From Thermodesulfobacteriota bacterium (lineage in GTDB: Bacteria > Desulfobacterota > Binatia > Bin18): a stretch of DNA of 64,000 nucleotides. Made by a program: the position numbers and the translations under genes. Positions 1 to 64,000 of the stretch are shown here, piece after piece. How positions within the stretch are numbered: position 1 is the first letter of the stretch; the number at the start of each line of letters is the position of its first letter. The notes beneath the pieces are model-generated. The model made no database searches and had not been told where the DNA came from. It saw only the letters and a list, made by a program, of their open reading frames with translations. The DNA lies in the NCBI GenBank assembly GCA_964291405.2, contig OZ219926.1, forward strand, positions 1,568,001 to 1,632,000. Reading direction: 5' to 3'.

Positions 1-1
1 A

Positions 2-1327
2 GCCGCCGAACGTATTCGTACCCAGCAGCTCTCCCCCGTGACCCTGGTCCAGTCCTGTTTGGACCGCCTGGACCAACTTGATCCGCAGCTTCGTGCCTGG
101 GTGACGGTTGACGGTGAGGGCGCCTTAGCCACTGCTCAACAGTACGAAAAGGAAATCAACAGCGGACAATACCGGGGTCCGCTGCACGGCATCCCGCTCG
201 GCCTCAAAGACATTTTCTTTACTGCGGGGATGAAGACAACGATGGGATCGCCTATCTATGCGGACTATGTTCCAGACTATGACGCCACCACCGTGCGCCT
301 CCTCAAGGAAGCCGGAGCCATCATTCTGGGTAAAGTCCAGACCACGGAATTCGCCGCCTTGGCTCCGTCGCCAACCCGTAATCCCTGGAATCTGGAACAC
401 ACGCCGGGCGGCTCCAGCAGCGGATCCGCGGCTGCGGTGGCCGCGCAGATGTGCTTTGGTGCCCTGGGCTCTCAGACCTATGGCTCAACCATACGCCCGG
501 CCGCCTACTGCGGCTGCGTCGGCCTCAAGCCGACCTTTGGTCGGATTAGCGCCTACGGCGTCTATCCCCTAGCCGGCAGTCTGGACCATGTGGGAATTTT
601 TTCCCGTACCGTGGCAGATACGGCCCTGCTGCTTCAGGCCCTGGCCGGCGAGGACGCTAACGACCCGATGAGTGCGGCGCAACCGATCCCGGACTACACT
701 GCCGCTCTGGCCGACCCGCAGCCGCCTCGCATCGGTCTGGTCCGGGAGTTCTTTCTTGAAAAAGCCGATGCGGAAACCCAGCAGCATATTGCAGCAGTGG
801 TGGAGCAACTGACCCAGGCCGGGGCCCATATCACCGAGGTTGCACTCCCGGAGAGCTTCAAAGGCGAGCCCGAAGCCCACTTCAGGATGATGTTCGTTGA
901 ATCGGCCTATTCACACAGTGAGGTCTACAACCAGTATAAAAAGCAGTACAGCCCGCAGATGAAGGACTTGATCGAGAAGGGCCTCCAAGTCTCCGGTGTG
1001 GAGTATATGGAGGCCCAACGCCACCAACACACGTTTCGGAATGAGATGGACGCACTCTGCCGGACGGTTGACGCCCTGCTGACTCCGGCAACTCCAGCCC
1101 CCGCTCCCAAAGGCTTCGCCACCACCGGTGATCCGACCTTTAACGGTCCGGCAACCTTTTCCGGCCTACCGAGCCTGGCCTTGCCCTCAGGGCTGAGTCA
1201 AACCGGCCTGCCCTTGGGTCTGCAACTCATGGGAGCGGCCTTTCGCGAAGACAAGCTGCTGGCGGTGGGTGAGTGGTGTGCGGACGTGCTGGCCTTCTCG
1301 GAGACGCCGGCTTTCTCTTCCTCGTAG
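2..1327 (+). CDS. Amidase signature family protein (GatA-like), 5'-truncated by window edge
   Basis: GIPLGLKD, PGGSSSGSAAAVA and GSQTYGSTIRPA motifs. Frame is open upstream of 38 to the window start (AAERIRTQQLSPV). Confidence 0.9.
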   Translation, partial: AAERIRTQQLSPVTLVQSCLDRLDQLDPQLRAWVTVDGEGALATAQQYEKEINSGQYRGPLHGIPLGLKDIFFTAGMKTTMGSPIYADYVPDYDATTVRLLKEAGAIILGKVQTTEFAALAPSPTRNPWNLEHTPGGSSSGSAAAVAAQMCFGALGSQTYGSTIRPAAYCGCVGLKPTFGRISAYGVYPLAGSLDHVGIFSRTVADTALLLQALAGEDANDPMSAAQPIPDYTAALADPQPPRIGLVREFFLEKADAETQQHIAAVVEQLTQAGAHITEVALPESFKGEPEAHFRMMFVESAYSHSEVYNQYKKQYSPQMKDLIEKGLQVSGVEYMEAQRHQHTFRNEMDALCRTVDALLTPATPAPAPKGFATTGDPTFNGPATFSGLPSLALPSGLSQTGLPLGLQLMGAAFREDKLLAVGEWCADVLAFSETPAFSSS

Positions 1328-1351
1328 GGGCAATTCATGAATTGCCCCTAC
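1324..1351. repeat. Perfect 28-bp palindrome, GTAG-type REP-like element
   Basis: GTAGGGGCAATTCA/TGAATTGCCCCTAC is self-complementary and overlaps the amidase stop between convergent genes. Confidence 0.75.
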
Positions 1352-1358
1352 ACCAAGC

Positions 1359-1790
1359 TTAACTGACCAACAGCACTATCCCTCCGACAATGAAAATCGT
1401 CCCGGCCACGTCGGCCTTGGTGATGCGTTCACTATCGTGCAGTACCAGATGGCTCAGAACGAGCGTGACGAGCGGTACGGCTGAGGTGAAGGGAGCAACA
1501 ACCACGGCGGGCAGATATTCCAGCGCAAAAAACAGCGAAAAGATAGCCAGAGTTGAGGCCAGACCGGCCAGACCAAAATAGACGCCCGCCCGACGCGGTA
1601 AGGAGAATAGCTGGCCTGCCTGTCCACTCGCAAAAAAATAGGCCGCATACACCACCACGCCGGCAATAATGCCGATACACGCCCCAAACACCGGCTCATT
1701 ACTCGACTGCAAACCGAGTTTGGCGAGAATGGGATTCATCCCGTAACAAAAGGCGGCAAGAAACGGATAGAGGATATGGCTCGTCCTCAT
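1359..1790 (-). CDS. Single-domain EamA/DMT family transporter
   Basis: About 5 hydrophobic helices and PLVTLVLSHLVLHDSERIT; 4-nt overlap with the upstream gene. Confidence 0.8.
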   Translation of the reverse strand: MRTSHILYPFLAAFCYGMNPILAKLGLQSSNEPVFGACIGIIAGVVVYAAYFFASGQAGQLFSLPRRAGVYFGLAGLASTLAIFSLFFALEYLPAVVVAPFTSAVPLVTLVLSHLVLHDSERITKADVAGTIFIVGGIVLLVS

Positions 1791-2230
1791 CCTCGACCTT
1801 CCCAGCGGTTTTGTCCGGTCAGAATCACCACCCCGGCCACGACGCTCAGAATGCCGCTCAGAATCTTGAGGCTGATATCCTCCTGTAAAAAGAGCAACGC
1901 AAAGACCGTCGTAAAAAGCGGTGCGGTATTCACCAGGGGCGTGCTCTTGGCCGCCCCCAGATGAGCAACCCCCAAGTAGTTACACATCCGGCCTAAACAC
2001 GGACCAACGATGCCCGCGGCGATAAACCACAGCGCAGCCTGGGGCGTAATCACCTGCGTCACCGAACGCGGATGAAGTGCAAAGACCAGGGCCATCAACG
2101 GCAGGCTGGCACCCAACCCGCACAGCAGCCCGACCGAGACACTCGCATACGGCAGCCCCTTGCGGATGAAGATGGGCGACACCCCCCACAGGCACGCCGC
2201 GGCGAGGGCAAAAAATTCACCGTAGAACAC
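1787..2230 (-). CDS. Single-domain EamA/DMT family transporter
   Basis: AACLWGVSPIFIRKG ... PLFTTVFALLFLQEDI EamA pattern. Confidence 0.8.
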   Translation of the reverse strand: MFYGEFFALAAACLWGVSPIFIRKGLPYASVSVGLLCGLGASLPLMALVFALHPRSVTQVITPQAALWFIAAGIVGPCLGRMCNYLGVAHLGAAKSTPLVNTAPLFTTVFALLFLQEDISLKILSGILSVVAGVVILTGQNRWEGRG

Positions 2231-2475
2231 ACCGCCTCCGAGCCTTAATCACCCTCACAAACGGAACAAAGAAATGATTGCAGAAAATTTCACCTGAGGG
2301 TCTCCCGCAGGGATAAAAACAGGAAATGGAGCTGAGGACAACTCGGCCCAGTCCCTCTCTATATCGTTCAGACTGAGGAGGGGTGTTGCGTTGTAGTTCA
2401 GTTGACACCACGGACCAGACAGGCGTACACGCAAAGAACGAAGGTATAGACGAAGGAAGTACGGAGGAGAGACTC

Positions 2476-3006
2476 ATGTCAACAATCAGACGTGTTGTTA
2501 CAGGTCACCGAGCGGACGGCAAATCCATTATTGCGAGCGATGGAGAAGTGGCAGGCATTCAGGTACCCGGCTTGCCCGGCGCGACGTTGGCCACCCTGTG
2601 GGGCGCGGACGAAACACTCACGTATCCTGACGACGGGGGCGAACCGCGTCATCACGACTGGTTTCCGCCAGTCGGTGGTTTCCGCTTTGTCTCATTTGTT
2701 TTAGCTCCGGACAGCACCCCGCCCGTGGACACCGACCCGGAAGCGGCCACTGCCGAAGTCGAGCGCCTGTTTCCGGGGCTGCTGGCAACCATGGAACCGG
2801 ACGATCCGGGTATGCATCGCTCGGAGACCGTCGATACGCTGTATATCGTGTCTGGGCGCTGCGTCCTCGAACTCGACGACGGCTCAAAAACCGAGCTTGG
2901 CGCGGGAGATGTGATCGTTCAGAGCGGGACCATGCACCGTTGGCACAACCCCTGGGATGAGCCTTGCCACGTCATCGCCTTTCTGGCTGGCGCGCATATG
3001 AAGTAG
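2476..3006 (+). CDS. Cupin domain protein
   Basis: RRVVTGH start, MHRSETVD ... QSGTMHRWHN cupin motifs; GGAGGAG RBS before ATG 2476. Confidence 0.85.
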   Translation: MSTIRRVVTGHRADGKSIIASDGEVAGIQVPGLPGATLATLWGADETLTYPDDGGEPRHHDWFPPVGGFRFVSFVLAPDSTPPVDTDPEAATAEVERLFPGLLATMEPDDPGMHRSETVDTLYIVSGRCVLELDDGSKTELGAGDVIVQSGTMHRWHNPWDEPCHVIAFLAGAHMK

Positions 3007-3169
3007 AAGGAGCATATCGATTCTTCCATGGCTGGCATGGCCTTTCCCGTCCGCTATCGGCTGGTCGGTTTGCTGACCACCGGGAGCATGATCAACCATC
3101 TTGATCGGGGTTTCGGATTGTAGCGTCGGACCCTGGCAGCCATACCGCAGGCGTGACATGATGCCGGGC

Positions 3170-4354
3170 ATGAATAAAAAAGCGCTCGCCTTGTTGGGAC
3201 TGGGCCATTTGATGGTTGACCTGAATACCGGCGCCCTGCCCGCCCTGCTGCCCTTTCTCAAAACAAGCTTTGGGTTGTCCTATACGATGATAGGAGCCCT
3301 CGTCTTGGTCGCGAATATGACGTCTTCCATTATTCAACCGCTCTTCGGCTATCTGTCTGACCGAAGTGCCCAAGCCTGGCTGCTGCCGTTTGGAGTCGTG
3401 GCTGCGACTTGCGGGATGGCCAGCGTCGGGCTGGTGACAAGCTACCCCGCCCTGCTCGCAGTTGTTTTCATCAGTGGGATCGGCATTGCCAGCTATCACC
3501 CCGAAGCCTATAAAACCGCCTACCTGTCTACCGGTGAGAAAAAAGCAACCGGGATCTCGCTCTTTTCCGTGGGCGGCAACCTCGGCTTGGGGCTGGGCCC
3601 GCTGGCCGTTGCCTTTTGTCTGGCCGCTTTCGGCCAAAGTGGTCTCTTACTGTTCTGGATACCGGGGATTCTGGTTGGCGCGCTCTTTATGCGATCCCTT
3701 CCCTGGCTGTCGCAAACCCGGCCGGCGCTCACCAACGCGGCTACGGCCGCAGTGGCCATTCCGCGTTCTGCTCTGGCCCTGGTGTTGAGTATTGTGACCC
3801 TCGGGGCCTGCGTCCACGCGGGTATGTCAACCTATGTTCCGCTCTATCTGGCCGACCAGGGCGGGGACACGCTCAAGGTCAGCTCGGTACTGTCCTTATT
3901 CCTGATCGCCGGGGCGGTCGGCACGCTGCTGGGTGGGCCGCTGGCCGACCATATCGGCCACAAACGCTTCCTGGTCTATTGCACCGGACTGTTATGCCCG
4001 TTGATCTTCCTCTTTCTGCAGACACACGGAACGACCAGTATCGTGATCTTGGGGTTGGCCGGGATGTGTCTGGCTCCAATGTTCTCTGTCACCCTAGTCA
4101 TTGCTCAGGGTCTCATGCGCGGCCGGCTGGGTATCACCGCCGGCCTCATGACCGGCCTTGGCATTGGGGTGGGCGGTCTGGGTGTCGCCGTCCTCGGAGC
4201 TGCGGCCGATATGTGGGGGCTTGCAACCACCATGCAGCTCATCGCGCTCTTGCCTCTCCTGCCCTGGATATTGGTCTGGTTCCTCCCCAGTGATGCCCCC
4301 CAAGCAGTGGAGCCCAGTCCTTCGCTCCAGCCGGCGACGGGCAAGAGTGCCTAG
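3170..4354 (+). CDS. MFS transporter (Fsr/fosmidomycin-resistance-like)
   Basis: HLMVDLNTGALPALLP, QPLFGYLSDR and YHPEA motifs; about 12 TM segments. Confidence 0.85.
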   Translation: MNKKALALLGLGHLMVDLNTGALPALLPFLKTSFGLSYTMIGALVLVANMTSSIIQPLFGYLSDRSAQAWLLPFGVVAATCGMASVGLVTSYPALLAVVFISGIGIASYHPEAYKTAYLSTGEKKATGISLFSVGGNLGLGLGPLAVAFCLAAFGQSGLLLFWIPGILVGALFMRSLPWLSQTRPALTNAATAAVAIPRSALALVLSIVTLGACVHAGMSTYVPLYLADQGGDTLKVSSVLSLFLIAGAVGTLLGGPLADHIGHKRFLVYCTGLLCPLIFLFLQTHGTTSIVILGLAGMCLAPMFSVTLVIAQGLMRGRLGITAGLMTGLGIGVGGLGVAVLGAAADMWGLATTMQLIALLPLLPWILVWFLPSDAPQAVEPSPSLQPATGKSA

Positions 4355-4455
4355 CGTCCACCGGAAGCCGAGGGAATATTCAGGTTGTCTTCACCGGAGT
4401 GATCTGCTAGTTTTCCGCTACTATTACTGGGATTTTTTTGTCTGAGCCGATGCGT

Positions 4456-4545
4456 GCAGACAGCAAATTGATTGTGTCATATCTACTTGGGGGCCGGGAT
4501 GGGGGCTATGCCTATGAGTTCATGCAGGATGTGGCCCAGCGCTTG
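4456..4545 (+). pseudogene. Short remnant of IS1-family transposase
   Basis: [30 protein letters not shown] resembles the segment preceding the second catalytic Asp of IS1-family DDE transposases; no intact ORF or terminal repeats. Confidence 0.6.
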
Positions 4546-4555
4546 CGAAGAACGC

Positions 4556-4596
4556 AACCCCGGAGGCCGTGTACGCGTCACCCGGGGTTTCTTTTT
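4556..4596 (+). terminator. Hairpin plus U-tract just upstream of the infA RBS
   Basis: AACCCCGG ... CCGGGGTT followed by TCTTTTT. Confidence 0.5.
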
Positions 4597-4617
4597 AGTG
4601 TGTACAGAGGAGGTTTT

Positions 4618-4905
4618 ATGGCTGGACCACGTCGAAGAGGCGGCGGTGGTGGCAAGCGGAAGCGGAAGGAGCGGAATACCGAACCCGCAGTTGAAAAAGA
4701 TGTGATTGAAATGAACGGGACCGTCACCGAGGTGTTGCCCAACGCTTTCTTCCGCGTTGAGCTTGAGAACGGCCACTCCATTCTCGCCCATGTTGCGGGC
4801 AAGATGCGCAAGTTTTTTATTAAAATCATTCAGGGTGACAGCGTCACGGTTCAGCTCTCCCCGTACGACCTCGAACGTGGCCGGATCACCTTCCGCCATC
4901 GCTAG
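4618..4905 (+). CDS. infA: Translation initiation factor IF-1 with basic N-terminal extension
   Basis: [27 protein letters not shown]...[27 protein letters not shown]; GAGGAGG RBS before ATG 4618. Confidence 0.95.
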
Positions 4906-4914
4906 CGCGCCGCT

Positions 4915-6264
4915 CTAGCCGAAGTGTCGCAGCAGATGGCACAGGACGCGAAAGCCGTCCTGCATATGGGACAGTTCGGCAAATTCGTTCGGCGCGTGGT
5001 AGGCTTCATTTCTGCCGAAACCGGTAATTTGCACGTCAAAGTCGTGTTCCTGCAAAAAGCGGACATAGGGCAGACTGCCCGTCAGGGCGAAGGGCCGAGC
5101 GTCGGGCCGCACTGCCGCAACCGCTTGGGCGAGGGCCGCATAGCCGGCTGAGGTCCGGTCACACGCCATTCCGCCGGACGGCGTTCCCAACATCTCAAAC
5201 CGTGCCGTCCCGACCTGCCCGTTACAGGCATAGCGGCCCGGGCCAAAGACCGGCAGTTGGCTGACGTCCAGCGTTTCAAGAAAGGCCGCCAGCCCTTTCT
5301 TCACCTCGTCAGGGTCATACCACGGCGTCAGGCGAATATCGCCTTCAATACGGGCCGTGGACGGAATTTTCGTCAGCGTATCGTTCTCAACCTGCACCCG
5401 CGTCGGTTTGAGCGACGAGGGCGATCGAAAACCGTACTCGTGTTCTTTTGGGTGAGCGGGATAGTGGGCGTAAAACCACTGCTGGAGGGCGCGGGTCACT
5501 TCCGAGGCCAGTTCCGCGGCATTGATCCCGTTCTGTGGAAACCCGGAGTGGCTGCCCTTGCCTTCAATAACCAGTCGCCAGAGGGCCATCCCGGCAGTCG
5601 CCGTTGTTGGCCCGAAGTCAGCACTATCGATCCAGTACAGCGGTCCGTTCTTGAGGTGATCGAGCCGTCCGTCTTTGACCAGCCGGCCAATCCCGACGCC
5701 GTGCGTGTTGGAAAGTTCCTCGTCGGCAATAATGACTCCGACAATACTATGGTCGAGCTCCATTTCAGATTCGGCGAGCTGGGCAAAGAGGTCGGTCAGA
5801 ACGGCGACATGGCCAAGGCAGTCGGTGACGCCCCGTCCGTACAACCGGTCTCCCTCGACCTGCAACGCAAAGGGCGGGCGCTGCCAGTCTTTTGGGTCGG
5901 CCGGTACCACATCAAGATGAGCACCCACAAAAGCAATGGTTTGATGGGGGTGTCCAACAGAGCGGCCCGGATAGCTCAGGATGAGATTCCCGCGGCCTTT
6001 GGCATAACTCACCCGTTCCACCTGCAAACGACCGCAGGCGGTATGGGCCGCCAATTCGTCGAGCACGATGTCTCCGGCGAGGTCCTCCTGTGGGGGCGGC
6101 TGCTCCTGAGACGGGGAATTCTGCAAGCGCTCACCAACAGCAACCAGAGCCCGCAGGACCCGCAGAAAACGGTCCGTATTCAGTCGCCACTGACTGAGGT
6201 CTCTGGACTGACCACCTGTAGGAACGGAGCGCTGCCGGCGCAAGCGCTTCCAGGGCCACGCCAT
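4915..6264 (-). CDS. M20 metallopeptidase, plant-type acetylornithine deacetylase-like
   Basis: HLDVV, GRGVTDCLGH, ADEE and YHAPNE motifs; AAGGAG RBS before ATG 6264. Confidence 0.85.
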   Translation of the reverse strand: MAWPWKRLRRQRSVPTGGQSRDLSQWRLNTDRFLRVLRALVAVGERLQNSPSQEQPPPQEDLAGDIVLDELAAHTACGRLQVERVSYAKGRGNLILSYPGRSVGHPHQTIAFVGAHLDVVPADPKDWQRPPFALQVEGDRLYGRGVTDCLGHVAVLTDLFAQLAESEMELDHSIVGVIIADEELSNTHGVGIGRLVKDGRLDHLKNGPLYWIDSADFGPTTATAGMALWRLVIEGKGSHSGFPQNGINAAELASEVTRALQQWFYAHYPAHPKEHEYGFRSPSSLKPTRVQVENDTLTKIPSTARIEGDIRLTPWYDPDEVKKGLAAFLETLDVSQLPVFGPGRYACNGQVGTARFEMLGTPSGGMACDRTSAGYAALAQAVAAVRPDARPFALTGSLPYVRFLQEHDFDVQITGFGRNEAYHAPNEFAELSHMQDGFRVLCHLLRHFG

Positions 6265-6280
6265 ACCGGGATGTTGCTCC

Positions 6281-6658
6281 TTACACGCCCTCTGCTTCAA
6301 AGACTTCCTTGGCGACCTGGAACGCGTTAACCGCAGTGGGCGCACCGGCATAAAAGGCCATCTGGATTAGAATCTCGATGATTTCCTCCTTGGTCAGACC
6401 GGCATTCAGCCCGTTCGCGATATGGCTCTTGAGTTGGGGCAACCGCTGCATGGCGGTCAGGGCCGCAATTACGGCCACACTGCGCATTTTGAGTTCAAGC
6501 CCCGGTCTGGTCCAGACTCGTCCGAAGACGACTTCGTTCAACATCTCATCAAGGTCCGGGGCGAGTTCGGCCAGCGCGCTGGCCGAGGTCCCGAAGCGGT
6601 CTCCGCTCAACTTTTTTCGGATTTCGATTCCCTTTTCCAGGTCGCTCTGATTCGCCAT
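6281..6658 (-). CDS. Carboxymuconolactone decarboxylase family protein
   Basis: FGRVWTRPGL...HIANGLNAGLTKEEIIEILIQMAFYAGAP. Confidence 0.9.
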   Translation of the reverse strand: MANQSDLEKGIEIRKKLSGDRFGTSASALAELAPDLDEMLNEVVFGRVWTRPGLELKMRSVAVIAALTAMQRLPQLKSHIANGLNAGLTKEEIIEILIQMAFYAGAPTAVNAFQVAKEVFEAEGV

Positions 6659-6859
6659 ACTGTCCCTCCTGAGCTGTAAAATATGTGGCCTGGGGACTAT
6701 ACCGCAGGGCAAGCGGCGGCAACAAGGGCGGCTCCGAACAGCGCATCTTCTCAGTTCCTCCTCCCTGCGCTGACCGTGTCCTTGTTCTTGACAGACCCAC
6801 TCCGGGCATGTTCAACACAAACGATAGACTCTGCACCTGTGGAGTAGAGGAGGGAATAC

Positions 6860-7945
6860 GTGAGATTTGGTCTTTTCTACCAGCTGCCGTGCGCAGATAC
6901 CCAGACCCAGACAACGCGTTATCAAGAAACCATTGAACAGATCATTCATGCTGAGCAACTCGGGTTCGATTGTGCCTGGCTGGCGGAACTGCACTTTTAT
7001 AAGCACTTCTCGATTATGTCGTCGCCGCTGATTGTTGCCACGGCTATTGCCCAGCGGACGCAGCGCATCCGCCTGGGCATTGCCGTCAACCTCCTGCCGC
7101 TCTGGCACCCGGTCCGCAACGCTGAAGAGGGCGCAACGGTCGATCTGTTGAGTAACGGCCGTTTGGAGTTTGGCGTTGGACGCGGGACGATTCCGCTCCA
7201 TTTTGCGGGCTTTGATCGCTCGCGGGAGGAGAGCCGCGAACGCTTTGAAGAAAGCCTGGAGATCATCAAACAAGCCTGGACGAATGAGTCGTTTTCCTAC
7301 GACGGCAGTTATTACACAATCCCGGAAACCAGCGTCGTGCCCAAACCGTTGCAACAGCCTCATCCGCCCATCAGGATTGCCGCCAACAGCCCGGAGACGG
7401 CGGTATTTGCGGGAAAGGTCGGCCATCCGATATTTGTGGCATCGGTGACTAATCCCCTGCCCAAGATGTTTGAGCAAGTCGCGACCTATCGCCAATCCTG
7501 GGACGACCACGCCCCTCATAATGGACAGGCCACTCATCCCATGTACGCGCCGCAGGATGTCTCCACCATGTTTTTCATGCACCCGGGCGCAAGCCTGGAT
7601 CAGGTACGCCAGACAGTAGAACCGAGCATTCAACATTACTTCGGGAGCGTCCTGGGCATGATGACGAGCGGCACCGCAAAACAAGAGGACATGGAGTCGT
7701 ATCGTTATACCGCAGAGATCCGTAAAAATCTGGAGAGCATTACTTTCGAGAAAGTCGTTGACAGCATGGCTATTTTCGGCCCCTCCCAGGCATGTGTAGA
7801 CCGGATTCGTCAGCTCCATAAAGAGCTCAATATGAACGAGTTGATCTGTTGGTTTAATCCGGGCGGCATGGTGCCGCATGAGCAGGTCAAGGCAGCCATG
7901 ACCCGTTTTGCCCAGACCGTCATCCCCGAGGTCAAAGATCTCTAG
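6860..7945 (+). CDS. LLM class flavin-dependent oxidoreductase
   Basis: AEQLGFDCAWLAELHF, GRLEFGVGRG and PKPLQQPHPPI. Confidence 0.9.
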   Translation: MRFGLFYQLPCADTQTQTTRYQETIEQIIHAEQLGFDCAWLAELHFYKHFSIMSSPLIVATAIAQRTQRIRLGIAVNLLPLWHPVRNAEEGATVDLLSNGRLEFGVGRGTIPLHFAGFDRSREESRERFEESLEIIKQAWTNESFSYDGSYYTIPETSVVPKPLQQPHPPIRIAANSPETAVFAGKVGHPIFVASVTNPLPKMFEQVATYRQSWDDHAPHNGQATHPMYAPQDVSTMFFMHPGASLDQVRQTVEPSIQHYFGSVLGMMTSGTAKQEDMESYRYTAEIRKNLESITFEKVVDSMAIFGPSQACVDRIRQLHKELNMNELICWFNPGGMVPHEQVKAAMTRFAQTVIPEVKDL

Positions 7946-8044
7946 GACAAAAATCCGTTTGGTCTCAGGCCAGAAATACGCTAGATAAGAGCAGTACTGC
8001 TTAAATGCCAGACTTGAGAACATTCTATACACAGGAGGGTCGCT

Positions 8045-9319
8045 ATGGGACGTATATTTTTTCGTGGTGTGAATCTGATTGACGGTGAGCATAAGCCGCA
8101 ACCCAACTCCACCGTTGTGGTACAGGGACAGCGCATCAAGGCGGTCGGGAAAAATGGTGATATGCCCAAACCCAACGCCAGGGATGTCGTGTATGATCTG
8201 AGTGGGAAATCCCTCATGCCGGGCATGGTGCAGTGCCACTACCATGTCGCCTACGCCAATGTCGGCGACATGAACGATATCGACATGAAGTATCCGCCGA
8301 CCTATCTGACGCTCATCGCGGCCAAGAATGCCGAGCTGCTGCTGAGTTGCGGCTACACGGGTGCGGCCGGCGCGGGCACGATGCATAACATCGATGTTAC
8401 GCTGAAAAAGGCCATCAACACGGGCATGATTCCGGGCCCGCGATTTCTGGCCTGCGGCCGGGACGTGGTGACTACCGGCGATTCGGTGGACTGTCATCCC
8501 AACTTCTGGAAGATGGGCATGGAAGGCTTGGCCCGCATTTGCGACGGACCGGACGATTTCCGCAAAGCCGTGCGTGAAGAAATCAAGCTGGGCGTGGACA
8601 TCATTAAACTCTACCCGACCGGCGGACATGGCCTGATGTGGGACGAGGACACGATGACCATGAGCCAGGACGAAATCGATGCGGCGACCATAGCCGCCCA
8701 TGAACGGGGCCGAAAAATTCGGGGCCACATCATTTCCAAGAAGGGTATCCTGGCCGCCCTCCAAGCCGGCATGGACGTGATCGACCACGGTGACCGGATG
8801 GACGACGAGTGCATAGAGGGCATGCTCGAACAGGGCACCTTTGTGGTGCCGAGCCTGTACTTCCCATGGAAGGTCGTCGAAGAGAAACGTCGCACAGGTT
8901 CGAGCGAGTGGGGCGGCGTCGACAGCATGGAACGCAATCTGGAGCACTCGTATAAAGTTCTGCCTAAGGCCAATAAGGCTGGGGTGAAACTGGTTATTGG
9001 TGACGATTTCGGTATCGCTGCCATGCCCCACGGCGAATATACGCACGAGCTTGAAGCCTATGTCAAAGGCGCCGGCATCCCAGCCAACGAAGTCCTGCGC
9101 TGGGCCACCAAGAACGGCGCGGAGTTGCTCGGCATGGGCGATGAGCTGGGGACCATCGAGCCGGGTAAAATCGCCGATCTCCTCATCGTCAAGGGCAATC
9201 CGGCCAGAGACATCACCATCCTGCAGGATAGAAAGAACCTGCACGCCATCATGAAGGATGGGGAGTTTTACCGGAACGAGCTGACCCCGAGCAGAGCCAG
9301 ACTCCAGAGAGCTGCGTAG
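8045..9319 (+). CDS. Metal-dependent amidohydrolase (prolidase-like subgroup)
   Basis: MPGMVQCHYH, DIIKL, IDHG, IGDD and GTIEPGKIADL. Confidence 0.88.
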   Translation: MGRIFFRGVNLIDGEHKPQPNSTVVVQGQRIKAVGKNGDMPKPNARDVVYDLSGKSLMPGMVQCHYHVAYANVGDMNDIDMKYPPTYLTLIAAKNAELLLSCGYTGAAGAGTMHNIDVTLKKAINTGMIPGPRFLACGRDVVTTGDSVDCHPNFWKMGMEGLARICDGPDDFRKAVREEIKLGVDIIKLYPTGGHGLMWDEDTMTMSQDEIDAATIAAHERGRKIRGHIISKKGILAALQAGMDVIDHGDRMDDECIEGMLEQGTFVVPSLYFPWKVVEEKRRTGSSEWGGVDSMERNLEHSYKVLPKANKAGVKLVIGDDFGIAAMPHGEYTHELEAYVKGAGIPANEVLRWATKNGAELLGMGDELGTIEPGKIADLLIVKGNPARDITILQDRKNLHAIMKDGEFYRNELTPSRARLQRAA

Positions 9320-9343
9320 TCACACGCAACCCGTACAATGATG

Positions 9344-9372
9344 AAGGGGCACGGCCGACCGTGCCCCTTTTT
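9344..9372 (+). terminator. Intrinsic terminator
   Basis: AAGGGGCACGG-CCGA-CCGTGCCCCTT followed by a T-run. Confidence 0.7.
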
Positions 9373-9435
9373 GTTTGCGCCCAGGCTTTTCAAGTCGTCC
9401 GTCTTTCGCTACGAGAGGAGGAGGGAAGGAAATGG

Positions 9436-10578
9436 ATGAGCCGGATTATTGACGCGGACAGCCACTTCATGGAACCGCTCGATTTATGGGAGCGCTATAT
9501 TGAACCGGAGTTTCGAGAGCGTTGCCTGCGCTTCACTCAGGACCCGCAGACCGGCACGCATGCCATGCTCATCAACGAATCGAAACGGATTCGGGGGGTG
9601 GGTGAGTTCAGCATGGAAGACCTGCTCGGCGTGGGCGTAGGATACGGTCAGAAGGAGGATGGCTCGGGGCTGGGGTCTTTCGACTTTTCCAGCGCGTTTA
9701 ATAATACCCTCGAAGACATGGACCAGCGTATCGCCTATCTGGATAACGAGGGCTTTGAGTGCCAGTTCATCTATCCGACCCTGGGTCTGATGTGGGAGGG
9801 TCAGGTGACCGACCCGGATTTGGCGGCCGCCCATTGTCGCGCCTATAACACCTGGACGCTGGAGGTGTGCGCCAATCACCGCACCCGGCTGTATCCGGTC
9901 GGACATATTTCTCTGCGCCATCCCACACAGGCTGTACGTGAGATCGAGCGTCTGGCCGATGCGGGCATGCGAACAATCTTTGTTGGGGCCCTGCCGGTTG
10001 ACGGCAAGAGTTTCGGCTGTCCTGATTTTGACCCGGTCTGGGACGCCGCCCAGTACCACGACATGGCGGTCGGTCTCCATCTGGTCGTGCATCGCAACTA
10101 CCTGGGTCACGATTGGTATGCGGACCGCCGGCCCGGCTTCATGTTTCTGAGCATGAACGGCATTCAAGACCCCCGCATGGCCCTCACCACCATGGTCTAC
10201 GACGGGGTGTTTGAGCGCTTTCCCAAGCTGCGCGTCGCCACCATTGAATCCGCCAGCGGTTGGGTCGTGGAATGGCTCGACCGCCTCGATTATCGCTACA
10301 GCTATATGGGGCACTCGTGTCAGATGGAGCGCCCGGCCAGCGAGTATTTTGAGCGGAATATCTGGATTGCGGCTGACCCGGATGAGCGCCTGCTGCCCTA
10401 TATGGTCGAGCTGCTGGGCGACCACAAGTTTTTTATCGGTTCGGACTATCCGCATGCCGAAGGCTTTACCGACCCAGTTGCCAAAGCGCGCAGCGCCCTA
10501 CACACCCTGCCGGAGGTATCGGTCAACAAAATATTGGGAGAAAACGCGGTTAAATTTTTCGGGCTCTCAACCAAGTAA
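9436..10578 (+). CDS. Amidohydrolase_2 family protein
   Basis: IDADSH, GVFERFPKLR and GSDYPH. Confidence 0.9.
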   Translation: MSRIIDADSHFMEPLDLWERYIEPEFRERCLRFTQDPQTGTHAMLINESKRIRGVGEFSMEDLLGVGVGYGQKEDGSGLGSFDFSSAFNNTLEDMDQRIAYLDNEGFECQFIYPTLGLMWEGQVTDPDLAAAHCRAYNTWTLEVCANHRTRLYPVGHISLRHPTQAVREIERLADAGMRTIFVGALPVDGKSFGCPDFDPVWDAAQYHDMAVGLHLVVHRNYLGHDWYADRRPGFMFLSMNGIQDPRMALTTMVYDGVFERFPKLRVATIESASGWVVEWLDRLDYRYSYMGHSCQMERPASEYFERNIWIAADPDERLLPYMVELLGDHKFFIGSDYPHAEGFTDPVAKARSALHTLPEVSVNKILGENAVKFFGLSTK

Positions 10579-10588
10579 GGAGGAAGTC

Positions 10589-11059
10589 ATGAATCTTGAA
10601 GATATCGCTCAACGCGTCCAAACGCTCGAAGACGTCGAGGCCATCAAAAAGCTCAAGGCCCGCTACTGTGCCGGGGCGGACGAGCGTGATGAAGAAAAGT
10701 TTGTCGGCTGCTTCACGGAAGATGCCGTCTGGGACGGCGGCAATTTCGGACACTTCGAGGGGAAAGCTGCCATTCGGGAATTTTTTGGCACTATTCCTCA
10801 GGTCCTGTCATTTGCCATCCACTACGTGATGAATCCGCGTATTGAGGTCAACGGAGACACGGCCACCGGCTATTGGTATCTGCTGGAGCCCTGCACCATG
10901 CTCGAAGGCGGCGAGCAGGCGGTCTGGGGTGTAGCCAAATACGAAGAAGAATACGTCCGAGAGGATGGGGAGTGGAAAATACGCAACCTGATCCTCGCTC
11001 CGGAGTGCTGGACCCCGTTTGAGCAAGGCTGGGTCAATCAGCAGTTTATCGGCCAATAA
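10589..11059 (+). CDS. SnoaL/NTF2-like protein (LinA/BaiE-like)
   Basis: LEDVEAIKKLKARYC..D, FTEDAVW, HYVMNP and GEWKI; AAGGAGG RBS. Confidence 0.85.
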   Translation: MNLEDIAQRVQTLEDVEAIKKLKARYCAGADERDEEKFVGCFTEDAVWDGGNFGHFEGKAAIREFFGTIPQVLSFAIHYVMNPRIEVNGDTATGYWYLLEPCTMLEGGEQAVWGVAKYEEEYVREDGEWKIRNLILAPECWTPFEQGWVNQQFIGQ

Positions 11060-11132
11060 GTCTCATCGGCGGGCTGCGGACGAGGCGACCCGCCGGCTGA
11101 GTTTCTGACCGGGTGCCACCGCTACGTCATAT

Positions 11133-13208
11133 ATGACTACCTATAGCTTAGGTGTTGACGTCGGAGGGACTTTCACCGACCTCGTGTGTGCGGACGAGGC
11201 TGGACAGACACAGACCGAGAAAGTCCTGACGACCCCAGAGAACCAAGCCCTGGGCGTGCTCAACGGTGTCGGCAAACTGGCCCGCACATACGGGCTGGCC
11301 GAGCGGGATTTTCTCAGCCGGATAGCGGTTGTGGTCCACGGTACGACGGTCGCAACCAACACCATGTTGGAATACACTGGCGCTACCACCGGCCTGATCA
11401 CCACCGCCGGCTTTCGCGACACCATAGAGATCCGCCGCAACTATAAAGAAGCCGCTTTTGATATTCGCCTCTCGGCTCCGTATCAGATCGTCCCGCGCCG
11501 CCGCCGCCTCGGCGTGACCGAGCGGATTGATTATGCCGGTCAGGTCGTCAAACCCTTGGCGGAAGCCGAGGTCCGCGCGGCCGTACAGCGGCTGGCGGAG
11601 ATACAGGTCGAAGCCATAGCCGTGTGTTATCTGTTTGCGTTTTTGAATCCTGTCCACGAACTCCGGACGCGCGAGATTATTCGCGAACTCCTGCCCGATG
11701 TCCATATCTCGCTGTCGTCAGAGGTTCTGCCCCAAGTCCGTGAATTCGAGCGCTTGAGCACAACCTTGGTCGATGCCTATGTTACTCCTCGCTTACAGAG
11801 ATATTTGGAGCGGCTGGACACGGAGTTTCGTCAGCGTGGATTTCAGGGCGACATTTTCATTATGCAGGGCAATGGTGGTGTCGTGGGCCTGGAACAGGCT
11901 CAGACCCACGGCGTCCAAGCCCTCCTGTCCGGACCGGCCAGCGGCGTGGTGGCTGGCGCGTATCTGGGCGAGGCATCCGGATTCAAGGACGTCATCACCA
12001 TTGATATGGGGGGCACGAGCTTCGACGTCTGCCTGGTGCAGGATGGTCGGCCCAAGACCGGAACCGATCAGTGGATGAGCCGGTATCGGATTGCGGTTCC
12101 ATTTATTGATATTCACACCATTGGCGCTGGTGGTGGCAGTATCGCCTGGGTCGACGAGGGGGGGGCGTTACGCGTTGGCCCCCAGAGCGCGGGTGCTTAT
12201 CCGGGCCCGGCGTGTTATGGCTTTGGCGGCCAGGAGGCCACGGTCACGGATGCGGATGTGGTGCTGGGCTATATCAGCCCCGATTCCTTCTTGGGCGGCG
12301 AAATGCGGCTGGACGCCGAGGCCGCCCGACAGGCAATCGAAACCAAGGTGGCCCAGCCGCTGGAGATGAGCCTCCTGGAAGCGGCCAGCGGTATTTTTCG
12401 TATTGTCAATAATGGTATGAGCAATAGCGTTCGGCGGGTTTCTCTGGCAAAAGGCTACGACCCGCGGGACTTCGCACTGACCGCGTTCGGCGGTGCCGGT
12501 GCAATTCATGCCGGCGCACTGGTCGAAGACCTCGGCATTCAGACCATCCTGATTCCCAAAGGCACGGCCCCCGTCCTGTGCGCCCTGGGTGATCTCTTGT
12601 CCGACCTGCGGATGAGTCGGGTCCGCAGTTTCTATGCGCGTGGGAGTGAACTTGATCTGGAGGCCATGAACACTCAGTTCCGGCGCATGCGCGAGGAAGC
12701 TCTGGAATTGTTCGGGAGTCAGCAGCATCACCTGGGGCAAACCTTCGCCCAATTCTCGTTGGAGATGCGCTATATTGGCCAGACACATGAAGTGACGGTT
12801 CCGGTTATAATGCAGACGGAGCAGCTCAATGCCACGGATATGGCGACGACGATCCAGGGCTTTCACGATCTGCACGAGCAGTTATACACCTTCCAGAAGC
12901 CCGAGGACGAGGTCGAAATTCTCAATATCCACCTCGACCTCGTCGGACAGAGAGCGAAACCGAGCTTGCAAACAGCCATCCGAGGCAGTCAGGAGGCTCG
13001 AACTGCACTCCAGGGTACCCGGCCCGCTTATTCAGCCTCGGCCCAGGATTATGTGGAGACGGATATTTACAACGGAGAGCAGCTTGTGCCAGGGCATTGC
13101 GTTGTCGGCCCGGCCATTATCGAAGAGGCTCGCACCTCCATCGTCCTTTTTGCCGGCCAGCGGGCGACCCTCGACGAGCACCTCACCTATATGATTGAGG
13201 TCGAGTGA
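11133..13208 (+). CDS. Hydantoinase A/oxoprolinase family ATP-binding subunit
   Basis: GVDVGGTFTD, HGTTVATN, SGPASG, DMGGTSFD and GPQSAGAYPGPACY. Confidence 0.95.
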   Translation: MTTYSLGVDVGGTFTDLVCADEAGQTQTEKVLTTPENQALGVLNGVGKLARTYGLAERDFLSRIAVVVHGTTVATNTMLEYTGATTGLITTAGFRDTIEIRRNYKEAAFDIRLSAPYQIVPRRRRLGVTERIDYAGQVVKPLAEAEVRAAVQRLAEIQVEAIAVCYLFAFLNPVHELRTREIIRELLPDVHISLSSEVLPQVREFERLSTTLVDAYVTPRLQRYLERLDTEFRQRGFQGDIFIMQGNGGVVGLEQAQTHGVQALLSGPASGVVAGAYLGEASGFKDVITIDMGGTSFDVCLVQDGRPKTGTDQWMSRYRIAVPFIDIHTIGAGGGSIAWVDEGGALRVGPQSAGAYPGPACYGFGGQEATVTDADVVLGYISPDSFLGGEMRLDAEAARQAIETKVAQPLEMSLLEAASGIFRIVNNGMSNSVRRVSLAKGYDPRDFALTAFGGAGAIHAGALVEDLGIQTILIPKGTAPVLCALGDLLSDLRMSRVRSFYARGSELDLEAMNTQFRRMREEALELFGSQQHHLGQTFAQFSLEMRYIGQTHEVTVPVIMQTEQLNATDMATTIQGFHDLHEQLYTFQKPEDEVEILNIHLDLVGQRAKPSLQTAIRGSQEARTALQGTRPAYSASAQDYVETDIYNGEQLVPGHCVVGPAIIEEARTSIVLFAGQRATLDEHLTYMIEVE

Positions 13209-13209
13209 T

Positions 13210-14406
13210 ATGACACATCCTCTCGACCCAGGCAAAGAAGCGAGCGCGACCATGGGGGCGACCCTTGGACGGGCGCGACCGACTCTCCTGCGCCGTCTGG
13301 CCTCTTTAGCCTTAATCGACCGCCGGCACGTCACCGTCGCCCTCGCCACCGCAGACGGCCGCGTGGTTGGGATAGACCCAGCGGCGCGCCTGGGAATTGT
13401 CCGGGCGGTGGCCCGAGCGGTCTGTGACGCCTTTTGTGACAACGTCGCTGAGGGTGACATTATCCTCACCAACGATCCGTTTTCGGGCGGGACGCATATT
13501 CAGGACCTGACGCTGCTGCGTCCGCTCTTTGTCGCCGAGCAGCTCGCCGGCTGGGCCATTGTCCAGACTCCCCTGCCCGACCTGGGTGGTATGGCCCTGG
13601 GCGGGTATTATCCTTTTGCCCTCGAAATTTGGGCGGAGGGTATTCGGGTCACACCGGCCAAGCTCTACCGGCAGGGCGTCCTGCAACGTGACGCGCTCAC
13701 CATGCTGACCCTTAACAGCCGGCTGCCTCATCTGGTCGAAAAAGACGTGCAGAGTATGGTTGAGATTCTAGACTTGGCCAATACGGCCGTTGCCGGTCTA
13801 GCCGCCCGCCAGACCCCAGCGGTCTACACACAGGCCCTCGACCAGATCATCACTGACACCGCTACCCAGACTCAGGCGGCCCTGTCTGAACTGCCGTACG
13901 GGGAGTGGCAGGCGGAGAGTGCGCCCATACACTGTTGTTTGGAAGAAGCGGATTTGCAGGTCGCAGTCCGTCTGACCGTTTCAGACGAAGCCGTCGGACT
14001 TGATTTCTCCGGCAGTTCTCCTGCGGCCAAAGGTTTTGTGAATACCACCGTAGCCACCGCTCAGGCCGCGGCAGCGCTGCCCTTTTTCTCCCTCTGGCCC
14101 ACGCTGCCTGTTAATGACGGTATGTTCCATCACCTACACATATCGATTCCTGACGACACTTTTTTACACGCCAAGCTGCCGATGTCGGTAGGCTGGTCGC
14201 CCTACCAGCCGAGCCAGGCAGTTGTTCAGGCCGTTGCGGCCGCCCTCAATAAAGCGCGCCGGCCCCTGCCGTCCGCAAAGCAGTTGACCGCACCGGTCAC
14301 CGCACCGCCTCTGCCTTTTACTGTCACCGGGTGCGGCCGTCCCGGCTGTCCCTTCCCTCTCCCCCAACCCCCAACCCCTAACCCCCACAAAGGAGATCCC
14401 GCATGA
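13210..14406 (+). CDS. Short, divergent hydantoinase B-like subunit
   Basis: GDIILTNDPFSGGTHIQD, WAEGIRVTP and LDFSGSSP; lacks the C-terminal GGGG region of full-length B subunits. Confidence 0.75.
   Translation: MTHPLDPGKEASATMGATLGRARPTLLRRLASLALIDRRHVTVALATADGRVVGIDPAARLGIVRAVARAVCDAFCDNVAEGDIILTNDPFSGGTHIQDLTLLRPLFVAEQLAGWAIVQTPLPDLGGMALGGYYPFALEIWAEGIRVTPAKLYRQGVLQRDALTMLTLNSRLPHLVEKDVQSMVEILDLANTAVAGLAARQTPAVYTQALDQIITDTATQTQAALSELPYGEWQAESAPIHCCLEEADLQVAVRLTVSDEAVGLDFSGSSPAAKGFVNTTVATAQAAAALPFFSLWPTLPVNDGMFHHLHISIPDDTFLHAKLPMSVGWSPYQPSQAVVQAVAAALNKARRPLPSAKQLTAPVTAPPLPFTVTGCGRPGCPFPLPQPPTPNPHKGDPA
14361..14388 (+). repeat. Degenerate heptamer tandem repeat (CCCCCAA x4)
   Basis: CCCCCAA CCCCCAA CCCCTAA CCCCCAC in the 3' end of the short B-like gene. 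Confidence 0.55.
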
Positions 14407-16142
14407 TCGACCGCATTACCGCCCTGGTGATCAAGGATTCCTTAGAGGCCATCTCTGAAGAAATGAGTAAAACGGTTGAGCGTACGGCCGTGCACCCGCT
14501 GTTCAACGAAGTGCACGACTACTCGACCGGGGTGTTCTTTTATGATGGCAGCGATGTGCGCCTGGTCGCCCGAGCGACGGCGATTCCCGTCCATATCTTT
14601 GCCTCCATCCTGTCGGTTGAAGCCCTGATGGAGTCGTTTCAGGACGACCTGCACGAGGGCGATATCGTCATGCTGAACGACCCGTATTACGGTGGTACGC
14701 ATCACGCCGACTGGACCGTGATGAAACCCGTCTTCTTTGACGGTAAGCCGGTGCTGTTTCCCTCGGTCCGCGCCCACATGGCCGATTTTGGTGGGCCGGT
14801 GGCTGGTGGCTATAACCCCGAAGCCAAAGACATTTGGCAGGAAGCCCTGCGTATTCCGCCGATCAAACTCTTCGAGAAGGGTGTCCTGCGCCAGGATGTG
14901 CTCGACTGGATTCTGGCCAACTCCCGTATTCCCAATGTGTTGCGTGGCGATCTGGCCGCCATGTTCGGGGCGTGTAATCTGGCCGAGCAGCGCATCCACG
15001 CCCTGTTCGCCAAGTATGGTGGGGATGTGGTCAATGAAAGCATTGAATACACGCTCGACTATGCGGAAAAACGCTTTCGAGCTGAGGTCGCCAAGTGGCC
15101 GGACGGAGAATACCGGGGCAGCGCGACCTTGGATCACGACAGTCTGGGCAACTATGACGTCGAGGTGAAAACAACCGTCACCATCAAGGGCTCTGATCTG
15201 AGCGTTGACCTGAGCGGCTCAAGCCCGGAAACACCGGGCTTTGTGAACAGTCCGTTTGGCAATACAGCCTCGTGGGTCTATACCGCCCTGTGTTCGGTCC
15301 TGCCCGAAGACATCCCGATCAACTCCGGCGTGTTTCGAGCCGTGACCATCACCGCACCGGAGGGGACCGTCGTGAACCCCCTCCCGCCTGCTCCGTGTAT
15401 GTTCAGCACGGTCGTGATTGGCGGAGATGTCGGCACGGCCACCATGCAGGCCTTGGAGCAGGCCATTCCCGACAAAGTCGGCTCGGTGTCGCTCAACTAC
15501 TGTCTGTGCACCACTTATGGGCATGACTCTCGCTATGGCGAAATGTTTGTGACCATTGAGTACGGGAATACGCTCGTGGCGGCTGGCGGGACCCAGGGTC
15601 AGGATGGCTGGGGCGGCTGGCCGGCTCCCATGTGCGGACTGATTTACTCCACGGTTGAGATGAGCGAGATTCAATTCCCCTTTTTCTACCATCAGTATGA
15701 ATACGTTGGCGATACGGCCGCTCCGGGACAGTGGCGCGGGGTGCCGGGCTTTGCCATGAAGCGCGAAAGCGTCCGGGACACCTCCATCATCAACGTGGCG
15801 CTGACAGGCGTGCGCCACTCCTCGCCCGGCTTTGCCGGCGGAAAGAACGGGGCGAGCAGCCGCTATGTCCTGAACTGGGGCACGGAGCATGAGGAAGAAG
15901 TCCTGGAGTCAGCCGCGAATCGCCCCTCGCCACCGGGCTCGATTATCTCCACCTTTAAGGGCGGCGGTGGCGGTTGGGGCAATCCCTTTGCCCGTGACCC
16001 GCAAAAAGTTCTCAATGACGTGCTGGATGAGTTTATCACCATAGACAGTGCCGAGCGGGACTACGGTGTCGTGATCCAGCCTGACAGCATGACCATCGAT
16101 ACCGACGAAACCCTGCGACGCCGCGCGCTTGTCGCAAAATAA
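14403..16142 (+). CDS. Hydantoinase B/oxoprolinase family subunit
   Basis: NDPYYGGTHHAD, RAHMADFGG, GGGGGWGNP and VLNDVLDEFIT. Confidence 0.95.
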   Translation: MIDRITALVIKDSLEAISEEMSKTVERTAVHPLFNEVHDYSTGVFFYDGSDVRLVARATAIPVHIFASILSVEALMESFQDDLHEGDIVMLNDPYYGGTHHADWTVMKPVFFDGKPVLFPSVRAHMADFGGPVAGGYNPEAKDIWQEALRIPPIKLFEKGVLRQDVLDWILANSRIPNVLRGDLAAMFGACNLAEQRIHALFAKYGGDVVNESIEYTLDYAEKRFRAEVAKWPDGEYRGSATLDHDSLGNYDVEVKTTVTIKGSDLSVDLSGSSPETPGFVNSPFGNTASWVYTALCSVLPEDIPINSGVFRAVTITAPEGTVVNPLPPAPCMFSTVVIGGDVGTATMQALEQAIPDKVGSVSLNYCLCTTYGHDSRYGEMFVTIEYGNTLVAAGGTQGQDGWGGWPAPMCGLIYSTVEMSEIQFPFFYHQYEYVGDTAAPGQWRGVPGFAMKRESVRDTSIINVALTGVRHSSPGFAGGKNGASSRYVLNWGTEHEEEVLESAANRPSPPGSIISTFKGGGGGWGNPFARDPQKVLNDVLDEFITIDSAERDYGVVIQPDSMTIDTDETLRRRALVAK

Positions 16143-16157
16143 GTAGGGAGCAGCCTG

Positions 16158-17699
16158 ATGCGACGCCTCCGTTCAACCGGAAAGATCAGACGGCCGACCG
16201 CCGAAGAACTGTCTGATTTAGCCGAGCTATCCTTTCTCCGCCTCACCCCTCAGGAAGCGCTCGACCTTGAGGAACTCAGTGAAGGCCTGCTCAGCACCTT
16301 GGATCGTCTGGACGACCTCCCGCAGCCACGCTGGCCGATTCGATACACCGACCGCGACCCCGGTTATCGGCCGACACCGGAAGAGGACCCGTATAATATT
16401 TTCATTCGCAAGTGTCGGGTCACCGGCGCGCCTGACGGTATGCTCGCCGGCAAGAGAATCGGCCTGAAAGACAACATCGCCGTGGCCGGCATTCCGCTGA
16501 CGAACGGCTCCCGGCTTGTGGAAGGCTATGTGCCGGATTGTGATGCAACCGTAGTTGAGCGGCTGTTGGACGCGGGCGCTGAAATCGTCGGCAAGCTCAA
16601 TATGGACAGTTTCGCGCTCTCCCCTTCGGCGGAAACCAGCGAGTTCGGATATGCCCGCAATCCTCGCAACCCCGACCATTCGCCGGGTGGCTCGTCCGGG
16701 GGCAGCGGCGCCGCGGTGGCCAACGGTGATGTCGATATTGCCTTGGGTGTGGATGAAGGCGGCAGCGGCCGCATTCCGGCGGCCTGGTGTGGGATCACCA
16801 GCATCAAAGCAACGCATGGCCTGGTGCCCTCCTTTGGCTTGACCTATATGGACCATACCCTGGATTTCATTTGTCCCATGGCGCGGACCGTCCAGGAGGT
16901 GGCCCAAACACTGGAGGTGATTGCCGGCGACGACCCGCGTGACCCCCAGTGGGTCCGCGGCCCCATTCAGACTGAGCCGTATACCCAAGCGCTGACAACC
17001 GACATCCACGGTCTCCGTATCGGCCTGGTCAAAGAAGGGCTGGCAGGTCGGGCGGTCGAACCGGAAGTTGTTGACGCCTTTCAAAAAGGAATAGCCCAGC
17101 TCAGTATCCTGGGTGCCGATTGCAGTGAGATTTCCCTCCCACTGTTCAAAAGCGCCTGGGCCATTTGGACGGGCATTGCCAGCCATTCGATCCCCGCACT
17201 GGTCGAGTCTGACGGGGAAGGCTACGGTCATGGCGGCGCGAGCAATGTCGGCTGGGTCGAAACCTTTGGTCGCGCCCGCCGCGCCCGGGCCAACGATCTG
17301 CCACCGTTTCTAAAACTCATTCTGCCGGTCGGAAATTATCTCCGCCGCGAATACAATAATCGCTATTACGCTTTGGCCCAGAATCTCCGCCTCAGCTTCA
17401 CCCAGCAGATCGAACATGCCCTCCAGGAAGTCGATATTCTGGCCCTGCCGACCACACCCATGCGGGCCCCAAGGCTCGAAGCGGGGCTGACCCTCAAAGA
17501 TTTGGTCCGACGCAGTGCCGCGGCTGGTCAGAATACCAGCGCGTTTAATTTATCAGGCCACCCGGCGCTGAATCTGCCCTGCGGCCTACGCGACGGCCTA
17601 CCGGTCGGCCTGCAACTCGTTGGCCGGCGTTGGCAGGAGAGCACGCTCCTGCGCGTTGCGTACGCGTTTGAGCAGAGTGTGGATTGGGAACAGTTGTAA
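16158..17699 (+). CDS. Amidase
   Basis: LKDN, PGGSSGGSGAAVA and DEGGSGRIPA. Confidence 0.9.
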   Translation: MRRLRSTGKIRRPTAEELSDLAELSFLRLTPQEALDLEELSEGLLSTLDRLDDLPQPRWPIRYTDRDPGYRPTPEEDPYNIFIRKCRVTGAPDGMLAGKRIGLKDNIAVAGIPLTNGSRLVEGYVPDCDATVVERLLDAGAEIVGKLNMDSFALSPSAETSEFGYARNPRNPDHSPGGSSGGSGAAVANGDVDIALGVDEGGSGRIPAAWCGITSIKATHGLVPSFGLTYMDHTLDFICPMARTVQEVAQTLEVIAGDDPRDPQWVRGPIQTEPYTQALTTDIHGLRIGLVKEGLAGRAVEPEVVDAFQKGIAQLSILGADCSEISLPLFKSAWAIWTGIASHSIPALVESDGEGYGHGGASNVGWVETFGRARRARANDLPPFLKLILPVGNYLRREYNNRYYALAQNLRLSFTQQIEHALQEVDILALPTTPMRAPRLEAGLTLKDLVRRSAAAGQNTSAFNLSGHPALNLPCGLRDGLPVGLQLVGRRWQESTLLRVAYAFEQSVDWEQL

Positions 17700-17730
17700 A
17701 GAATTGTGCACAGGATCGCACGGGGGAATT

Positions 17731-18210
17731 ATGACCAACCTCAACACCTATCAAACACGTCGAGAAACGCTCAGACAAAAATATCTCTCAGATGACAGAC
17801 CAGCAGCGCCGCCCCAGTATACCGGCGGAGTTGACCATCTGGCGCTGATCAGTCTGGACCTCGAGAAGACGATTCAGTTCTATACCGAGGTCATCGGCAT
17901 GCGGCTGACCAAGATCGTAACGAATCGTGACGAGCCAACGTCCACCCATATCTTTCTGGATATGGGCGGTGGGAACCAACTCGCGTTCTTCGACTTTCCG
18001 CAGAAAGACACCGAGCCGACCGTGCGGGGCGTGGGCAGCATGCATCATGTTGCGCTCAAGGCCACGTCCGAGCAGTTTCAAGCACTATTAGCTAACCTGG
18101 ACGAAAAGGACCTGCCCTACTCTCTGCACGGCTCGCATGAGAAAGGCTCGGTGTATGTGCGTGACCCGGATAATATCCAGGTGGAAGTCACGACGGGCTA
18201 TGGATCGTAA
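17731..18210 (+). CDS. VOC/glyoxalase family protein
   Basis: VDHLAL, MHHVAL and SVYVRDPDNIQVE. Confidence 0.88.
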   Translation: MTNLNTYQTRRETLRQKYLSDDRPAAPPQYTGGVDHLALISLDLEKTIQFYTEVIGMRLTKIVTNRDEPTSTHIFLDMGGGNQLAFFDFPQKDTEPTVRGVGSMHHVALKATSEQFQALLANLDEKDLPYSLHGSHEKGSVYVRDPDNIQVEVTTGYGS

Positions 18211-18346
18211 GCCCTAAGGCACGAGACAGAACAATCGTCGCCCGCCTCTCCCATTATGTAAGCGAGCTGTGCTAGGAACAAAGAAATCTACACTGGCGCT
18301 CTGCGCCAATCCCCTGACAGGGGAATAGGATAAGGAGGGAGCCATT

Positions 18347-18808
18347 ATGCTCGGAGCTGTTGCACACGTTGGTATTACGGTTCGGGATATGGACCGGGCC
18401 GTCGAGTTTTATCGGGACATGCTGGGGCTCAAGGTCATTGGCGATGTGACCATTGAGGGAGAAGAGGCGAGTACGGTCACCCAGGTGCCGGAGACAAAAC
18501 TGCGCGCCGTCTACCTGCGTTACGAGGATGACCCCAAAGGCCCGCCGATCGAGCTCCTGCACTTCATTGAGCCCGGCGACACGGGCAACCCGTATCCGGG
18601 CCTGGCCAACCCCGGCATCACAGAGGTCGCGTTTTGGGTCAAAGACATTGAAAAGACCTACCAGGACCTGAGTGCCAAGGGCGTTGAGTTTTATTCGCGT
18701 CCACAAATGTTCGATCTGGAGGGGGAAGGCTACGGGAAAGTCAAGGCCGTATACTTCCGCGACCCGGACGGCACGACCCTGGAGTTAATGCAGGACTGTT
18801 CGGCTTGA
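18347..18808 (+). CDS. VOC/glyoxalase family protein
   Basis: HVGITVRDMDRAVEFY and YFRDPDGTTLEL. Confidence 0.9.
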   Translation: MLGAVAHVGITVRDMDRAVEFYRDMLGLKVIGDVTIEGEEASTVTQVPETKLRAVYLRYEDDPKGPPIELLHFIEPGDTGNPYPGLANPGITEVAFWVKDIEKTYQDLSAKGVEFYSRPQMFDLEGEGYGKVKAVYFRDPDGTTLELMQDCSA

Positions 18809-18870
18809 CCGGCTGGTCTCGGCGAGGCAGACCGGGGGGCAGCATTGGACGCCGCCCCTACACTTATCCT

Positions 18871-20049
18871 CTACTTCCCCTCAAACCAGGCTGTGCCGTC
18901 CAGATATTTTTGAGGCACCAGGACCGCTCCTTCCATAATCCGTCGCGCCGTCCGCTTCGTTGTCACCCGTTCGGCGTACCACTCTCCGCCTCGACGTGAG
19001 ACTGTGGCCCCGACCTCCATGAACCCGGCAGGATGTCCTATCCTGATGTCGTGCGTGGTCGCCCGCCGGGCGACTTCATGCACGACGGTCCCTTCAACCT
19101 GAGCGGCAAGAGCGGTACATATCGCGACCGTCCCCGGCACGGTCCGGTGGGTGTTCCGCATGGAAATCGCGCGGGCCAGCAGGTCAATACTTTCTGCCTC
19201 CACCCTCTTGCCACTACTTGCCAGATAGGCTGCCGGTGGGGCAATCAGCACGACTTTGGGCGTGTGTTGAAACTTCTCGTGAGCCTCCTCAAGACTCGGG
19301 GTGAGGCCAAGTAGAATAGCAGCTTTGCATCGAATCTCTTCCAAGGTCTGCTGCAAGGCTCGCGCTGCATCTAGCGCGGGCGCGAGTTGAGTGGCATCAG
19401 CACCCAATTCGCTGGCACGAACGAACACCGTCGGAATTGCGGCGTCCACAACCGAGATCGTCACAACACGGGAGTCCGCGAGATCACACCGCTGGCGAGG
19501 CAGACCGGTGGGCAACAGGCTTCCGCCGAGCGAGCCACCAGGGTCCGCGTATTCCAGGGTAATACACGCCCCCGGAGCCGGGACGCCATCAATCATATAC
19601 TCGCCCTCAACCACAGCCTGGCCGGCACAGACCGGGACACGGGCGACATAGCGTTTACCCGTATTCGTCGAGAACACACGGATTGTGGTCACCGGCTCTA
19701 CTGCGGGAACAATACCCTCATCAATGGCAAACGGGCCGACCGCCGCCGACATATTGCCGCAGGTACCGCTCCAGTCGATGTGTGGTGTGCGCACGTCAAC
19801 CTGGCCAAAGGTAAAGGTAACGTCGCTGTCCGCCTCCGGACTGCGACCCACAATCACGACTTTGCTGAGAGAAGAAATCCCACCGCCGAGGCCGTCTATC
19901 TGCCGGCCATGGACATCGGGGCTGCCCAGGGCGGCCAGGATGATGCGTTCACGCACGGGCGGCGGATAGGGAGCCAATACATCTTCTCGGAAGCAGACCG
20001 CCCGGCTGGTCCCGCCCCGCATAAAAACAGCGGGTATTTTCGTTTGCAT
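18871..20049 (-). CDS. prpF: PrpF family isomerase
   Basis: MRGGTSR, QIDGLGGG, GTCGNMS and RTARRIMEG. Confidence 0.85.
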   Translation of the reverse strand: MQTKIPAVFMRGGTSRAVCFREDVLAPYPPPVRERIILAALGSPDVHGRQIDGLGGGISSLSKVVIVGRSPEADSDVTFTFGQVDVRTPHIDWSGTCGNMSAAVGPFAIDEGIVPAVEPVTTIRVFSTNTGKRYVARVPVCAGQAVVEGEYMIDGVPAPGACITLEYADPGGSLGGSLLPTGLPRQRCDLADSRVVTISVVDAAIPTVFVRASELGADATQLAPALDAARALQQTLEEIRCKAAILLGLTPSLEEAHEKFQHTPKVVLIAPPAAYLASSGKRVEAESIDLLARAISMRNTHRTVPGTVAICTALAAQVEGTVVHEVARRATTHDIRIGHPAGFMEVGATVSRRGGEWYAERVTTKRTARRIMEGAVLVPQKYLDGTAWFEGK

Positions 20050-20055
20050 ACGCTC

Positions 20056-21033
20056 CTACGCCTGACGGAATGCCGGCATCACTTCTTTGGCAAAGCGCCG
20101 GAAGGACGCCATATCGTAGTCGGGATACATCGACACAATGAAATACTGCACTCCAGCATCCGCATATGCCTGGACCGCTGCTCTGACAGCGTCAGGCGGC
20201 TGCTTGAGTTGCTCAAGGCTGAGCGATGTAGACTTCTGTATCTCGGCGGGGTCGCGGCCGACCTCTTTGCAGATGGCGTCAAATTTTACCGCGATCCTTC
20301 TGGCCGCTTCAGCTCCTCCTTTACGGACAAAGAAATGCCAGATGTCGGCATGTCGAGCGACCAGCGGCTGGACTACCTTGGGTCCCATTCCACCAATCAA
20401 AATCGGTGGATGGGGTTTCTGGAGCGGCTTAGGCTCAAATGGGGCATCTTTGACCTGATAGTATTTGCCCTCATACGTTGTCTTTTCCTGAGTGAATAGC
20501 ATCTTGATGAGTTCGACAGCTTCGACAAGCCGTCGTGCCCGCCCGCCCGGCGTGTAAAACGGGATGCCAAACGCGTCGTGTTCCAGTTTGAACCAGCCCG
20601 CGCCCATCCCCAGAATCAGGCGGCCGTCACTCACATGATCGACCGTTGCCGCCATTTTGGCGAGCAACGCCGGATTACGATACGTGTTGCCAGTGACGAG
20701 CAGGCCGGTTTTCAACCGCTTCGTCTGAGCGGCAAGGGCCGCGAGCAAGGTCCAGCCTTCTAAACACGGGCCGGCTGGATCGGAAAAGATCGGCAGAAAG
20801 TGATCAAAACCAAAAGCGCTATCATAACCGAGTTCATCAGCCTCCAGCCATATGTCCTGCACTTGGCTGTAGGGCACATGCTGCGGCGGGGTTTGCACTC
20901 CGAACCGGAGCCGACCAGTCGATTCCGCCGAAGCCTGTTGGGGCTGAGAAAGATTGCCGGCTAATGCGGCTGCGGTCACCACTGCGCCGGTATTCTTGAG
21001 AAAGGTCCGACGGGATATCTGCTCTTTCGCCAT
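20056..21033 (-). CDS. F420-dependent LLM oxidoreductase with Tat signal peptide
   Basis: N-terminal SRRTFLK plus hydrophobic stretch and ASA; DHFLPI, LVTGNTYRNPALLAKMAATVD and GRLILGMGAGW. Confidence 0.88.
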   Translation of the reverse strand: MAKEQISRRTFLKNTGAVVTAAALAGNLSQPQQASAESTGRLRFGVQTPPQHVPYSQVQDIWLEADELGYDSAFGFDHFLPIFSDPAGPCLEGWTLLAALAAQTKRLKTGLLVTGNTYRNPALLAKMAATVDHVSDGRLILGMGAGWFKLEHDAFGIPFYTPGGRARRLVEAVELIKMLFTQEKTTYEGKYYQVKDAPFEPKPLQKPHPPILIGGMGPKVVQPLVARHADIWHFFVRKGGAEAARRIAVKFDAICKEVGRDPAEIQKSTSLSLEQLKQPPDAVRAAVQAYADAGVQYFIVSMYPDYDMASFRRFAKEVMPAFRQA

Positions 21034-21076
21034 ACGGTATCCTCCACTTGGTATCATGGCCGCGTTGAACCGTCGG

Positions 21077-21964
21077 TCACGCCTTGGCCATCACGTCGTT
21101 GGCAAAGGCTTCCATCTGCGGATATAGGTCGGTCTGAAATTTTCGACGCGGTACCCAGCCTGGGGCAAACACGAACAGGCGGTGCACCCCGGCGTCTTCA
21201 AACTGTTTCACCGTATCCAATGTCGGCTGGACACCAGGCTCAAGCCCAACGGTAATCTCAAATTGGGAGAAATCCCGACCGGCCTGTTGGGTCAATTCCT
21301 TGAGTTGGCTCACATACGGTTGGACACTCTCGGGGGTATAGCGGATGCCGCACCAGCCGTCCGCCAACTCAGCCGCGCGCTTGAGGGCGGTCCGACTCTC
21401 CCCGCCAAAAACGAGCGGCGGGTAAGGGCTCTGAACCGGCTTGGGGTTAAACCCCACCGGCTTGAAATCGTGAAATTTCCCGGAAAACTGCGGGGTCTCT
21501 TCAGTCCACAAGGTCCGCATGACGCGCACTGCTTCTCGCGTCCGTGCGGCCCGGTCACGAAACGGCATGCCCACCGCCGCAAACTCTTCTTCACACCAGC
21601 CCACGCCAACCCCAAAGATCACCCGGCCCTGCGACAGGACATCCAGGCTGGCCACCGCCTTGGCCACCGCCAGTGTATTCCGCAGGGGAAGCACAAAGAC
21701 GCCGGTTCCGAGCTTAATCGTGGTGGTATGGGCCGCCACAAAGGACAGCGCCACAAATGGGTCATGCAAATTGACGCCCGGCCCGCCGGGAAATTTGCCG
21801 TCCGCAGAACCCGGATAGCGCGCCTGCATCTCAACCGGCACGGCCAAATGTTCGGGAATCCAGACCGATTCATAGCCGAGGGTTTCCGCTTGTTGGGCCA
21901 CTTGGGTCAAGGGCTCGGGCCGCACGGTTGACCCGCTCCCAACGCCGACTAACGCGAATTTCAT
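21077..21964 (-). CDS. F420-dependent LLM oxidoreductase (Rv2161c-like)
   Basis: WIPEHL, DPFVALSFVAAHT, GVGVGWCEEEF and GGESRTALKRAA. Confidence 0.88.
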   Translation of the reverse strand: MKFALVGVGSGSTVRPEPLTQVAQQAETLGYESVWIPEHLAVPVEMQARYPGSADGKFPGGPGVNLHDPFVALSFVAAHTTTIKLGTGVFVLPLRNTLAVAKAVASLDVLSQGRVIFGVGVGWCEEEFAAVGMPFRDRAARTREAVRVMRTLWTEETPQFSGKFHDFKPVGFNPKPVQSPYPPLVFGGESRTALKRAAELADGWCGIRYTPESVQPYVSQLKELTQQAGRDFSQFEITVGLEPGVQPTLDTVKQFEDAGVHRLFVFAPGWVPRRKFQTDLYPQMEAFANDVMAKA

Positions 21965-22003
21965 GTGTTTTTCCTTCCTCTTATCGTCACGCCCGGTCTG
22001 ACT

Positions 22004-22639
22004 TTAGCCGCCATGCGGCGTTCCGAAAATCCGATCACCCGCATCGCCAAGGCCGGGGACGATATAGCCGATGTCGTTGAGGCGGTCGTCAACGGCGGCC
22101 GTATACACGTCAACGTCCGGGTGGGTTGACGCCAGGCGGGTCAGCCCTTCCGGGACCGCCACCAGGCAAATCGCTCGTATGGACCGACAGCCGGCTCTTT
22201 TTAATATGTCAACCGTCGCGCTACAGGTGCCGCCGGTCCCCAACATCGGGTCAATAATCAGCGCGGTCCGCTCGGGCAGGCGGTCAACCAGTTTTTCAAA
22301 ATAGGGTACGGGATCCAGGGTTTCTTCGTTCCGATACAGCCCGACCAGACTGACCTCGATATGCGGCAGAATCTGAAGCACGCCGGGTAAAAGGCCCAAT
22401 CCGGCCCGGACGATCGGGACAACCGTCAACAGGTCCACTCTGAGATGATCCGCCTCAACCGCTCCGGCCCAACCCTGGATCGTTTTCCTTTCAGTCGCCA
22501 AGTCATGTAACGCTTCATAGGTGAGCAGCGTCGCCAGCTCTGCGCTCAATTCGCGAAAGAGCTTGGGCCCGGTTTCAGCCTCTCGGAGCAAATCGATTTT
22601 ATGCCGCACCAAAGGATGGCGTATCTCATGTACTGACAT
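22004..22639 (-). CDS. upp: Uracil phosphoribosyltransferase
   Basis: [24 protein letters not shown] and [16 protein letters not shown]. Confidence 0.95.
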
Positions 22640-22648
22640 CGTTCGCTC

Positions 22649-23842
22649 CTAAGACTGCTCAGCCATACATAATTTTTCAATCACGGATAGAATCCGGCCC
22701 GGCCCGTTTTCGAAGGTCTCCCGCCGGATGCTCTCATTGGGCTGATGGGCCTGGTCAAGATCGCCGGGCCCGCAGATCAGAGACGCGATACCGCCTGAGG
22801 CAAACTGACAACCGTCGGTCGCAAACGGCGCCCCGCCGCTGGTCTGTTGGCCGGCCACCTCAAATAATGCGCCTTCGAGGGGGGTTTCCCGAGGTGAAAA
22901 CAACGGCGGCACCACGAGCGGCTTCGAGAATTCGACACTGGCCTGATGGGAGGAGCCACTGAAATCGATCAGGTCAAGGGCTCGGATCCGACGGGTAATC
23001 TCGTGCAGGCAGTCGAGCGGATCGGCCTTGGGCAGGGGCCGGTAGCTGACTTGAATCGTACACTGCTCGGCAATCATATTACCCGCGGTCCCACCGCGAA
23101 CCAATCCGAAGTTCAGCGTCGGATAGGGTGATTCCGGGAACAGCTCGGCAAATTCGGCAGACGGGGCGGCGCGTAATTCGGCCTGATATTGGCCAATTAT
23201 GTTTATGACCTTTGCGGCAACCGCAATCGCGTTCACGCCCGTCTCAGGCGTACTGCTGTGGCCGCCCATGCCGCGGACGCTAATCGAGAAAACCGCCACC
23301 CCCTTATGGGTATGAAAGACTTTGTACGAGGTCGGCTCACCGATCCAGGCCAGGCGAGGCCGAGGGATATCGCCCAACAGGTCAGACAACTCGGGCACGA
23401 GGCGTTCCGCGCCCAGACAGCCCACTTCCTCATCCGCGGTAAACAGAAAGACGACCGGTCGTGTGAGCCGCTTGAGGTCGAGAGCTGCCGCGGCGTCCAC
23501 ACACTGCGCCAAAAAGATTTTCATATCCGAGGTGCCGCGTCCGTAGACGCGATCATCCTCCACGCCAAGGGTCAGCGGATCGCGTGTCCAACCGGGCTGA
23601 TCGAGAAACGGGACCGTATCCACATGGCCGGAGAGGATCAGGCCGTCCGGCTCGGGCGGGCCGGCAAACGCAATCAGATTGGCTTTGGGCACCCCGGCGA
23701 CCTCTGCGCGCTGCAGGGCAACGTCGAAGCCATGCTCCTCCAAATGATTGCCAAGATAGGCCATGGCTTCTACATTACTCTTTTGACTCACGGTGTCATA
23801 ACCAACCAAACGGCCGGCAATTTCTTGCAGATAGTCACCCAT
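22649..23842 (-). CDS. argE: Acetylornithine deacetylase-like M20 enzyme
   Basis: LSGHVDTVP, YGRGTSDMK, ADEEVGCLGA, IGEPT and AHQPNE. Confidence 0.8.
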   Translation of the reverse strand: MGDYLQEIAGRLVGYDTVSQKSNVEAMAYLGNHLEEHGFDVALQRAEVAGVPKANLIAFAGPPEPDGLILSGHVDTVPFLDQPGWTRDPLTLGVEDDRVYGRGTSDMKIFLAQCVDAAAALDLKRLTRPVVFLFTADEEVGCLGAERLVPELSDLLGDIPRPRLAWIGEPTSYKVFHTHKGVAVFSISVRGMGGHSSTPETGVNAIAVAAKVINIIGQYQAELRAAPSAEFAELFPESPYPTLNFGLVRGGTAGNMIAEQCTIQVSYRPLPKADPLDCLHEITRRIRALDLIDFSGSSHQASVEFSKPLVVPPLFSPRETPLEGALFEVAGQQTSGGAPFATDGCQFASGGIASLICGPGDLDQAHQPNESIRRETFENGPGRILSVIEKLCMAEQS

Positions 23843-23944
23843 AGCGTTCTGGCCCCTTCCAGTTTAATGCAGGTAACATCATACTAGAAAAATCGGGACG
23901 ACCCGTACAGTCCTGTGAATTGAGCAATAGCGATCGGAAACGCC

Positions 23945-24676
23945 ATGATCAAACTCAGCGTCAACGTCAATAAAATCGCTACTCTGCGCAACGCCCGGGG
24001 CGGCGACCAGCCGAATGTCGTCCGGGCCGCCCAAACCTGCATCGATGCCGGTTGTCACGGCATCACCGTGCATCCACGCCCGGACGGTCGCCATATTCGC
24101 TATCAGGACGTGAGAGATCTGGCCGCCCTGCTCGCAGACCACAGCGGTATTGAATTCAATATCGAGGGCTATCCTTCGACTGAGTTTCTGGACCTGGTCT
24201 GCCAAGTGCGACCGATCCAGTGCACCCTGGTGCCCGACCCGCCGGACGTACTGACCTCAAACGCCGGCTGGGACCTCAGCAGCGATGTTGCCGGGCTCGG
24301 TCAGGTCTTGCAGCGTTTACACGACAACAGCATACGGACCAGTCTTTTTCTCGATCCGGATAACGACCAAGTCAGACGCGCAAAAGAGGTCGGCACGGAC
24401 CGGATTGAACTCTATACGGAACGCTACGCCCGTCTCTTTGGCAGCGCCGAGCAAGACCAAGTCTATGCCGCGTATCACACCGCGGCCCAAACGGCGCAAG
24501 AAGCCGGCCTGGGTCTGAATGCGGGGCACGATCTTAATCTGGAGAACCTGCCTTACTTTGCAGAGCATTTACCCGGTCTGCTCGAAGTGTCCATCGGCCA
24601 CGCCCTGATTTGCGACGCGCTCTACATGGGGCTGGTAGCAAGCGTGAAAGCCTACCTGAACGCGCTTGGGGATTAA
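23945..24676 (+). CDS. pdxJ: Pyridoxine 5'-phosphate synthase
   Basis: LSVNVNKIATLRNAR, HPRPDGRHIR, NAGHDL and EVSIGHALI. Confidence 0.96.
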   Translation: MIKLSVNVNKIATLRNARGGDQPNVVRAAQTCIDAGCHGITVHPRPDGRHIRYQDVRDLAALLADHSGIEFNIEGYPSTEFLDLVCQVRPIQCTLVPDPPDVLTSNAGWDLSSDVAGLGQVLQRLHDNSIRTSLFLDPDNDQVRRAKEVGTDRIELYTERYARLFGSAEQDQVYAAYHTAAQTAQEAGLGLNAGHDLNLENLPYFAEHLPGLLEVSIGHALICDALYMGLVASVKAYLNALGD

Positions 24677-24718
24677 GGCGGAGTCCTAAGTTGCCTTTCC
24701 TCCCAACACCCAACAAGA

Positions 24719-24758
24719 TTGACGCGCCATGAGGACGGTAATAGATTGTCCTCATGGC
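24719..24758 (+). promoter_or_regulatory. Sigma70-type promoter with 11-bp inverted-repeat operator (probable leaderless vapB transcript)
   Basis: TTGACG (24719-24724), 17-nt spacer, TAGATT (24742-24747); IR GCCATGAGGAC / GTCCTCATGGC (24726-24758) covers the -10 box and the ATG. Confidence 0.7.
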
Positions 24759-25038
24759 TGCACAGACCATCAAATCGACGTATTCGCTGGATGTCGAATC
24801 CGTAAACACATTAGAGGCGTTGGCACAACGCTGGAAGGTGTCGAAGTCCGAAGTGCTACGGCGTGCTATTCGGAGAGTCGCGATGGAGTGGGAGCCGGAG
24901 AGTAGTACGGCGCTCAGCGCTCTCGACCAATTGCAGGCTTCTCTACGTAAGCGTAAGGTCAATGTCACACAGTGGGCACGGACTCTCAATGCTGAGCGCC
25001 AAGCGGCTGCTCCGCGGCTATCTTCCAAGTCTCAATGA
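24754..25038 (+). CDS. vapB: Ribbon-helix-helix (CopG-like) antitoxin
   Basis: IKSTYSLD...LEALAQRWKVSKSEVLRRAI; ATGA overlap with the PIN gene. Confidence 0.8.
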   Translation: MAAQTIKSTYSLDVESVNTLEALAQRWKVSKSEVLRRAIRRVAMEWEPESSTALSALDQLQASLRKRKVNVTQWARTLNAERQAAAPRLSSKSQ

Positions 25039-25406
25039 TCCACTTGGACACGAGCTTTCTGATCCAAGCTCTGAAACCGGGATCCCCTGAAGATCGCAAA
25101 CTGCGAATCTGGATTGAAGAGGGCGAAACCCTGGTAATGAGTACAGTCGCCTGGTCAGAGTTCCTGTGCGGCCCACTTGACCTCTCCGAGATGGAATTGG
25201 CCACTGAAATCGTCGGACAGCGCCGAGACTTCACGCCGGAGCACGCTACGATTGCCGCCCATTTATTTAATGAGTCGGGCAGGCGGCGGGGCTCATTGAT
25301 TGACTGCATGATTGCCGCAACGGCGCTCGTCGATGGTGCACCCATTGCGACTGCGAATGTAGCGGACTTTCGCCGATTTGAGGATTCCGGCCTGACGATG
25401 GCATAA
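25035..25406 (+). CDS. vapC: PIN-domain toxin
   Basis: IHLDTSFLI, E in helix 2, DCMIAATA and TANVADF acidic tetrad. Confidence 0.88.
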   Translation: MIHLDTSFLIQALKPGSPEDRKLRIWIEEGETLVMSTVAWSEFLCGPLDLSEMELATEIVGQRRDFTPEHATIAAHLFNESGRRRGSLIDCMIAATALVDGAPIATANVADFRRFEDSGLTMA

Positions 25407-25419
25407 GGGAAAATCTACG

Positions 25420-25461
25420 ATACCAGCCACTCTAAGCATTGACGACGACCTGCTCATCTGA
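25420..25461 (+). pseudogene. Possible remnant of a second VapB-like antitoxin N-terminus
   Basis: (ATA)-P-A-T-L-S-I-D-D-D-L-L-I-stop resembles the common MRTTLxIDDDLL antitoxin start; very short. Confidence 0.4.
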
Positions 25462-25519
25462 GGCTGACCAAGAGCCGAGTAAATGGCTTTCCTAAGAGTC
25501 CAATTCTTTACCGCTGGAT

Positions 25520-27256
25520 ATGAGTCAAGAAACAAGTAGGCCCCAAATCCCGGCCGATGACTTCGCCCGACGCTTTTCGTTACGGGCTAGGAATCTCATG
25601 TGGTTTCTTGGTGCCGGCGCATCGGCCTCTGCCGGCCTCCCGACTGCTATGGACATGATTTGGGAATTCAAACAAATTCTATTCGCCAGCCAGAATCGCA
25701 GTTGGAGCCAAACATCCGTAGACCTTTTCCAGCCAGGTGTACGCCATCGTATTGACGCTCATATCGAATCCCTGGGAAGTATGCCGTCACCCGGCGCACC
25801 GGATGAATACGCCGCGCTGTTTGAAGCGGCGTATCCGGCAGAGTCGGACCGTCGTGCATTCCTAGATGGGAAACTGACAGGCGCTAAGCCATCATACGGC
25901 CACATAGCACTCGCGACGCTGATGCGCCACGAGCAAACGCGCATAGTGTGGACCACGAACTTCGACGCTCTGGTCGCAGATGCCTGCGCCAAGGTATACG
26001 ACACGACAAGCACACTGACTACTATAGATCTTGACTCGACGGACCAAGTTCAGCAGTCACTAGCCGACGAACGCTGGCCCATAGAAGTCAAGCTCCACGG
26101 CGACTTCCGTTCTCGTCGCCTGAAAAATACAGACGATGAACTGCGTCAGCAAGATGCCCATTTGAGGAGTGCACTGGTCGAATCATGTAAGCGTTTTGGT
26201 CTTGTCGTATGCGGATACAGCGGACGTGACGATTCCATCATGGACGCACTTGAGGAGGCGATGGAGCACGAGGGAGCCTTCCCTGTCGGGTTTTTCTGGT
26301 TACACCGAGGGGAAGACTCACCACTACCGCGCGTCGTGCGACTGTTGGAGCGTGGTATCGCTAACAACATTGAAGCAGCATTGGTGCCTATCGAGAACTT
26401 CGACGAGACCCTGCGTGACTTAGTTCGCCTCACTAAAGATATCGACGAGACCGCGCTCAACCAGTTCGCGTCGCAACGCCGGCCTTGGAGCCCAGTGCCC
26501 CTTCAGAGGACTGTTCGCCGCGGTTGGCCCGTCGTACGGTTCAACGCCTTGCCTGTCATCAATGCACCGACTCAGTGCCGCCGGCTAGTTTGCGATATCG
26601 GTGGCACAGCCGAAGTACGTGAAGCCATACAGAAATCCAGCGCGGACGTTCTTGCTGTTCGTTCTCAAGTTGGCGTATTGGCCTTTGGGGCAGACTCTGA
26701 CTTGCGAAATGTTTTCGACTCCTATGGCGTCACTGAATTCGACCTTCACGCATTCGACGTTAAGCGTCAAAGATATGAATCTACGGAACGCGGACTCTTA
26801 GGCGAAGCCCTCAATCGCGCGATTAGTCGACACGGTGGTCTGAACATCATAGGTCACCGACGCTTCGTGCCCGCAGACCCGAAAGATGCAATCTGGAGCC
26901 ACTTGCGGGACTTGGTTGGGATACTGACAGGCGTCGTCAACGGTAACCCCGATCTCCAGTGGTGGGAAGGCATCACCGCTCGATTGGATTGGGCCAATGA
27001 CCGCCTTTGGCTACTCATCGAACCCTGTACGGTATTTGAAGGCATTACCGACGCCAACAAGGGAGCGGCGACCGATTTTGCCCGTGAGCGGACTATCGGA
27101 CGATATAATCATGTGCTCAACGATCTGATCGACTTCTGGGCACGTCACTTATCTCAAGATGAACAGGAGATATGTGCATTAAACACAGGATATGGTGTCG
27201 ACGCTGTTTTTCAAATCTCACCGGTTACCTGTTTCTCCACTAGGATAGTGTCGTGA
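25520..27256 (+). CDS. SIR2-APAZ NADase effector of a short Argonaute system
   Basis: SIR2 motifs WFLGAGASASAGLPT, WTTNFD, KLHGDF and GYSGRD; about 280-aa C-terminal region (VRFNALP...) consistent with APAZ; overlaps the pAgo start by 4 nt. Confidence 0.9.
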   Translation: MSQETSRPQIPADDFARRFSLRARNLMWFLGAGASASAGLPTAMDMIWEFKQILFASQNRSWSQTSVDLFQPGVRHRIDAHIESLGSMPSPGAPDEYAALFEAAYPAESDRRAFLDGKLTGAKPSYGHIALATLMRHEQTRIVWTTNFDALVADACAKVYDTTSTLTTIDLDSTDQVQQSLADERWPIEVKLHGDFRSRRLKNTDDELRQQDAHLRSALVESCKRFGLVVCGYSGRDDSIMDALEEAMEHEGAFPVGFFWLHRGEDSPLPRVVRLLERGIANNIEAALVPIENFDETLRDLVRLTKDIDETALNQFASQRRPWSPVPLQRTVRRGWPVVRFNALPVINAPTQCRRLVCDIGGTAEVREAIQKSSADVLAVRSQVGVLAFGADSDLRNVFDSYGVTEFDLHAFDVKRQRYESTERGLLGEALNRAISRHGGLNIIGHRRFVPADPKDAIWSHLRDLVGILTGVVNGNPDLQWWEGITARLDWANDRLWLLIEPCTVFEGITDANKGAATDFARERTIGRYNHVLNDLIDFWARHLSQDEQEICALNTGYGVDAVFQISPVTCFSTRIVS

Positions 27257-28671
27257 CCTCCCAGATCTCCTCTCATATATGGCTCCCAGAGCCCATGTTG
27301 GCTTTTCATCCCAACCGCTCCTCGGACCGAGAGCGACATCCGCTACGCGGGTTACTGGAATACGGGCCATATTCAGCAGGATTCGTTCCCGACCCCATCC
27401 GTGTAGCCACCCTTGCACCACACGGCGAGAGTCAGCGCCTCTATGACTTCATGAGAAACCTGAACTCGGCTTTCAATCCAAGAGAGCGCAGGGATTATCT
27501 CCCTCGATGGCCGGGTTTCCAACGTGTCTTCGGTTTGCATATGAGCGCCGCCGGTAAAGGTTGCCACGAGGAGGTCGACCATCAGCTTGATACAAACTTA
27601 CAAAAATCTCCTCAGCCGCACGTTACGATTGCGGAATACTTAGTGAGAGCCATTCAGCGTCTTGAAGCGCGTCGAAGCGACTTTGACGTTCTATTTGTCT
27701 ACATTCCCATACGGTGGGAGTCTGGTTTTGTTGGCGGACCCAACGACGACTTCGACCTGCATGATCATTTGAAGGCATATACGGCTGCTCGGGGAGTGCC
27801 TATCCAATTAGTGCGAGAAGACAGTGCTATCGCCTATCACTGCAAAGCCAGCGTCATGTGGCGCATCGGATTAGCGCTGTATGCCAAAGCAGGTGGAGTC
27901 CCGTGGAAACTAGCCGAGGCTGATCCAGAAACGGCCTATATCGGCATCTCCTATGCCGTACGTCCCGCCGACTCGGACAGACCACGCTTCGTAACGTGTT
28001 GTAGCCAAGTGTTCGATGCAGATGGGGCAGGCCTCGAATTCGTGGCTTACGACACTCAAGAAATCGAAATGCAGCGCGATAACCCCTTCCTCTCCCGAAC
28101 CGAGATGTTCCGTGTGATGACACGATCAATGGATCTGTATCGTCGTCGTCATGCCGGTCGGTCGCCACGTCGCGTGATGGTTCACAAGACCACGGAATTC
28201 AAACCTGATGAAGTTGACGGTTGTATGGAAGCCCTGCACCTATGCGAAGCCGTTGACCTTGTCCAAGTTGTCGAAAATGTCGGCTGGCGAGGCGTCCGCA
28301 TAGACCAGAACCCGAACGACAGGAAGGGGAGACCGGCCAATTTCCCGGTTCCGCGTGGAACCGTTGTTGGGCTTGGACCCCGGGAGGCTTTGCTGTGGAC
28401 TCATGGTGACGTGAAGGGTGTCGCGCGACGTTCCTTCTTTCAAGGCAGCCGCAGTACGCCTCGCCCCATTCGCCTCGTCCGCCATGCTGGCCACGGCACC
28501 TGGGATGATACAGCCCGCGCCATACTCGGGCTTTCCAAGATGAACTGGAATAACGACTCGCTCTATGACCCTCTGCCGGTCACCCTGGCTTACGCGAAGG
28601 TATTGGCGAGAGTTGTCAAACGCATACCGAACCTAGGAGCTACGCCGTACCAATTCCGATTCTTCATGTAG
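27253..28671 (+). CDS. Short prokaryotic Argonaute (MID-PIWI*, catalytically inactive)
   Basis: LPEPMLAF, HPLRGLLEYGPYS, HDHLKA..PIQ, LYAKAGGVPWKL, GLSKMNWN..PVTLAYA and terminal YQFRFFM; YIGISY replaces the catalytic GxD. Confidence 0.93.
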   Translation: MTSQISSHIWLPEPMLAFHPNRSSDRERHPLRGLLEYGPYSAGFVPDPIRVATLAPHGESQRLYDFMRNLNSAFNPRERRDYLPRWPGFQRVFGLHMSAAGKGCHEEVDHQLDTNLQKSPQPHVTIAEYLVRAIQRLEARRSDFDVLFVYIPIRWESGFVGGPNDDFDLHDHLKAYTAARGVPIQLVREDSAIAYHCKASVMWRIGLALYAKAGGVPWKLAEADPETAYIGISYAVRPADSDRPRFVTCCSQVFDADGAGLEFVAYDTQEIEMQRDNPFLSRTEMFRVMTRSMDLYRRRHAGRSPRRVMVHKTTEFKPDEVDGCMEALHLCEAVDLVQVVENVGWRGVRIDQNPNDRKGRPANFPVPRGTVVGLGPREALLWTHGDVKGVARRSFFQGSRSTPRPIRLVRHAGHGTWDDTARAILGLSKMNWNNDSLYDPLPVTLAYAKVLARVVKRIPNLGATPYQFRFFM

Positions 28672-28813
28672 GTCGAAAGTAATTGGGATCATGAAACTCC
28701 ACCTTTGAGCTTAGCCTTGACTTCCGACTCCAGGTGATTGAAGCATGGATTGATCGACTGCAACGTGCGACATCATAGGCAATGATGGACACACCTATAA
28801 AGGAGGACTCGAC

Positions 28814-29821
28814 ATGCCAGAGCATAAGACTTTTTCGTTAGGGGATTTTTCGCTCGAATGTGGCCTCATTCTGCGCAAGGCACAGCTCGCCTATCAGGTC
28901 TATGGCGAACTCAACAGCCGCAAAGATAACGCCATCCTGCTGTGCTCGTGGTATTCCGGCGATCATACCGGCTATGAGTTTTTGATCCGGGAAGGCAAGT
29001 GTTTCGACCCAACCAAATATTGTGTGATCGGCGTCAATATGTTCACCAACGGGCTGTCTTCCTCTCCCAGCACGACACCCATTCCCATGAATGGCCCGCA
29101 TTTTCCGGCAACGACTATCCGCGACAATGTACGGGCACAGCACGCGCTTGTTCAGAGCCTTGGCATTGAGTCACTCGCCCTGGTCTCCGGCTACTCGATG
29201 GGCGCGCAGCAGTGCTTTCAGTGGGCGGTCAGTCATCCGGATATGGTCGAGCGGATTGCACCGTGGTGCGGTGCGGCGCGGACCACTCCGCATACCCATG
29301 TCTTTATCGAAGGCTTTACTTCCGCGCTCCGTGCGGACGCGGCCTGGAACCACGGCCATTACGCCCAACCGCCAGCCACGGGTGTGCGCGCCATGGCCCG
29401 GGTGTATGCCGGCTGGGGTCTGTCGCAGGCCTGGTATCGCGAAGAGCTGTACAAGCAGCTCGGCCATCCGAGCGTCGAAGATTTCCTGGTCTATTTTTGG
29501 GAGAACTTTTTTCTCCAGTGTGACGCGAATAATCTGCTGGCCCAGGCAAAGACGTGGCAGGATCATAATGTCGGTGACTCGCCGGGATTTGACGGAGACT
29601 GGCGAAAGGCGCTGGCCACAGTTTCTGCCAAGGCCATGATTATGCCGGGTCATACCGATCTCTACTTTCCACCGGAAGACAGCCAAGCGGAGACAGACTG
29701 CATGCCGAACGCCGTGTATCGACCGATCCCGTCGATTTGGGGACATTTGGCGGGAATTGGTATGAATCCGGAGGATAACGATTTTATTGACGCGGCGGTT
29801 CAGGAGTGTTTGGCGTCGTAG
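28814..29821 (+). CDS. Homoserine O-acetyltransferase-like alpha/beta hydrolase
   Basis: LAYQVYGELN, GYSMG nucleophile elbow, TDLYFPP and SIWGH. Confidence 0.85.
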   Translation: MPEHKTFSLGDFSLECGLILRKAQLAYQVYGELNSRKDNAILLCSWYSGDHTGYEFLIREGKCFDPTKYCVIGVNMFTNGLSSSPSTTPIPMNGPHFPATTIRDNVRAQHALVQSLGIESLALVSGYSMGAQQCFQWAVSHPDMVERIAPWCGAARTTPHTHVFIEGFTSALRADAAWNHGHYAQPPATGVRAMARVYAGWGLSQAWYREELYKQLGHPSVEDFLVYFWENFFLQCDANNLLAQAKTWQDHNVGDSPGFDGDWRKALATVSAKAMIMPGHTDLYFPPEDSQAETDCMPNAVYRPIPSIWGHLAGIGMNPEDNDFIDAAVQECLAS

Positions 29822-29847
29822 GACGGGCCTTATCGTCCGCTGTCAAG

Positions 29848-29880
29848 GAAAAGCCAGCCGACGTGGTTGGCTGGCTTTTC
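29848..29880. terminator. Bidirectional terminator between convergent genes
   Basis: GAAAAGCCAGCCGAC-GTG-GTTGGCTGGCTTTTC. Confidence 0.75.
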
Positions 29881-29885
29881 GAGGA

Positions 29886-30335
29886 CTATCCCCCCACCCC
29901 GGCCTTCTGGGCTAAAGACGCATAACTTACCCCGTCTCCATTGTCGGTATTCACCGGCAGGCCAGCTTCCTGCCAACCGGCGACGGCTTGGCCCTGCTGG
30001 TCTTGTCCTCCGCCAAAGCCGCCCATCATATTCGAGACCTGCGTATACCCGGCCTGTTGCATGATCTCGGCGGCGCGTTGCGAACGACCGCCGGCCTGAC
30101 AGCCGACCACGACAGTGGACTCTTTGGGTATGGTCGCTTCGACAACGGCTAAGAAGTGTGGGTTCGGAACCGGACGGCCAGCGGATTGATCAAAAAAGAC
30201 TACGGGAATGTTGATGGCGCGCTCGGGGTGGCCGGCCTGGAATTCCGCCTCGGTGCGGACATCCAGATAGACGACGGCGGCGTCCTGGCTCAGTGTCTGG
30301 TGAGCCTCTGGTGGGGTTATTTGCACAATAGGCAT
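29886..30335 (-). CDS. Rhodanese-like domain protein
   Basis: YLDVRTEAEFQAGHP and active loop GCQAGGRS. Confidence 0.9.
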   Translation of the reverse strand: MPIVQITPPEAHQTLSQDAAVVYLDVRTEAEFQAGHPERAINIPVVFFDQSAGRPVPNPHFLAVVEATIPKESTVVVGCQAGGRSQRAAEIMQQAGYTQVSNMMGGFGGGQDQQGQAVAGWQEAGLPVNTDNGDGVSYASLAQKAGVGG

Positions 30336-30480
30336 GAGTGTCACCTCCCTTTTGTTGCTGCGGGTGGGTCTGATATGGAAATACCCGCGTACGAAGTCAG
30401 CATATTCGTGGACCCCTGGCAATACGTCAAGCAAGGCAGGAACAAGAGAGCAAGAAACAAAGAAGAAAGAGGAGAACGCG

Positions 30481-31272
30481 ATGGAAGAAGCCGTCTATTG
30501 GAGTCGTGAAGGCAGTATTGCAACTATTACCCTCAACCGTCCAGCCCAGTTTAACGTAATGAACAATGAACTCTCAGCAGGCCTGCGCAAAGCCCTGATG
30601 GAATGCTGGGATGACGACGAGGTGCGGGCGGTGATTCTCACCGGGAATGGCCGGGCGTTTAGCGGGGGCGGCGATATCAAGTTCTTTGTCGGAGCGCTGG
30701 CACAGCAGAATATTATTCCGAGCCTGGAGAAAATGATGCCTGTCCTGCACGCGGCCATTGCCATGATTCGCGAAATTCCCAAACCTGTCATTGCCGCGCT
30801 CAACGGCGTGGCCGCAGGCGGCGGGTTCGGTTTGGCACTCGCCTGCGATTTCCGTATTGCCTCACCTCAGGTCAATCTTGTCACCGCTTTTCTGGGCATC
30901 GGTGCCAGCCCAGACTCCAGCTCAACTTTTTTCCTGCCGCGTCACGTTGGCTTGGCCAAGGCGACCGAAATGTTTTTGCGTAACAAACCTGTTCCGGCCG
31001 AAGAGGCGTTGAACCTGGGGCTACTGACTGCCGTGGTCGAGCCCGACCAAGTGATGGCTGAGGCGAAAAAGCTAGCTGAAGAATTGGCCCAGGGTCCGAC
31101 CGCCGCCTTTGGACGGACCAAACTGCTGCTCAATCAAAGCCTCGGCAACTCCTTACACGAACAACTGCACAGCGAAGCCCGCTCGATCACCCTGTCGATG
31201 GGAACGCCCGATTTCGCGGAGGGAATTACGGCCTTTGTCGAGAAACGCAAGGCCCGGTTTACAGGCAAGTAA
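30481..31272 (+). CDS. Enoyl-CoA hydratase/isomerase (PaaG-like)
   Basis: TLNRP, AFSGGGDI, AAGGGFGLALACD and GASPDSS. Confidence 0.88.
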   Translation: MEEAVYWSREGSIATITLNRPAQFNVMNNELSAGLRKALMECWDDDEVRAVILTGNGRAFSGGGDIKFFVGALAQQNIIPSLEKMMPVLHAAIAMIREIPKPVIAALNGVAAGGGFGLALACDFRIASPQVNLVTAFLGIGASPDSSSTFFLPRHVGLAKATEMFLRNKPVPAEEALNLGLLTAVVEPDQVMAEAKKLAEELAQGPTAAFGRTKLLLNQSLGNSLHEQLHSEARSITLSMGTPDFAEGITAFVEKRKARFTGK

Positions 31273-31308
31273 CCAAGCGATGACATGGTGGGTTGCAGAC
31301 GATTCAGG

Positions 31309-31347
31309 AACCCACCTCGGCCTACGGCCACCTCTCCAAGGAGGGGA
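31309..31347. repeat. REP-like intergenic element
   Basis: AACCCACCTCGGCCTACGGCCACCTCTCCAAGGAGGGGA contains two short GC hairpins (GGCC-TAC-GGCC; CCTCTCC-AA-GGAGGGG). Only one copy seen. Confidence 0.4.
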
Positions 31348-31367
31348 CAGAACAAGGAATAGCCCGT

Positions 31368-32348
31368 ATGCAAGCCATTACCATCACAGCGCCGGGCGGC
31401 CCGGACGTGCTCAAGCTGGATACCGTCCCTGATCCGATACCCAGCCCTGAACAGATTCTTGTGCGGGTGCGTGCAACCGCGCTCAACCGGGCGGATACGC
31501 TCCAGCGCCAGGGCCAATACCCACCGCCGCCGGGCGAGTCCGCTATCCTCGGGCTCGAACTTGCCGGAGAAGTGGAAGCCGTGGGCTCGGCAGTGACCAC
31601 GATTGCCGTGGGCGAGCGTGTCTTCGGCTTGGTCGGCGGGGGCGGCTATGCGGAAAAGGCGGTCATTGATGCCCGCATGGCCATGCCGATTCCCGAGGGT
31701 TGGAGCTTCGCCCAGGCTGCAGCCGTGCCGGAGGTGTATTTCACCGCTCAGGAAACGATGTTTACCCTGGCCGGCCTGAAGCGGGGTGAAACCATTCTGA
31801 TCCACGCCGGGGCGAGCGGAGTGGGAACGGCCGGCATTCAGATGGCCCGCGAGACTGGCGCAACCGTACTGGTCACAGCCGGCTCGGCCGAAAAGATTCA
31901 ACGCTGTGTGGACCTCGGGGCGACCGCCGGCTGCAACTACAAAGAGCAGGACTTCGCCGAGTGGGTGCAACACACCACCGATGAAAAAGGCGTTGATGTC
32001 ATAGAGGATTTTATTGGCGCGGCGTATTGGGACAAAAACCTCAAAAGCCTCACGCTTGGCGGCCGTCTGGTTCTCGTCGGTGTAATGGGCGGAGTCAAGG
32101 TAGAGACGAATCTGGGGTTGATTCTGAGAAAACGCCTCCAGGTGTTCGGCTCCGTGCTGCGCACTCGCACCCTGGAGGATAAGATCGATATCACCCGTCG
32201 TTTTCAGACGAACTGGCTGCCGCTTTTAACCGCAGGCAGAATCAAGCCCATTATTGATTGCCGCTTTCCCTTGGAGCAGGCAGCCGAGGCGCACCAATAC
32301 ATGGAGGACAATAAGAATTTCGGCAAGATTATTCTGGAAGTCCCCTAA
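31368..32348 (+). CDS. NAD(P)H:quinone oxidoreductase (PIG3/zeta-crystallin family)
   Basis: NRADTLQRQGQYPPPPG, HAGASGVG and NFGKIIL. Confidence 0.92.
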   Translation: MQAITITAPGGPDVLKLDTVPDPIPSPEQILVRVRATALNRADTLQRQGQYPPPPGESAILGLELAGEVEAVGSAVTTIAVGERVFGLVGGGGYAEKAVIDARMAMPIPEGWSFAQAAAVPEVYFTAQETMFTLAGLKRGETILIHAGASGVGTAGIQMARETGATVLVTAGSAEKIQRCVDLGATAGCNYKEQDFAEWVQHTTDEKGVDVIEDFIGAAYWDKNLKSLTLGGRLVLVGVMGGVKVETNLGLILRKRLQVFGSVLRTRTLEDKIDITRRFQTNWLPLLTAGRIKPIIDCRFPLEQAAEAHQYMEDNKNFGKIILEVP

Positions 32349-32393
32349 GCGCGGCCTCAGGCAGGGACGGCCTCAGCCGCCCCTCACCCACGT

Positions 32394-33986
32394 CTAGGCC
32401 CGCTTCAGCGTCAGTACGCTCCCCTCGCCGTCGGCGGCAATATAGACCGTCCCGTCTCCACCTACGGCCAAGCCGGAGAATGGCGTGAGCGGTCCCTGGA
32501 TCAGACCGGCAATCCCCATGAGGATTTGCGGTGTCACCCCAGGCTGGGCACCGACCGGCAGGCCGGAAGCAATCGTCTGTTGCTGTTTTGTGCCAAGCGA
32601 CACCGCGATGAGTTCTTTGCTGCCTGTATCAACAATCAGGAGCTGATCGCCAAGCAGGCCGAGGCCCTGGGGCGACGACAAGCCCTCGACCACGGCTGAG
32701 CTGCCACCATTCACATGCGACACCTGGCCTTTGTCGGGCTCGCTGACATAGCACGAGCCGTCATCGGCCACGACCACGCCATTCGGTCGGCCAAGACCAC
32801 GGGCTAAGACGGTGACGTTGCCGTCCGAGGTCACCTTGAGCAGGCGTCCCTCGCCGCCCTCTGCGACCACAACCGCCCCGTCCTGGACCGGCGCCAGGCT
32901 GTAGAGTTCGTTGAGTTCGCCGACCAGAATCTGCGATTCACGCGTGCCGAAATTATACAAGACGACTTCGCCGGCTGAGGTCGTCACATACACATTGTTA
33001 TCCGGACCGGCGGCAATACCGCGGATAAAACCGGGGTAGCCCTCCTGGGTAAACATCGTCGGGCGGCTGACCTGCCCGTCCCGGCTGACGGATATCATAC
33101 TCATGCCATCGGCCGCATAAACAGTGCCGTCACCGGTCACGGTGATACCGAACGGACCGAGCAAACCCGCAGGCACCAGGATGCGCTCGGTTCCGTCTGC
33201 CAGAATCTCGGCCACCCCACCGTCCACAAAGTGGGAAATAAAGAGTCGGTTGTCATCCGCAAAGGCCAGATTGTCGATCCCTGGGCGGACATTGGCGACA
33301 ACGGTCTTTTCTCCGCTTTGGATATCGATCCTTGTCACCTCCCCGCTGGCGGCCTGGGTTGTTGTCAGCAGGCCGTTCTGGTCAAACTTGACTGCGGTCG
33401 GAACGGCAAAGCCAGACATGAAGCGCTCAGGTGCTCCACCTTCGAGCGGGCAACGCCAGATTTCACCTGCTGCGATCTGCGGGAAATACAGCTTGCCATC
33501 AGGCCCAACCGAGAGCGCATTGGGCAGCGGCAGGTTCTCGGCTATTACCCGCGGCTCTCGACCGTCCGGATACAGCTCAAACAGGCGTCCGCCGGGCCGG
33601 CACTCGTCCATGAACAAGCGGTCCTGATGGGCGGTGATGCCGTTTGCCGCGGGTACATTATCCGCGATGACCCGGACTTCACCGCTGGGTGTGCGTGCGC
33701 TGACCCGCGCGCTCATCACCTCGGTCACATACATGACATCGTGCGAATCAAAGGCGATGTCATCCGGCGCCACAATCGGCCCCCCAACCGGCGAAATCGT
33801 TTCACACGCGCCGCTACCAGTATCGACCGCGCTCACCTGGCTGCCAAACGCCTGGACCACGTAGAGTTTCCCGTCCGAGCCCATGCGCATCCCGTTCGCC
33901 CCGAACAATCCGCTGGGCGACGATAGCCGCGCCAACTGCCAGCCGGCCGCGGCCTGTGGCTGTGTGTTTTCTCCGTACCGATTCAT
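32394..33986 (-). CDS. Double beta-propeller SMP-30/gluconolactonase-like protein
   Basis: Repeated PxGxAxxxDGxxYV blades across about 530 aa. Confidence 0.75.
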   Translation of the reverse strand: MNRYGENTQPQAAAGWQLARLSSPSGLFGANGMRMGSDGKLYVVQAFGSQVSAVDTGSGACETISPVGGPIVAPDDIAFDSHDVMYVTEVMSARVSARTPSGEVRVIADNVPAANGITAHQDRLFMDECRPGGRLFELYPDGREPRVIAENLPLPNALSVGPDGKLYFPQIAAGEIWRCPLEGGAPERFMSGFAVPTAVKFDQNGLLTTTQAASGEVTRIDIQSGEKTVVANVRPGIDNLAFADDNRLFISHFVDGGVAEILADGTERILVPAGLLGPFGITVTGDGTVYAADGMSMISVSRDGQVSRPTMFTQEGYPGFIRGIAAGPDNNVYVTTSAGEVVLYNFGTRESQILVGELNELYSLAPVQDGAVVVAEGGEGRLLKVTSDGNVTVLARGLGRPNGVVVADDGSCYVSEPDKGQVSHVNGGSSAVVEGLSSPQGLGLLGDQLLIVDTGSKELIAVSLGTKQQQTIASGLPVGAQPGVTPQILMGIAGLIQGPLTPFSGLAVGGDGTVYIAADGEGSVLTLKRA

Positions 33987-34007
33987 ATTCCCCTCCTTCA
34001 GTCACTG

Positions 34008-34805
34008 TTATTGTCCTTTGAATACGGGTTTTCTCCGCTCTCGCCAAGCTTTATGGGCCTCGTGACTATCTTCAGTCTGACCGAGCAGCATGAACCGATA
34101 GATGTCGGTCTGAGCTGCCTCTTTGAGCGAGGCGATATCGAGTCCTTTATTCAGCGACTCTTTGGCCATGCGCACCGCAAGAGGCGGCAGGGTGGCGAGC
34201 CGGCGGGCGTAGTCTTGCGCCAAGGGCCTGAGTTCCGGGAGCGGCACGACCTTATTGACCAACCCGACCCGGTAGGCTTCTTGCGCGTGAATACGTTCTC
34301 CAAGCAGCACCATTTCCATCGCTTTTCCACGTCCGACATAGCGCGCGAGTCGAACCGCTCCGCCATAGGCCGGCAGAATACCGAGCGGGACCTGGGGCAA
34401 GCCGAGTTCGGCGTTGTCCGAAGCGAGCAGAATATCGCAGCACAGCGTAATCAGACAGCCGATCCCAACGGCAAAGCCGTTAATCGCAGCAACCACGGGT
34501 TTGGGATAATCAGCGACTGCATTGAATACGGGGAAGCCTTTTGGCGAGACAGAAGCCAAGTGCGCGCCAACGGTGGTGACCTTGTGGGTCTTGGCGTTGC
34601 CCAAATCTGCACCGGCAGAAAACGCCTTGTCCCCGGTCCCGGTCAGGATGGTGACCAAGACTTCCGGGTCGTCTTCCATCGTACCAAAGACATCGATAAT
34701 CTCTTCCGACACCTAGGTGGTCCACGCGTTGCGCTTCTCGGGACGATTAATCGTGACGGTCGCGATACTGTCCTGCTTTTCGTAGAGCAATGTTTCATAT
34801 GGCAT
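34008..34805 (-). pseudogene. Enoyl-CoA hydratase family gene interrupted by in-frame TAG
   Basis: ATG 34805 with GGAGG RBS gives MPYETLLYEKQDSIATVTINRPEKRNAWTT, then TAG (34713-34715), then VSEEII...AFSAGAD in the same frame. Confidence 0.8.
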
Positions 34806-34853
34806 GGGCGGCCCTCCTGTGTGCTATGGGATCACTGCGGCTACTGGTCAAAC

Positions 34854-34882
34854 AAAAATGGGGCGGCTCACCAGCCACCCCT
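34854..34882 (-). terminator. Intrinsic terminator-like hairpin
   Basis: Minus strand GGGGTGGCT-GGTG-AGCCGCCCC followed by ATTTTT. Confidence 0.5.
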
Positions 34883-34919
34883 GCTATGGTCTCGACCTAA
34901 TATCGGGAAGAGGCAGGCA

Positions 34920-36371
34920 TTATTCCTTACCAATCCGCGCCATTTTGCTGGCGTAGTCGCGCACCCGCTGCCAGTCGTACTCACGGTAAAGCTGCATCTT
35001 TTCAGCTTCCATGGAGCCTTCGGCGTGCAAAGCCAGCACCGCGTTATAACCCCCAAAGTCCGAGGTGGTGATGTCCTGAATCAGGTTGATCACCTGGAGC
35101 CGTTCTTTACCCGACGTGCCCTTCTTACCCTTTAGATATTTCTCAATCAGCGGTCCGGTCTCTTCGCTCCGCAGGTCTTCTACCGCCGGAGCGGTCACCA
35201 GAATACCGCCGGCCAAGTCCTGGACGTGCGACAGAGCTTGGTGGAAATCGGCCGCAAAATGATGCTTGGCAATATTCACGGTCGGAGGGTCGGGGATGAC
35301 CATGTCGAAGTCGGTCTCGCGTGCCTTCATACACGCCATATGGGTCAGCGAGCGGGTGGTTTCGGCATAGCTGGCCAGCCAGAACAGTTTTTCTTTGACA
35401 TGGGCGGCTCTTTCAATGCCATTGTATTCGGCCATCAGACGCCCGGCGCCGGCTAAGAGATCAAGGAAAGGTAATTTATAGGAGATCGCGGTCAGGCGAT
35501 GATACTCAACAAATGACAAAGCCAAAGGACCGGCAAACTGCCATTCGCCCTGTAAGAAAATCCGCTCGTTGGGCACAAATACATCATCAAAGATGGTTAG
35601 CGTTTCGGTCATTTTCACGCCCGAGCTGACCGGATGATCGAAGCTGTTGCGCTGGGTGTACGAGCCGTAGCCACTCATCAGCAGCTTGAGCCCTGGAGTA
35701 TCCAGCGGGATGGCAAAGGAGACCGCGTAATCCTTGTCCTCTTCTCCCATGGCTCGTGTGGGCAGGACGATCATCTCGTTGGCGTGGGTGGTATTTGAGG
35801 TGTGGACCTTGGCCCCACGCACCACAATACCGTCGTCCCGCTCTTCGACAATGCGCAGATACGAATCCGGGTCTTCCTGTTCCGAGGGACGCAAGGCGCG
35901 GTCGCCCTTGGTGTCGGTCTGGGCCAGGGCAAAGCTAACATCTTCTGTGCAGCAGTAATCATAAAAGGCTTTGACCCGTTGGTAGTAGGAGGTTCCGCAG
36001 GCTTCATCTATTTTCTGAGAGATCCGCAACAGGCCAAATAGCGCATCACTGCCGACTACTTTCGCCAGCACGACCAGCGTCCCGCCTTCCCGGCAGGCGG
36101 TTTCGATCAGCTCACTCCGTTTGAGCAGTTGTTCAGCGTTCTGGGGCGGCAGAAAATAGCGGCTCATATCCTCGCCGGTCTCGGGGTTACGGACCACGGC
36201 CAGCTCCCGGTACTGCGGGTCGTGCATGAGCCGATAGTCGGTCGCCTCATGATCGACGGCGGTTTGAATGAGCGGATGCCCGCTTACATCAGGGATGCGC
36301 TGGCCTCGAAAATAGACCTGCCGGTCGTCTTTCAAGCTGTCTTTGTATTGCTCAACCGTACGTAGCGGCAT
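34920..36371 (-). CDS. 4-hydroxyphenylacetate 3-hydroxylase/4-hydroxybutyryl-CoA dehydratase family flavoprotein
   Basis: QYKDSLKDDRQVYFRG, AQTDTKGDR, GIVVRGAK, IFDDVFVPNERIFL and QDLAGG. Confidence 0.88.
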   Translation of the reverse strand: MPLRTVEQYKDSLKDDRQVYFRGQRIPDVSGHPLIQTAVDHEATDYRLMHDPQYRELAVVRNPETGEDMSRYFLPPQNAEQLLKRSELIETACREGGTLVVLAKVVGSDALFGLLRISQKIDEACGTSYYQRVKAFYDYCCTEDVSFALAQTDTKGDRALRPSEQEDPDSYLRIVEERDDGIVVRGAKVHTSNTTHANEMIVLPTRAMGEEDKDYAVSFAIPLDTPGLKLLMSGYGSYTQRNSFDHPVSSGVKMTETLTIFDDVFVPNERIFLQGEWQFAGPLALSFVEYHRLTAISYKLPFLDLLAGAGRLMAEYNGIERAAHVKEKLFWLASYAETTRSLTHMACMKARETDFDMVIPDPPTVNIAKHHFAADFHQALSHVQDLAGGILVTAPAVEDLRSEETGPLIEKYLKGKKGTSGKERLQVINLIQDITTSDFGGYNAVLALHAEGSMEAEKMQLYREYDWQRVRDYASKMARIGKE

Positions 36372-36412
36372 AGGATAATCCTCACTTTCAAAATTCCTCT
36401 CTTGTCATAATC

Positions 36413-36781
36413 GTGATGCATCCAAAGCTCAAGGAGGCCGTTCGGCTTTTTAACCGTCGGGAATACTTTGACAGCCACCAGGTACTCGAAGAGGTTTGGC
36501 AGGAGGCCGACGCCACGGACAAAACATTTTACGAAGCCTTGATTCGCTTGGCCACGGGCCTCCATATGCGTTTCAACCGGGGCGGCTCGCAGGGCGCGAT
36601 TAATCTGTTGACCCAAGCCCTCATGCGGCTTGAAGACTTTCGTCCCACCTCACACGGGATTGATGTTGCCCGGCTGTACCGGGATATCGATACCCATGTT
36701 GCAGACCTCAAGGCAGAGGACAAACCCAAGGTTGGTTTCTTCGAGCGCTGGAAGGTCCCCCGGATTTACCCCGCCGACTGA
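36413..36781 (+). CDS. DUF309 family protein
   Basis: LFNRREYFDSHQVLEEVW signature. Confidence 0.85.
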   Translation: MMHPKLKEAVRLFNRREYFDSHQVLEEVWQEADATDKTFYEALIRLATGLHMRFNRGGSQGAINLLTQALMRLEDFRPTSHGIDVARLYRDIDTHVADLKAEDKPKVGFFERWKVPRIYPAD

Positions 36782-36783
36782 GC

Positions 36784-37329
36784 TCAGCGCCGGAGCTGAT
36801 CGATCGAATATGTCCCGGCCGTGGGCTCCAACTCGACCTCGAACGATTCCATAACCCGTGCCACCATGCCGTAGAAACCAATGGCCAAGGTCAACTCGAC
36901 CATCTGCCGCGGCCCCAAATCTTTCTCCAACGCCGCGAACGTCTCGGCCGACGCTTTGACATCCTGCGTGACCTCATCGGTAAAACGGATCACACGCTTT
37001 TCCACCTCGTTAAAAGCGTCCGAGGCGGCTCCCTGAGGAAGAGCCTCTACCTGAGCGTCCGTAACGCCCGTCTCTTTGGCGAGGGGCACATGCTGGGTCC
37101 ACTCATAGTTGGCCCCGGTCAGATGCGCCACCCGCAGGATGGCCAACTCACGCAGATGGTCGTCCAACTCCTGTTTCGTCAGAATGGACTGGCCAAAAAC
37201 GAGTAGCGGTATGGCATTCGTCGGCGCGTTCAGAAACATCTTCATGATATTGAGCGGCGGGAGCTTTTCCGCCGAGACGCGGACCTTCTCCGGTAAATCT
37301 TCAAGATTGGGATAGGGAATACGAGCCAT
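36784..37329 (-). CDS. Carboxymuconolactone decarboxylase/AhpD-like protein
   Basis: LRELAILRVAHLTGANYEWTQH. Confidence 0.85.
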   Translation of the reverse strand: MARIPYPNLEDLPEKVRVSAEKLPPLNIMKMFLNAPTNAIPLLVFGQSILTKQELDDHLRELAILRVAHLTGANYEWTQHVPLAKETGVTDAQVEALPQGAASDAFNEVEKRVIRFTDEVTQDVKASAETFAALEKDLGPRQMVELTLAIGFYGMVARVMESFEVELEPTAGTYSIDQLRR

Positions 37330-37465
37330 GCTTCCTCCTTGGTCTCGGTGTCAAACAGGCACCGACCCTAGCCTGTCGAGCAAGCCGAAGTCAATGCGCG
37401 AGCCTGGTTCGATAGCCCTCTCATCTCTGTTACACTCTGACCTCCTACAAGGAGCGTCAACAGTC

Positions 37466-38533
37466 ATGAACATCCCCATCACGCGCATTCAGCAGCCCAA
37501 ACCCAAACCGCCCGATGACGAACTCGGGTTTGGTCAAATCTTTACGGATCATATGTTTCTTCTGGACGGTGTGGCCGATACAGGCTGGTCCAACCCGCGT
37601 ATCGTGCCGTACGGGCCGCTTTCGCTAGAGCCGGCCACCGTCGGTCTGCACTATGCCCAAGCCATCTTTGAAGGCCTCAAGGCATATCGTTCGCCGGACG
37701 ACACAATTCTGCTCTTTCGGCCAGATCGCAATATCGCCCGTTTTAATCGCTCTGCCGTCCGGCTGTGTATCCCACCGATTGACCCGGAACTCTTTCTCTC
37801 GGCACTCAAGCAGTTGGTGAAACTGGACCAGGACTGGGTGCCGCATGCGCCCGGCACCTCTTTGTATATCCGACCGGTTGCCTTTGCCTGCGACCCCGAC
37901 CTGCGGGTGCGGCCATCTCACACCTACCAGTTCTTTATTATTCTTTCGCCGGTCGCCGCCTATTATGCAGAAGGCTTCAAACCGCTCCGTATCCGGGTGG
38001 AAGACCGTTATGTGCGGGCCGTGCGAGGTGGAACCGGGGCCGCGAAAACGGCGGGGAATTATGCCGGTAGTTTATTCGCCGGCGAAGAAGCCCATAAAGA
38101 CGGTTTTGCCCAAGTGTTGTGGCTCGACGGTGTCGAACAGCAGTACATCGAAGAAGTCGGCTCCATGAATATCGCCTTTGTGCTCGGCGATGAGCTCGTC
38201 ACCCCACCAGTCACCGGGACTATCCTCGAAGGCGTGACCCGCGCCTCCGTACTCCAACTCGCCCAGGACTTTGGGATGCGGGTGGCAGAGCGACCTATTA
38301 CCATCACCGAAGTCCTGACCGCAGCGCGGAACGGACTGCTGCGCGAGGTGTTTGGTGCCGGAACCGCAGCCGTTATCTCGCCGGTCAGCGAGCTGTCGTA
38401 TAAAGACGAGCGTATTGTCATCAATGACGGCCAGGTCGGCCCGCTGTCCCAACGCCTGTTTAACGAGTTGTCCGCCATCCAGCGCGGCCTGAAGCCCGAC
38501 CGCCACGGCTGGATGGTGGAGGTTGATTCGTAA
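37466..38533 (+). CDS. ilvE: Branched-chain amino acid aminotransferase
   Basis: LGFGQIFTDHM, LHYAQAIFEGLKAY, AKTAGNY, EVGSMN and GTAAVISP. Confidence 0.95.
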   Translation: MNIPITRIQQPKPKPPDDELGFGQIFTDHMFLLDGVADTGWSNPRIVPYGPLSLEPATVGLHYAQAIFEGLKAYRSPDDTILLFRPDRNIARFNRSAVRLCIPPIDPELFLSALKQLVKLDQDWVPHAPGTSLYIRPVAFACDPDLRVRPSHTYQFFIILSPVAAYYAEGFKPLRIRVEDRYVRAVRGGTGAAKTAGNYAGSLFAGEEAHKDGFAQVLWLDGVEQQYIEEVGSMNIAFVLGDELVTPPVTGTILEGVTRASVLQLAQDFGMRVAERPITITEVLTAARNGLLREVFGAGTAAVISPVSELSYKDERIVINDGQVGPLSQRLFNELSAIQRGLKPDRHGWMVEVDS

Positions 38534-38667
38534 AACTCTTGTTTGATGAATCCTTGGAGAGAGTAGTCGGCCCGGCCAGCGCAATGACGAAAACGGGCCG
38601 GACTTGAACGCGCTGGATGGGGCAGATACAACGCAGAGACAATTTTTCAGGAAAGGGAGAAAGACCG

Positions 38668-39168
38668 ATGGATGCAGATGCCAAGAAAACAGCTCTCCGC
38701 ATGATCCCCTACGGCCTGTATGTGCTGACCGCGGAAAAAGACGGCGAGATCGCCGCGGCAACCGTGAACTGGGTGACCCAGACCGCCTTTGAGCCACCGC
38801 TGGTCGTGGTTGGCGTCAAGGCCGACGCCAGCGCACACGATGTCATCAAAAAAGCCGGCTCGTTTGCCCTCAACATCCTGGGCAAGGGACAGCAGGGCCC
38901 GGCCTTTGCCTTTTTCAAACCCGTTGAAAAAGACGGCGACACAATCAACGGGGAGGCATACAGCGCAGGCAGTACCGGCGCGCCGGTGCTTGAAAGCGTC
39001 CCGGCTTATGTAGAGTGCTCGTTGGAGCAAACGGTCGAGAACGGCGACCATTCCATTTTTATTGGAAAAGTGGTGAATGCGGCTGTCCAGAAGCAACCCG
39101 AAGGACGCGCAGACCTGGCGACGCTGCACATGGCTGACCTGGGAGACAAGGTCTTCTACGGCGGCTAA
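38668..39168 (+). CDS. Flavin reductase family protein
   Basis: LRMIPYGLYVLT, FEPPLV and GDHSIFIG. Confidence 0.9.
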   Translation: MDADAKKTALRMIPYGLYVLTAEKDGEIAAATVNWVTQTAFEPPLVVVGVKADASAHDVIKKAGSFALNILGKGQQGPAFAFFKPVEKDGDTINGEAYSAGSTGAPVLESVPAYVECSLEQTVENGDHSIFIGKVVNAAVQKQPEGRADLATLHMADLGDKVFYGG

Positions 39169-39189
39169 AAAATCCTGCTCCTGGCTGAC

Positions 39190-39231
39190 AGCCCCTGAGT
39201 CAGACCATGAGGACGACTCAGGGGCTTTTTT
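39190..39231 (+). terminator. Intrinsic terminator
   Basis: AGCCCCTGAGTC ... GACTCAGGGGCT followed by TTTTT. Confidence 0.75.
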
Positions 39232-39314
39232 GTGCCCGAGCCGCTCAGTACTAACCTTGCGGTCTGTAGAGGAATTTGTTTAATTCGCCGATATTTTAGA
39301 TGCAGGAGGACAGC

Positions 39315-39620
39315 ATGGCCGATTTTGTCAAAGTGGCCTCAACAGGTGACATCCCCGAAGGCGAAGGTCGGTGTTTTGAGGTCAACGATCAACAGGTAGC
39401 CATCTTCAATGTCGATGGCACCTTCTACGCCCTGGACAATGTGTGCCCGCACCAGGGCGGTCCATTGGGCGAGGGCGAGTTGGACGGCAATATGGTCACC
39501 TGCCCGTGGCACGCCTGGGATTTCGATGTCACGACCGGAGAAAACAGTGAAGACCCGGACGAAAAACAAGACACATATGAAGTCAAAGTGGACGGCGACG
39601 ATGTCTTAGTCGCTGTATGA
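39315..39620 (+). CDS. Rieske [2Fe-2S] ferredoxin
   Basis: CPHQGG ... CPWHAW. Confidence 0.93.
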   Translation: MADFVKVASTGDIPEGEGRCFEVNDQQVAIFNVDGTFYALDNVCPHQGGPLGEGELDGNMVTCPWHAWDFDVTTGENSEDPDEKQDTYEVKVDGDDVLVAV

Positions 39621-39630
39621 AGCAGCCCGT

Positions 39631-40707
39631 ATGGCGCTCTTTGAACGCATGCAGGCAGAAGACCACGAACAGGTGGTCTTCTGCACGGACCGCAACGCTG
39701 GCCTCACCGCCCTGATTGCCATCCACGATACAACCTTAGGACCCGCTTTGGGTGGCATCCGTATGCGGGCATATGCCAGTGAGGATGACGCGGTAACCGA
39801 TGTCCTGCGCCTCTCCCAGGCCATGACCTATAAAGCCTCCCTGGCCGGTCTGGAGTATGGCGGCGGTAAGGCAGTTGTCGTTTCCCCTGAGACACCTCCC
39901 AAAAGAGAGATAGTGTTTCGTGCGCTGGGCCGCGCCATAGAGTCTTTGGCGGGCCGTTATATTCCAACCGAAGACATGGGTACGACGACCGCAGACATTG
40001 AACACGTCCGGGCAGAGAGTCGGTTCGGGGTCGGACGAGCGGAAGCATTTGGCGGAGGCGGAGACCCCTCCCCCATGACGGCCTGGGGCATCTTCTGTGG
40101 CCTGCGGGCGTGTCTTGAAGAAACGGACGGCAAGGCCGAATTCCAGGGCTTGACCGTAGCCCTGCCCGGTCTGGGGAAAGTCGGCTACTCCCTGGCCCAA
40201 TACCTCCACCAAGCCGGAGTGCGGCTGATAGTCGCGGATGTGGATGCAGCCCGGGCCGACAAAGCCCGAACCGAGCTCAGCGCCGCGATTGTCGATCCGA
40301 CCGATATTCTGACTCAGCAGTGTGACATCCTCGCCCCCTGCGCCGCGGGTGGCATTTTCAATACGGAGACGATCCCCCAACTCCAGTGCCGGATTATCGG
40401 CGGTGGGGCTAACAATCAGTTACTCACCGAGGCTGACGGGGATGCGCTTCACGCGCGCGGCATTCTGTATGCGCCGGACTTTGCGATTAACGCCGGTGGA
40501 CTGATTAACGTCGCGGACGAGTTGGGTCCCGGTGGCTATCGTCGCGAGCGGGCCAAGGCCAAAACCGAGCAGATTTACTCCACCCTGAAAACGCTTTTTG
40601 CCCAAGCCAAGCAGCGAGACGGCCCACCCCATCGTCTGGCCGTTACTCTGGCCCAGGAACGCATCCGGGCTGTGCGGAATTTGCGGCGGCTGAATACGGC
40701 GGCGTGA
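39631..40707 (+). CDS. Leu/Phe/Val dehydrogenase
   Basis: HDTTLGPALGG, MTYK, GGGKAV, GDPSPMTA and GLGKVG. Confidence 0.92.
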   Translation: MALFERMQAEDHEQVVFCTDRNAGLTALIAIHDTTLGPALGGIRMRAYASEDDAVTDVLRLSQAMTYKASLAGLEYGGGKAVVVSPETPPKREIVFRALGRAIESLAGRYIPTEDMGTTTADIEHVRAESRFGVGRAEAFGGGGDPSPMTAWGIFCGLRACLEETDGKAEFQGLTVALPGLGKVGYSLAQYLHQAGVRLIVADVDAARADKARTELSAAIVDPTDILTQQCDILAPCAAGGIFNTETIPQLQCRIIGGGANNQLLTEADGDALHARGILYAPDFAINAGGLINVADELGPGGYRRERAKAKTEQIYSTLKTLFAQAKQRDGPPHRLAVTLAQERIRAVRNLRRLNTAA

Positions 40708-40761
40708 GGGGTCGTTTCCAACCTTTCCTCGCAAATCCCTCTTTGCTATAGCCTACTTACT

Positions 40762-41835
40762 ATGAAAAGCGCTCTCTCTGCCTGGCTTGAAAGCCAGGGC
40801 GCATCGCTCACAGATGATCGCGGCGTTGAACTGCCGAACTCCTTCACCAACCCGCAAGACGAATACGCAGCCGTCTGTGAAAAGGTGGGGCTGATTGACC
40901 TGTCCTTTCGCACCCAGGTGAAATTCACGGGAGAAGATCGCAGCGATTTCCTGCAGGGCATGCTGTCCAACGATGTCAAAGCCCTGCGGCCCGGCGATGG
41001 CTGTCCAGCGACGCTGCTGACGGAGCAGGGACGGATTGTGGCGGACTTGCGTGTCTATGCCGAAGAGTCGGCAATTCTCCTCGACCTTGATACCCGTATC
41101 AAGGAGAAGACGGTTGGAGCCCTCGACCGTTTTATCATTGCCGACGATGTGGAGATCGAAGACCTGAGCGCCCATCAGGTGACCATTGCGGTCCAAGGCC
41201 CGACTGCGGCACAGGTCCTGGTGACAGCCGGTCTCTCTTCCTTGCCGGAGCGAAAATTACAGCATCGGGACACAACGATTGCAGATGTCCAGGTCCGCGT
41301 GATTCGCTCCGACCAGACCGGTAAGGGTGGCTATGAGTTCCACGTTCCCGGCGACCGGGCACCCGTCGTCTGGCAGGCCCTCGCTCAACTCGACGGGCTG
41401 CTTCCCGTCGGCCACACTGCGCTGAATATACTGCGGGTTGAGGCCGGCATTCCGTGGTATGGCCTCGATATGGACGAGGACAGAATCGTGCTGGAGGTTG
41501 GCCTCGACCAAGCCATTAGTTTTAATAAAGGCTGCTATCTGGGCCAAGAAGTCGTTGAGCGGGCTTCTGCACGCGGGCGTATGAATCGTCAACTCAGCGG
41601 GTTTCTGCTGCAAAATGAGGCGCAGGCTGCCTTGCCGACACGAGGCGACCGACTGGTGAAGGACGACAAAGAAGTCGGCTGGCTGACCAGCGTCACAACC
41701 TCCCCAACGCTGGGCCGGTCGATTGCCCTGGGCTATGTCCGGCGCGAACATGGCGAGCCGGGCACCCGGCTGCGGATTGACAGGCCGGATATGGACATGA
41801 TAGCCGAAGTGATCAAGTTACCGTTTCTACAGTAG
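40762..41835 (+). CDS. YgfZ/GcvT-family folate-binding protein
   Basis: ISFNKGCYLGQE YgfZ signature. Confidence 0.88.
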   Translation: MKSALSAWLESQGASLTDDRGVELPNSFTNPQDEYAAVCEKVGLIDLSFRTQVKFTGEDRSDFLQGMLSNDVKALRPGDGCPATLLTEQGRIVADLRVYAEESAILLDLDTRIKEKTVGALDRFIIADDVEIEDLSAHQVTIAVQGPTAAQVLVTAGLSSLPERKLQHRDTTIADVQVRVIRSDQTGKGGYEFHVPGDRAPVVWQALAQLDGLLPVGHTALNILRVEAGIPWYGLDMDEDRIVLEVGLDQAISFNKGCYLGQEVVERASARGRMNRQLSGFLLQNEAQAALPTRGDRLVKDDKEVGWLTSVTTSPTLGRSIALGYVRREHGEPGTRLRIDRPDMDMIAEVIKLPFLQ

Positions 41836-41873
41836 ATATTACTCGTAGAGGCATATCACGACAGGAGGGATCA

Positions 41874-42014
41874 ATGGCACAACTGGGTAAACGCTATATG
41901 TGTGAAGAGTGCGGGACTGAGGTACTCTGCAACAAGCCGGGCGACGGTGCACTCAACTGCTGCGATAAAGAAATGCCGCTCAAGGAAGCCAAGCCGCTTC
42001 CATCGTCTGACTGA
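41874..42014 (+). CDS. 46-aa desulforedoxin-like metalloprotein with PLPSSD tail (not in ORF track)
   Basis: AGGAGG RBS; MAQLGKRYMCEECGTEVLCNKPGDGALNCCDKEMPLKEAKPLPSSD has CxxC-x15-CC. Confidence 0.85.
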   Translation: MAQLGKRYMCEECGTEVLCNKPGDGALNCCDKEMPLKEAKPLPSSD

Positions 42015-42088
42015 TACCGGTCTGTTGCAAACTGTACACCTAACAGTGAGGAGCGAGGGAAACCTCGCTCTTTCCTTTTCCGGGGGCT

Positions 42089-43636
42089 ATGTCTTCCGCA
42101 CCCCACACGGCTGACCTGCTGCTCTATGGTGGGCATGTTCTCACCTTTGACCCAAACCGGCCTGAAGCCCAGGCCATTGCTATTGCGGCAGGAAAAATCC
42201 TCGCGATTGGCACCGAGGAGGAACTGCGCCCCTTTGTCTCGCCGAAAACACAGGCCTTACCGTGCACCGGGAGAACGGTACTTCCAGGCTTCATCGACCC
42301 TCACCTGCATCTCTTTGCCTGGACGAGCCGCTACTGCGGTGCAGACCTGAGTGCAGCCCGATCAATTGCCGAAATCCAGTCTCAACTCCAGGCACGCCTG
42401 GAGACCCTCGGCTCGCAAGACTGGCTGCGCGGCTATGGCTATGACGAATTCTTTCTCCACGAGAAACGCCCTCCGAATCGACACGACCTTGACGCCATCT
42501 CGACCGAGCAGCCTATCATCCTGCGTCATCGGACCGGCCATGCTGCCGTTCTGAATGGCGAAGCGCTCCGGCAAACCGGCATCCACGCCCAATTCACCCC
42601 TCCAAAGGGCGGAAACGTCGAACGCGACGCCAGTGGAGAACCAACGGGCGTGGTCTACGAATTGGAGTCGTTTCTACGACCTGTCATACCTCCGCTCCCG
42701 GCACAGGAATTTCAGGCCGGATTACAACAGGTCAACAACGAATTACTCAGAAACGGGGTCTGTTCGTTTCACGACGCCAGCGCCGGCAATACGCTTGAGG
42801 CTCTCGGACGCTTCGCCGCCTTACGAGCCAACGGCGTCATACGTCCCCATGCAACCGTTATGGTCGGGGCTGAGGCGTTCTCTCAGGTGCGAGAGGCTGG
42901 CCTCACCGCCTTTGACCGGTCCGGCCAAGTTCGGCTTGGCAGTATTAAAATCATGCTGCATGAAAGCGGAGGCGAGTTGTATCCCGCGCCGGACGACCTG
43001 GCTGAAATGGTCTGGCAGGTGCATCGCCACGGGTTTCAGGTCGCCATCCATGCGGTTGAAGAAGTCCCCGTCTGCGCGGCCCTCGAAGCGATTCAGCAGG
43101 CGCTAGAACGGTTGCCTCGCCACGATCATCGTCATCGGATTGAACACTGCACGCTCTGTCCTCCACCGTTTCTCGACACCCTGGCCGAGACAGGCTGTGC
43201 GGTGGTGATGCAGCCGGGCTTTCTGCATTTTTATGGCGATAAATATGCAGCAGAAGTTGATACAGATGTGCACGATTGGCTGTACCGGGCAAAAAGCCTC
43301 CGGGATCACAACATTTCCGTTGTCGGCAGCTCAGATTGTCCGATCGCCCCACAGGCCCCATTGGTGGCGATTCAGGCTGCCGTTACGCGCCAGTCCCACA
43401 CTGGAATGGTTCTCAATCCCGCCGAACGTTTGTCCTGTCTTGAAGCGCTCAGTCTTTTCACTCAAGCAGGAGCCTGGGTCGGGTTTGAGGAAGATCAGAC
43501 CGGCAGCATCAGCCCTGGTATGCGTGCGGATGTGGTTATCCTCGACGGCGACCTGACGGGGCTCCCGGCTGAAGCGCTCAGCCGGGTAAACGTCCAGACA
43601 ACAATCATTGACGGCCAGATTGTCTATTCGGCATAA
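42089..43636 (+). CDS. Amidohydrolase_3 (YtcJ-like) protein
   Basis: PGFIDPHLH, QVAIHA, RHRIEH, SSDCP and GSISPGMRAD. Confidence 0.88.
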   Translation: MSSAPHTADLLLYGGHVLTFDPNRPEAQAIAIAAGKILAIGTEEELRPFVSPKTQALPCTGRTVLPGFIDPHLHLFAWTSRYCGADLSAARSIAEIQSQLQARLETLGSQDWLRGYGYDEFFLHEKRPPNRHDLDAISTEQPIILRHRTGHAAVLNGEALRQTGIHAQFTPPKGGNVERDASGEPTGVVYELESFLRPVIPPLPAQEFQAGLQQVNNELLRNGVCSFHDASAGNTLEALGRFAALRANGVIRPHATVMVGAEAFSQVREAGLTAFDRSGQVRLGSIKIMLHESGGELYPAPDDLAEMVWQVHRHGFQVAIHAVEEVPVCAALEAIQQALERLPRHDHRHRIEHCTLCPPPFLDTLAETGCAVVMQPGFLHFYGDKYAAEVDTDVHDWLYRAKSLRDHNISVVGSSDCPIAPQAPLVAIQAAVTRQSHTGMVLNPAERLSCLEALSLFTQAGAWVGFEEDQTGSISPGMRADVVILDGDLTGLPAEALSRVNVQTTIIDGQIVYSA

Positions 43637-43700
43637 AGAGTAAACGTGTCCAGCATCTCATGCTATATTGGAGGACACGTTTACTCTTTAAAGAACATGT

Positions 43701-44420
43701 ATGCCTTCTCCCGCAGTCCTGTACGAAAAAGACGGCAGTGTCGCCGTTGTCAGCCTCAACCGGCCTGACATGCTCAACGCCTATAACGTGGAGATGCGGG
43801 ACGATTTGCACGAAATTCTTCAGGCCGTCCGGGACGACCCTGAGGTCCGGGTCATGATCCTGCGCGGCGAAGGCCCGGCCTTCTCTACCGGCGGAGATGT
43901 TTCAGAGTTCGGTTCAGCGCCCTCTCCGGTGCGGGCGCGTGAAGTGCGCTGGCAACGGGATAACTGGGGGCTGCTGTTACGGCTGCCTCAGCCGACCATT
44001 GCAGCGGTCCACGGCTATACCGTCGGCGGCGGGATGGAAATGGCGCTGCTGTGTGATTTGTGCATTGCCGCGGACGATACGGTCTTTTTTCTACCGGAAA
44101 CCGGTCTGGGCATGATCCCTGGGGTAGGCGGGACGCAGACCGCGCCCCGTGCCATCGGGCTAGGGCGCGCCCTAGACATGGTATTCACCGGAAAGCGACT
44201 GAAGGCCGACCAAGCCCTCCAGATTGGCCTGGTAAATCAGGTGGTTCCCTTGGCTACCCTCTTGACTGAGGCCAAATCTCTGGCATACACACTGTCCCGT
44301 TGTAATCCAACAGTTGTAAGGCTGGCAAAACGGGCCGTCCGACAGGGCGCTGACCTAAATTTATCCGATGGCTTACGACTGGAACAAAATCTATTTGCAC
44401 TGGTAAAGGAGCAGGCATGA
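43701..44420 (+). CDS. Enoyl-CoA hydratase/isomerase family protein
   Basis: SLNRP, FSTGGD, GGGMEMALLCD and LPETGLG. Confidence 0.9.
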   Translation: MPSPAVLYEKDGSVAVVSLNRPDMLNAYNVEMRDDLHEILQAVRDDPEVRVMILRGEGPAFSTGGDVSEFGSAPSPVRAREVRWQRDNWGLLLRLPQPTIAAVHGYTVGGGMEMALLCDLCIAADDTVFFLPETGLGMIPGVGGTQTAPRAIGLGRALDMVFTGKRLKADQALQIGLVNQVVPLATLLTEAKSLAYTLSRCNPTVVRLAKRAVRQGADLNLSDGLRLEQNLFALVKEQA

Positions 44421-45970
44421 ATACGTCACAGTTCATCGGTATTCCGGGCATGATGTTTCCGGACCAAGAGGTCCTGGCTTTCGAAGGTAACCGGTTGACC
44501 TATGGAACACTGCTGGATCGGGTCAAACGGCTGGCCAGCAGTTTGCGCGACCAAGGAATTCAGGCGGGTGATCGTGTGGCGATCTTGCAGACAAACTGCA
44601 ATCAGTACATCGAGGCCTATTATGCCACAGCGATGCTGGGTGCGACTTTTGTGCCGCTGAACTATCGGGCCAAGCCCCCGGAATTGGAATATATGATTAC
44701 CGCGGCGGAGACCAAGCTGCTGTTTGTGGGCGATCGCTATATCGACCTGGTCAATAGCCTCAAGCCCAATCTCGACTGCGTGGAAAAATATGTCACGATC
44801 GAAACGCGGCGTGACGATATGCTGCACTACGACGACTTTATTGAGCAGGGCTCGCCGGACATCGAAGAGGCAGAAGTCGATGAGGGCGACCTGTCCATCC
44901 TAATGTATACCAGTGGCACGACGTCTTTGCCCAAGGGTGTGATGCTGACCTACGGCGGATTCACCAACTACGTCATCGGCACCGTCGAGATGGCGGACGG
45001 GACCCCGCGCGGCACCTCGCTGCTGTGCGCGCCGCTCTATCATATTGCCGGCACGATGAACATCATGACCGCGCTGTGGAACGGCCGAAAGATCGCCATC
45101 CTGCGTCAGTTCGATACCAAGGAGTGGCTGGCGGCCGTTCAGAACGAGCAAGTGACGCACGCCTTTGTCGTGCCCACGATGATGAAACAGCTCATCGATC
45201 ACCCCGAGTTCTCGAACTATGATCTATCGAGTTTGCAGAACGTCTCCTATGGCGGCGCTCCCATGGCCTTTCCCGTCATTCGCAAGGCCATTGATATGTT
45301 CCCGGACTCGACCGGTTTTGTGAATGCCTTTGGCCAGACCGAAACAAATTCGACCCTGACCGTCCTCGGACCGGACGACCATAAGCTGAACGGCACGCCG
45401 GAAGAAGTCGAGCGCAACCTGAAGCGTCTGACCTCGGTCGGCAAACCCCTGCCCGACGTGGAAGTCCAGGTTCTTGATGACGATAATAAAGAGATGCCGG
45501 CCAATGAGATCGGCGAGGTAGTCATTCGCACCCCGCGCGTGATGAAGGGCTACGCCAATCAGGAAAGCGCGACCGCCGCCTTGTTGGATGAAAACGGCTG
45601 GCTGCATACTCGCGACATGGGTTATATCGACGAAGACGGCTATGTCTATCTGGTTGGCCGCAAGGACGACATCATCATTCGTGGCGGTGAAAACATTGCA
45701 CCGGCTGAAATCGAAGCGGTCCTGCACGCCCATCCGGCAGTCGACGAGGCGGCCATTATCGGTGTGCCTGACGTCGATTGGGGACAAAAGATCGTGGCCT
45801 TTGTCGCCCTCAAGCCAGGCCAGACAGCTACCGCGGACGAAGTTGGCGACTTCTGTAAGGAACGGCTGGCCAGCTTCAAGAAACCAGGGGAGATCAATTT
45901 CCTGGACGAGTTGCCGAAGAACCCGTTAGGCAAAGTCCTCAAGAAAGAGCTGAAAGCGCAGTACGAATAG
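44417..45970 (+). CDS. Adenylate-forming (acyl-CoA ligase family) enzyme
   Basis: MYTSGTTSLPKG, AFGQTE, GRKDDIIIRGGENIAP and PKNPLGK. Confidence 0.92.
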   Translation: MNTSQFIGIPGMMFPDQEVLAFEGNRLTYGTLLDRVKRLASSLRDQGIQAGDRVAILQTNCNQYIEAYYATAMLGATFVPLNYRAKPPELEYMITAAETKLLFVGDRYIDLVNSLKPNLDCVEKYVTIETRRDDMLHYDDFIEQGSPDIEEAEVDEGDLSILMYTSGTTSLPKGVMLTYGGFTNYVIGTVEMADGTPRGTSLLCAPLYHIAGTMNIMTALWNGRKIAILRQFDTKEWLAAVQNEQVTHAFVVPTMMKQLIDHPEFSNYDLSSLQNVSYGGAPMAFPVIRKAIDMFPDSTGFVNAFGQTETNSTLTVLGPDDHKLNGTPEEVERNLKRLTSVGKPLPDVEVQVLDDDNKEMPANEIGEVVIRTPRVMKGYANQESATAALLDENGWLHTRDMGYIDEDGYVYLVGRKDDIIIRGGENIAPAEIEAVLHAHPAVDEAAIIGVPDVDWGQKIVAFVALKPGQTATADEVGDFCKERLASFKKPGEINFLDELPKNPLGKVLKKELKAQYE

Positions 45971-45975
45971 TAAGC

Positions 45976-46000
45976 AGGGGCGTCCTTTTGGACGCCCTTT
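45976..46000 (+). terminator. Intra-operon hairpin
   Basis: GGGCGTCC-TTTT-GGACGCCC followed by TTT. Confidence 0.5.
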
Positions 46001-46010
46001 CTGTTAAGGT

Positions 46011-46778
46011 TTGGGTGTGTCCGATCTGGTGTATGAGATTCAAGGGAAAGTGGCTTGGCTGCGCTTGTCGTGTCCGGGTCAGGGCAATCGGCTCACGCCC
46101 AGGATGGATCAGGAGATAGCATCCGTCTGCCAGGCCATCGAGGAGGCCGAGCCGGTCGAAATCGCTGTCCTGACCGGCTCGGTCCACAGCTTTTGTGAGG
46201 GCCTGACACAAACGGCCAACACCGCGCAGAGAATTCGGGAGCAGTTCGGTTCCATCCAGTGCGTCGAGGCGCTTGCGGCCATCACAAAACCGACGCTGGC
46301 GGTTCTCAATGGCAACGCGTTCGGACTCGGGCTGGAGTTGGCCCTCGCCTGCGACCTCCGTCTGGCCGTTTCGACGGCCCGGTTCAGCCTCCCCCAGGTT
46401 ACCGAGCAGATGATTCCTTTTGGCGGAGGGACGCAGCGCCTGCCGCGTGTAGTCGGACAGGCCAAGGCGTTGGAGATCATCCTCACCGGCAAACAGCTTG
46501 ACGCCGCTGAGGCGTATCGCATCGGACTGGTCAACGAAGTGATTGCCGCGGACGATCTTTTGACCCGTGTTGACGAGGTCCTGTCCGGTCTGTTAGGGAA
46601 AGGCCCTGTCGCTTTACGACTCGGTAAAGAGGCGGTATACAAAGCAATGGACCTGACGCTCGACCAGGGGGTGCGGTTGGAAGAAGACTTGTATGCCCTT
46701 CTCCAGACAACCCAGGATCGGGCCGAGGGCGTGGAATCTTTCTTAGCCAAGCGGAAACCTCGATTTACCGGACGCTAA
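46011..46778 (+). CDS. Enoyl-CoA hydratase/isomerase family protein (divergent)
   Basis: GLGLELALACD, GGTQRLPR and DRAEGVESFLAKRKPRFTG; start uncertain (46011 or 46017). Confidence 0.85.
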   Translation: MGVSDLVYEIQGKVAWLRLSCPGQGNRLTPRMDQEIASVCQAIEEAEPVEIAVLTGSVHSFCEGLTQTANTAQRIREQFGSIQCVEALAAITKPTLAVLNGNAFGLGLELALACDLRLAVSTARFSLPQVTEQMIPFGGGTQRLPRVVGQAKALEIILTGKQLDAAEAYRIGLVNEVIAADDLLTRVDEVLSGLLGKGPVALRLGKEAVYKAMDLTLDQGVRLEEDLYALLQTTQDRAEGVESFLAKRKPRFTGR

Positions 46779-46800
46779 GAGAAAAACAGGAGGCAACAGT

Positions 46801-46917
46801 ATGGCAACCCAACTCGGGAAAATGTATCTGTGTGGAAGCTGCGGTGTGCAGGTCATCGTGACCAAAGGTGGCGATGGCTCGCTCAAGTGCTGCGGAGCCG
46901 AGATGCAGAAAAAATAG
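46801..46917 (+). CDS. 38-aa desulforedoxin-like metalloprotein (not in ORF track)
   Basis: AGGAGG RBS; MATQLGKMYLCGSCGVQVIVTKGGDGSLKCCGAEMQKK has CxxC-x15-CC. Confidence 0.85.
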   Translation: MATQLGKMYLCGSCGVQVIVTKGGDGSLKCCGAEMQKK

Positions 46918-46978
46918 TCTCTCGTGTGTAGCTCTCAGGGAGAGCAAAGGACAGGGAGCACGATTGCACTCTCGATAC

Positions 46979-47008
46979 AGGGCACCGCTTGCAGGGTGCC
47001 CTTTTTTT
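46979..47008 (+). terminator. Intrinsic terminator ending the operon
   Basis: AGGGCACC ... GGTGCCCT followed by TTTTTT. Confidence 0.75.
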
Positions 47009-47133
47009 ATCACGACGCCCAGAAGCGACCTTGCAAGACCGCTAGACACTCAGATAGCATGGCCTGCACTGCTCAGGGTCATGACAAATAACCGCTCGCA
47101 TGAATCCCGAGTGAAGCGTGGAGGTTGACAGCC

Positions 47134-47430
47134 ATGCCGGCCCCTATTTCCGCCGATGAAATACAGTCCCGCATTGTCGCGGCCCTACCTGACGCGCAGG
47201 TGCACATTCGCGATTACACTGGTGGTGGGGATCACTACGAAGCCGTTGTCGTGTCCGCGGCGTTCGACGGCAAGAATGCCGTCGCCCGGCACCGCCTGGT
47301 GTATGGCGCCCTCCAGGAGGCTATGGTTGAACGCATTCATGCCTTAGCCCTCAAGACTATGACCCCACAAGAATTTGAGGCCGATACCCGGCAGTCCGGC
47401 CTGGTGAATATCGAAACGCACAAATCATAA
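47134..47430 (+). CDS. BolA family protein
   Basis: GGGDHY, RHRLVY and IHALALKT. Confidence 0.9.
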
Positions 47431-47455
47431 GCTACGAACCCACGAGGAGGAAAAA

Positions 47456-47779
47456 ATGGCAGACGGCGTACAAGCGCATATTGACGAGACCGTGAAGAAC
47501 AACAAAGTCCTCATCTATATGAAGGGCAATCGCACCTTCCCGATGTGCGGCTTCTCAGCCGCAACCATTCAGATTTTCGACTCTTTGGGTATGCCGTACG
47601 AGACCGTCGACGTATTGCAGGACCCTGCCGTACGCGACGGCATCAAGCGCTATTCAAACTGGCCGACCATTCCGCAGGTGTATGTGAACGGCGAATTTAT
47701 CGGTGGCTGCGACATCATCCAGGAAATGCACAGCCGCGGCGAGCTTGAGCCCATCGTGCGGGCTGCCCTCGAAGGCTAA
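47456..47779 (+). CDS. grxD: Monothiol glutaredoxin Grx4
   Basis: PMCGFS and WPTIPQVYVNGEFIGGCD. Confidence 0.95.
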   Translation: MADGVQAHIDETVKNNKVLIYMKGNRTFPMCGFSAATIQIFDSLGMPYETVDVLQDPAVRDGIKRYSNWPTIPQVYVNGEFIGGCDIIQEMHSRGELEPIVRAALEG

Positions 47780-47826
47780 GCCAAAAACCTCTCCTGGCGG
47801 TATATGCCGCCAGGGGGGAAAACGCA

Positions 47827-48033
47827 ATGCGCTACAAGATTGCCCTGTACCAGTCTGAAGAAGGCTATAGCGTTTCCTGCCCTGGTCTCCCGGGTTGCTG
47901 GTCGCAAGGCGCAACCGAAGCGGAGGCCCTGGAGAATATTCAGGATGCCATCAGAGAATATCTCACCGCTGTCGAAGAGTTACTTCAGGACACGCCCAAC
48001 ACCGAAGTACGAGAAGTAGACATTGCCGTGTAA
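47827..48033 (+). CDS. hicB: HicB-like antitoxin (short form)
   Basis: YSVSCPGLPGCWSQGATEAEALENIQDAIREYL. Confidence 0.88.
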   Translation: MRYKIALYQSEEGYSVSCPGLPGCWSQGATEAEALENIQDAIREYLTAVEELLQDTPNTEVREVDIAV

Positions 48034-48035
48034 CG

Positions 48036-48248
48036 ATGCCAAAGCTGTCTGGGGTCAACCATCAGCAGGCCATCCGCGCGTTGGAGAAGTCTGGTTTTCG
48101 TATCATTCGCCAAGGGAATCACGTCGTGATGTCAGACGGCGTCCGCATTCTCACTATCCCACGACATAATCCTGTCCATGCCATTACCATGGGCGGTATC
48201 GTACGGGACGCGGGGTTCACCGTTGAAGAGTTCCGAAGATTATTGTAA
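48036..48248 (+). CDS. hicA: HicA-like mRNA interferase toxin
   Basis: ALEKSGFRIIRQGNHVVM...TIPRH. Confidence 0.88.
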   Translation: MPKLSGVNHQQAIRALEKSGFRIIRQGNHVVMSDGVRILTIPRHNPVHAITMGGIVRDAGFTVEEFRRLL

Positions 48249-48293
48249 GGCGCGTCCAAAAGCTGTCGATCCGAAAATAGAGGAGACCGTGGC

Positions 48294-48899
48294 ATGCTTC
48301 TGTCGAACATTCCTGAACTTCGTAATTATCCGAAAGTCTTAGATTTCGTTGAAAACCATCTTTCGATGCAATTCGGGGATATCCGCTCCATGCTGCGGCT
48401 TCCGCTTCCAAGGCTTAGCATAGATAATGGCTGCAATTTCGCCGTAGCGGCGGTCCTATGTAACCTTGTCAGCGGGATTTCGGTGACGATCTTCATGCCC
48501 ACGAACTCTACTCGGATAAATCGTAAAGGAAACAAAATATGGATTGGTCCAGGCGAGGCTTTCAAAAAATTACTCGAAAATTACTACCCTTGGGAGTCGG
48601 GAGATAACCCAACGGACGGAGCCAAAGCCTTGTATGACTTGTTCCGAAACCCTCTTGCCCATGCGCTTGGAGTCCACAGCAAGTCTTCTTATCAAATTCA
48701 CATTAGGAAGAACCCTCTCCAAAACTGGTTAAGTCCGGGTATTTCCGGGTCTGGAATAAAATGGGAGGTTGTTGCTGAAGGCTTTTACAGAGACGTATTT
48801 CATATGTTCTGGAATCTGACCAAAGATAATCAGCAGATGACGGATGCAGAGCAAAGATTTTCAAATAGGAATATCATGTGGAGGGAAGGAAAACCCTAA
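48294..48899 (+). CDS. Hypothetical protein with HEPN-like RxxxxH motif
   Basis: GAGGAG RBS; helical pattern with LYDLFRNPLAH. Confidence 0.6.
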   Translation: MLLSNIPELRNYPKVLDFVENHLSMQFGDIRSMLRLPLPRLSIDNGCNFAVAAVLCNLVSGISVTIFMPTNSTRINRKGNKIWIGPGEAFKKLLENYYPWESGDNPTDGAKALYDLFRNPLAHALGVHSKSSYQIHIRKNPLQNWLSPGISGSGIKWEVVAEGFYRDVFHMFWNLTKDNQQMTDAEQRFSNRNIMWREGKP

Positions 48900-48979
48900 G
48901 TTGTAGGGATAAAAAGGAAACCTGGGACATCTCTGAGCGAGAGCACGATTCAGATTGCGGACTAACAGGTAGATACACA

Positions 48980-49951
48980 ATGACAAAAATCGCAATACCC
49001 TACACTCCGCCCGACCTTGGACCAAACTCTGATTTCCAAGACAAGATTTTTCGGAAGAACAGAGAATCTGTCTTGAGCGAATTACGTTGTCTGTCCGGCA
49101 TTCCTGAGATTGTAAGGACTTTGAATCCGGATACCGTGTATAAGATTGTCTGCTCTCCAGAAGGAGGGAAACTCTATACGGATACCGCCGGCAATCTAAA
49201 AGGGGTGTTCTATAAAGATAGGAAGATTATACAGCACGCCAAATTACGGGTTGTTGGACCATCTCTTGTCAAATGCGCTACAGCAATAGGCTCCCAGATT
49301 CTTCTGATAAGCATCGCCATGCAATTAAATCGCATAGAGAAAGAGATCCACAAAATAATCGAAGGTCAGCATGATGATAGAATATCTGAGATTTATTCGG
49401 GGGTAAGTCAGTACAAGCTGGCGATGAGAGCGCGAGATATTGAACGGCAGTCAAGGCTAGTTGAGAACGCAATCCAAACAGTGACCACAGGTATCGAAAA
49501 AACAGCCCGATCATTAAAAAGACAAATAGCGGAGATGCCCAAAACTGAATATGGTTTGAGGGATGATTGGCCAATCTTTGATAAAGATAGAACTAAATGG
49601 GCTGAAGAGAAGTTCAGGTTCGTCGAAGAATCATTTCAAGCTTGCATTATCGGAATTCAAACCCTGGCCGAATGTTACGCGGCAATCAATGAACCACAGA
49701 TAGCGGTGGTGGCGTTGAAAGAGAATATAGACAAGCTAAGCGATAGTGAAATTGCACTGGCGGCTAAAAAAGCCCGATTGATCCCATTCCGAGAAAGAAA
49801 AGGGTTACCTGAACAGCCCTTGAGAGCTTTCCTGGACAGCAAACGCTTGCTTCTTGATAACATAGAAAGATGCGGTCTTTTGGCAAACAACGAACCCGAT
49901 TGTATAGAGATAGAGATCAAACCTGTTGAGCTACTGGAAGGAGGGAAATGA
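48980..49951 (+). CDS. Hypothetical alpha-helical/coiled-coil protein
   Basis: 323-aa ORF in AT-richer DNA with a hydrophobic segment ATAIGSQILLISIAMQL followed by heptad-like helices. Confidence 0.7.
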   Translation: MTKIAIPYTPPDLGPNSDFQDKIFRKNRESVLSELRCLSGIPEIVRTLNPDTVYKIVCSPEGGKLYTDTAGNLKGVFYKDRKIIQHAKLRVVGPSLVKCATAIGSQILLISIAMQLNRIEKEIHKIIEGQHDDRISEIYSGVSQYKLAMRARDIERQSRLVENAIQTVTTGIEKTARSLKRQIAEMPKTEYGLRDDWPIFDKDRTKWAEEKFRFVEESFQACIIGIQTLAECYAAINEPQIAVVALKENIDKLSDSEIALAAKKARLIPFRERKGLPEQPLRAFLDSKRLLLDNIERCGLLANNEPDCIEIEIKPVELLEGGK

Positions 49952-50127
49952 TGCGCGTTTGTCCAAAGCCAGGGTGTGAGCGTACCTTGGAGCCGGGAGA
50001 AAAGCTCTGCCCTTCTTGTCGATCAAAGAGAAGCCGTTTTTGGAAGAGAGTCGTAGAAGTCGGAACAACAGTGGCAGTGGTGATAATAGGAGCTTTGACT
50101 AAAGGAGGCCGTGGAAAAGGGATATAG
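49948..50127 (+). CDS. 59-aa zinc-ribbon plus transmembrane microprotein (not in ORF track)
   Basis: MMRVCPKPGCERTLEPGEKLCPSCRSKRSRFWKRVVEVGTTVAVVIIGALTKGGRGKGI; ATGA overlap and GGAGG RBS. Confidence 0.7.
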   Translation: MMRVCPKPGCERTLEPGEKLCPSCRSKRSRFWKRVVEVGTTVAVVIIGALTKGGRGKGI

Positions 50128-50227
50128 GCTCTCTGGCGCTATCGTTACTCCTCGCAGAGTACTCCTGATCATGGTTGTCTCGACCAATGCCCAATTGCTG
50201 TACTGGAGTTGTGAGCATCAGCGAGCA

Positions 50228-50347
50228 GGTACCAATTTAGTCCTGCTGGACCCGGATATTACGCAAGCGTTTGCGAATAACGCGGAAGCCATTAACGAAG
50301 CTTTGCGGTTGGTGTTTCAGTTGACCAAGCTGCCGACAAATAGATAG
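50228..50347 (+). pseudogene. C-terminal remnant of BrnA-like antitoxin
   Basis: GTNLVLLDPDITQAFANNAEAINEALRLV resembles the VxLDPDV...VNEALR tail of these antitoxins; no credible start. Confidence 0.55.
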
Positions 50348-50442
50348 CCCGGACCTGCAGAAGACGGAGAGCGGCAGCGGAGTACTCAATAGGATATTCC
50401 CCATCCAATCGTCCTGCCTAGCTTCAAACAAGTCCTGAAGAC

Positions 50443-51249
50443 ATGGCAACTGCTCACCGGTTCCTCCGACTCTTCCTGCACGTTTCAGCCCTCGTGCTCC
50501 TGCTGACGGCCTCGCCGGCGGCGGCCCTTGTCGAGTGGAGCACGACGGAGATGCATTTTCAGTATGGACATCTCGAAAACCCGTTCTCGGACGCCAACCA
50601 GGATACCTTCATCCTGACTGTGCAGAACGCCCTGGGCTGGAAGTACGGCGAGAGCTTCTTCTTTGCCGACTTCATCGAGGACGTGGAGCACGACGGCTTC
50701 AACCATACTGAAATCTACGGTGAATGGTATCTGTCCCTGAGCCTGGGCAGGATTCTGAAGAAGGATTTGAAGGTCGGACCGATCAAGGATTTCTCTCTGA
50801 TCGGTGGAGTCAACGGCAGCGTAGACGCCAAGGTCATCAAGTTCCTGCCCGGCCTGCGCGCGTCCTGGGATCTGCCCGGCTTCGCCTTTCTGAATACCGA
50901 CCTGACCGCTTACATCGATGCCAGCCGAGGAGTCTCGAACGGGGGTGCTCCAAAAGAGTCGGACAGCTTTATGCTCGACATCAACTGGGCCTATCCCTTC
51001 AATATCGGCAAGCTGTCCTTCTCCATCGAAGGCCATGCCGAGTACATCCATTGCCGGACCAACGAGTTCGGCGGTCGGGTCAGAAGCTGGTTTTATACCC
51101 AGCCGCAGTTCCGCCTGGACCTGGGCAAGCTGTTAAGGGAAGAGGCAAATCGGCTTTTTATCGGCATGGAATACCAATTCTGGCACCATAAACTGGGGAC
51201 CAAGAACGACGAAAGCGTACCGCAGTTTCTGCTGGCCTGGCGCTTCTGA
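50443..51249 (+). CDS. Tsx/OmpK-like outer membrane channel
   Basis: Signal peptide; WKYGESFFFAD, QPQFRLD, GMEYQFW and terminal WRF beta-signal. Confidence 0.75.
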   Translation: MATAHRFLRLFLHVSALVLLLTASPAAALVEWSTTEMHFQYGHLENPFSDANQDTFILTVQNALGWKYGESFFFADFIEDVEHDGFNHTEIYGEWYLSLSLGRILKKDLKVGPIKDFSLIGGVNGSVDAKVIKFLPGLRASWDLPGFAFLNTDLTAYIDASRGVSNGGAPKESDSFMLDINWAYPFNIGKLSFSIEGHAEYIHCRTNEFGGRVRSWFYTQPQFRLDLGKLLREEANRLFIGMEYQFWHHKLGTKNDESVPQFLLAWRF

Positions 51250-51256
51250 GGAAGCG

Positions 51257-52222
51257 CTAGGGTCCAACGGCTACGCCCCAGGGGATCTTCCCGACCGCAA
51301 TCGTCTTGAGCAGCGTATCGGTAGTGGTATCGATCACCGCTACGCCGTCGGATCGGCCCATGGTGGCGTAGAGTTTTTTGCCGTCCGGGGTCAGGGCCGA
51401 CCACCAGCAGCGCTTGCCGCCCAGGGCGATGGTCTTGGTCACGGTGTTGGTAGCCGGGTCGATCACGCGCACATCGTTGGCCCGGCCGTGGACGACGTAG
51501 ACCTTTGAGCCATCGGGCAGCACCGAGATACCGACCGGACGTTCGCCCATACTGAGCGTCTCGGTCACGGCCAGTTGTTCGACATCGACCACCGAGACGG
51601 TATGCGTCCGCTCATTACTCACATAGGCGGTTTTCCCGTCCGGCATAAAGGCCACACCGCGCGGATTCTCGCCAACCTTGATCGAACTGAGGACTTTATA
51701 GGTCTGAGTGTCAACGACTGTCACGTCGTGCGAAGTCTCGTTCGGCACAAAGGCCAGCTTGCCATCGGGCGAGATCACTACGGTCTCCGGCTCTATACCG
51801 GCCTGAATCGTGGCAACGATCTCCTTGCTTGCCAGGTCGACGACGCGCATCACACCTTCGTTCTCATTCACGACAAACAGCAGTTTTTCGTCGTTGCTGA
51901 GGTCGATTCCCTCGGGATCAATGCCGACCGGAAAGGTCTCCACAACCGTATTGGTTGCCGCATCAATGACCGAAATGTCATTAGAGTTGCCATTGGCGGC
52001 ATACACCCGCGAGCCGTCAGCCGAGACCAGCACTCCGCGCGGGCGGTCGCCGACCGGGACTTTGGCTACGACCTCGTCCGTTTGGGTGTCAATCACCCAC
52101 ACGTCGTTCGACTCCTCGTGCGTGACATAGGCGAACGGCTGGGCGAAGGCCGGAACAGAAAAAACCACAAAGCACAGGATCACATACGCATAGACACTCA
52201 TAAGACAGTGACGGGATTTCAT
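51257..52222 (-). CDS. Secreted YVTN beta-propeller (PQQ-catabolism-associated)
   Basis: Signal peptide and seven AYVTxExSxxVxVID...PxG repeats. Confidence 0.88.
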   Translation of the reverse strand: MKSRHCLMSVYAYVILCFVVFSVPAFAQPFAYVTHEESNDVWVIDTQTDEVVAKVPVGDRPRGVLVSADGSRVYAANGNSNDISVIDAATNTVVETFPVGIDPEGIDLSNDEKLLFVVNENEGVMRVVDLASKEIVATIQAGIEPETVVISPDGKLAFVPNETSHDVTVVDTQTYKVLSSIKVGENPRGVAFMPDGKTAYVSNERTHTVSVVDVEQLAVTETLSMGERPVGISVLPDGSKVYVVHGRANDVRVIDPATNTVTKTIALGGKRCWWSALTPDGKKLYATMGRSDGVAVIDTTTDTLLKTIAVGKIPWGVAVGP

Positions 52223-52231
52223 AACAGCTCC

Positions 52232-52657
52232 TTACTGATGAGCGGACATTGCCGCGTCCGGCGCGGCGCCAGCGGCCGCTGCGTCTGCGCTCGATTCACA
52301 TTTTGAGGCGGCCCGCACATAGGCTAAAATCTGCCAGATCATATCATCAGGCAGTTGTCCGGCAAAACCGACCATCTCCGTCTTGGGGACACCGTCGCTA
52401 ACGACCTTGAACATTTCCGCGTCCGTTCCTGAACCATTTACCCAATCGCAGTCGAACAGATTCGGGCATTTGCCGTCCCGGTCAGCCTCCGCTTGCACAT
52501 GGCAGTAGCCGGAACATACGGCCTGGAAGAGGAATCCACCTTCCTCAATCGCCGCAGCATCACCGGCAACAGGGTTTGTCATTTCCTCGTCAGCCAGCCC
52601 ACTCGTCGGGATACACATCAGCAGACCGACCAACAGCACACCATACACTCGTCTCAT
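52232..52657 (-). CDS. Periplasmic c-type cytochrome (XoxG/cytochrome cL-like) with atypical CX3CH motif
   Basis: Signal peptide; CSGYCH; distal EMVGF...IWQILAYVR. Confidence 0.75.
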   Translation of the reverse strand: MRRVYGVLLVGLLMCIPTSGLADEEMTNPVAGDAAAIEEGGFLFQAVCSGYCHVQAEADRDGKCPNLFDCDWVNGSGTDAEMFKVVSDGVPKTEMVGFAGQLPDDMIWQILAYVRAASKCESSADAAAAGAAPDAAMSAHQ

Positions 52658-52727
52658 GGACCTCCTCATTTCTGTACGGCAAAGAGTGAACGTGCCCTTC
52701 ACATCTCCAAAGCAAGGCTGGGCGCGT

Positions 52728-53633
52728 TTACTCTTTTGCTCGGGAGAGTCGAAACATCTCCATGACGTCATAGGTTTTCTCAAAGGGAGGATAAAACGGC
52801 ACGCCATACCGCTGCGCGATGGCCTTGAGCTCTCCGCTCCTTCTCAGCGTTGTCAGGGCCGCATCTAGTGCCGTGCGGAGCGCCTGGTCTTCTTCGCGCG
52901 TGGCAACATGCTCGTTCCAGCGCGCCACCGAGATCGGCTCGGCTGTGGCAAACGTCAGCTTCGTCCCAGGCTCCTGCTTTGCATACCAGCCCGCGGTCGG
53001 ACCCCAGACAAAGGCTAACTCTGCGTCTCCCGTTGCCACGGCAGCCAGCGATTCCTCGGTTGAGAAAAACGTCTGCATCGAAATTTTAAGAGACTCCAGA
53101 ATAAAGCTGGCAATCGTTTGGGCTTGGACCGCAACGACCTGGTGCTCAATATCGTGCAAGGACGCCGGCGTCTGCCCCTCGCGTCCCAGGAGCTCGAAAG
53201 CCGCCCCATAGTAAGCGTTGCCGACAGTCACGTTGCTGGCCTCGCGCACGGCATCTCGACCGGGCACGCTCAAGATAGCGTCACATTCGTTTCGTGATAG
53301 TCGACGAAGCGGAAAGTCACTCTCATCAACCTCGGTTATCCGCTCGTCATTTCTGACCCAGACAGGGACAAGTGTCCGTCCCATGGTCTTGGCGACAGCC
53401 CGCGCCACATCGACGTCGAACCCACGCTCGTCATGCTGAGAAGAGAATGGCAGATTATTCCCCAGAAAGCAGACCCGGAGTTGCGCTCCCTCCGCCGCGA
53501 AGAGCGGCCCCGACAAGGCCAGACAGAAGAGGTAACTGAGCGCGGGAACAACCGCGCTTCTCCTCCGTTTTCTCCACGCAGCCGCTCCAGTGGAGACCCA
53601 AGCGCTCAGCATCATACAGTACAGCAGCCTCAC
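52728..53633 (-). CDS. MxaJ/XoxJ-like periplasmic substrate-binding protein
   Basis: LRVCFLGNNLPFS, GFDVDVARAVA and WGPTAGW; start uncertain. Confidence 0.75.
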   Translation of the reverse strand: MRLLYCMMLSAWVSTGAAAWRKRRRSAVVPALSYLFCLALSGPLFAAEGAQLRVCFLGNNLPFSSQHDERGFDVDVARAVAKTMGRTLVPVWVRNDERITEVDESDFPLRRLSRNECDAILSVPGRDAVREASNVTVGNAYYGAAFELLGREGQTPASLHDIEHQVVAVQAQTIASFILESLKISMQTFFSTEESLAAVATGDAELAFVWGPTAGWYAKQEPGTKLTFATAEPISVARWNEHVATREEDQALRTALDAALTTLRRSGELKAIAQRYGVPFYPPFEKTYDVMEMFRLSRAKE

Positions 53634-53653
53634 TCTTCGTCTACTCCGCGAAT

Positions 53654-55447
53654 TTATTCCGGCAGGGCAAATACGAGCAACGCGCTGCCCTTACTCGTCA
53701 GCGGTGGCTCGCCAGCCAGGGTGACGGCCAAACCTCCGCCACCGCTGGGGATGGCCACATACTGCCGCCCTCCGGCCTTATAGGTGATGGGCTGAGCGCG
53801 CATGGATGAGCCGGTCTGAAATTGCCATAACAGCTCGCCGGTCGCGTCATCAAAGGCCAAGGCTAAGCCCTCAAGGTTACCGGAAAACACCAGACCACCA
53901 GCAGTCGCAAGGGCACCGCCCATCATGGGATATTCGTCCTGATAGCGCCATTTGATCTCGCCGGTGGAGGGGTCTATGGCAGACAGATGGCCATAGGATG
54001 AGCCGTCATCGCCCTGGGTTTTTCCCGGTCCGCCACCCCAGAATGGGATGCCCTTGATAAAGATGGACGCTGACTTCTTCATCTGCCAGCAGCTCTCCAC
54101 CACCGGTACATACATCAGCTTGGTCAACGGGCTATAGGCCGCGGTGTACGAGCCGTTTTTTCCACCAACGGAACCGGGGCAGATGAATTCCTTGCCTTCT
54201 GCAGTGGGAACGAACTGAGGATCGACAATCGGCCGGCCAGCCTCATCCAGCCCTTTTGACCAATTCAGCTTGTCGACATATTGGGTGCCGTGCAGATACT
54301 TGCCCGAGGTGCGGTCCAGGACATAGACGTAGCCGTTTCGGTTGGGCTGGGCCAGGGCTTTGACCGTCGCCCCACTACGTTCGACATTGACCAGGAACAG
54401 ATCGGTGTTGCCGTCATAGTCCCAGATATCATGAGGCGTGAACTGGAAATACCATTTGATCTCCCCCGTATCCGGGTCAAGGGCCAGTACGGAATCCGCG
54501 TAGAGGTTATCCCCTTTGCGGACATCGCCGTTCCAGTCCGGGGCGGTATTGCCCGTCGCCCAATACAGCAAATCCTCATCAGGGTCGTATGATCCCGTCA
54601 CCCAGGTTGGGGCACCGCCATGTTTCCAGGAGTCGCCGGCCCAGGTCTCGGAGCCCGGCTCACCGGCTTCCGGGATGGTATAGCGACGCCACTTCCGTTC
54701 GCCTGTGTTGATATCATAGGAATCAATATAGCCGCGGATACCATATTCGCCCCCGGCGATGCCGACAATCAGGTTATCCCGGACGACCAGGGGGGCAACG
54801 GTCGCACTGAATCCGTCGCTATGACGGTCCATCTCAGTGTTCCAGACAACGGCCCCGGTTTTGCGATTCAGAGCAACCACATGGGCATCGAGCGTTGCCA
54901 TAAAGATCAGATCTCCGGCAACGGCCGCCCCTTTATTCGACGGCCCGCAGCACACGCGCATGTCGTCCGGTAGCTCGTGCTCATAGCGCCACAGCAACTC
55001 ACCCGTAACCGCATCCAGGGCAAAGAGATGGTTGTATGCAGCAGTCAGATAGATGATCCCATCGGCAACAATAGGCGAGGCCTGCATTTGGGACGGGATA
55101 CCGGTCTGGAACATCCAGGCCGCCTTCAGGTTTTTGACATTATCCCGGTTAATGTCCTTGAGTGGGCTGAACCGCCAACCAGCGTAATTGCCACCGTACA
55201 TCAGCCAATAGTTTGGGTCGTCCGTCCCCTGGAGCAGGTGGTCCTGAGTGATGGATTGAAAAGTATATCCCTCGAGGCCGCCGTTCGAGGCTGGACTGGC
55301 TGCGGCGGAGGCGGCCGCCGGCTGATTCTTGGCGGGTTCGGGTTGAGTATCCGCACGCCCGCCAACCGCCTGAGCGTGGTGGGGGACGCCGAGCAGCGTC
55401 AGACAACACATCCCTATGAGCATTCCCTGCAACCAATATGTGTGCAT
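53654..55447 (-). CDS. PQQ-dependent alcohol dehydrogenase, probably lanthanide-dependent
   Basis: Signal peptide, vicinal CC (RVCCG), GGEYG, TGN and PHDIWDYDG; W-motif propeller repeats. Confidence 0.9.
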   Translation of the reverse strand: MHTYWLQGMLIGMCCLTLLGVPHHAQAVGGRADTQPEPAKNQPAAASAAASPASNGGLEGYTFQSITQDHLLQGTDDPNYWLMYGGNYAGWRFSPLKDINRDNVKNLKAAWMFQTGIPSQMQASPIVADGIIYLTAAYNHLFALDAVTGELLWRYEHELPDDMRVCCGPSNKGAAVAGDLIFMATLDAHVVALNRKTGAVVWNTEMDRHSDGFSATVAPLVVRDNLIVGIAGGEYGIRGYIDSYDINTGERKWRRYTIPEAGEPGSETWAGDSWKHGGAPTWVTGSYDPDEDLLYWATGNTAPDWNGDVRKGDNLYADSVLALDPDTGEIKWYFQFTPHDIWDYDGNTDLFLVNVERSGATVKALAQPNRNGYVYVLDRTSGKYLHGTQYVDKLNWSKGLDEAGRPIVDPQFVPTAEGKEFICPGSVGGKNGSYTAAYSPLTKLMYVPVVESCWQMKKSASIFIKGIPFWGGGPGKTQGDDGSSYGHLSAIDPSTGEIKWRYQDEYPMMGGALATAGGLVFSGNLEGLALAFDDATGELLWQFQTGSSMRAQPITYKAGGRQYVAIPSGGGGLAVTLAGEPPLTSKGSALLVFALPE

Positions 55448-55459
55448 ATACTTCCCTCC

Positions 55460-55483
55460 TTTACGTGTGAAATTCCACGTAAA
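55460..55483. promoter_or_regulatory. Inverted repeat next to the PQQ-ADH RBS
   Basis: TTTACGTG-N8-CACGTAAA. Confidence 0.4.
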
Positions 55484-55710
55484 CCCTCGGTATAGCGCGG
55501 TCGAAAAGTACTTGCTTTTCAGTATCCGGTCAAGGAAGGCAACAAGAGGAACGATGGCCCTGTTTTGATCCAGAATACGCTGAGTGCAGGCTGCGGTACT
55601 CCTCTCATACGAACACCAGCAGCTCTGAAAAGCCCTCCGTCTTGTCTGTCCCAAAACTCTGCTATACACCCCCCAATAAGGCCAGAGAGAGGGAGCAATA
55701 GAGGACCATC

Positions 55711-56541
55711 ATGAAGTACTATCCACACATCGACTGTGCCAGAGCCATTCTCCTATTGCATTCGATTCTTCTTTTTAGCGCATGTGGCGGACAGGACAAT
55801 AACGGTCAGACAGCCCCGCAGGCTCCAGCCAGACAGGAGACATCAGAGCAGAAGGCCGACCCACCTCCGACCGAACCACCTGCTCCGGCGCCGGCAGACT
55901 CGGACGCACGAGGCACTCTTGTCGGACGCGTGGTGCTTGACGGGGATATGCCACAGCCACAGGCGCTGACGGTCAGTAAGGATGTTGAAGTGTGTGGGAA
56001 GACAGAAAAATTTCCCGAAGCGCTGCTCGTCGGTCCGGACAGGGGCATCAAAAACGCGGTTGTCTTCCTCCGGGCGGTTGCCAGTGGAATCTCTCTCTCA
56101 CGACCCGAGTCGAATCCAACGATTGACCAGCGTGACTGTGTCTACGCTCCCCACGTCCTGCTTGTTCCGGCCGGGGCCACGGTTGATATCAAAAACAGTG
56201 ACGGCATCCTGCACAATATTCACACCTATAGCGAGAAAAATCCGGCTTTTAATACGGCCCAGCCGAAGTTCAAAACCGTCGTCTCGAAAACCTTTACCCA
56301 GCCGGAGATGATTCGCGTGACCTGTGATGTACACGACTGGATGACCGCCTGGATCGTCGTGCAAGATCACCCCTATTACGCCCTCACCAACGCAACTGGG
56401 GCCTTTCGGCTCAGCGATGTTCCCGCAGGCGAGTACGAACTGAAGGTCTGGCATGAGGAACTCGGAGAGCACTCTCGTTCGGTATCAGTCACGGCGAATC
56501 AAGAGTCCTCTGTGGAAATCACGCTCGCCCATGCTGGCTGA
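55711..56541 (+). CDS. Lipoprotein with cupredoxin-like and carboxypeptidase-regulatory-like domains
   Basis: Lipobox FSAC; LHNIH and CDVHDWM putative copper ligands. Confidence 0.75.
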   Translation: MKYYPHIDCARAILLLHSILLFSACGGQDNNGQTAPQAPARQETSEQKADPPPTEPPAPAPADSDARGTLVGRVVLDGDMPQPQALTVSKDVEVCGKTEKFPEALLVGPDRGIKNAVVFLRAVASGISLSRPESNPTIDQRDCVYAPHVLLVPAGATVDIKNSDGILHNIHTYSEKNPAFNTAQPKFKTVVSKTFTQPEMIRVTCDVHDWMTAWIVVQDHPYYALTNATGAFRLSDVPAGEYELKVWHEELGEHSRSVSVTANQESSVEITLAHAG

Positions 56542-56611
56542 ACAGAAACAGATAAGATATGGAGAATACCCTCGCGTCGCACGGGGAGAAGGCGCTGCGA
56601 GATAGGGTTCT

Positions 56612-57202
56612 ATGCAGTTTCCTATACATTCGCTGTCGGTTTTTCGGATCGTCCTGCTTATTGTAGTATTCCTCGCCGGGCTGTCGGCAGTGCAGTATCG
56701 CCCCGATGTGAGCGGTCGGGTGTGGCGAGCCGGCAAAGCAGCGTGGTGGGATTACAAACTGCTCGACCTGGGGCTGACGGGTTGGGGACGATCTCCCAAA
56801 CAGCCGATTGCCTTCAGTCATGCACTCCACGCCGGTGAATATGGCCTGGACTGCCTGTACTGCCACAGTGCGGCGCGCGTCTCACCAGTGGCCCACGTCC
56901 CGCCGGTCCAGACGTGTATGGGCTGCCACGCCAGGCCAACACCGAATCCGGAAATCAAGAAAATCCAGACTTACTGGAAAGACCAAGAGCCGATTCCGTG
57001 GGTTCGTGTGCACGCCCTGCCCGCTTTCACCCGCTTTAATCACAAGCGCCATGTCCGGGCCGGGGTCGCCTGCCAGTCCTGTCACGGTGAGGTCCAACGC
57101 ATGCAACGCGTGGAACAGGTGTCTTCGCTCAAGATGGGCTGGTGCGTGAGCTGTCATGATGCCCATCAAGCGAGTAAAGACTGCCTGGTGTGTCACTATT
57201 GA
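56612..57202 (+). CDS. actA: Alternative complex III pentaheme cytochrome c
   Basis: Five CxxCH motifs, QPIAFSHALHAG and LKMGWCVSCH. Confidence 0.9.
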   Translation: MQFPIHSLSVFRIVLLIVVFLAGLSAVQYRPDVSGRVWRAGKAAWWDYKLLDLGLTGWGRSPKQPIAFSHALHAGEYGLDCLYCHSAARVSPVAHVPPVQTCMGCHARPTPNPEIKKIQTYWKDQEPIPWVRVHALPAFTRFNHKRHVRAGVACQSCHGEVQRMQRVEQVSSLKMGWCVSCHDAHQASKDCLVCHY

Positions 57203-57218
57203 GGTGGAAGAACTGAAC

Positions 57219-60146
57219 ATGGCAAACGGACTCGACAGAAGAAATTTTCTAAAACTGCTTGGGGCGAGTGCAGCCGCACCAGTCGTCGGTTGTGCCTCAA
57301 AGCCGGTGGAAACCATTATTCCCTATGTGGTTCAGCCCGAGGAGATCACGCCAGGGGTGGCCACATACTACGCTACCGTCTGCCAGGAATGCCCGGCCGG
57401 CTGTGGCATGGTCGTGCGGACCAGAGAGGGGCGGGCCGTCAAAGTCGAAGGCAATCCCTCCCACCCGGTCAATCAGGGGACGTTGTGCGCACGCGGACAG
57501 GCGTCCTTGCAGGGACTGTACAATCCGGATCGTATCCGCCAGCCGCTGTATCGTAATGAAGCCGGAGAACTCACCCCTCTATCGTGGTCGGAGGCGGAGG
57601 CCCTGCTGGCCGGACGCCTGCAAAAAATCCGGGCGGAGGGCCAGGCGGACAAGATTACGTTTCTCGCCGGCCAGCTCCCGGACAGTGTGTATCGGTTGGC
57701 CACGCAGTGGCTTGAGACCCTGGGCTCAAATCGCCTGGTGACCTATGAACCGTTTGGTTTCGAGGCGTTGAGACAGGCGAATCGAGTCTGCTTTCAGCAG
57801 GCTTCGATTCCAACCCATGATCTGACCAAGGCCCGATTTCTCATTGGCCTGGGGGCTGATTTTCTGGAGACGTGGCGTTCCCCGACGTACTATGCCAGGG
57901 CATTTAGCCAGATGCGGAGTCCAACGGCGGCGGGGAAATTCGTCCAGGTCGAATCCCGCATGTCGCTCACCGGAGCGAATGCGGACGAATGGATTGCGAT
58001 CAAGCCGGGTCGGGAAGCCTTTTTCGCGCTGGGGCTGGCGCATCTGATTCTCCCGGACAGTGCAGTTCCTGCTGAAGAAAAGACGCGGCTCAGCCAACTG
58101 CTGGAGCCCTATTCGCCGGACCAGGTTGCTTCGGTGACGGAGGTGCCGGTCGAGACGATCAAACGACTGGCCCAGGGATTTGTCAGCCACGGGCCGAGCC
58201 TGGCCCTCGGAGGTGGTATAGCTACAAGTTCCCGGCAGGAGACGGCCAGCCTGATTGCGGTCAATCTGCTGAATTATATCGCAGGCAATATCGGCGAGAC
58301 CGTCCATTTTCATGAAGTCCAAGAGCGGCCGCAGGCCAGCTCGTATGCAGCGCTGTTATCCCTGATTGACGAGATACGGCGCGGCGCAGTACCTCTCCTC
58401 CTACTTGCTAACACCAATCCTGCCTTTAGCTTACCCCCATCTTTGGGTCTTGCTGAGGCGCTCACCCACGTACCTTTTGTAGTTAGCTTTTCGTCCTTCC
58501 CGGATGAAACAACCGAACAGGCAGACCTGATTTTACCCGATCATACGCCCCTGGAGAGCTGGGGAGACTCCCATCCCGAGGCTGGCGTGTATGGTCTGAT
58601 GCAGCCCGTCATGCCACCCGTGTTTGAGACCCAAGCGCTGGGCGAGACCTTATTGTCTGTCGCCACACAGGTTGACGAGGCGCTCTCGGAATCGTTGTCC
58701 TGGAAGAACTTTTTCGAGTATTTGCAGGCGTTGTGGAAAGAACGGCACGGCGAGAGTGGTGAGCCGGGCGACTTTGACGCCTTCTGGCGTCACGCCCTGC
58801 AACAAGGTGGGGTATGGCAGGCCAGAGAGCCGCTCCCGGTTCAGCTCTCCTCAGCTGTCTTTGAGGTAAGCTTTTCCGAGCCGACCTTTGACCGGGCAGG
58901 CGAAGACGCACTGACGTTCATTGCCTACCCCTCGTCACGCTATTACGACGGCCGCGGCGCCAACAAGCCCTGGCTGCAAGAGCTGCCCGACCCCATCACG
59001 CAGGCGGTCTGGGATTCCTGGCTTGAGATTCACCCCGAGACCGCCGAACGCCTGGGGATCGCGGAGGGCGACCTGCTGACGATCACCTCCCCACATGGGA
59101 CTATCGAGGCGAGCGCCTATTTCTACGCTGGGCTGCGGCGTGATGCGGTGGCTATGCCGATCGGCCTGGGCCATAGCGGTTATGGTCGTTACGCCCAGGG
59201 ACGCGGCTCCAACCCGGTCCAGTTGCTTTCGGCCCAACCCGAAACGGCCTCGGGCGGTTTCCCCTGGCTTTCGACCACAGTCCGACTCACTCGAACCGGC
59301 AAACGGACGCCGCTGGTCACAACGGACGGCAGTCGCCAGCAGCTCGACCGCGGTATCGCCCAAGCGGTGACGGCAGGACAGCACAACGAACCGCACCACG
59401 CCGAGCACCCCGTCCGCGATATGTACCCGGAGGTGGAGTACGCCGAGTACCGCTGGGGCATGAGTATCGATCTGTCGGCCTGCATCGGCTGTGGGGCCTG
59501 CGTTACGGCCTGCTATGCGGAAAATAATATCCCAGTGGTGGGCGAGGACATGGTGTCACAGGGCCGGGAAATGTCCTGGCTGCGGATTGAGCGCTATTTC
59601 GAGGAGTCACAGCCAGGAGCGGACGCTCCCGAAGTCCGCTTTGCTCCTATGCTGTGTCAGCACTGCGGCAACGCGCCCTGCGAGCCGGTCTGCCCGGTGT
59701 ATGCCACCTATCACAACCCGGAGGGACTCAACGCCCAGATCTATAACCGTTGTGTCGGCACTCGATATTGCGCCAACAACTGTTCCTATAAGGTGCGACG
59801 TTTTAACTGGGGCGAGGCGGACTGGCCGGCACCGCTCAACCTTCAACTCAACCCGGATGTCACCATACGTGAATCGGGCGTCATGGAGAAATGCACCTTT
59901 TGTGTCCAGCGCATTCAGGAGGGCAAAGACCGCGCCAAAGACGAAGACCGTCCGGTGCGCGACGGCGAGGTCACGCCAGCCTGTGCCCAGACCTGCCCGA
60001 CACAGGCCCTGACGTTTGGCAATCTGCAAGACCCCACTAGCCGCGTTTCTCTGCAATCGCACGACCCCCGCGGGTATAAAGTCTTCGAGTCATTGAACAC
60101 CAGACCCGCGATTACCTATCTCAAAAAAGTCCGCCGCAATACGTAA
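57219..60146 (+). CDS. actB: Alternative complex III subunit B (molybdopterin-oxidoreductase-like plus Fe-S domain)
   Basis: Tat motif RRNFLK; C-terminal CIGCGACVTAC, CQHCGNAPCEPVC, CVGTRYC and KCTFC. Confidence 0.9.
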   Translation: MANGLDRRNFLKLLGASAAAPVVGCASKPVETIIPYVVQPEEITPGVATYYATVCQECPAGCGMVVRTREGRAVKVEGNPSHPVNQGTLCARGQASLQGLYNPDRIRQPLYRNEAGELTPLSWSEAEALLAGRLQKIRAEGQADKITFLAGQLPDSVYRLATQWLETLGSNRLVTYEPFGFEALRQANRVCFQQASIPTHDLTKARFLIGLGADFLETWRSPTYYARAFSQMRSPTAAGKFVQVESRMSLTGANADEWIAIKPGREAFFALGLAHLILPDSAVPAEEKTRLSQLLEPYSPDQVASVTEVPVETIKRLAQGFVSHGPSLALGGGIATSSRQETASLIAVNLLNYIAGNIGETVHFHEVQERPQASSYAALLSLIDEIRRGAVPLLLLANTNPAFSLPPSLGLAEALTHVPFVVSFSSFPDETTEQADLILPDHTPLESWGDSHPEAGVYGLMQPVMPPVFETQALGETLLSVATQVDEALSESLSWKNFFEYLQALWKERHGESGEPGDFDAFWRHALQQGGVWQAREPLPVQLSSAVFEVSFSEPTFDRAGEDALTFIAYPSSRYYDGRGANKPWLQELPDPITQAVWDSWLEIHPETAERLGIAEGDLLTITSPHGTIEASAYFYAGLRRDAVAMPIGLGHSGYGRYAQGRGSNPVQLLSAQPETASGGFPWLSTTVRLTRTGKRTPLVTTDGSRQQLDRGIAQAVTAGQHNEPHHAEHPVRDMYPEVEYAEYRWGMSIDLSACIGCGACVTACYAENNIPVVGEDMVSQGREMSWLRIERYFEESQPGADAPEVRFAPMLCQHCGNAPCEPVCPVYATYHNPEGLNAQIYNRCVGTRYCANNCSYKVRRFNWGEADWPAPLNLQLNPDVTIRESGVMEKCTFCVQRIQEGKDRAKDEDRPVRDGEVTPACAQTCPTQALTFGNLQDPTSRVSLQSHDPRGYKVFESLNTRPAITYLKKVRRNT

Positions 60147-60165
60147 CGACGCTGACTACAATTCC

Positions 60166-62055
60166 ATGCAGACCAGCCTCAGCTATCTTCAGGTCAATCG
60201 CGACCTGCTCAAAAATCTGCTCAGCTCGCCAACGCGTATCTGGTATGGCTTGCTCGGCTGTGACTTGGTGGTGTTGGCTTTTGGCCTGTACTGCTGGATC
60301 TATCAGATTCACTCAGGACTGGGCGTGACCGGTCTGGCTCACCCGGTCGGCTGGGGTGTGTATATCACCAACTTCGTCTTCTGGGTCGGTATTGCCCACT
60401 CGGGCACGCTGATTTCCGCGGTACTCTTTTTATTTCGGGCCCGCTGGCGTACGCCCATTGCCCGCAGCGCCGAGGCCATGACGATTTTTGCCGTGATGAC
60501 CGCCGGCCTGTTTCCCATTATCCATCTTGGACGGGCGTGGAATTTCTATTGGCTGCTGCCCTATCCCAATCAGCGTCAGCTCTGGGTCAATTTTCAGTCA
60601 CCCCTGGTCTGGGATGCGTTTGCGATCACTACTTATTTCACGGTGAGTTTTCTGTTCTGGTATACCGGTCTGATCCCCGACCTGGGGGCGGCGCGCGACC
60701 GCACCGCAGGGCTGCGCCGTAAACTCTACGCCCTCTTCTCGCTCGGCTGGCAGGGCACGGACCGGCAGTGGCATCACTATCTGAGCGCCTATGGATTTTT
60801 TGCAGCCCTGGCCACCCCGCTCGTGGTGTCCGTGCATAGCGTGGTGTCCTGGGATTTTGCCATGTCCATCGTGCCCGGCTGGCACAGCACCATCTTTGCC
60901 CCCTATTTTGTCGCCGGCGCCATCTTCTCCGGCCTGGCTATGGTCCTGACCCTGCTCATTCCGCTCCGCAGAATTTTCGGCCTCGAGGCCTATATCACCG
61001 ACTACCACTTCGACAATCTGGGCAAAATGATTATTCTCACCTCGCTGATTCTGAGCTATTCCTACGCCAGCGAATTCTTTATTGCCTGGTATAGCGCCAA
61101 TCCATACGAACGAAGCATCTTCTGGTATCGCGCGGTCGGCGACTATGCTCCGCTGTTCTGGCTGATGGTCGCCTGCAACTGCGTCGTCCCCATGCTGCTG
61201 TGGTGGAAGTCGATCCGCACCAGCACGCTGTGGCTATTCGGCATTGCCCTGCTGGTCAATGTCGGGATGTGGCTTGAGCGCTTTGTCATTATCGTGAGTT
61301 CATTATCGCACGAGTTCGATCCTTCGGCTTGGGGCCTGTACCAGCCTTCGTGGGTTGAAGTGGGTATGACGGTCGGCAGTTTTGCCTGGTTCTTTTTGTT
61401 CTTCCTGCTCTTCGTGAAATTCCTGCCGCTCGTGTCCTTGGCCGAAGTCAAGGAACACCTGCCGCCTGCGGATGCCGGTCCGTCGGCAGTCGAAACAGAC
61501 GAATCCGAACGTCCCCTTACGCCGTCCAACGAAACGGCTCGTGTCGGACGTGGAGCCGGCTTGGTTGGCGTTTTTACGAACCTGGAAAAGCTCGTCGCCG
61601 TGGTCCGCTCTCTGCGGCGAGACGGCTATAAAAACCTCAGCGTCGTCTCTCCGTTTCCGAGCCCTGCGCTGGAAGAAGCCCTCGGCACGCGCAAAAGTCC
61701 GGTTCGCTATTTTACGCTAATCGGCGGTCTGCTGGGCTGCGCCATCGGCTTTGCCTTACCCACCTACACGGCCTTGGACTGGCCGCTCCAAACCAGTGCC
61801 AAGCCCATTGTGGCTTTACCGGCCTTTGCCATTATCGCCTTTGAGCTGACCATTCTCTTTGGGGCGATTGCCACCCTGATTGGACTACTCGTCAACGCCC
61901 GGCTGCCAGCGCGTTCGGTTGCGATCACGCACGACCCACGTTTTTCAGAGGACCGCTTTGGCCTGCTCGTCCCGTGTACCGCCGAGCAGACCGGCACTGT
62001 CCGGCGACTGATTACGGCCGGCGGCGCAGAGGAGGTCTATGGCCAAGGTGGGTAG
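60166..62055 (+). CDS. actC: Alternative complex III ActC (NrfD) fused to an ActD-like domain
   Basis: FVFWVGIAHSGTLIS, SVHSVVSWDFA and ERFVII, then a linker and SPFP..., AFELTILF (ActD/DUF3341). Confidence 0.88.
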   Translation: MQTSLSYLQVNRDLLKNLLSSPTRIWYGLLGCDLVVLAFGLYCWIYQIHSGLGVTGLAHPVGWGVYITNFVFWVGIAHSGTLISAVLFLFRARWRTPIARSAEAMTIFAVMTAGLFPIIHLGRAWNFYWLLPYPNQRQLWVNFQSPLVWDAFAITTYFTVSFLFWYTGLIPDLGAARDRTAGLRRKLYALFSLGWQGTDRQWHHYLSAYGFFAALATPLVVSVHSVVSWDFAMSIVPGWHSTIFAPYFVAGAIFSGLAMVLTLLIPLRRIFGLEAYITDYHFDNLGKMIILTSLILSYSYASEFFIAWYSANPYERSIFWYRAVGDYAPLFWLMVACNCVVPMLLWWKSIRTSTLWLFGIALLVNVGMWLERFVIIVSSLSHEFDPSAWGLYQPSWVEVGMTVGSFAWFFLFFLLFVKFLPLVSLAEVKEHLPPADAGPSAVETDESERPLTPSNETARVGRGAGLVGVFTNLEKLVAVVRSLRRDGYKNLSVVSPFPSPALEEALGTRKSPVRYFTLIGGLLGCAIGFALPTYTALDWPLQTSAKPIVALPAFAIIAFELTILFGAIATLIGLLVNARLPARSVAITHDPRFSEDRFGLLVPCTAEQTGTVRRLITAGGAEEVYGQGG

Positions 62056-62611
62056 GCATTACGCCGGCACGGGCATCCGTAACCGGTCATGGAGTCTCGT
62101 CAGTCTCGCTCTGGGTCTGGGGTTCTTCTACGTGACCTTTGCCCATGCTCTGCCCTGGAATGACGATATGTATTGGCAGCCCGAACTCGAGGCTGGAACC
62201 GCCGCTCAACCGCCCGTGGCCAACAGCGTGCCAACAACGGGCATTGAGCCGCCTATGTCGTCGCGTATTACCGAGCGCATAAGGGCCGGCCTGCGCGTAC
62301 GGAATCCGGTTGAACCCACCCCCCAGTCCATCCAGAACGGAGAAGGATTATTTCGGATTTACTGCACGATGTGCCACGGCGAGCAGGGTAGAGGCGACGG
62401 CCAGATGGTTGGCAAGGTCGTTCCCTCTTCGGATCTTCATACAGAGAGAATCAGAAACCAAAAAGACGGGTATTTGTACGCCACCATCCGGAGTGGTGGA
62501 CTGGTGATGCCTGCCTATCAACACGCGCTTTCAACCGCAGAGCGGTGGGACCTTGTGAATTACGTCCGCCATCTCCAACAACAGGAAGCCCAGCGGGATC
62601 AGTCACAATGA
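62039..62611 (+). CDS. actE: Alternative complex III monoheme cytochrome c
   Basis: DMYWQP, CTMCH, MPAY and ERWDLVNYVR. Confidence 0.85.
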   Translation: MAKVGRHYAGTGIRNRSWSLVSLALGLGFFYVTFAHALPWNDDMYWQPELEAGTAAQPPVANSVPTTGIEPPMSSRITERIRAGLRVRNPVEPTPQSIQNGEGLFRIYCTMCHGEQGRGDGQMVGKVVPSSDLHTERIRNQKDGYLYATIRSGGLVMPAYQHALSTAERWDLVNYVRHLQQQEAQRDQSQ

Positions 62612-63795
62612 GTGCCGAGACCCTCACAGGAGTGTCCCAGAGCGTATCTCCAGAGACGCCCTCTCGCCCTTTTACCCTTAGCCTGTGGGCCCTGGCCGGG
62701 CTGGGTCTGATCACTTTTCTCATGGGTGTTACCGGGGAGAACGCCCAACGGGCGTGGCAGGCATATTTGGTCAACTGGCTTTTCTGGTCGGGACTGGCGC
62801 TCAGCGGACTGACGTTTTCAGCCCTTCTTCGGGTCACAAAAGCGGAATGGGCTGGACCGTTGCGGCAGCTCGCCGAGGCGCTGGCCGCTTTTCTGCCGAT
62901 CTCCTTTTTTCTTCTTCTTTTCCTCTTTCTGGGCAGTGAGCAACTCTTCTCGTGGATATCTGACCCGATAGCGGCCAAACAAGCCTGGTTAAATAAGCCC
63001 TTTTTGATGCTCCGTACTCTCTTTGGTTGCGTTCTCCTCTACGGCTGCGGGTTCGCCCTGCTGCGGGTTTCACTCCGAGCAAGTCGCACTCTCCCTCGTG
63101 TCCTGGTCCCGTTTGTTTCTCACGAGAACGTCGCGAATAGAGCCAAGCGGCAGCGGCAGCTCGCGATCCTCTCGTCTCTTTTTCTTGTGCTCTATGCGAT
63201 TGTCTTCAGCCTGTTTGCTTTTGATCTGGTGATGGCGCTTGAACCGCACTGGATCAGTACTTTATTCGGTGCCTATTTTTGTATCGGGAATCTGTATGCG
63301 GGGCTCAGCCTCCTCGCCATTCTCGCCGTGCCGAGACGCGCATCCACTCTTTTTTCTGCTGAACGCAGCCACGACCTTGGCAAGCTTATCTTTGGCTTTT
63401 GTGTCTTATGGACCTATCTGTTCTGGTGTCAATATTTACCGATCTGGTATGGCAATCTGCCGGAGGAGACCGGTTTTCTCGCCGTCCGCTTGTTTGACGA
63501 GCCGTGGACAACGATCAGTTTTTTTGTCTTGCTCCTCAATTTTCTCCTGCCTTTCCCCATCCTGCTGCTGCAATGGGTCAAGCGTGCCCCGGTCGCTTTG
63601 GCCTGTATCAGTGCCCTTATCCTGGTCGGCATGTGGCTTGAGCGCTATGTCCTGGTTGTCCCCTCCATCTGGCAGGAAGACTGGCTCCCGCTGGGCTGGA
63701 TAGAATTGGGGGTGCTGCTGGGTTTCTTTGCCCTGTTCACACTGGCCTTTCGAGCCTGGATGAGGATATTTCCCATACGGATTCCTGCAGCCTAA
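62608..63795 (+). CDS. actF: Alternative complex III membrane subunit F
   Basis: LEPHWISTLFG, HDLGKL and QYLPIWYGNLPEE. Confidence 0.9.
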   Translation: MSAETLTGVSQSVSPETPSRPFTLSLWALAGLGLITFLMGVTGENAQRAWQAYLVNWLFWSGLALSGLTFSALLRVTKAEWAGPLRQLAEALAAFLPISFFLLLFLFLGSEQLFSWISDPIAAKQAWLNKPFLMLRTLFGCVLLYGCGFALLRVSLRASRTLPRVLVPFVSHENVANRAKRQRQLAILSSLFLVLYAIVFSLFAFDLVMALEPHWISTLFGAYFCIGNLYAGLSLLAILAVPRRASTLFSAERSHDLGKLIFGFCVLWTYLFWCQYLPIWYGNLPEETGFLAVRLFDEPWTTISFFVLLLNFLLPFPILLLQWVKRAPVALACISALILVGMWLERYVLVVPSIWQEDWLPLGWIELGVLLGFFALFTLAFRAWMRIFPIRIPAA

Positions 63796-63889
63796 CCGTT
63801 CGGCCTGGGGCTACGGAAACAAGTCAGGGGCTCACAGGTGAGCCCTTCAGCAAGTTTTTGAGACAGAGTAAGGAGCTGAACTACCGACC

Positions 63890-64000
63890 ATGCGTATCCT
63901 TCAACACGCCAAATATCTGGGGTGTATTGGTCTGTTGCTGCTCCTGCTTATTGGCATTTTCGATATCTACGGCGTGCAGATGACCCAACTGTCCCGCGAT
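63890..64000 (+). CDS. N-terminus of a membrane or secreted protein, truncated by window edge
   Basis: AAGGAG RBS; MRILQHAKYLGCIGLLLLLLIGIF... Confidence 0.6.
   Translation, partial: MRILQHAKYLGCIGLLLLLLIGIFDIYGVQMTQLSRD

Follow-up and report, generated by a model that had tools for sequence, protein, structure and literature searches.

The window analyzed here, 64,000 nucleotides from a Thermodesulfobacteriota bacterium, contains two very small genes on the forward strand. The first, dx1 (41874-42014), encodes a 46-aa protein with a GKRY motif, a C-x2-C pair, a CC pair and the C-terminal tail KEAKPLPSSD, while the second, dx2 (46801-46917), encodes a 38-aa desulforedoxin-fold microprotein without the tail. 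Read from the sequence, an AGGAGG ribosome-binding site lies on the same strand 5 nt upstream of the dx1 ATG (41863-41868) and another 7 nt upstream of the dx2 ATG (46788-46793). Both microproteins have all four cysteines in the C-x2-C ... C-C arrangement, and both exceeded the 23-bit Pfam cut-off for the desulforedoxin domain, PF06397, in a profile search (dx1, 24.1 bits; dx2, 29.6 bits), as did no other protein in their own genome. The original prediction of two desulforedoxin-pattern microproteins, each with its own AGGAGG site, was thus borne out. Scores against TIGR00319 (17.9 bits for dx1 and 21.9 bits for dx2) fell below the NCBIfam cut-off of 36.05. When a profile built from dx1 homologs was compared with solved proteins, only desulforedoxin/desulfoferrodoxin N-terminal chains matched (E ~1e-3).

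Between the two genes, all on the forward strand, lie an Amidohydro_3 (YtcJ-like) metal hydrolase gene (42089..43636; PF07969, 267.7 bits), whose closest solved chain is the uncharacterized hydrolase 3icj, a crotonase, ECH1 (43701..44420; ECH_1, 189.4 bits), an ANL-superfamily (FadD-like) adenylate-forming ligase (44417..45970; AMP-binding, 293.6 bits; AMP-binding_C, 82.1 bits) and a second crotonase, ECH2 (46011..46778; ECH_1, 156.1 bits). The final 4 nt of ECH1 overlap the start codon of the ligase. ECH1 has the motifs GGGME and LPE, which we take to be the sites of the two catalytic glutamates of canonical hydratases. ECH2 has LPQ, with Gln at the second of these positions, and its orthologs read LPQ, LTQ or FPQ wherever the motif was located (28 rows gave no motif match). 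The ligase scored 496.4 bits against PRK06187 (cut-off, 476), its closest solved chain is FadD5 (8r2q; E 6e-83), and its best solved matches over the whole length are ordinary acyl-CoA synthetases. Consistent with the earlier observation that the unit holds no enzyme in need of an electron carrier, we found no oxidoreductase or superoxide reductase among the Pfam-matched genes between dx1 and dx2, which are limited to Amidohydro_3, two ECH_1 and AMP-binding. The unit is closed, as predicted, by an intrinsic-terminator-like element on the forward strand (46979..47009) made up of an 8-pair hairpin (46979-47002; 6 G-C pairs) and a TTTTTTT run. The scan as a whole gave 6 terminator-like sites where shuffles predict 5.6, so this element has to be judged on its own quality. 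It is a strong terminator, and it separates dx2 from the bolA and monothiol-type glutaredoxin (Grx) genes that follow in the window and in close relatives.

The microproteins do flank the hydrolase, crotonase and ligase genes, but the description of an operon bracketed by them, with dx1 as its first gene, is too simple. A YgfZ/COG0354-like folate-binding protein gene (40762..41835, forward strand; GCV_T, 165.3 bits; GCV_T_C, 65.3 bits; TIGR03317 YgfZ domain, 77.7 bits; cut-off, 49), whose product contains KGCYLGQE, presumably the YgfZ signature, ends 38 nt upstream of dx1; the two genes share their orientation and the gap holds no terminator-like site, so the unit may begin further upstream than dx1. 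In addition, dx1 is followed by a hairpin (42048..42081, forward strand) with an 11-bp stem, a GAAA loop and a T-rich tail (minimum free energy, -28.6 kcal/mol over 86 nt; z, -2.04), and many Binatia loci (for example, L006, L028, L037 and L042) have a G+C-rich hairpin of different sequence with a T run at the same place. Judged by its form, this hairpin is probably a terminator-like or attenuator-like element. Finally, in one genome (G001), the ECH-ligase-ECH-dx2 set lies 3.5 Mb away from dx1, which has YgfZ and the amidohydrolase as its neighbors. It may therefore be doubted that dx1 is the first gene of one simple operon.

The PLPSSD tail proved essentially invariant and is always C-terminal in homologs: [PA]LPSSD forms the terminus of 118 of 120 near-length homologs, and 113 of 150 representatives end in small-small-Asp. 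Together with the mostly synonymous codon differences among relatives and the fact that dx1 and dx2 are the sole PF06397 matches above the cut-off in the genome, this indicates that the two ORFs are not chance occurrences. Compared with the window, 44 dx1 sequences showed 574 synonymous and 147 nonsynonymous codon differences, third codon positions accounting for 662 of the 830 changed bases, and 61 dx2 sequences showed 656 synonymous and 444 nonsynonymous differences; by this measure, both genes are under strong purifying selection. All 28 dx2 orthologs in the alignment are 38 aa long, with 17 invariant columns. Contigs from three RNA-library runs span dx1, and contigs from four span dx2. Homologous ORFs in public collections are named "hypothetical protein" or after the Pfam domain, and full-text literature searches returned nothing describing the tailed microproteins; dx1 and dx2, along with their tandem and fused relatives, constitute a large, unnamed and unstudied protein family.

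In line with the original prediction, linkage of the family to a ligase and crotonases was seen in several phyla and in three layouts. In Binatia the order is YgfZ-dx1-(amidohydrolase)-ECH-ligase-ECH-dx2. Going upstream from dx1, a YgfZ match is reached within 400 bp in 79 of 80 loci; the amidohydrolase gene is directly downstream of dx1 in 71 of 78. Among the 60 loci with at least 6.9 kb of downstream DNA, 57 have ECH1, ligase, ECH2 and dx2, the other three having the ECH-ligase-ECH-dx2 set elsewhere in the same genome, and 6 lack the amidohydrolase. Other classes of the same phylum have a tandem layout, ECH-ECH-ligase-dx2-dx1: in eight genomes, a dx2-like match is followed 15-195 nt later on the same strand by a tailed dx1-like match, and the full ECH2-ECH1-ligase-dx2-dx1 order is present in five of the eight loci. 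The third layout is a fused protein of ~100 aa with a dx2-like repeat first and a tailed dx1-like repeat last, found in Rhodococcus, Mycobacterium, Streptomyces, sphingomonads (Sphingobium and Sphingomonas) and metagenomes. The two-repeat PLPSSD proteins next to CoA ligases that the original prediction had placed in actinobacteria and sphingomonads therefore exist, and the occurrence of tandem genes and fusions in the same order supports the proposed two-domain, heterodimeric unit. Of 15 plasmid records, 13 have a same-strand ligase immediately beside the fused gene, and of 58 metagenome loci whose downstream sequence extends for 500 bp or more, 48 have a ligase directly downstream; the other neighbors vary. 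The Amidohydro_3 hydrolase is a recurrent member of the set, occurring in all three layouts (4 of 8 tandem loci, two plasmid records and 13 of 80 metagenome loci, a number of limited weight because many of these loci do not extend far enough), with relatives of 30-41% identity near tandem and fused forms, although it is absent from most plasmid loci.

The desulforedoxin fold raises the question of whether dx1 and dx2 are simply classical desulforedoxins, acting as Fe(Cys)4 electron or iron carriers, possibly tied to Fe-S maintenance genes (YgfZ upstream, BolA and Grx downstream) and merely syntenic with the ligase set. The four cysteines and PF06397 scores of both ORFs, the near-constant YgfZ neighbor, the nearby bolA and Grx genes and the split genome, in which dx1 stays with YgfZ and dx2 with BolA-Grx, are all compatible with this. 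However, YgfZ is a conserved upstream neighbor of dx1 in Binatia and not part of the module outside this group (no YgfZ match in 89 fused-type loci), BolA and Grx do not follow dx2 in deeper Binatia loci, the strong terminator intervenes between dx2 and bolA, and the unit lacks an oxidoreductase. Moreover, within the 113 tail-bearing representatives, GKRY is present in 96, the first Cys pair in 68 and the CC pair in 58. Among the fused forms from metagenomes (76 distinct sequences), the tailed repeat is without the four metal cysteines in every case, but each sequence still terminates in LPSSD or LPASD. Roughly one-third to one-half of tail-bearing homologs have thus lost the metal cysteines while keeping GKRY and the terminal small-small-Asp, which, as far as conservation can tell, makes a redox role for the family unlikely and leaves a classical desulforedoxin function highly improbable.

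Desulforedoxin and the N-terminal domain of desulfoferrodoxin are the closest known proteins. The AlphaFold2 model of a fused, Cys-poor homolog was confident (pLDDT, 92.5; pTM, 0.82), and its first repeat superposed on desulforedoxin 1cfw_A with an rmsd of 1.0 Å over 36 of 36 residues (Z, 3.4, a low value attributable to the small size of the chain). The known chains (PF06397; 1cfw/1dxg, 1dfx and 1vzg) share the profile and C-x2-C ... C-C pattern of dx1 and dx2, and desulforedoxin is a dimer, which matches the two-halves logic seen here. Unlike desulforedoxin, the halves in this family are different, one of them bearing the GKRY loop and an invariant 10-residue C-terminal tail, many members lack any metal ligands, and the genes are tied to an acyl-activating set rather than to sulfate-reducer redox genes.

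The linked ligases also group together in a quick tree: a branch with an SH-aLRT of 92 divides all 54 of them from a background of just six unlinked ANL ligases. The window ligase groups with those beside fused forms, and the linked ligases have 11 signature residues in common around a segment that follows the A5 motif. Taking these observations together, we tentatively favor a model in which a single small protein with the desulforedoxin fold is made up of two halves, dx1 and dx2. It would be a heterodimer in the window, is encoded by tandem genes or as a single fused chain elsewhere, and would serve as a dedicated, noncatalytic component of a module comprising the FadD-like ligase, two crotonases and often the Amidohydro_3 hydrolase. 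The dx2-like half would be a scaffold and the dx1-like half the working surface, formed by a conserved Lys, the GKRY loop, which is invariant, and the flexible tail (...K-P-L-P-S/A-S-D), whose C-terminal carboxylate is free. Such a surface would dock on the ligase, or on a ligase-hydratase assembly, and be required for ligase activity, stability or substrate choice; the Cys4 metal site of the window copies would be structural rather than redox active. Such a role would resemble that of the MbtH-like proteins (PF03621), small partners of NRPS adenylation domains that are likewise noncatalytic and encoded beside an ANL adenylate-forming enzyme. An MbtH-like activator had been proposed as an alternative for this locus, and the gene linkage fits it, but there is no Pfam, sequence or profile match, the fold differs, and the putative partner is a stand-alone ligase in beta-oxidation-like clusters rather than an NRPS.

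Some features count against this accessory model. In the window and in all other Binatia loci, the ligase gene is touched by neither microprotein gene; the split genome places dx1 far from the ligase set; and no fusion to the ligase was found, with all 120 longer proteins listed lacking PF00501 and the 150 representatives being at most 196 aa long. In Binatia, dx1 instead neighbors YgfZ and the amidohydrolase or ECH1 (gaps of -16 to 41 nt in deep-branching loci), and dx2 neighbors ECH2. An adjacent ligase is also missing from 10 of the 58 metagenome loci, 6 of which have an ECH match beside the fused gene, and from 2 of the 15 plasmid records, so the partner could be a crotonase or the whole assembly. 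One alternative, accordingly, is that the microproteins partner the ECH1/ECH2 pair or the amidohydrolase and might assemble a hetero-oligomeric hydratase, in line with the replacement of the second catalytic Glu by Gln in ECH2 orthologs. We consider this improbable, since the tandem pair comes after the ligase rather than after an ECH, and in fused records the ligase is adjacent while a crotonase is often several genes away or not seen in the flanking sequence covered.

The gene linkage behind the accessory model would be identical if the protein were a posttranslational regulator, its tail turning the ligase on or off as a sensor or pseudo-substrate plug; in versions that have the cysteines, this switch would answer to metal or redox state. 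The two carboxylates of a terminal Asp are reminiscent of a dicarboxylic acid substrate, and the hairpin after dx1 could set its dose apart from that of the enzymes. This alternative also seems to us improbable: about half of the family does without the Cys ligands, and sensing of metal or redox state can therefore not be a general function.

The original prediction had favored a carrier, by analogy with the amino-group carriers LysW and ArgW, which like dx1 are small metal-finger proteins with a flexible acidic C-terminal end, encoded with a ligase and a hydrolase. Here, the ANL ligase would activate the C-terminal Asp carboxylate of dx1 or load an acid onto the tail, the crotonases would act on the tethered intermediate, and the Amidohydro_3 enzyme would release the product. 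No feature of the family is conserved more strongly than the free small-small-Asp end, the ligase is the constant neighbor, and the hydrolase is recurrent. The best solved match to the clade-specific ligase segment was 6sq8/6h1b at an E value of 0.08, a weak lead only, the former being the amide bond synthetase McbA according to PMC11747319. The hallmarks of LysW are, however, lacking. LysW is partnered by LysX, an ATP-grasp ligase, and has an acidic tail with an EDWGE-type motif at its end, whereas the present unit has an ANL ligase and no ATP-grasp ligase, a KPLPSSD tail and a desulforedoxin fold rather than a zinc ribbon. Crotonases stabilize thioester enolates, chemistry that normally requires a thioester, which a Ser ester or Asp amide would not provide, and since several homologs have V, A or G in place of the extra Cys of the LC[NT]K motif, this residue cannot serve generally as a thioester site. 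Given also the resemblance of the full-length ligase to ordinary acyl-CoA synthetases and the loci without the amidohydrolase, a carrier function is unlikely.

A broader parallel to the accessory model is offered by the DUF35/OB-fold zinc-ribbon partners of SCP-x-type thiolases, which act in steroid and aromatic side-chain degradation and are also small accessory subunits of a CoA-thioester enzyme. Pairs of an "OB-fold domain-containing protein" and a thiolase were located in the same plasmid clusters as fused forms. DUF35 is unrelated in fold and sequence, has a different partner enzyme and lacks a conserved C-terminal tail. The tail of the dx family, acidic, invariant and free at its C terminus, is less typical of a plain structural subunit than of a recognition tag or covalent handle, which also counts against an accessory role. 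Its invariance suggests a new helper or handle for FadD-type ligases.

Both desulforedoxin-like microprotein genes were found in the window as the original prediction had described them, each with its own ribosome-binding site, at the two ends of a set of four genes. The first, dx1 (41874-42014, + strand), encodes 46 amino acids ending in the C-terminal tail KEAKPLPSSD, and the second, dx2 (46801-46917, + strand), encodes 38 amino acids and has no such tail; both appear in the open reading frame listing, and an AGGAGG stands 5 to 7 nt 5' of the ATG in each. Between them lie an Amidohydro_3 gene recognized by Pfam scan (42089-43636), a crotonase gene, ECH1 (43701-44420), an ANL-superfamily ligase gene (44417-45970) that shares its first 4 nt with the end of ECH1, and a second crotonase gene, ECH2 (46011-46778). 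A hairpin of 8 pairs followed by TTTTTTT (46979-47002) on the 3' side of dx2 supplies the expected terminator. The description of this set as an operon bracketed by the microproteins held only in part: four genes do lie between dx1 and dx2, but a YgfZ/COG0354-type gene on the same strand as dx1 (40762-41835) ends 38 nt upstream of it, and a terminator-like hairpin with an 11-bp stem, a GAAA loop and a T-rich tail (42048-42081) stands between dx1 and the amidohydrolase gene. At the 3' side of dx1, related loci also have hairpins followed by T runs, with sequences unrelated to that of the window, indicating that the structure is kept and the sequence is not. In deeper-branching relatives dx1 directly adjoins the gene after it or overlaps it (gaps of -16 to 41 nt). 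The hairpin 3' of dx1 could be an attenuator that gives dx1 a higher dose.

The gene upstream of dx1 scored 77.7 bits against TIGR03317 (cut-off 49), and its product contains KGCYLGQE, which we take to be the signature of the YgfZ/COG0354 family. We considered and rejected a dimethylsulfoniopropionate (DMSP) demethylation module consisting of a DmdA-like GcvT protein, a ligase and a crotonase, as the upstream gene reached 96.5 bits against a DmdA cut-off of 410 and passed the YgfZ domain model, and no acyl-CoA dehydrogenase was present. Downstream of the set lie a BolA gene (47125-47430) and a glutaredoxin gene (47456-47779), such that genes of Fe-S maintenance surround the ligase set on both sides. 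Just beyond the glutaredoxin gene is an adjacent pair encoding a HicB-like antitoxin (47827-48033; PF15919, 36.3 bits) and a HicA toxin (48036-48248; PF07927, 32.5 bits), followed by two open reading frames of 201 and 357 amino acids (48294-49951) with no Pfam match at E <= 0.01. At the other end, a gene of the Glu/Leu/Phe/Val-dehydrogenase family (39631-40707) precedes the YgfZ-type gene, as it does in close relatives; among NCBIfam models it scores best against the tryptophan dehydrogenase ScyB, at 348.9 bits and under the cut-off of 600.

Of the enzymes in the set, the ligase scored 293.6 bits for AMP-binding, 82.1 bits for AMP-binding_C and 496.4 bits against PRK06187 (cut-off 476), and the G505 and K506 of its conserved C-terminal G-K motif were invariant in 46 sequences. 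With both domains and the conserved lysine present, it is predicted to be an acyl-CoA synthetase of the ANL superfamily, and over its whole length it is closest to ordinary acyl-CoA synthetases, FadD5 among them. In ECH2 and its orthologues, a Gln takes the place of the second catalytic Glu of crotonases (LPQ, versus LPE in ECH1), and ECH2 may be a non-hydratase or a non-catalytic partner subunit.

Both microproteins scored above the Pfam gathering cut-off of 23 for PF06397 (24.1 bits for dx1 and 29.6 bits for dx2), and they are the only proteins of their own genome to do so; against TIGR00319 of NCBIfam they scored 17.9 and 21.9 bits, respectively, under the cut-off of 36.05. The C-x2-C and C-C cysteines occur in both and are invariant in our homologue alignments A1 and A5, and the sole solved relatives of dx1 homologues are desulforedoxin and desulfoferrodoxin (E about 1e-3). 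The desulforedoxin fold consists of two chains in one domain-swapped unit. In a model of a Cys-poor homologue of about 100 amino acids in which the two microproteins are fused (pLDDT 92.5, pTM 0.82), repeat 1 superposed on desulforedoxin 1cfw_A with an rmsd of 1.0 Å over 36 of 36 residues, at a Z score of only 3.4, while a Foldseek search of this model against the PDB gave no match at E <= 0.001. The profile match and the Cys4 pattern are thus shared with desulforedoxin, whereas many tailed relatives of dx1 lack the metal cysteines.

The original prediction had asked whether the tail is invariant and always linked to this ligase and crotonase subfamily. The tail was indeed conserved. A length-restricted homologue search returned 137 proteins; among the 120 listed, 118 have [PA]LPSSD as their C-terminus, and in the other two the stop is read through. 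A representative search of 1.84 billion sequences gave 466 matches at E <= 0.001; among the 150 listed, 113 have a small-small-Asp C-terminus, and 62 of these 113 are at least 80 amino acids long. The tail consensus of the family is K-[PA]-L-P-[SA]-S-D. Among the listed tail-bearing representatives, GKRY is kept in 96 of 113, the first Cys pair in only 68 and the CC pair in 58. The two-repeat proteins of about 100 amino acids near ligases that the original prediction had mentioned for actinobacteria and sphingomonads also proved to exist, as a fused form in which a degenerate, tail-less dx2-like repeat precedes a tailed dx1-like repeat. Each of the 76 distinct fused proteins encoded at metagenome loci has LPSSD or LPASD at its C-terminus and lacks the metal cysteines in its tailed repeat. 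One further locus of the same class as the window, L201 (G146:C8), encodes a tailed repeat that has no metal cysteines and keeps GKRY and KEAKPLPSSD, with a dx2-like stretch just upstream; as a Binatia-class copy, it indicates that cysteine loss is not confined to actinobacteria. Codon differences from the window were 574 synonymous versus 147 non-synonymous for dx1 and 656 versus 444 for dx2, and by such counts both genes are under purifying selection. A reading of dx1 and dx2 as RiPP precursors was rejected, since the whole peptide is conserved, maturase families were absent from the unit in a Pfam scan, and fused and tandem forms exist.

The linkage was borne out across three gene layouts, with exceptions at individual loci. 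For the bracket layout of the window, 80 genome loci were examined, with titles mostly of Candidatus Binatia. A YgfZ gene lies at most 400 bp upstream of dx1 in 79 of these 80, even at 32-45% identity, while the BolA-glutaredoxin adjacency is lost in deeper loci. The amidohydrolase gene directly follows dx1 in 71 of 78 loci. Where at least 6.9 kb of downstream sequence is available (60 loci), ECH1, ligase, ECH2 and dx2 are all present in 57, and the remaining three have the ECH1-ligase-ECH2-dx2 set elsewhere in the same genome. In one such Binatia genome (G001), the set is 3.5 Mb from dx1 with no second dx1 beside it, and dx1 stays with YgfZ and dx2 with BolA-glutaredoxin. The tandem layout, found in 8 genomes from other classes of the same GTDB phylum, has a dx2-like match and a tailed dx1-like match that share a strand and are separated by 15-195 nt. 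At five of these loci the order is ECH2-ECH1-ligase-dx2-dx1, with ligases 47-51% identical to that of the window; of the remainder, one has ligase-dx2 and then a second dx2-dx1 pair 2 kb further on, one is cut by a contig end, and in one, 1.6 kb without a match separates dx2 from ECH1. Four of the eight have an Amidohydro_3 relative of 37-41% identity nearby.

The fused layout was found by tblastn with the fused form in 19 plasmid records (Rhodococcus 12, Streptomyces 3, Sphingobium 2, Mycobacterium 1 and Sphingomonas 1) and, with a single protein query, at 80 metagenome loci, 58 of which have at least 500 bp downstream. An ANL ligase is directly adjacent to the fused gene, on the same strand and in either order, in 13 of 15 plasmid records examined, the exceptions being R. 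gordoniae and Streptomyces sp. N50, and a ligase 35-40% identical to that of the window over its full length lies directly downstream in 48 of the 58 metagenome loci. An adjoining ligase is missing from 2 of 15 plasmid records and 10 of 58 metagenome loci; at 6 of these 10, a crotonase match is next to the fused gene. Other neighbours of the fused gene vary and include CoA-transferases, SDRs, acyl-CoA dehydrogenases and a thiolase with its OB-fold partner. What stays constant from layout to layout is the ligase as partner, accompanied by crotonases and in many cases by an amidohydrolase. Among the 120 longer proteins listed in a fusion search, no ligase fused to a microprotein was found, and only one protein carried an enzyme domain (P0291, dx1 then Amidohydro_3; a single member on one contig); as its C-terminal third is of low complexity, it probably arose artefactually, by read-through or a frameshift, and was discarded.

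That tandem genes and fusions share the same order argues that dx2 and dx1 would form one two-domain unit. A role for this unit as an electron carrier, as the desulforedoxin-type cysteines might imply, is disfavoured on two counts: a third to half of the tail-bearing members have lost their metal ligands, and the unit contains no oxidoreductase. The invariant features, namely the GKRY loop, one Lys and the Pro-rich tail with its free small-small-Asp end, instead look like a docking or recognition surface, and for this reason we chose a reading in which dx1 and dx2 would serve the ligase/hydratase module as a dedicated component without catalytic activity. We put this forward tentatively, as somewhat short of an even chance; the heterodimer, its binding to the ligase and any effect on catalysis are parts that we infer. 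A complex prediction of dx2, dx1, two Zn and the ligase, with the proteins given as alignments and no controls, scored 0.04 and 0.06, where the mark was 0.32, and counts neither for nor against binding. Such a component would be MbtH-like in role only: MbtH (PF03621) had no match in dx1, dx2 or 10 homologues. MbtH-like proteins are encoded beside an adenylate-forming enzyme and bind it; the family here often adjoins an ANL ligase in the tandem and fused layouts, and this putative partner is not an NRPS.

The same tail conservation fits the scheme originally proposed, in which the tail, as in LysW, is loaded by the ligase and then acted upon by the enzymes of the module, and the recurring amidohydrolase, assigned the release step, fits as well. 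However, LysW and ArgW carry an acidic C-terminal motif of the EDWGE type whose terminal Glu is the attachment site, and KEAKPLPSSD is of a different kind. No ATP-grasp partner (LysX/ArgX/RimK) was matched by Pfam among 10 scanned window proteins, the only ligase being of the AMP-binding (ANL) type, and crotonase chemistry needs a thioester. An additional Cys in an LC[NT]K motif was rejected as a thioester site, since V, A or G takes its place in several homologues. We consider a LysW-like carrier improbable. It is about equally doubtful that the KPLP(S/A)SD-COOH end is itself a substrate or acceptor of the ANL ligase, to be adenylated, thioesterified or acylated, then worked on by the two crotonases in tethered form, with release or trimming by Amidohydro_3 as the last step.

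In a quick tree with long branches and a small background, a branch with an SH-aLRT of 92 separated the 54 linked ligases from 6 unlinked ANL ligases. The microprotein-linked ligases have in common a segment after the A5 motif, TLTVLGPDDH ... SVG[KR]PLP, at 45317-45490 of the window (ligase residues ~301-358). Eleven signature residues of the linked ligases sit in this segment, where most unlinked paralogues are gapped. Its best solved match is 6sq8/6h1b, at a weak E of 0.08; PMC11747319 identifies 6SQ8 as the amide bond synthetase McbA. As a pointer to carrier chemistry, we treat this match as a weak lead.

dx2 was covered by contigs of 4 RNA-library runs from 3 studies, labelled sponge or marine metagenome, and dx1 by 3 of those runs. 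Such runs may contain DNA and their contig depth cannot rank genes, while window parts they leave uncovered carry no information; the contigs are consistent with transcription of dx1 and dx2 and do not prove it. In 3 runs from 2 studies, the dx1 contigs end at 42038-42044, near the hairpin, two of them with loose ends, and we did not count these as evidence of termination. DNA near-identical to 40700-47100 (40-62% of sampled words) was present in runs of several studies that bear the label of a sponge or coral metagenome, and these labels suggest a host-associated marine lineage for the source of the window.

In the full-text literature, with subscription journals and supplements outside it, we found no published description of microproteins of the dx1/dx2 type or of their link to a CoA ligase, and all database names met for homologues were "hypothetical protein" or a Pfam domain name. 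What we rate as new is the re-use of the desulforedoxin fold, often without metal, as the putative tailed partner of an ANL-ligase module. ANL ligases provide the opening step of most CoA-dependent pathways of catabolism and lipid metabolism and have many uses in biocatalysis; apart from MbtH in NRPS systems, no small protein dedicated to them as a partner is known to us. The present microprotein family comprises hundreds of 50%-identity clusters and is linked to a single ligase clade through three layouts, and its free C-terminal tail is kept even where the metal site has decayed. The fused gene is present in cultured Rhodococcus, Streptomyces and Sphingobium strains, among them Rhodococcus sp. 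DK17, where it lies on pDK3 beside a class I adenylate-forming enzyme, and Sphingobium sp. RAC03. Were the tail a covalent handle, this would be carrier chemistry of a new kind, and a protein-handle pathway driven by an ANL rather than an ATP-grasp ligase, unlikely as we hold it to be, would span at least Binatia, Actinomycetota and Sphingomonadales. If dx1 and dx2 are instead an activator or specificity factor, this would explain why some linked ligases may be inactive when expressed alone.
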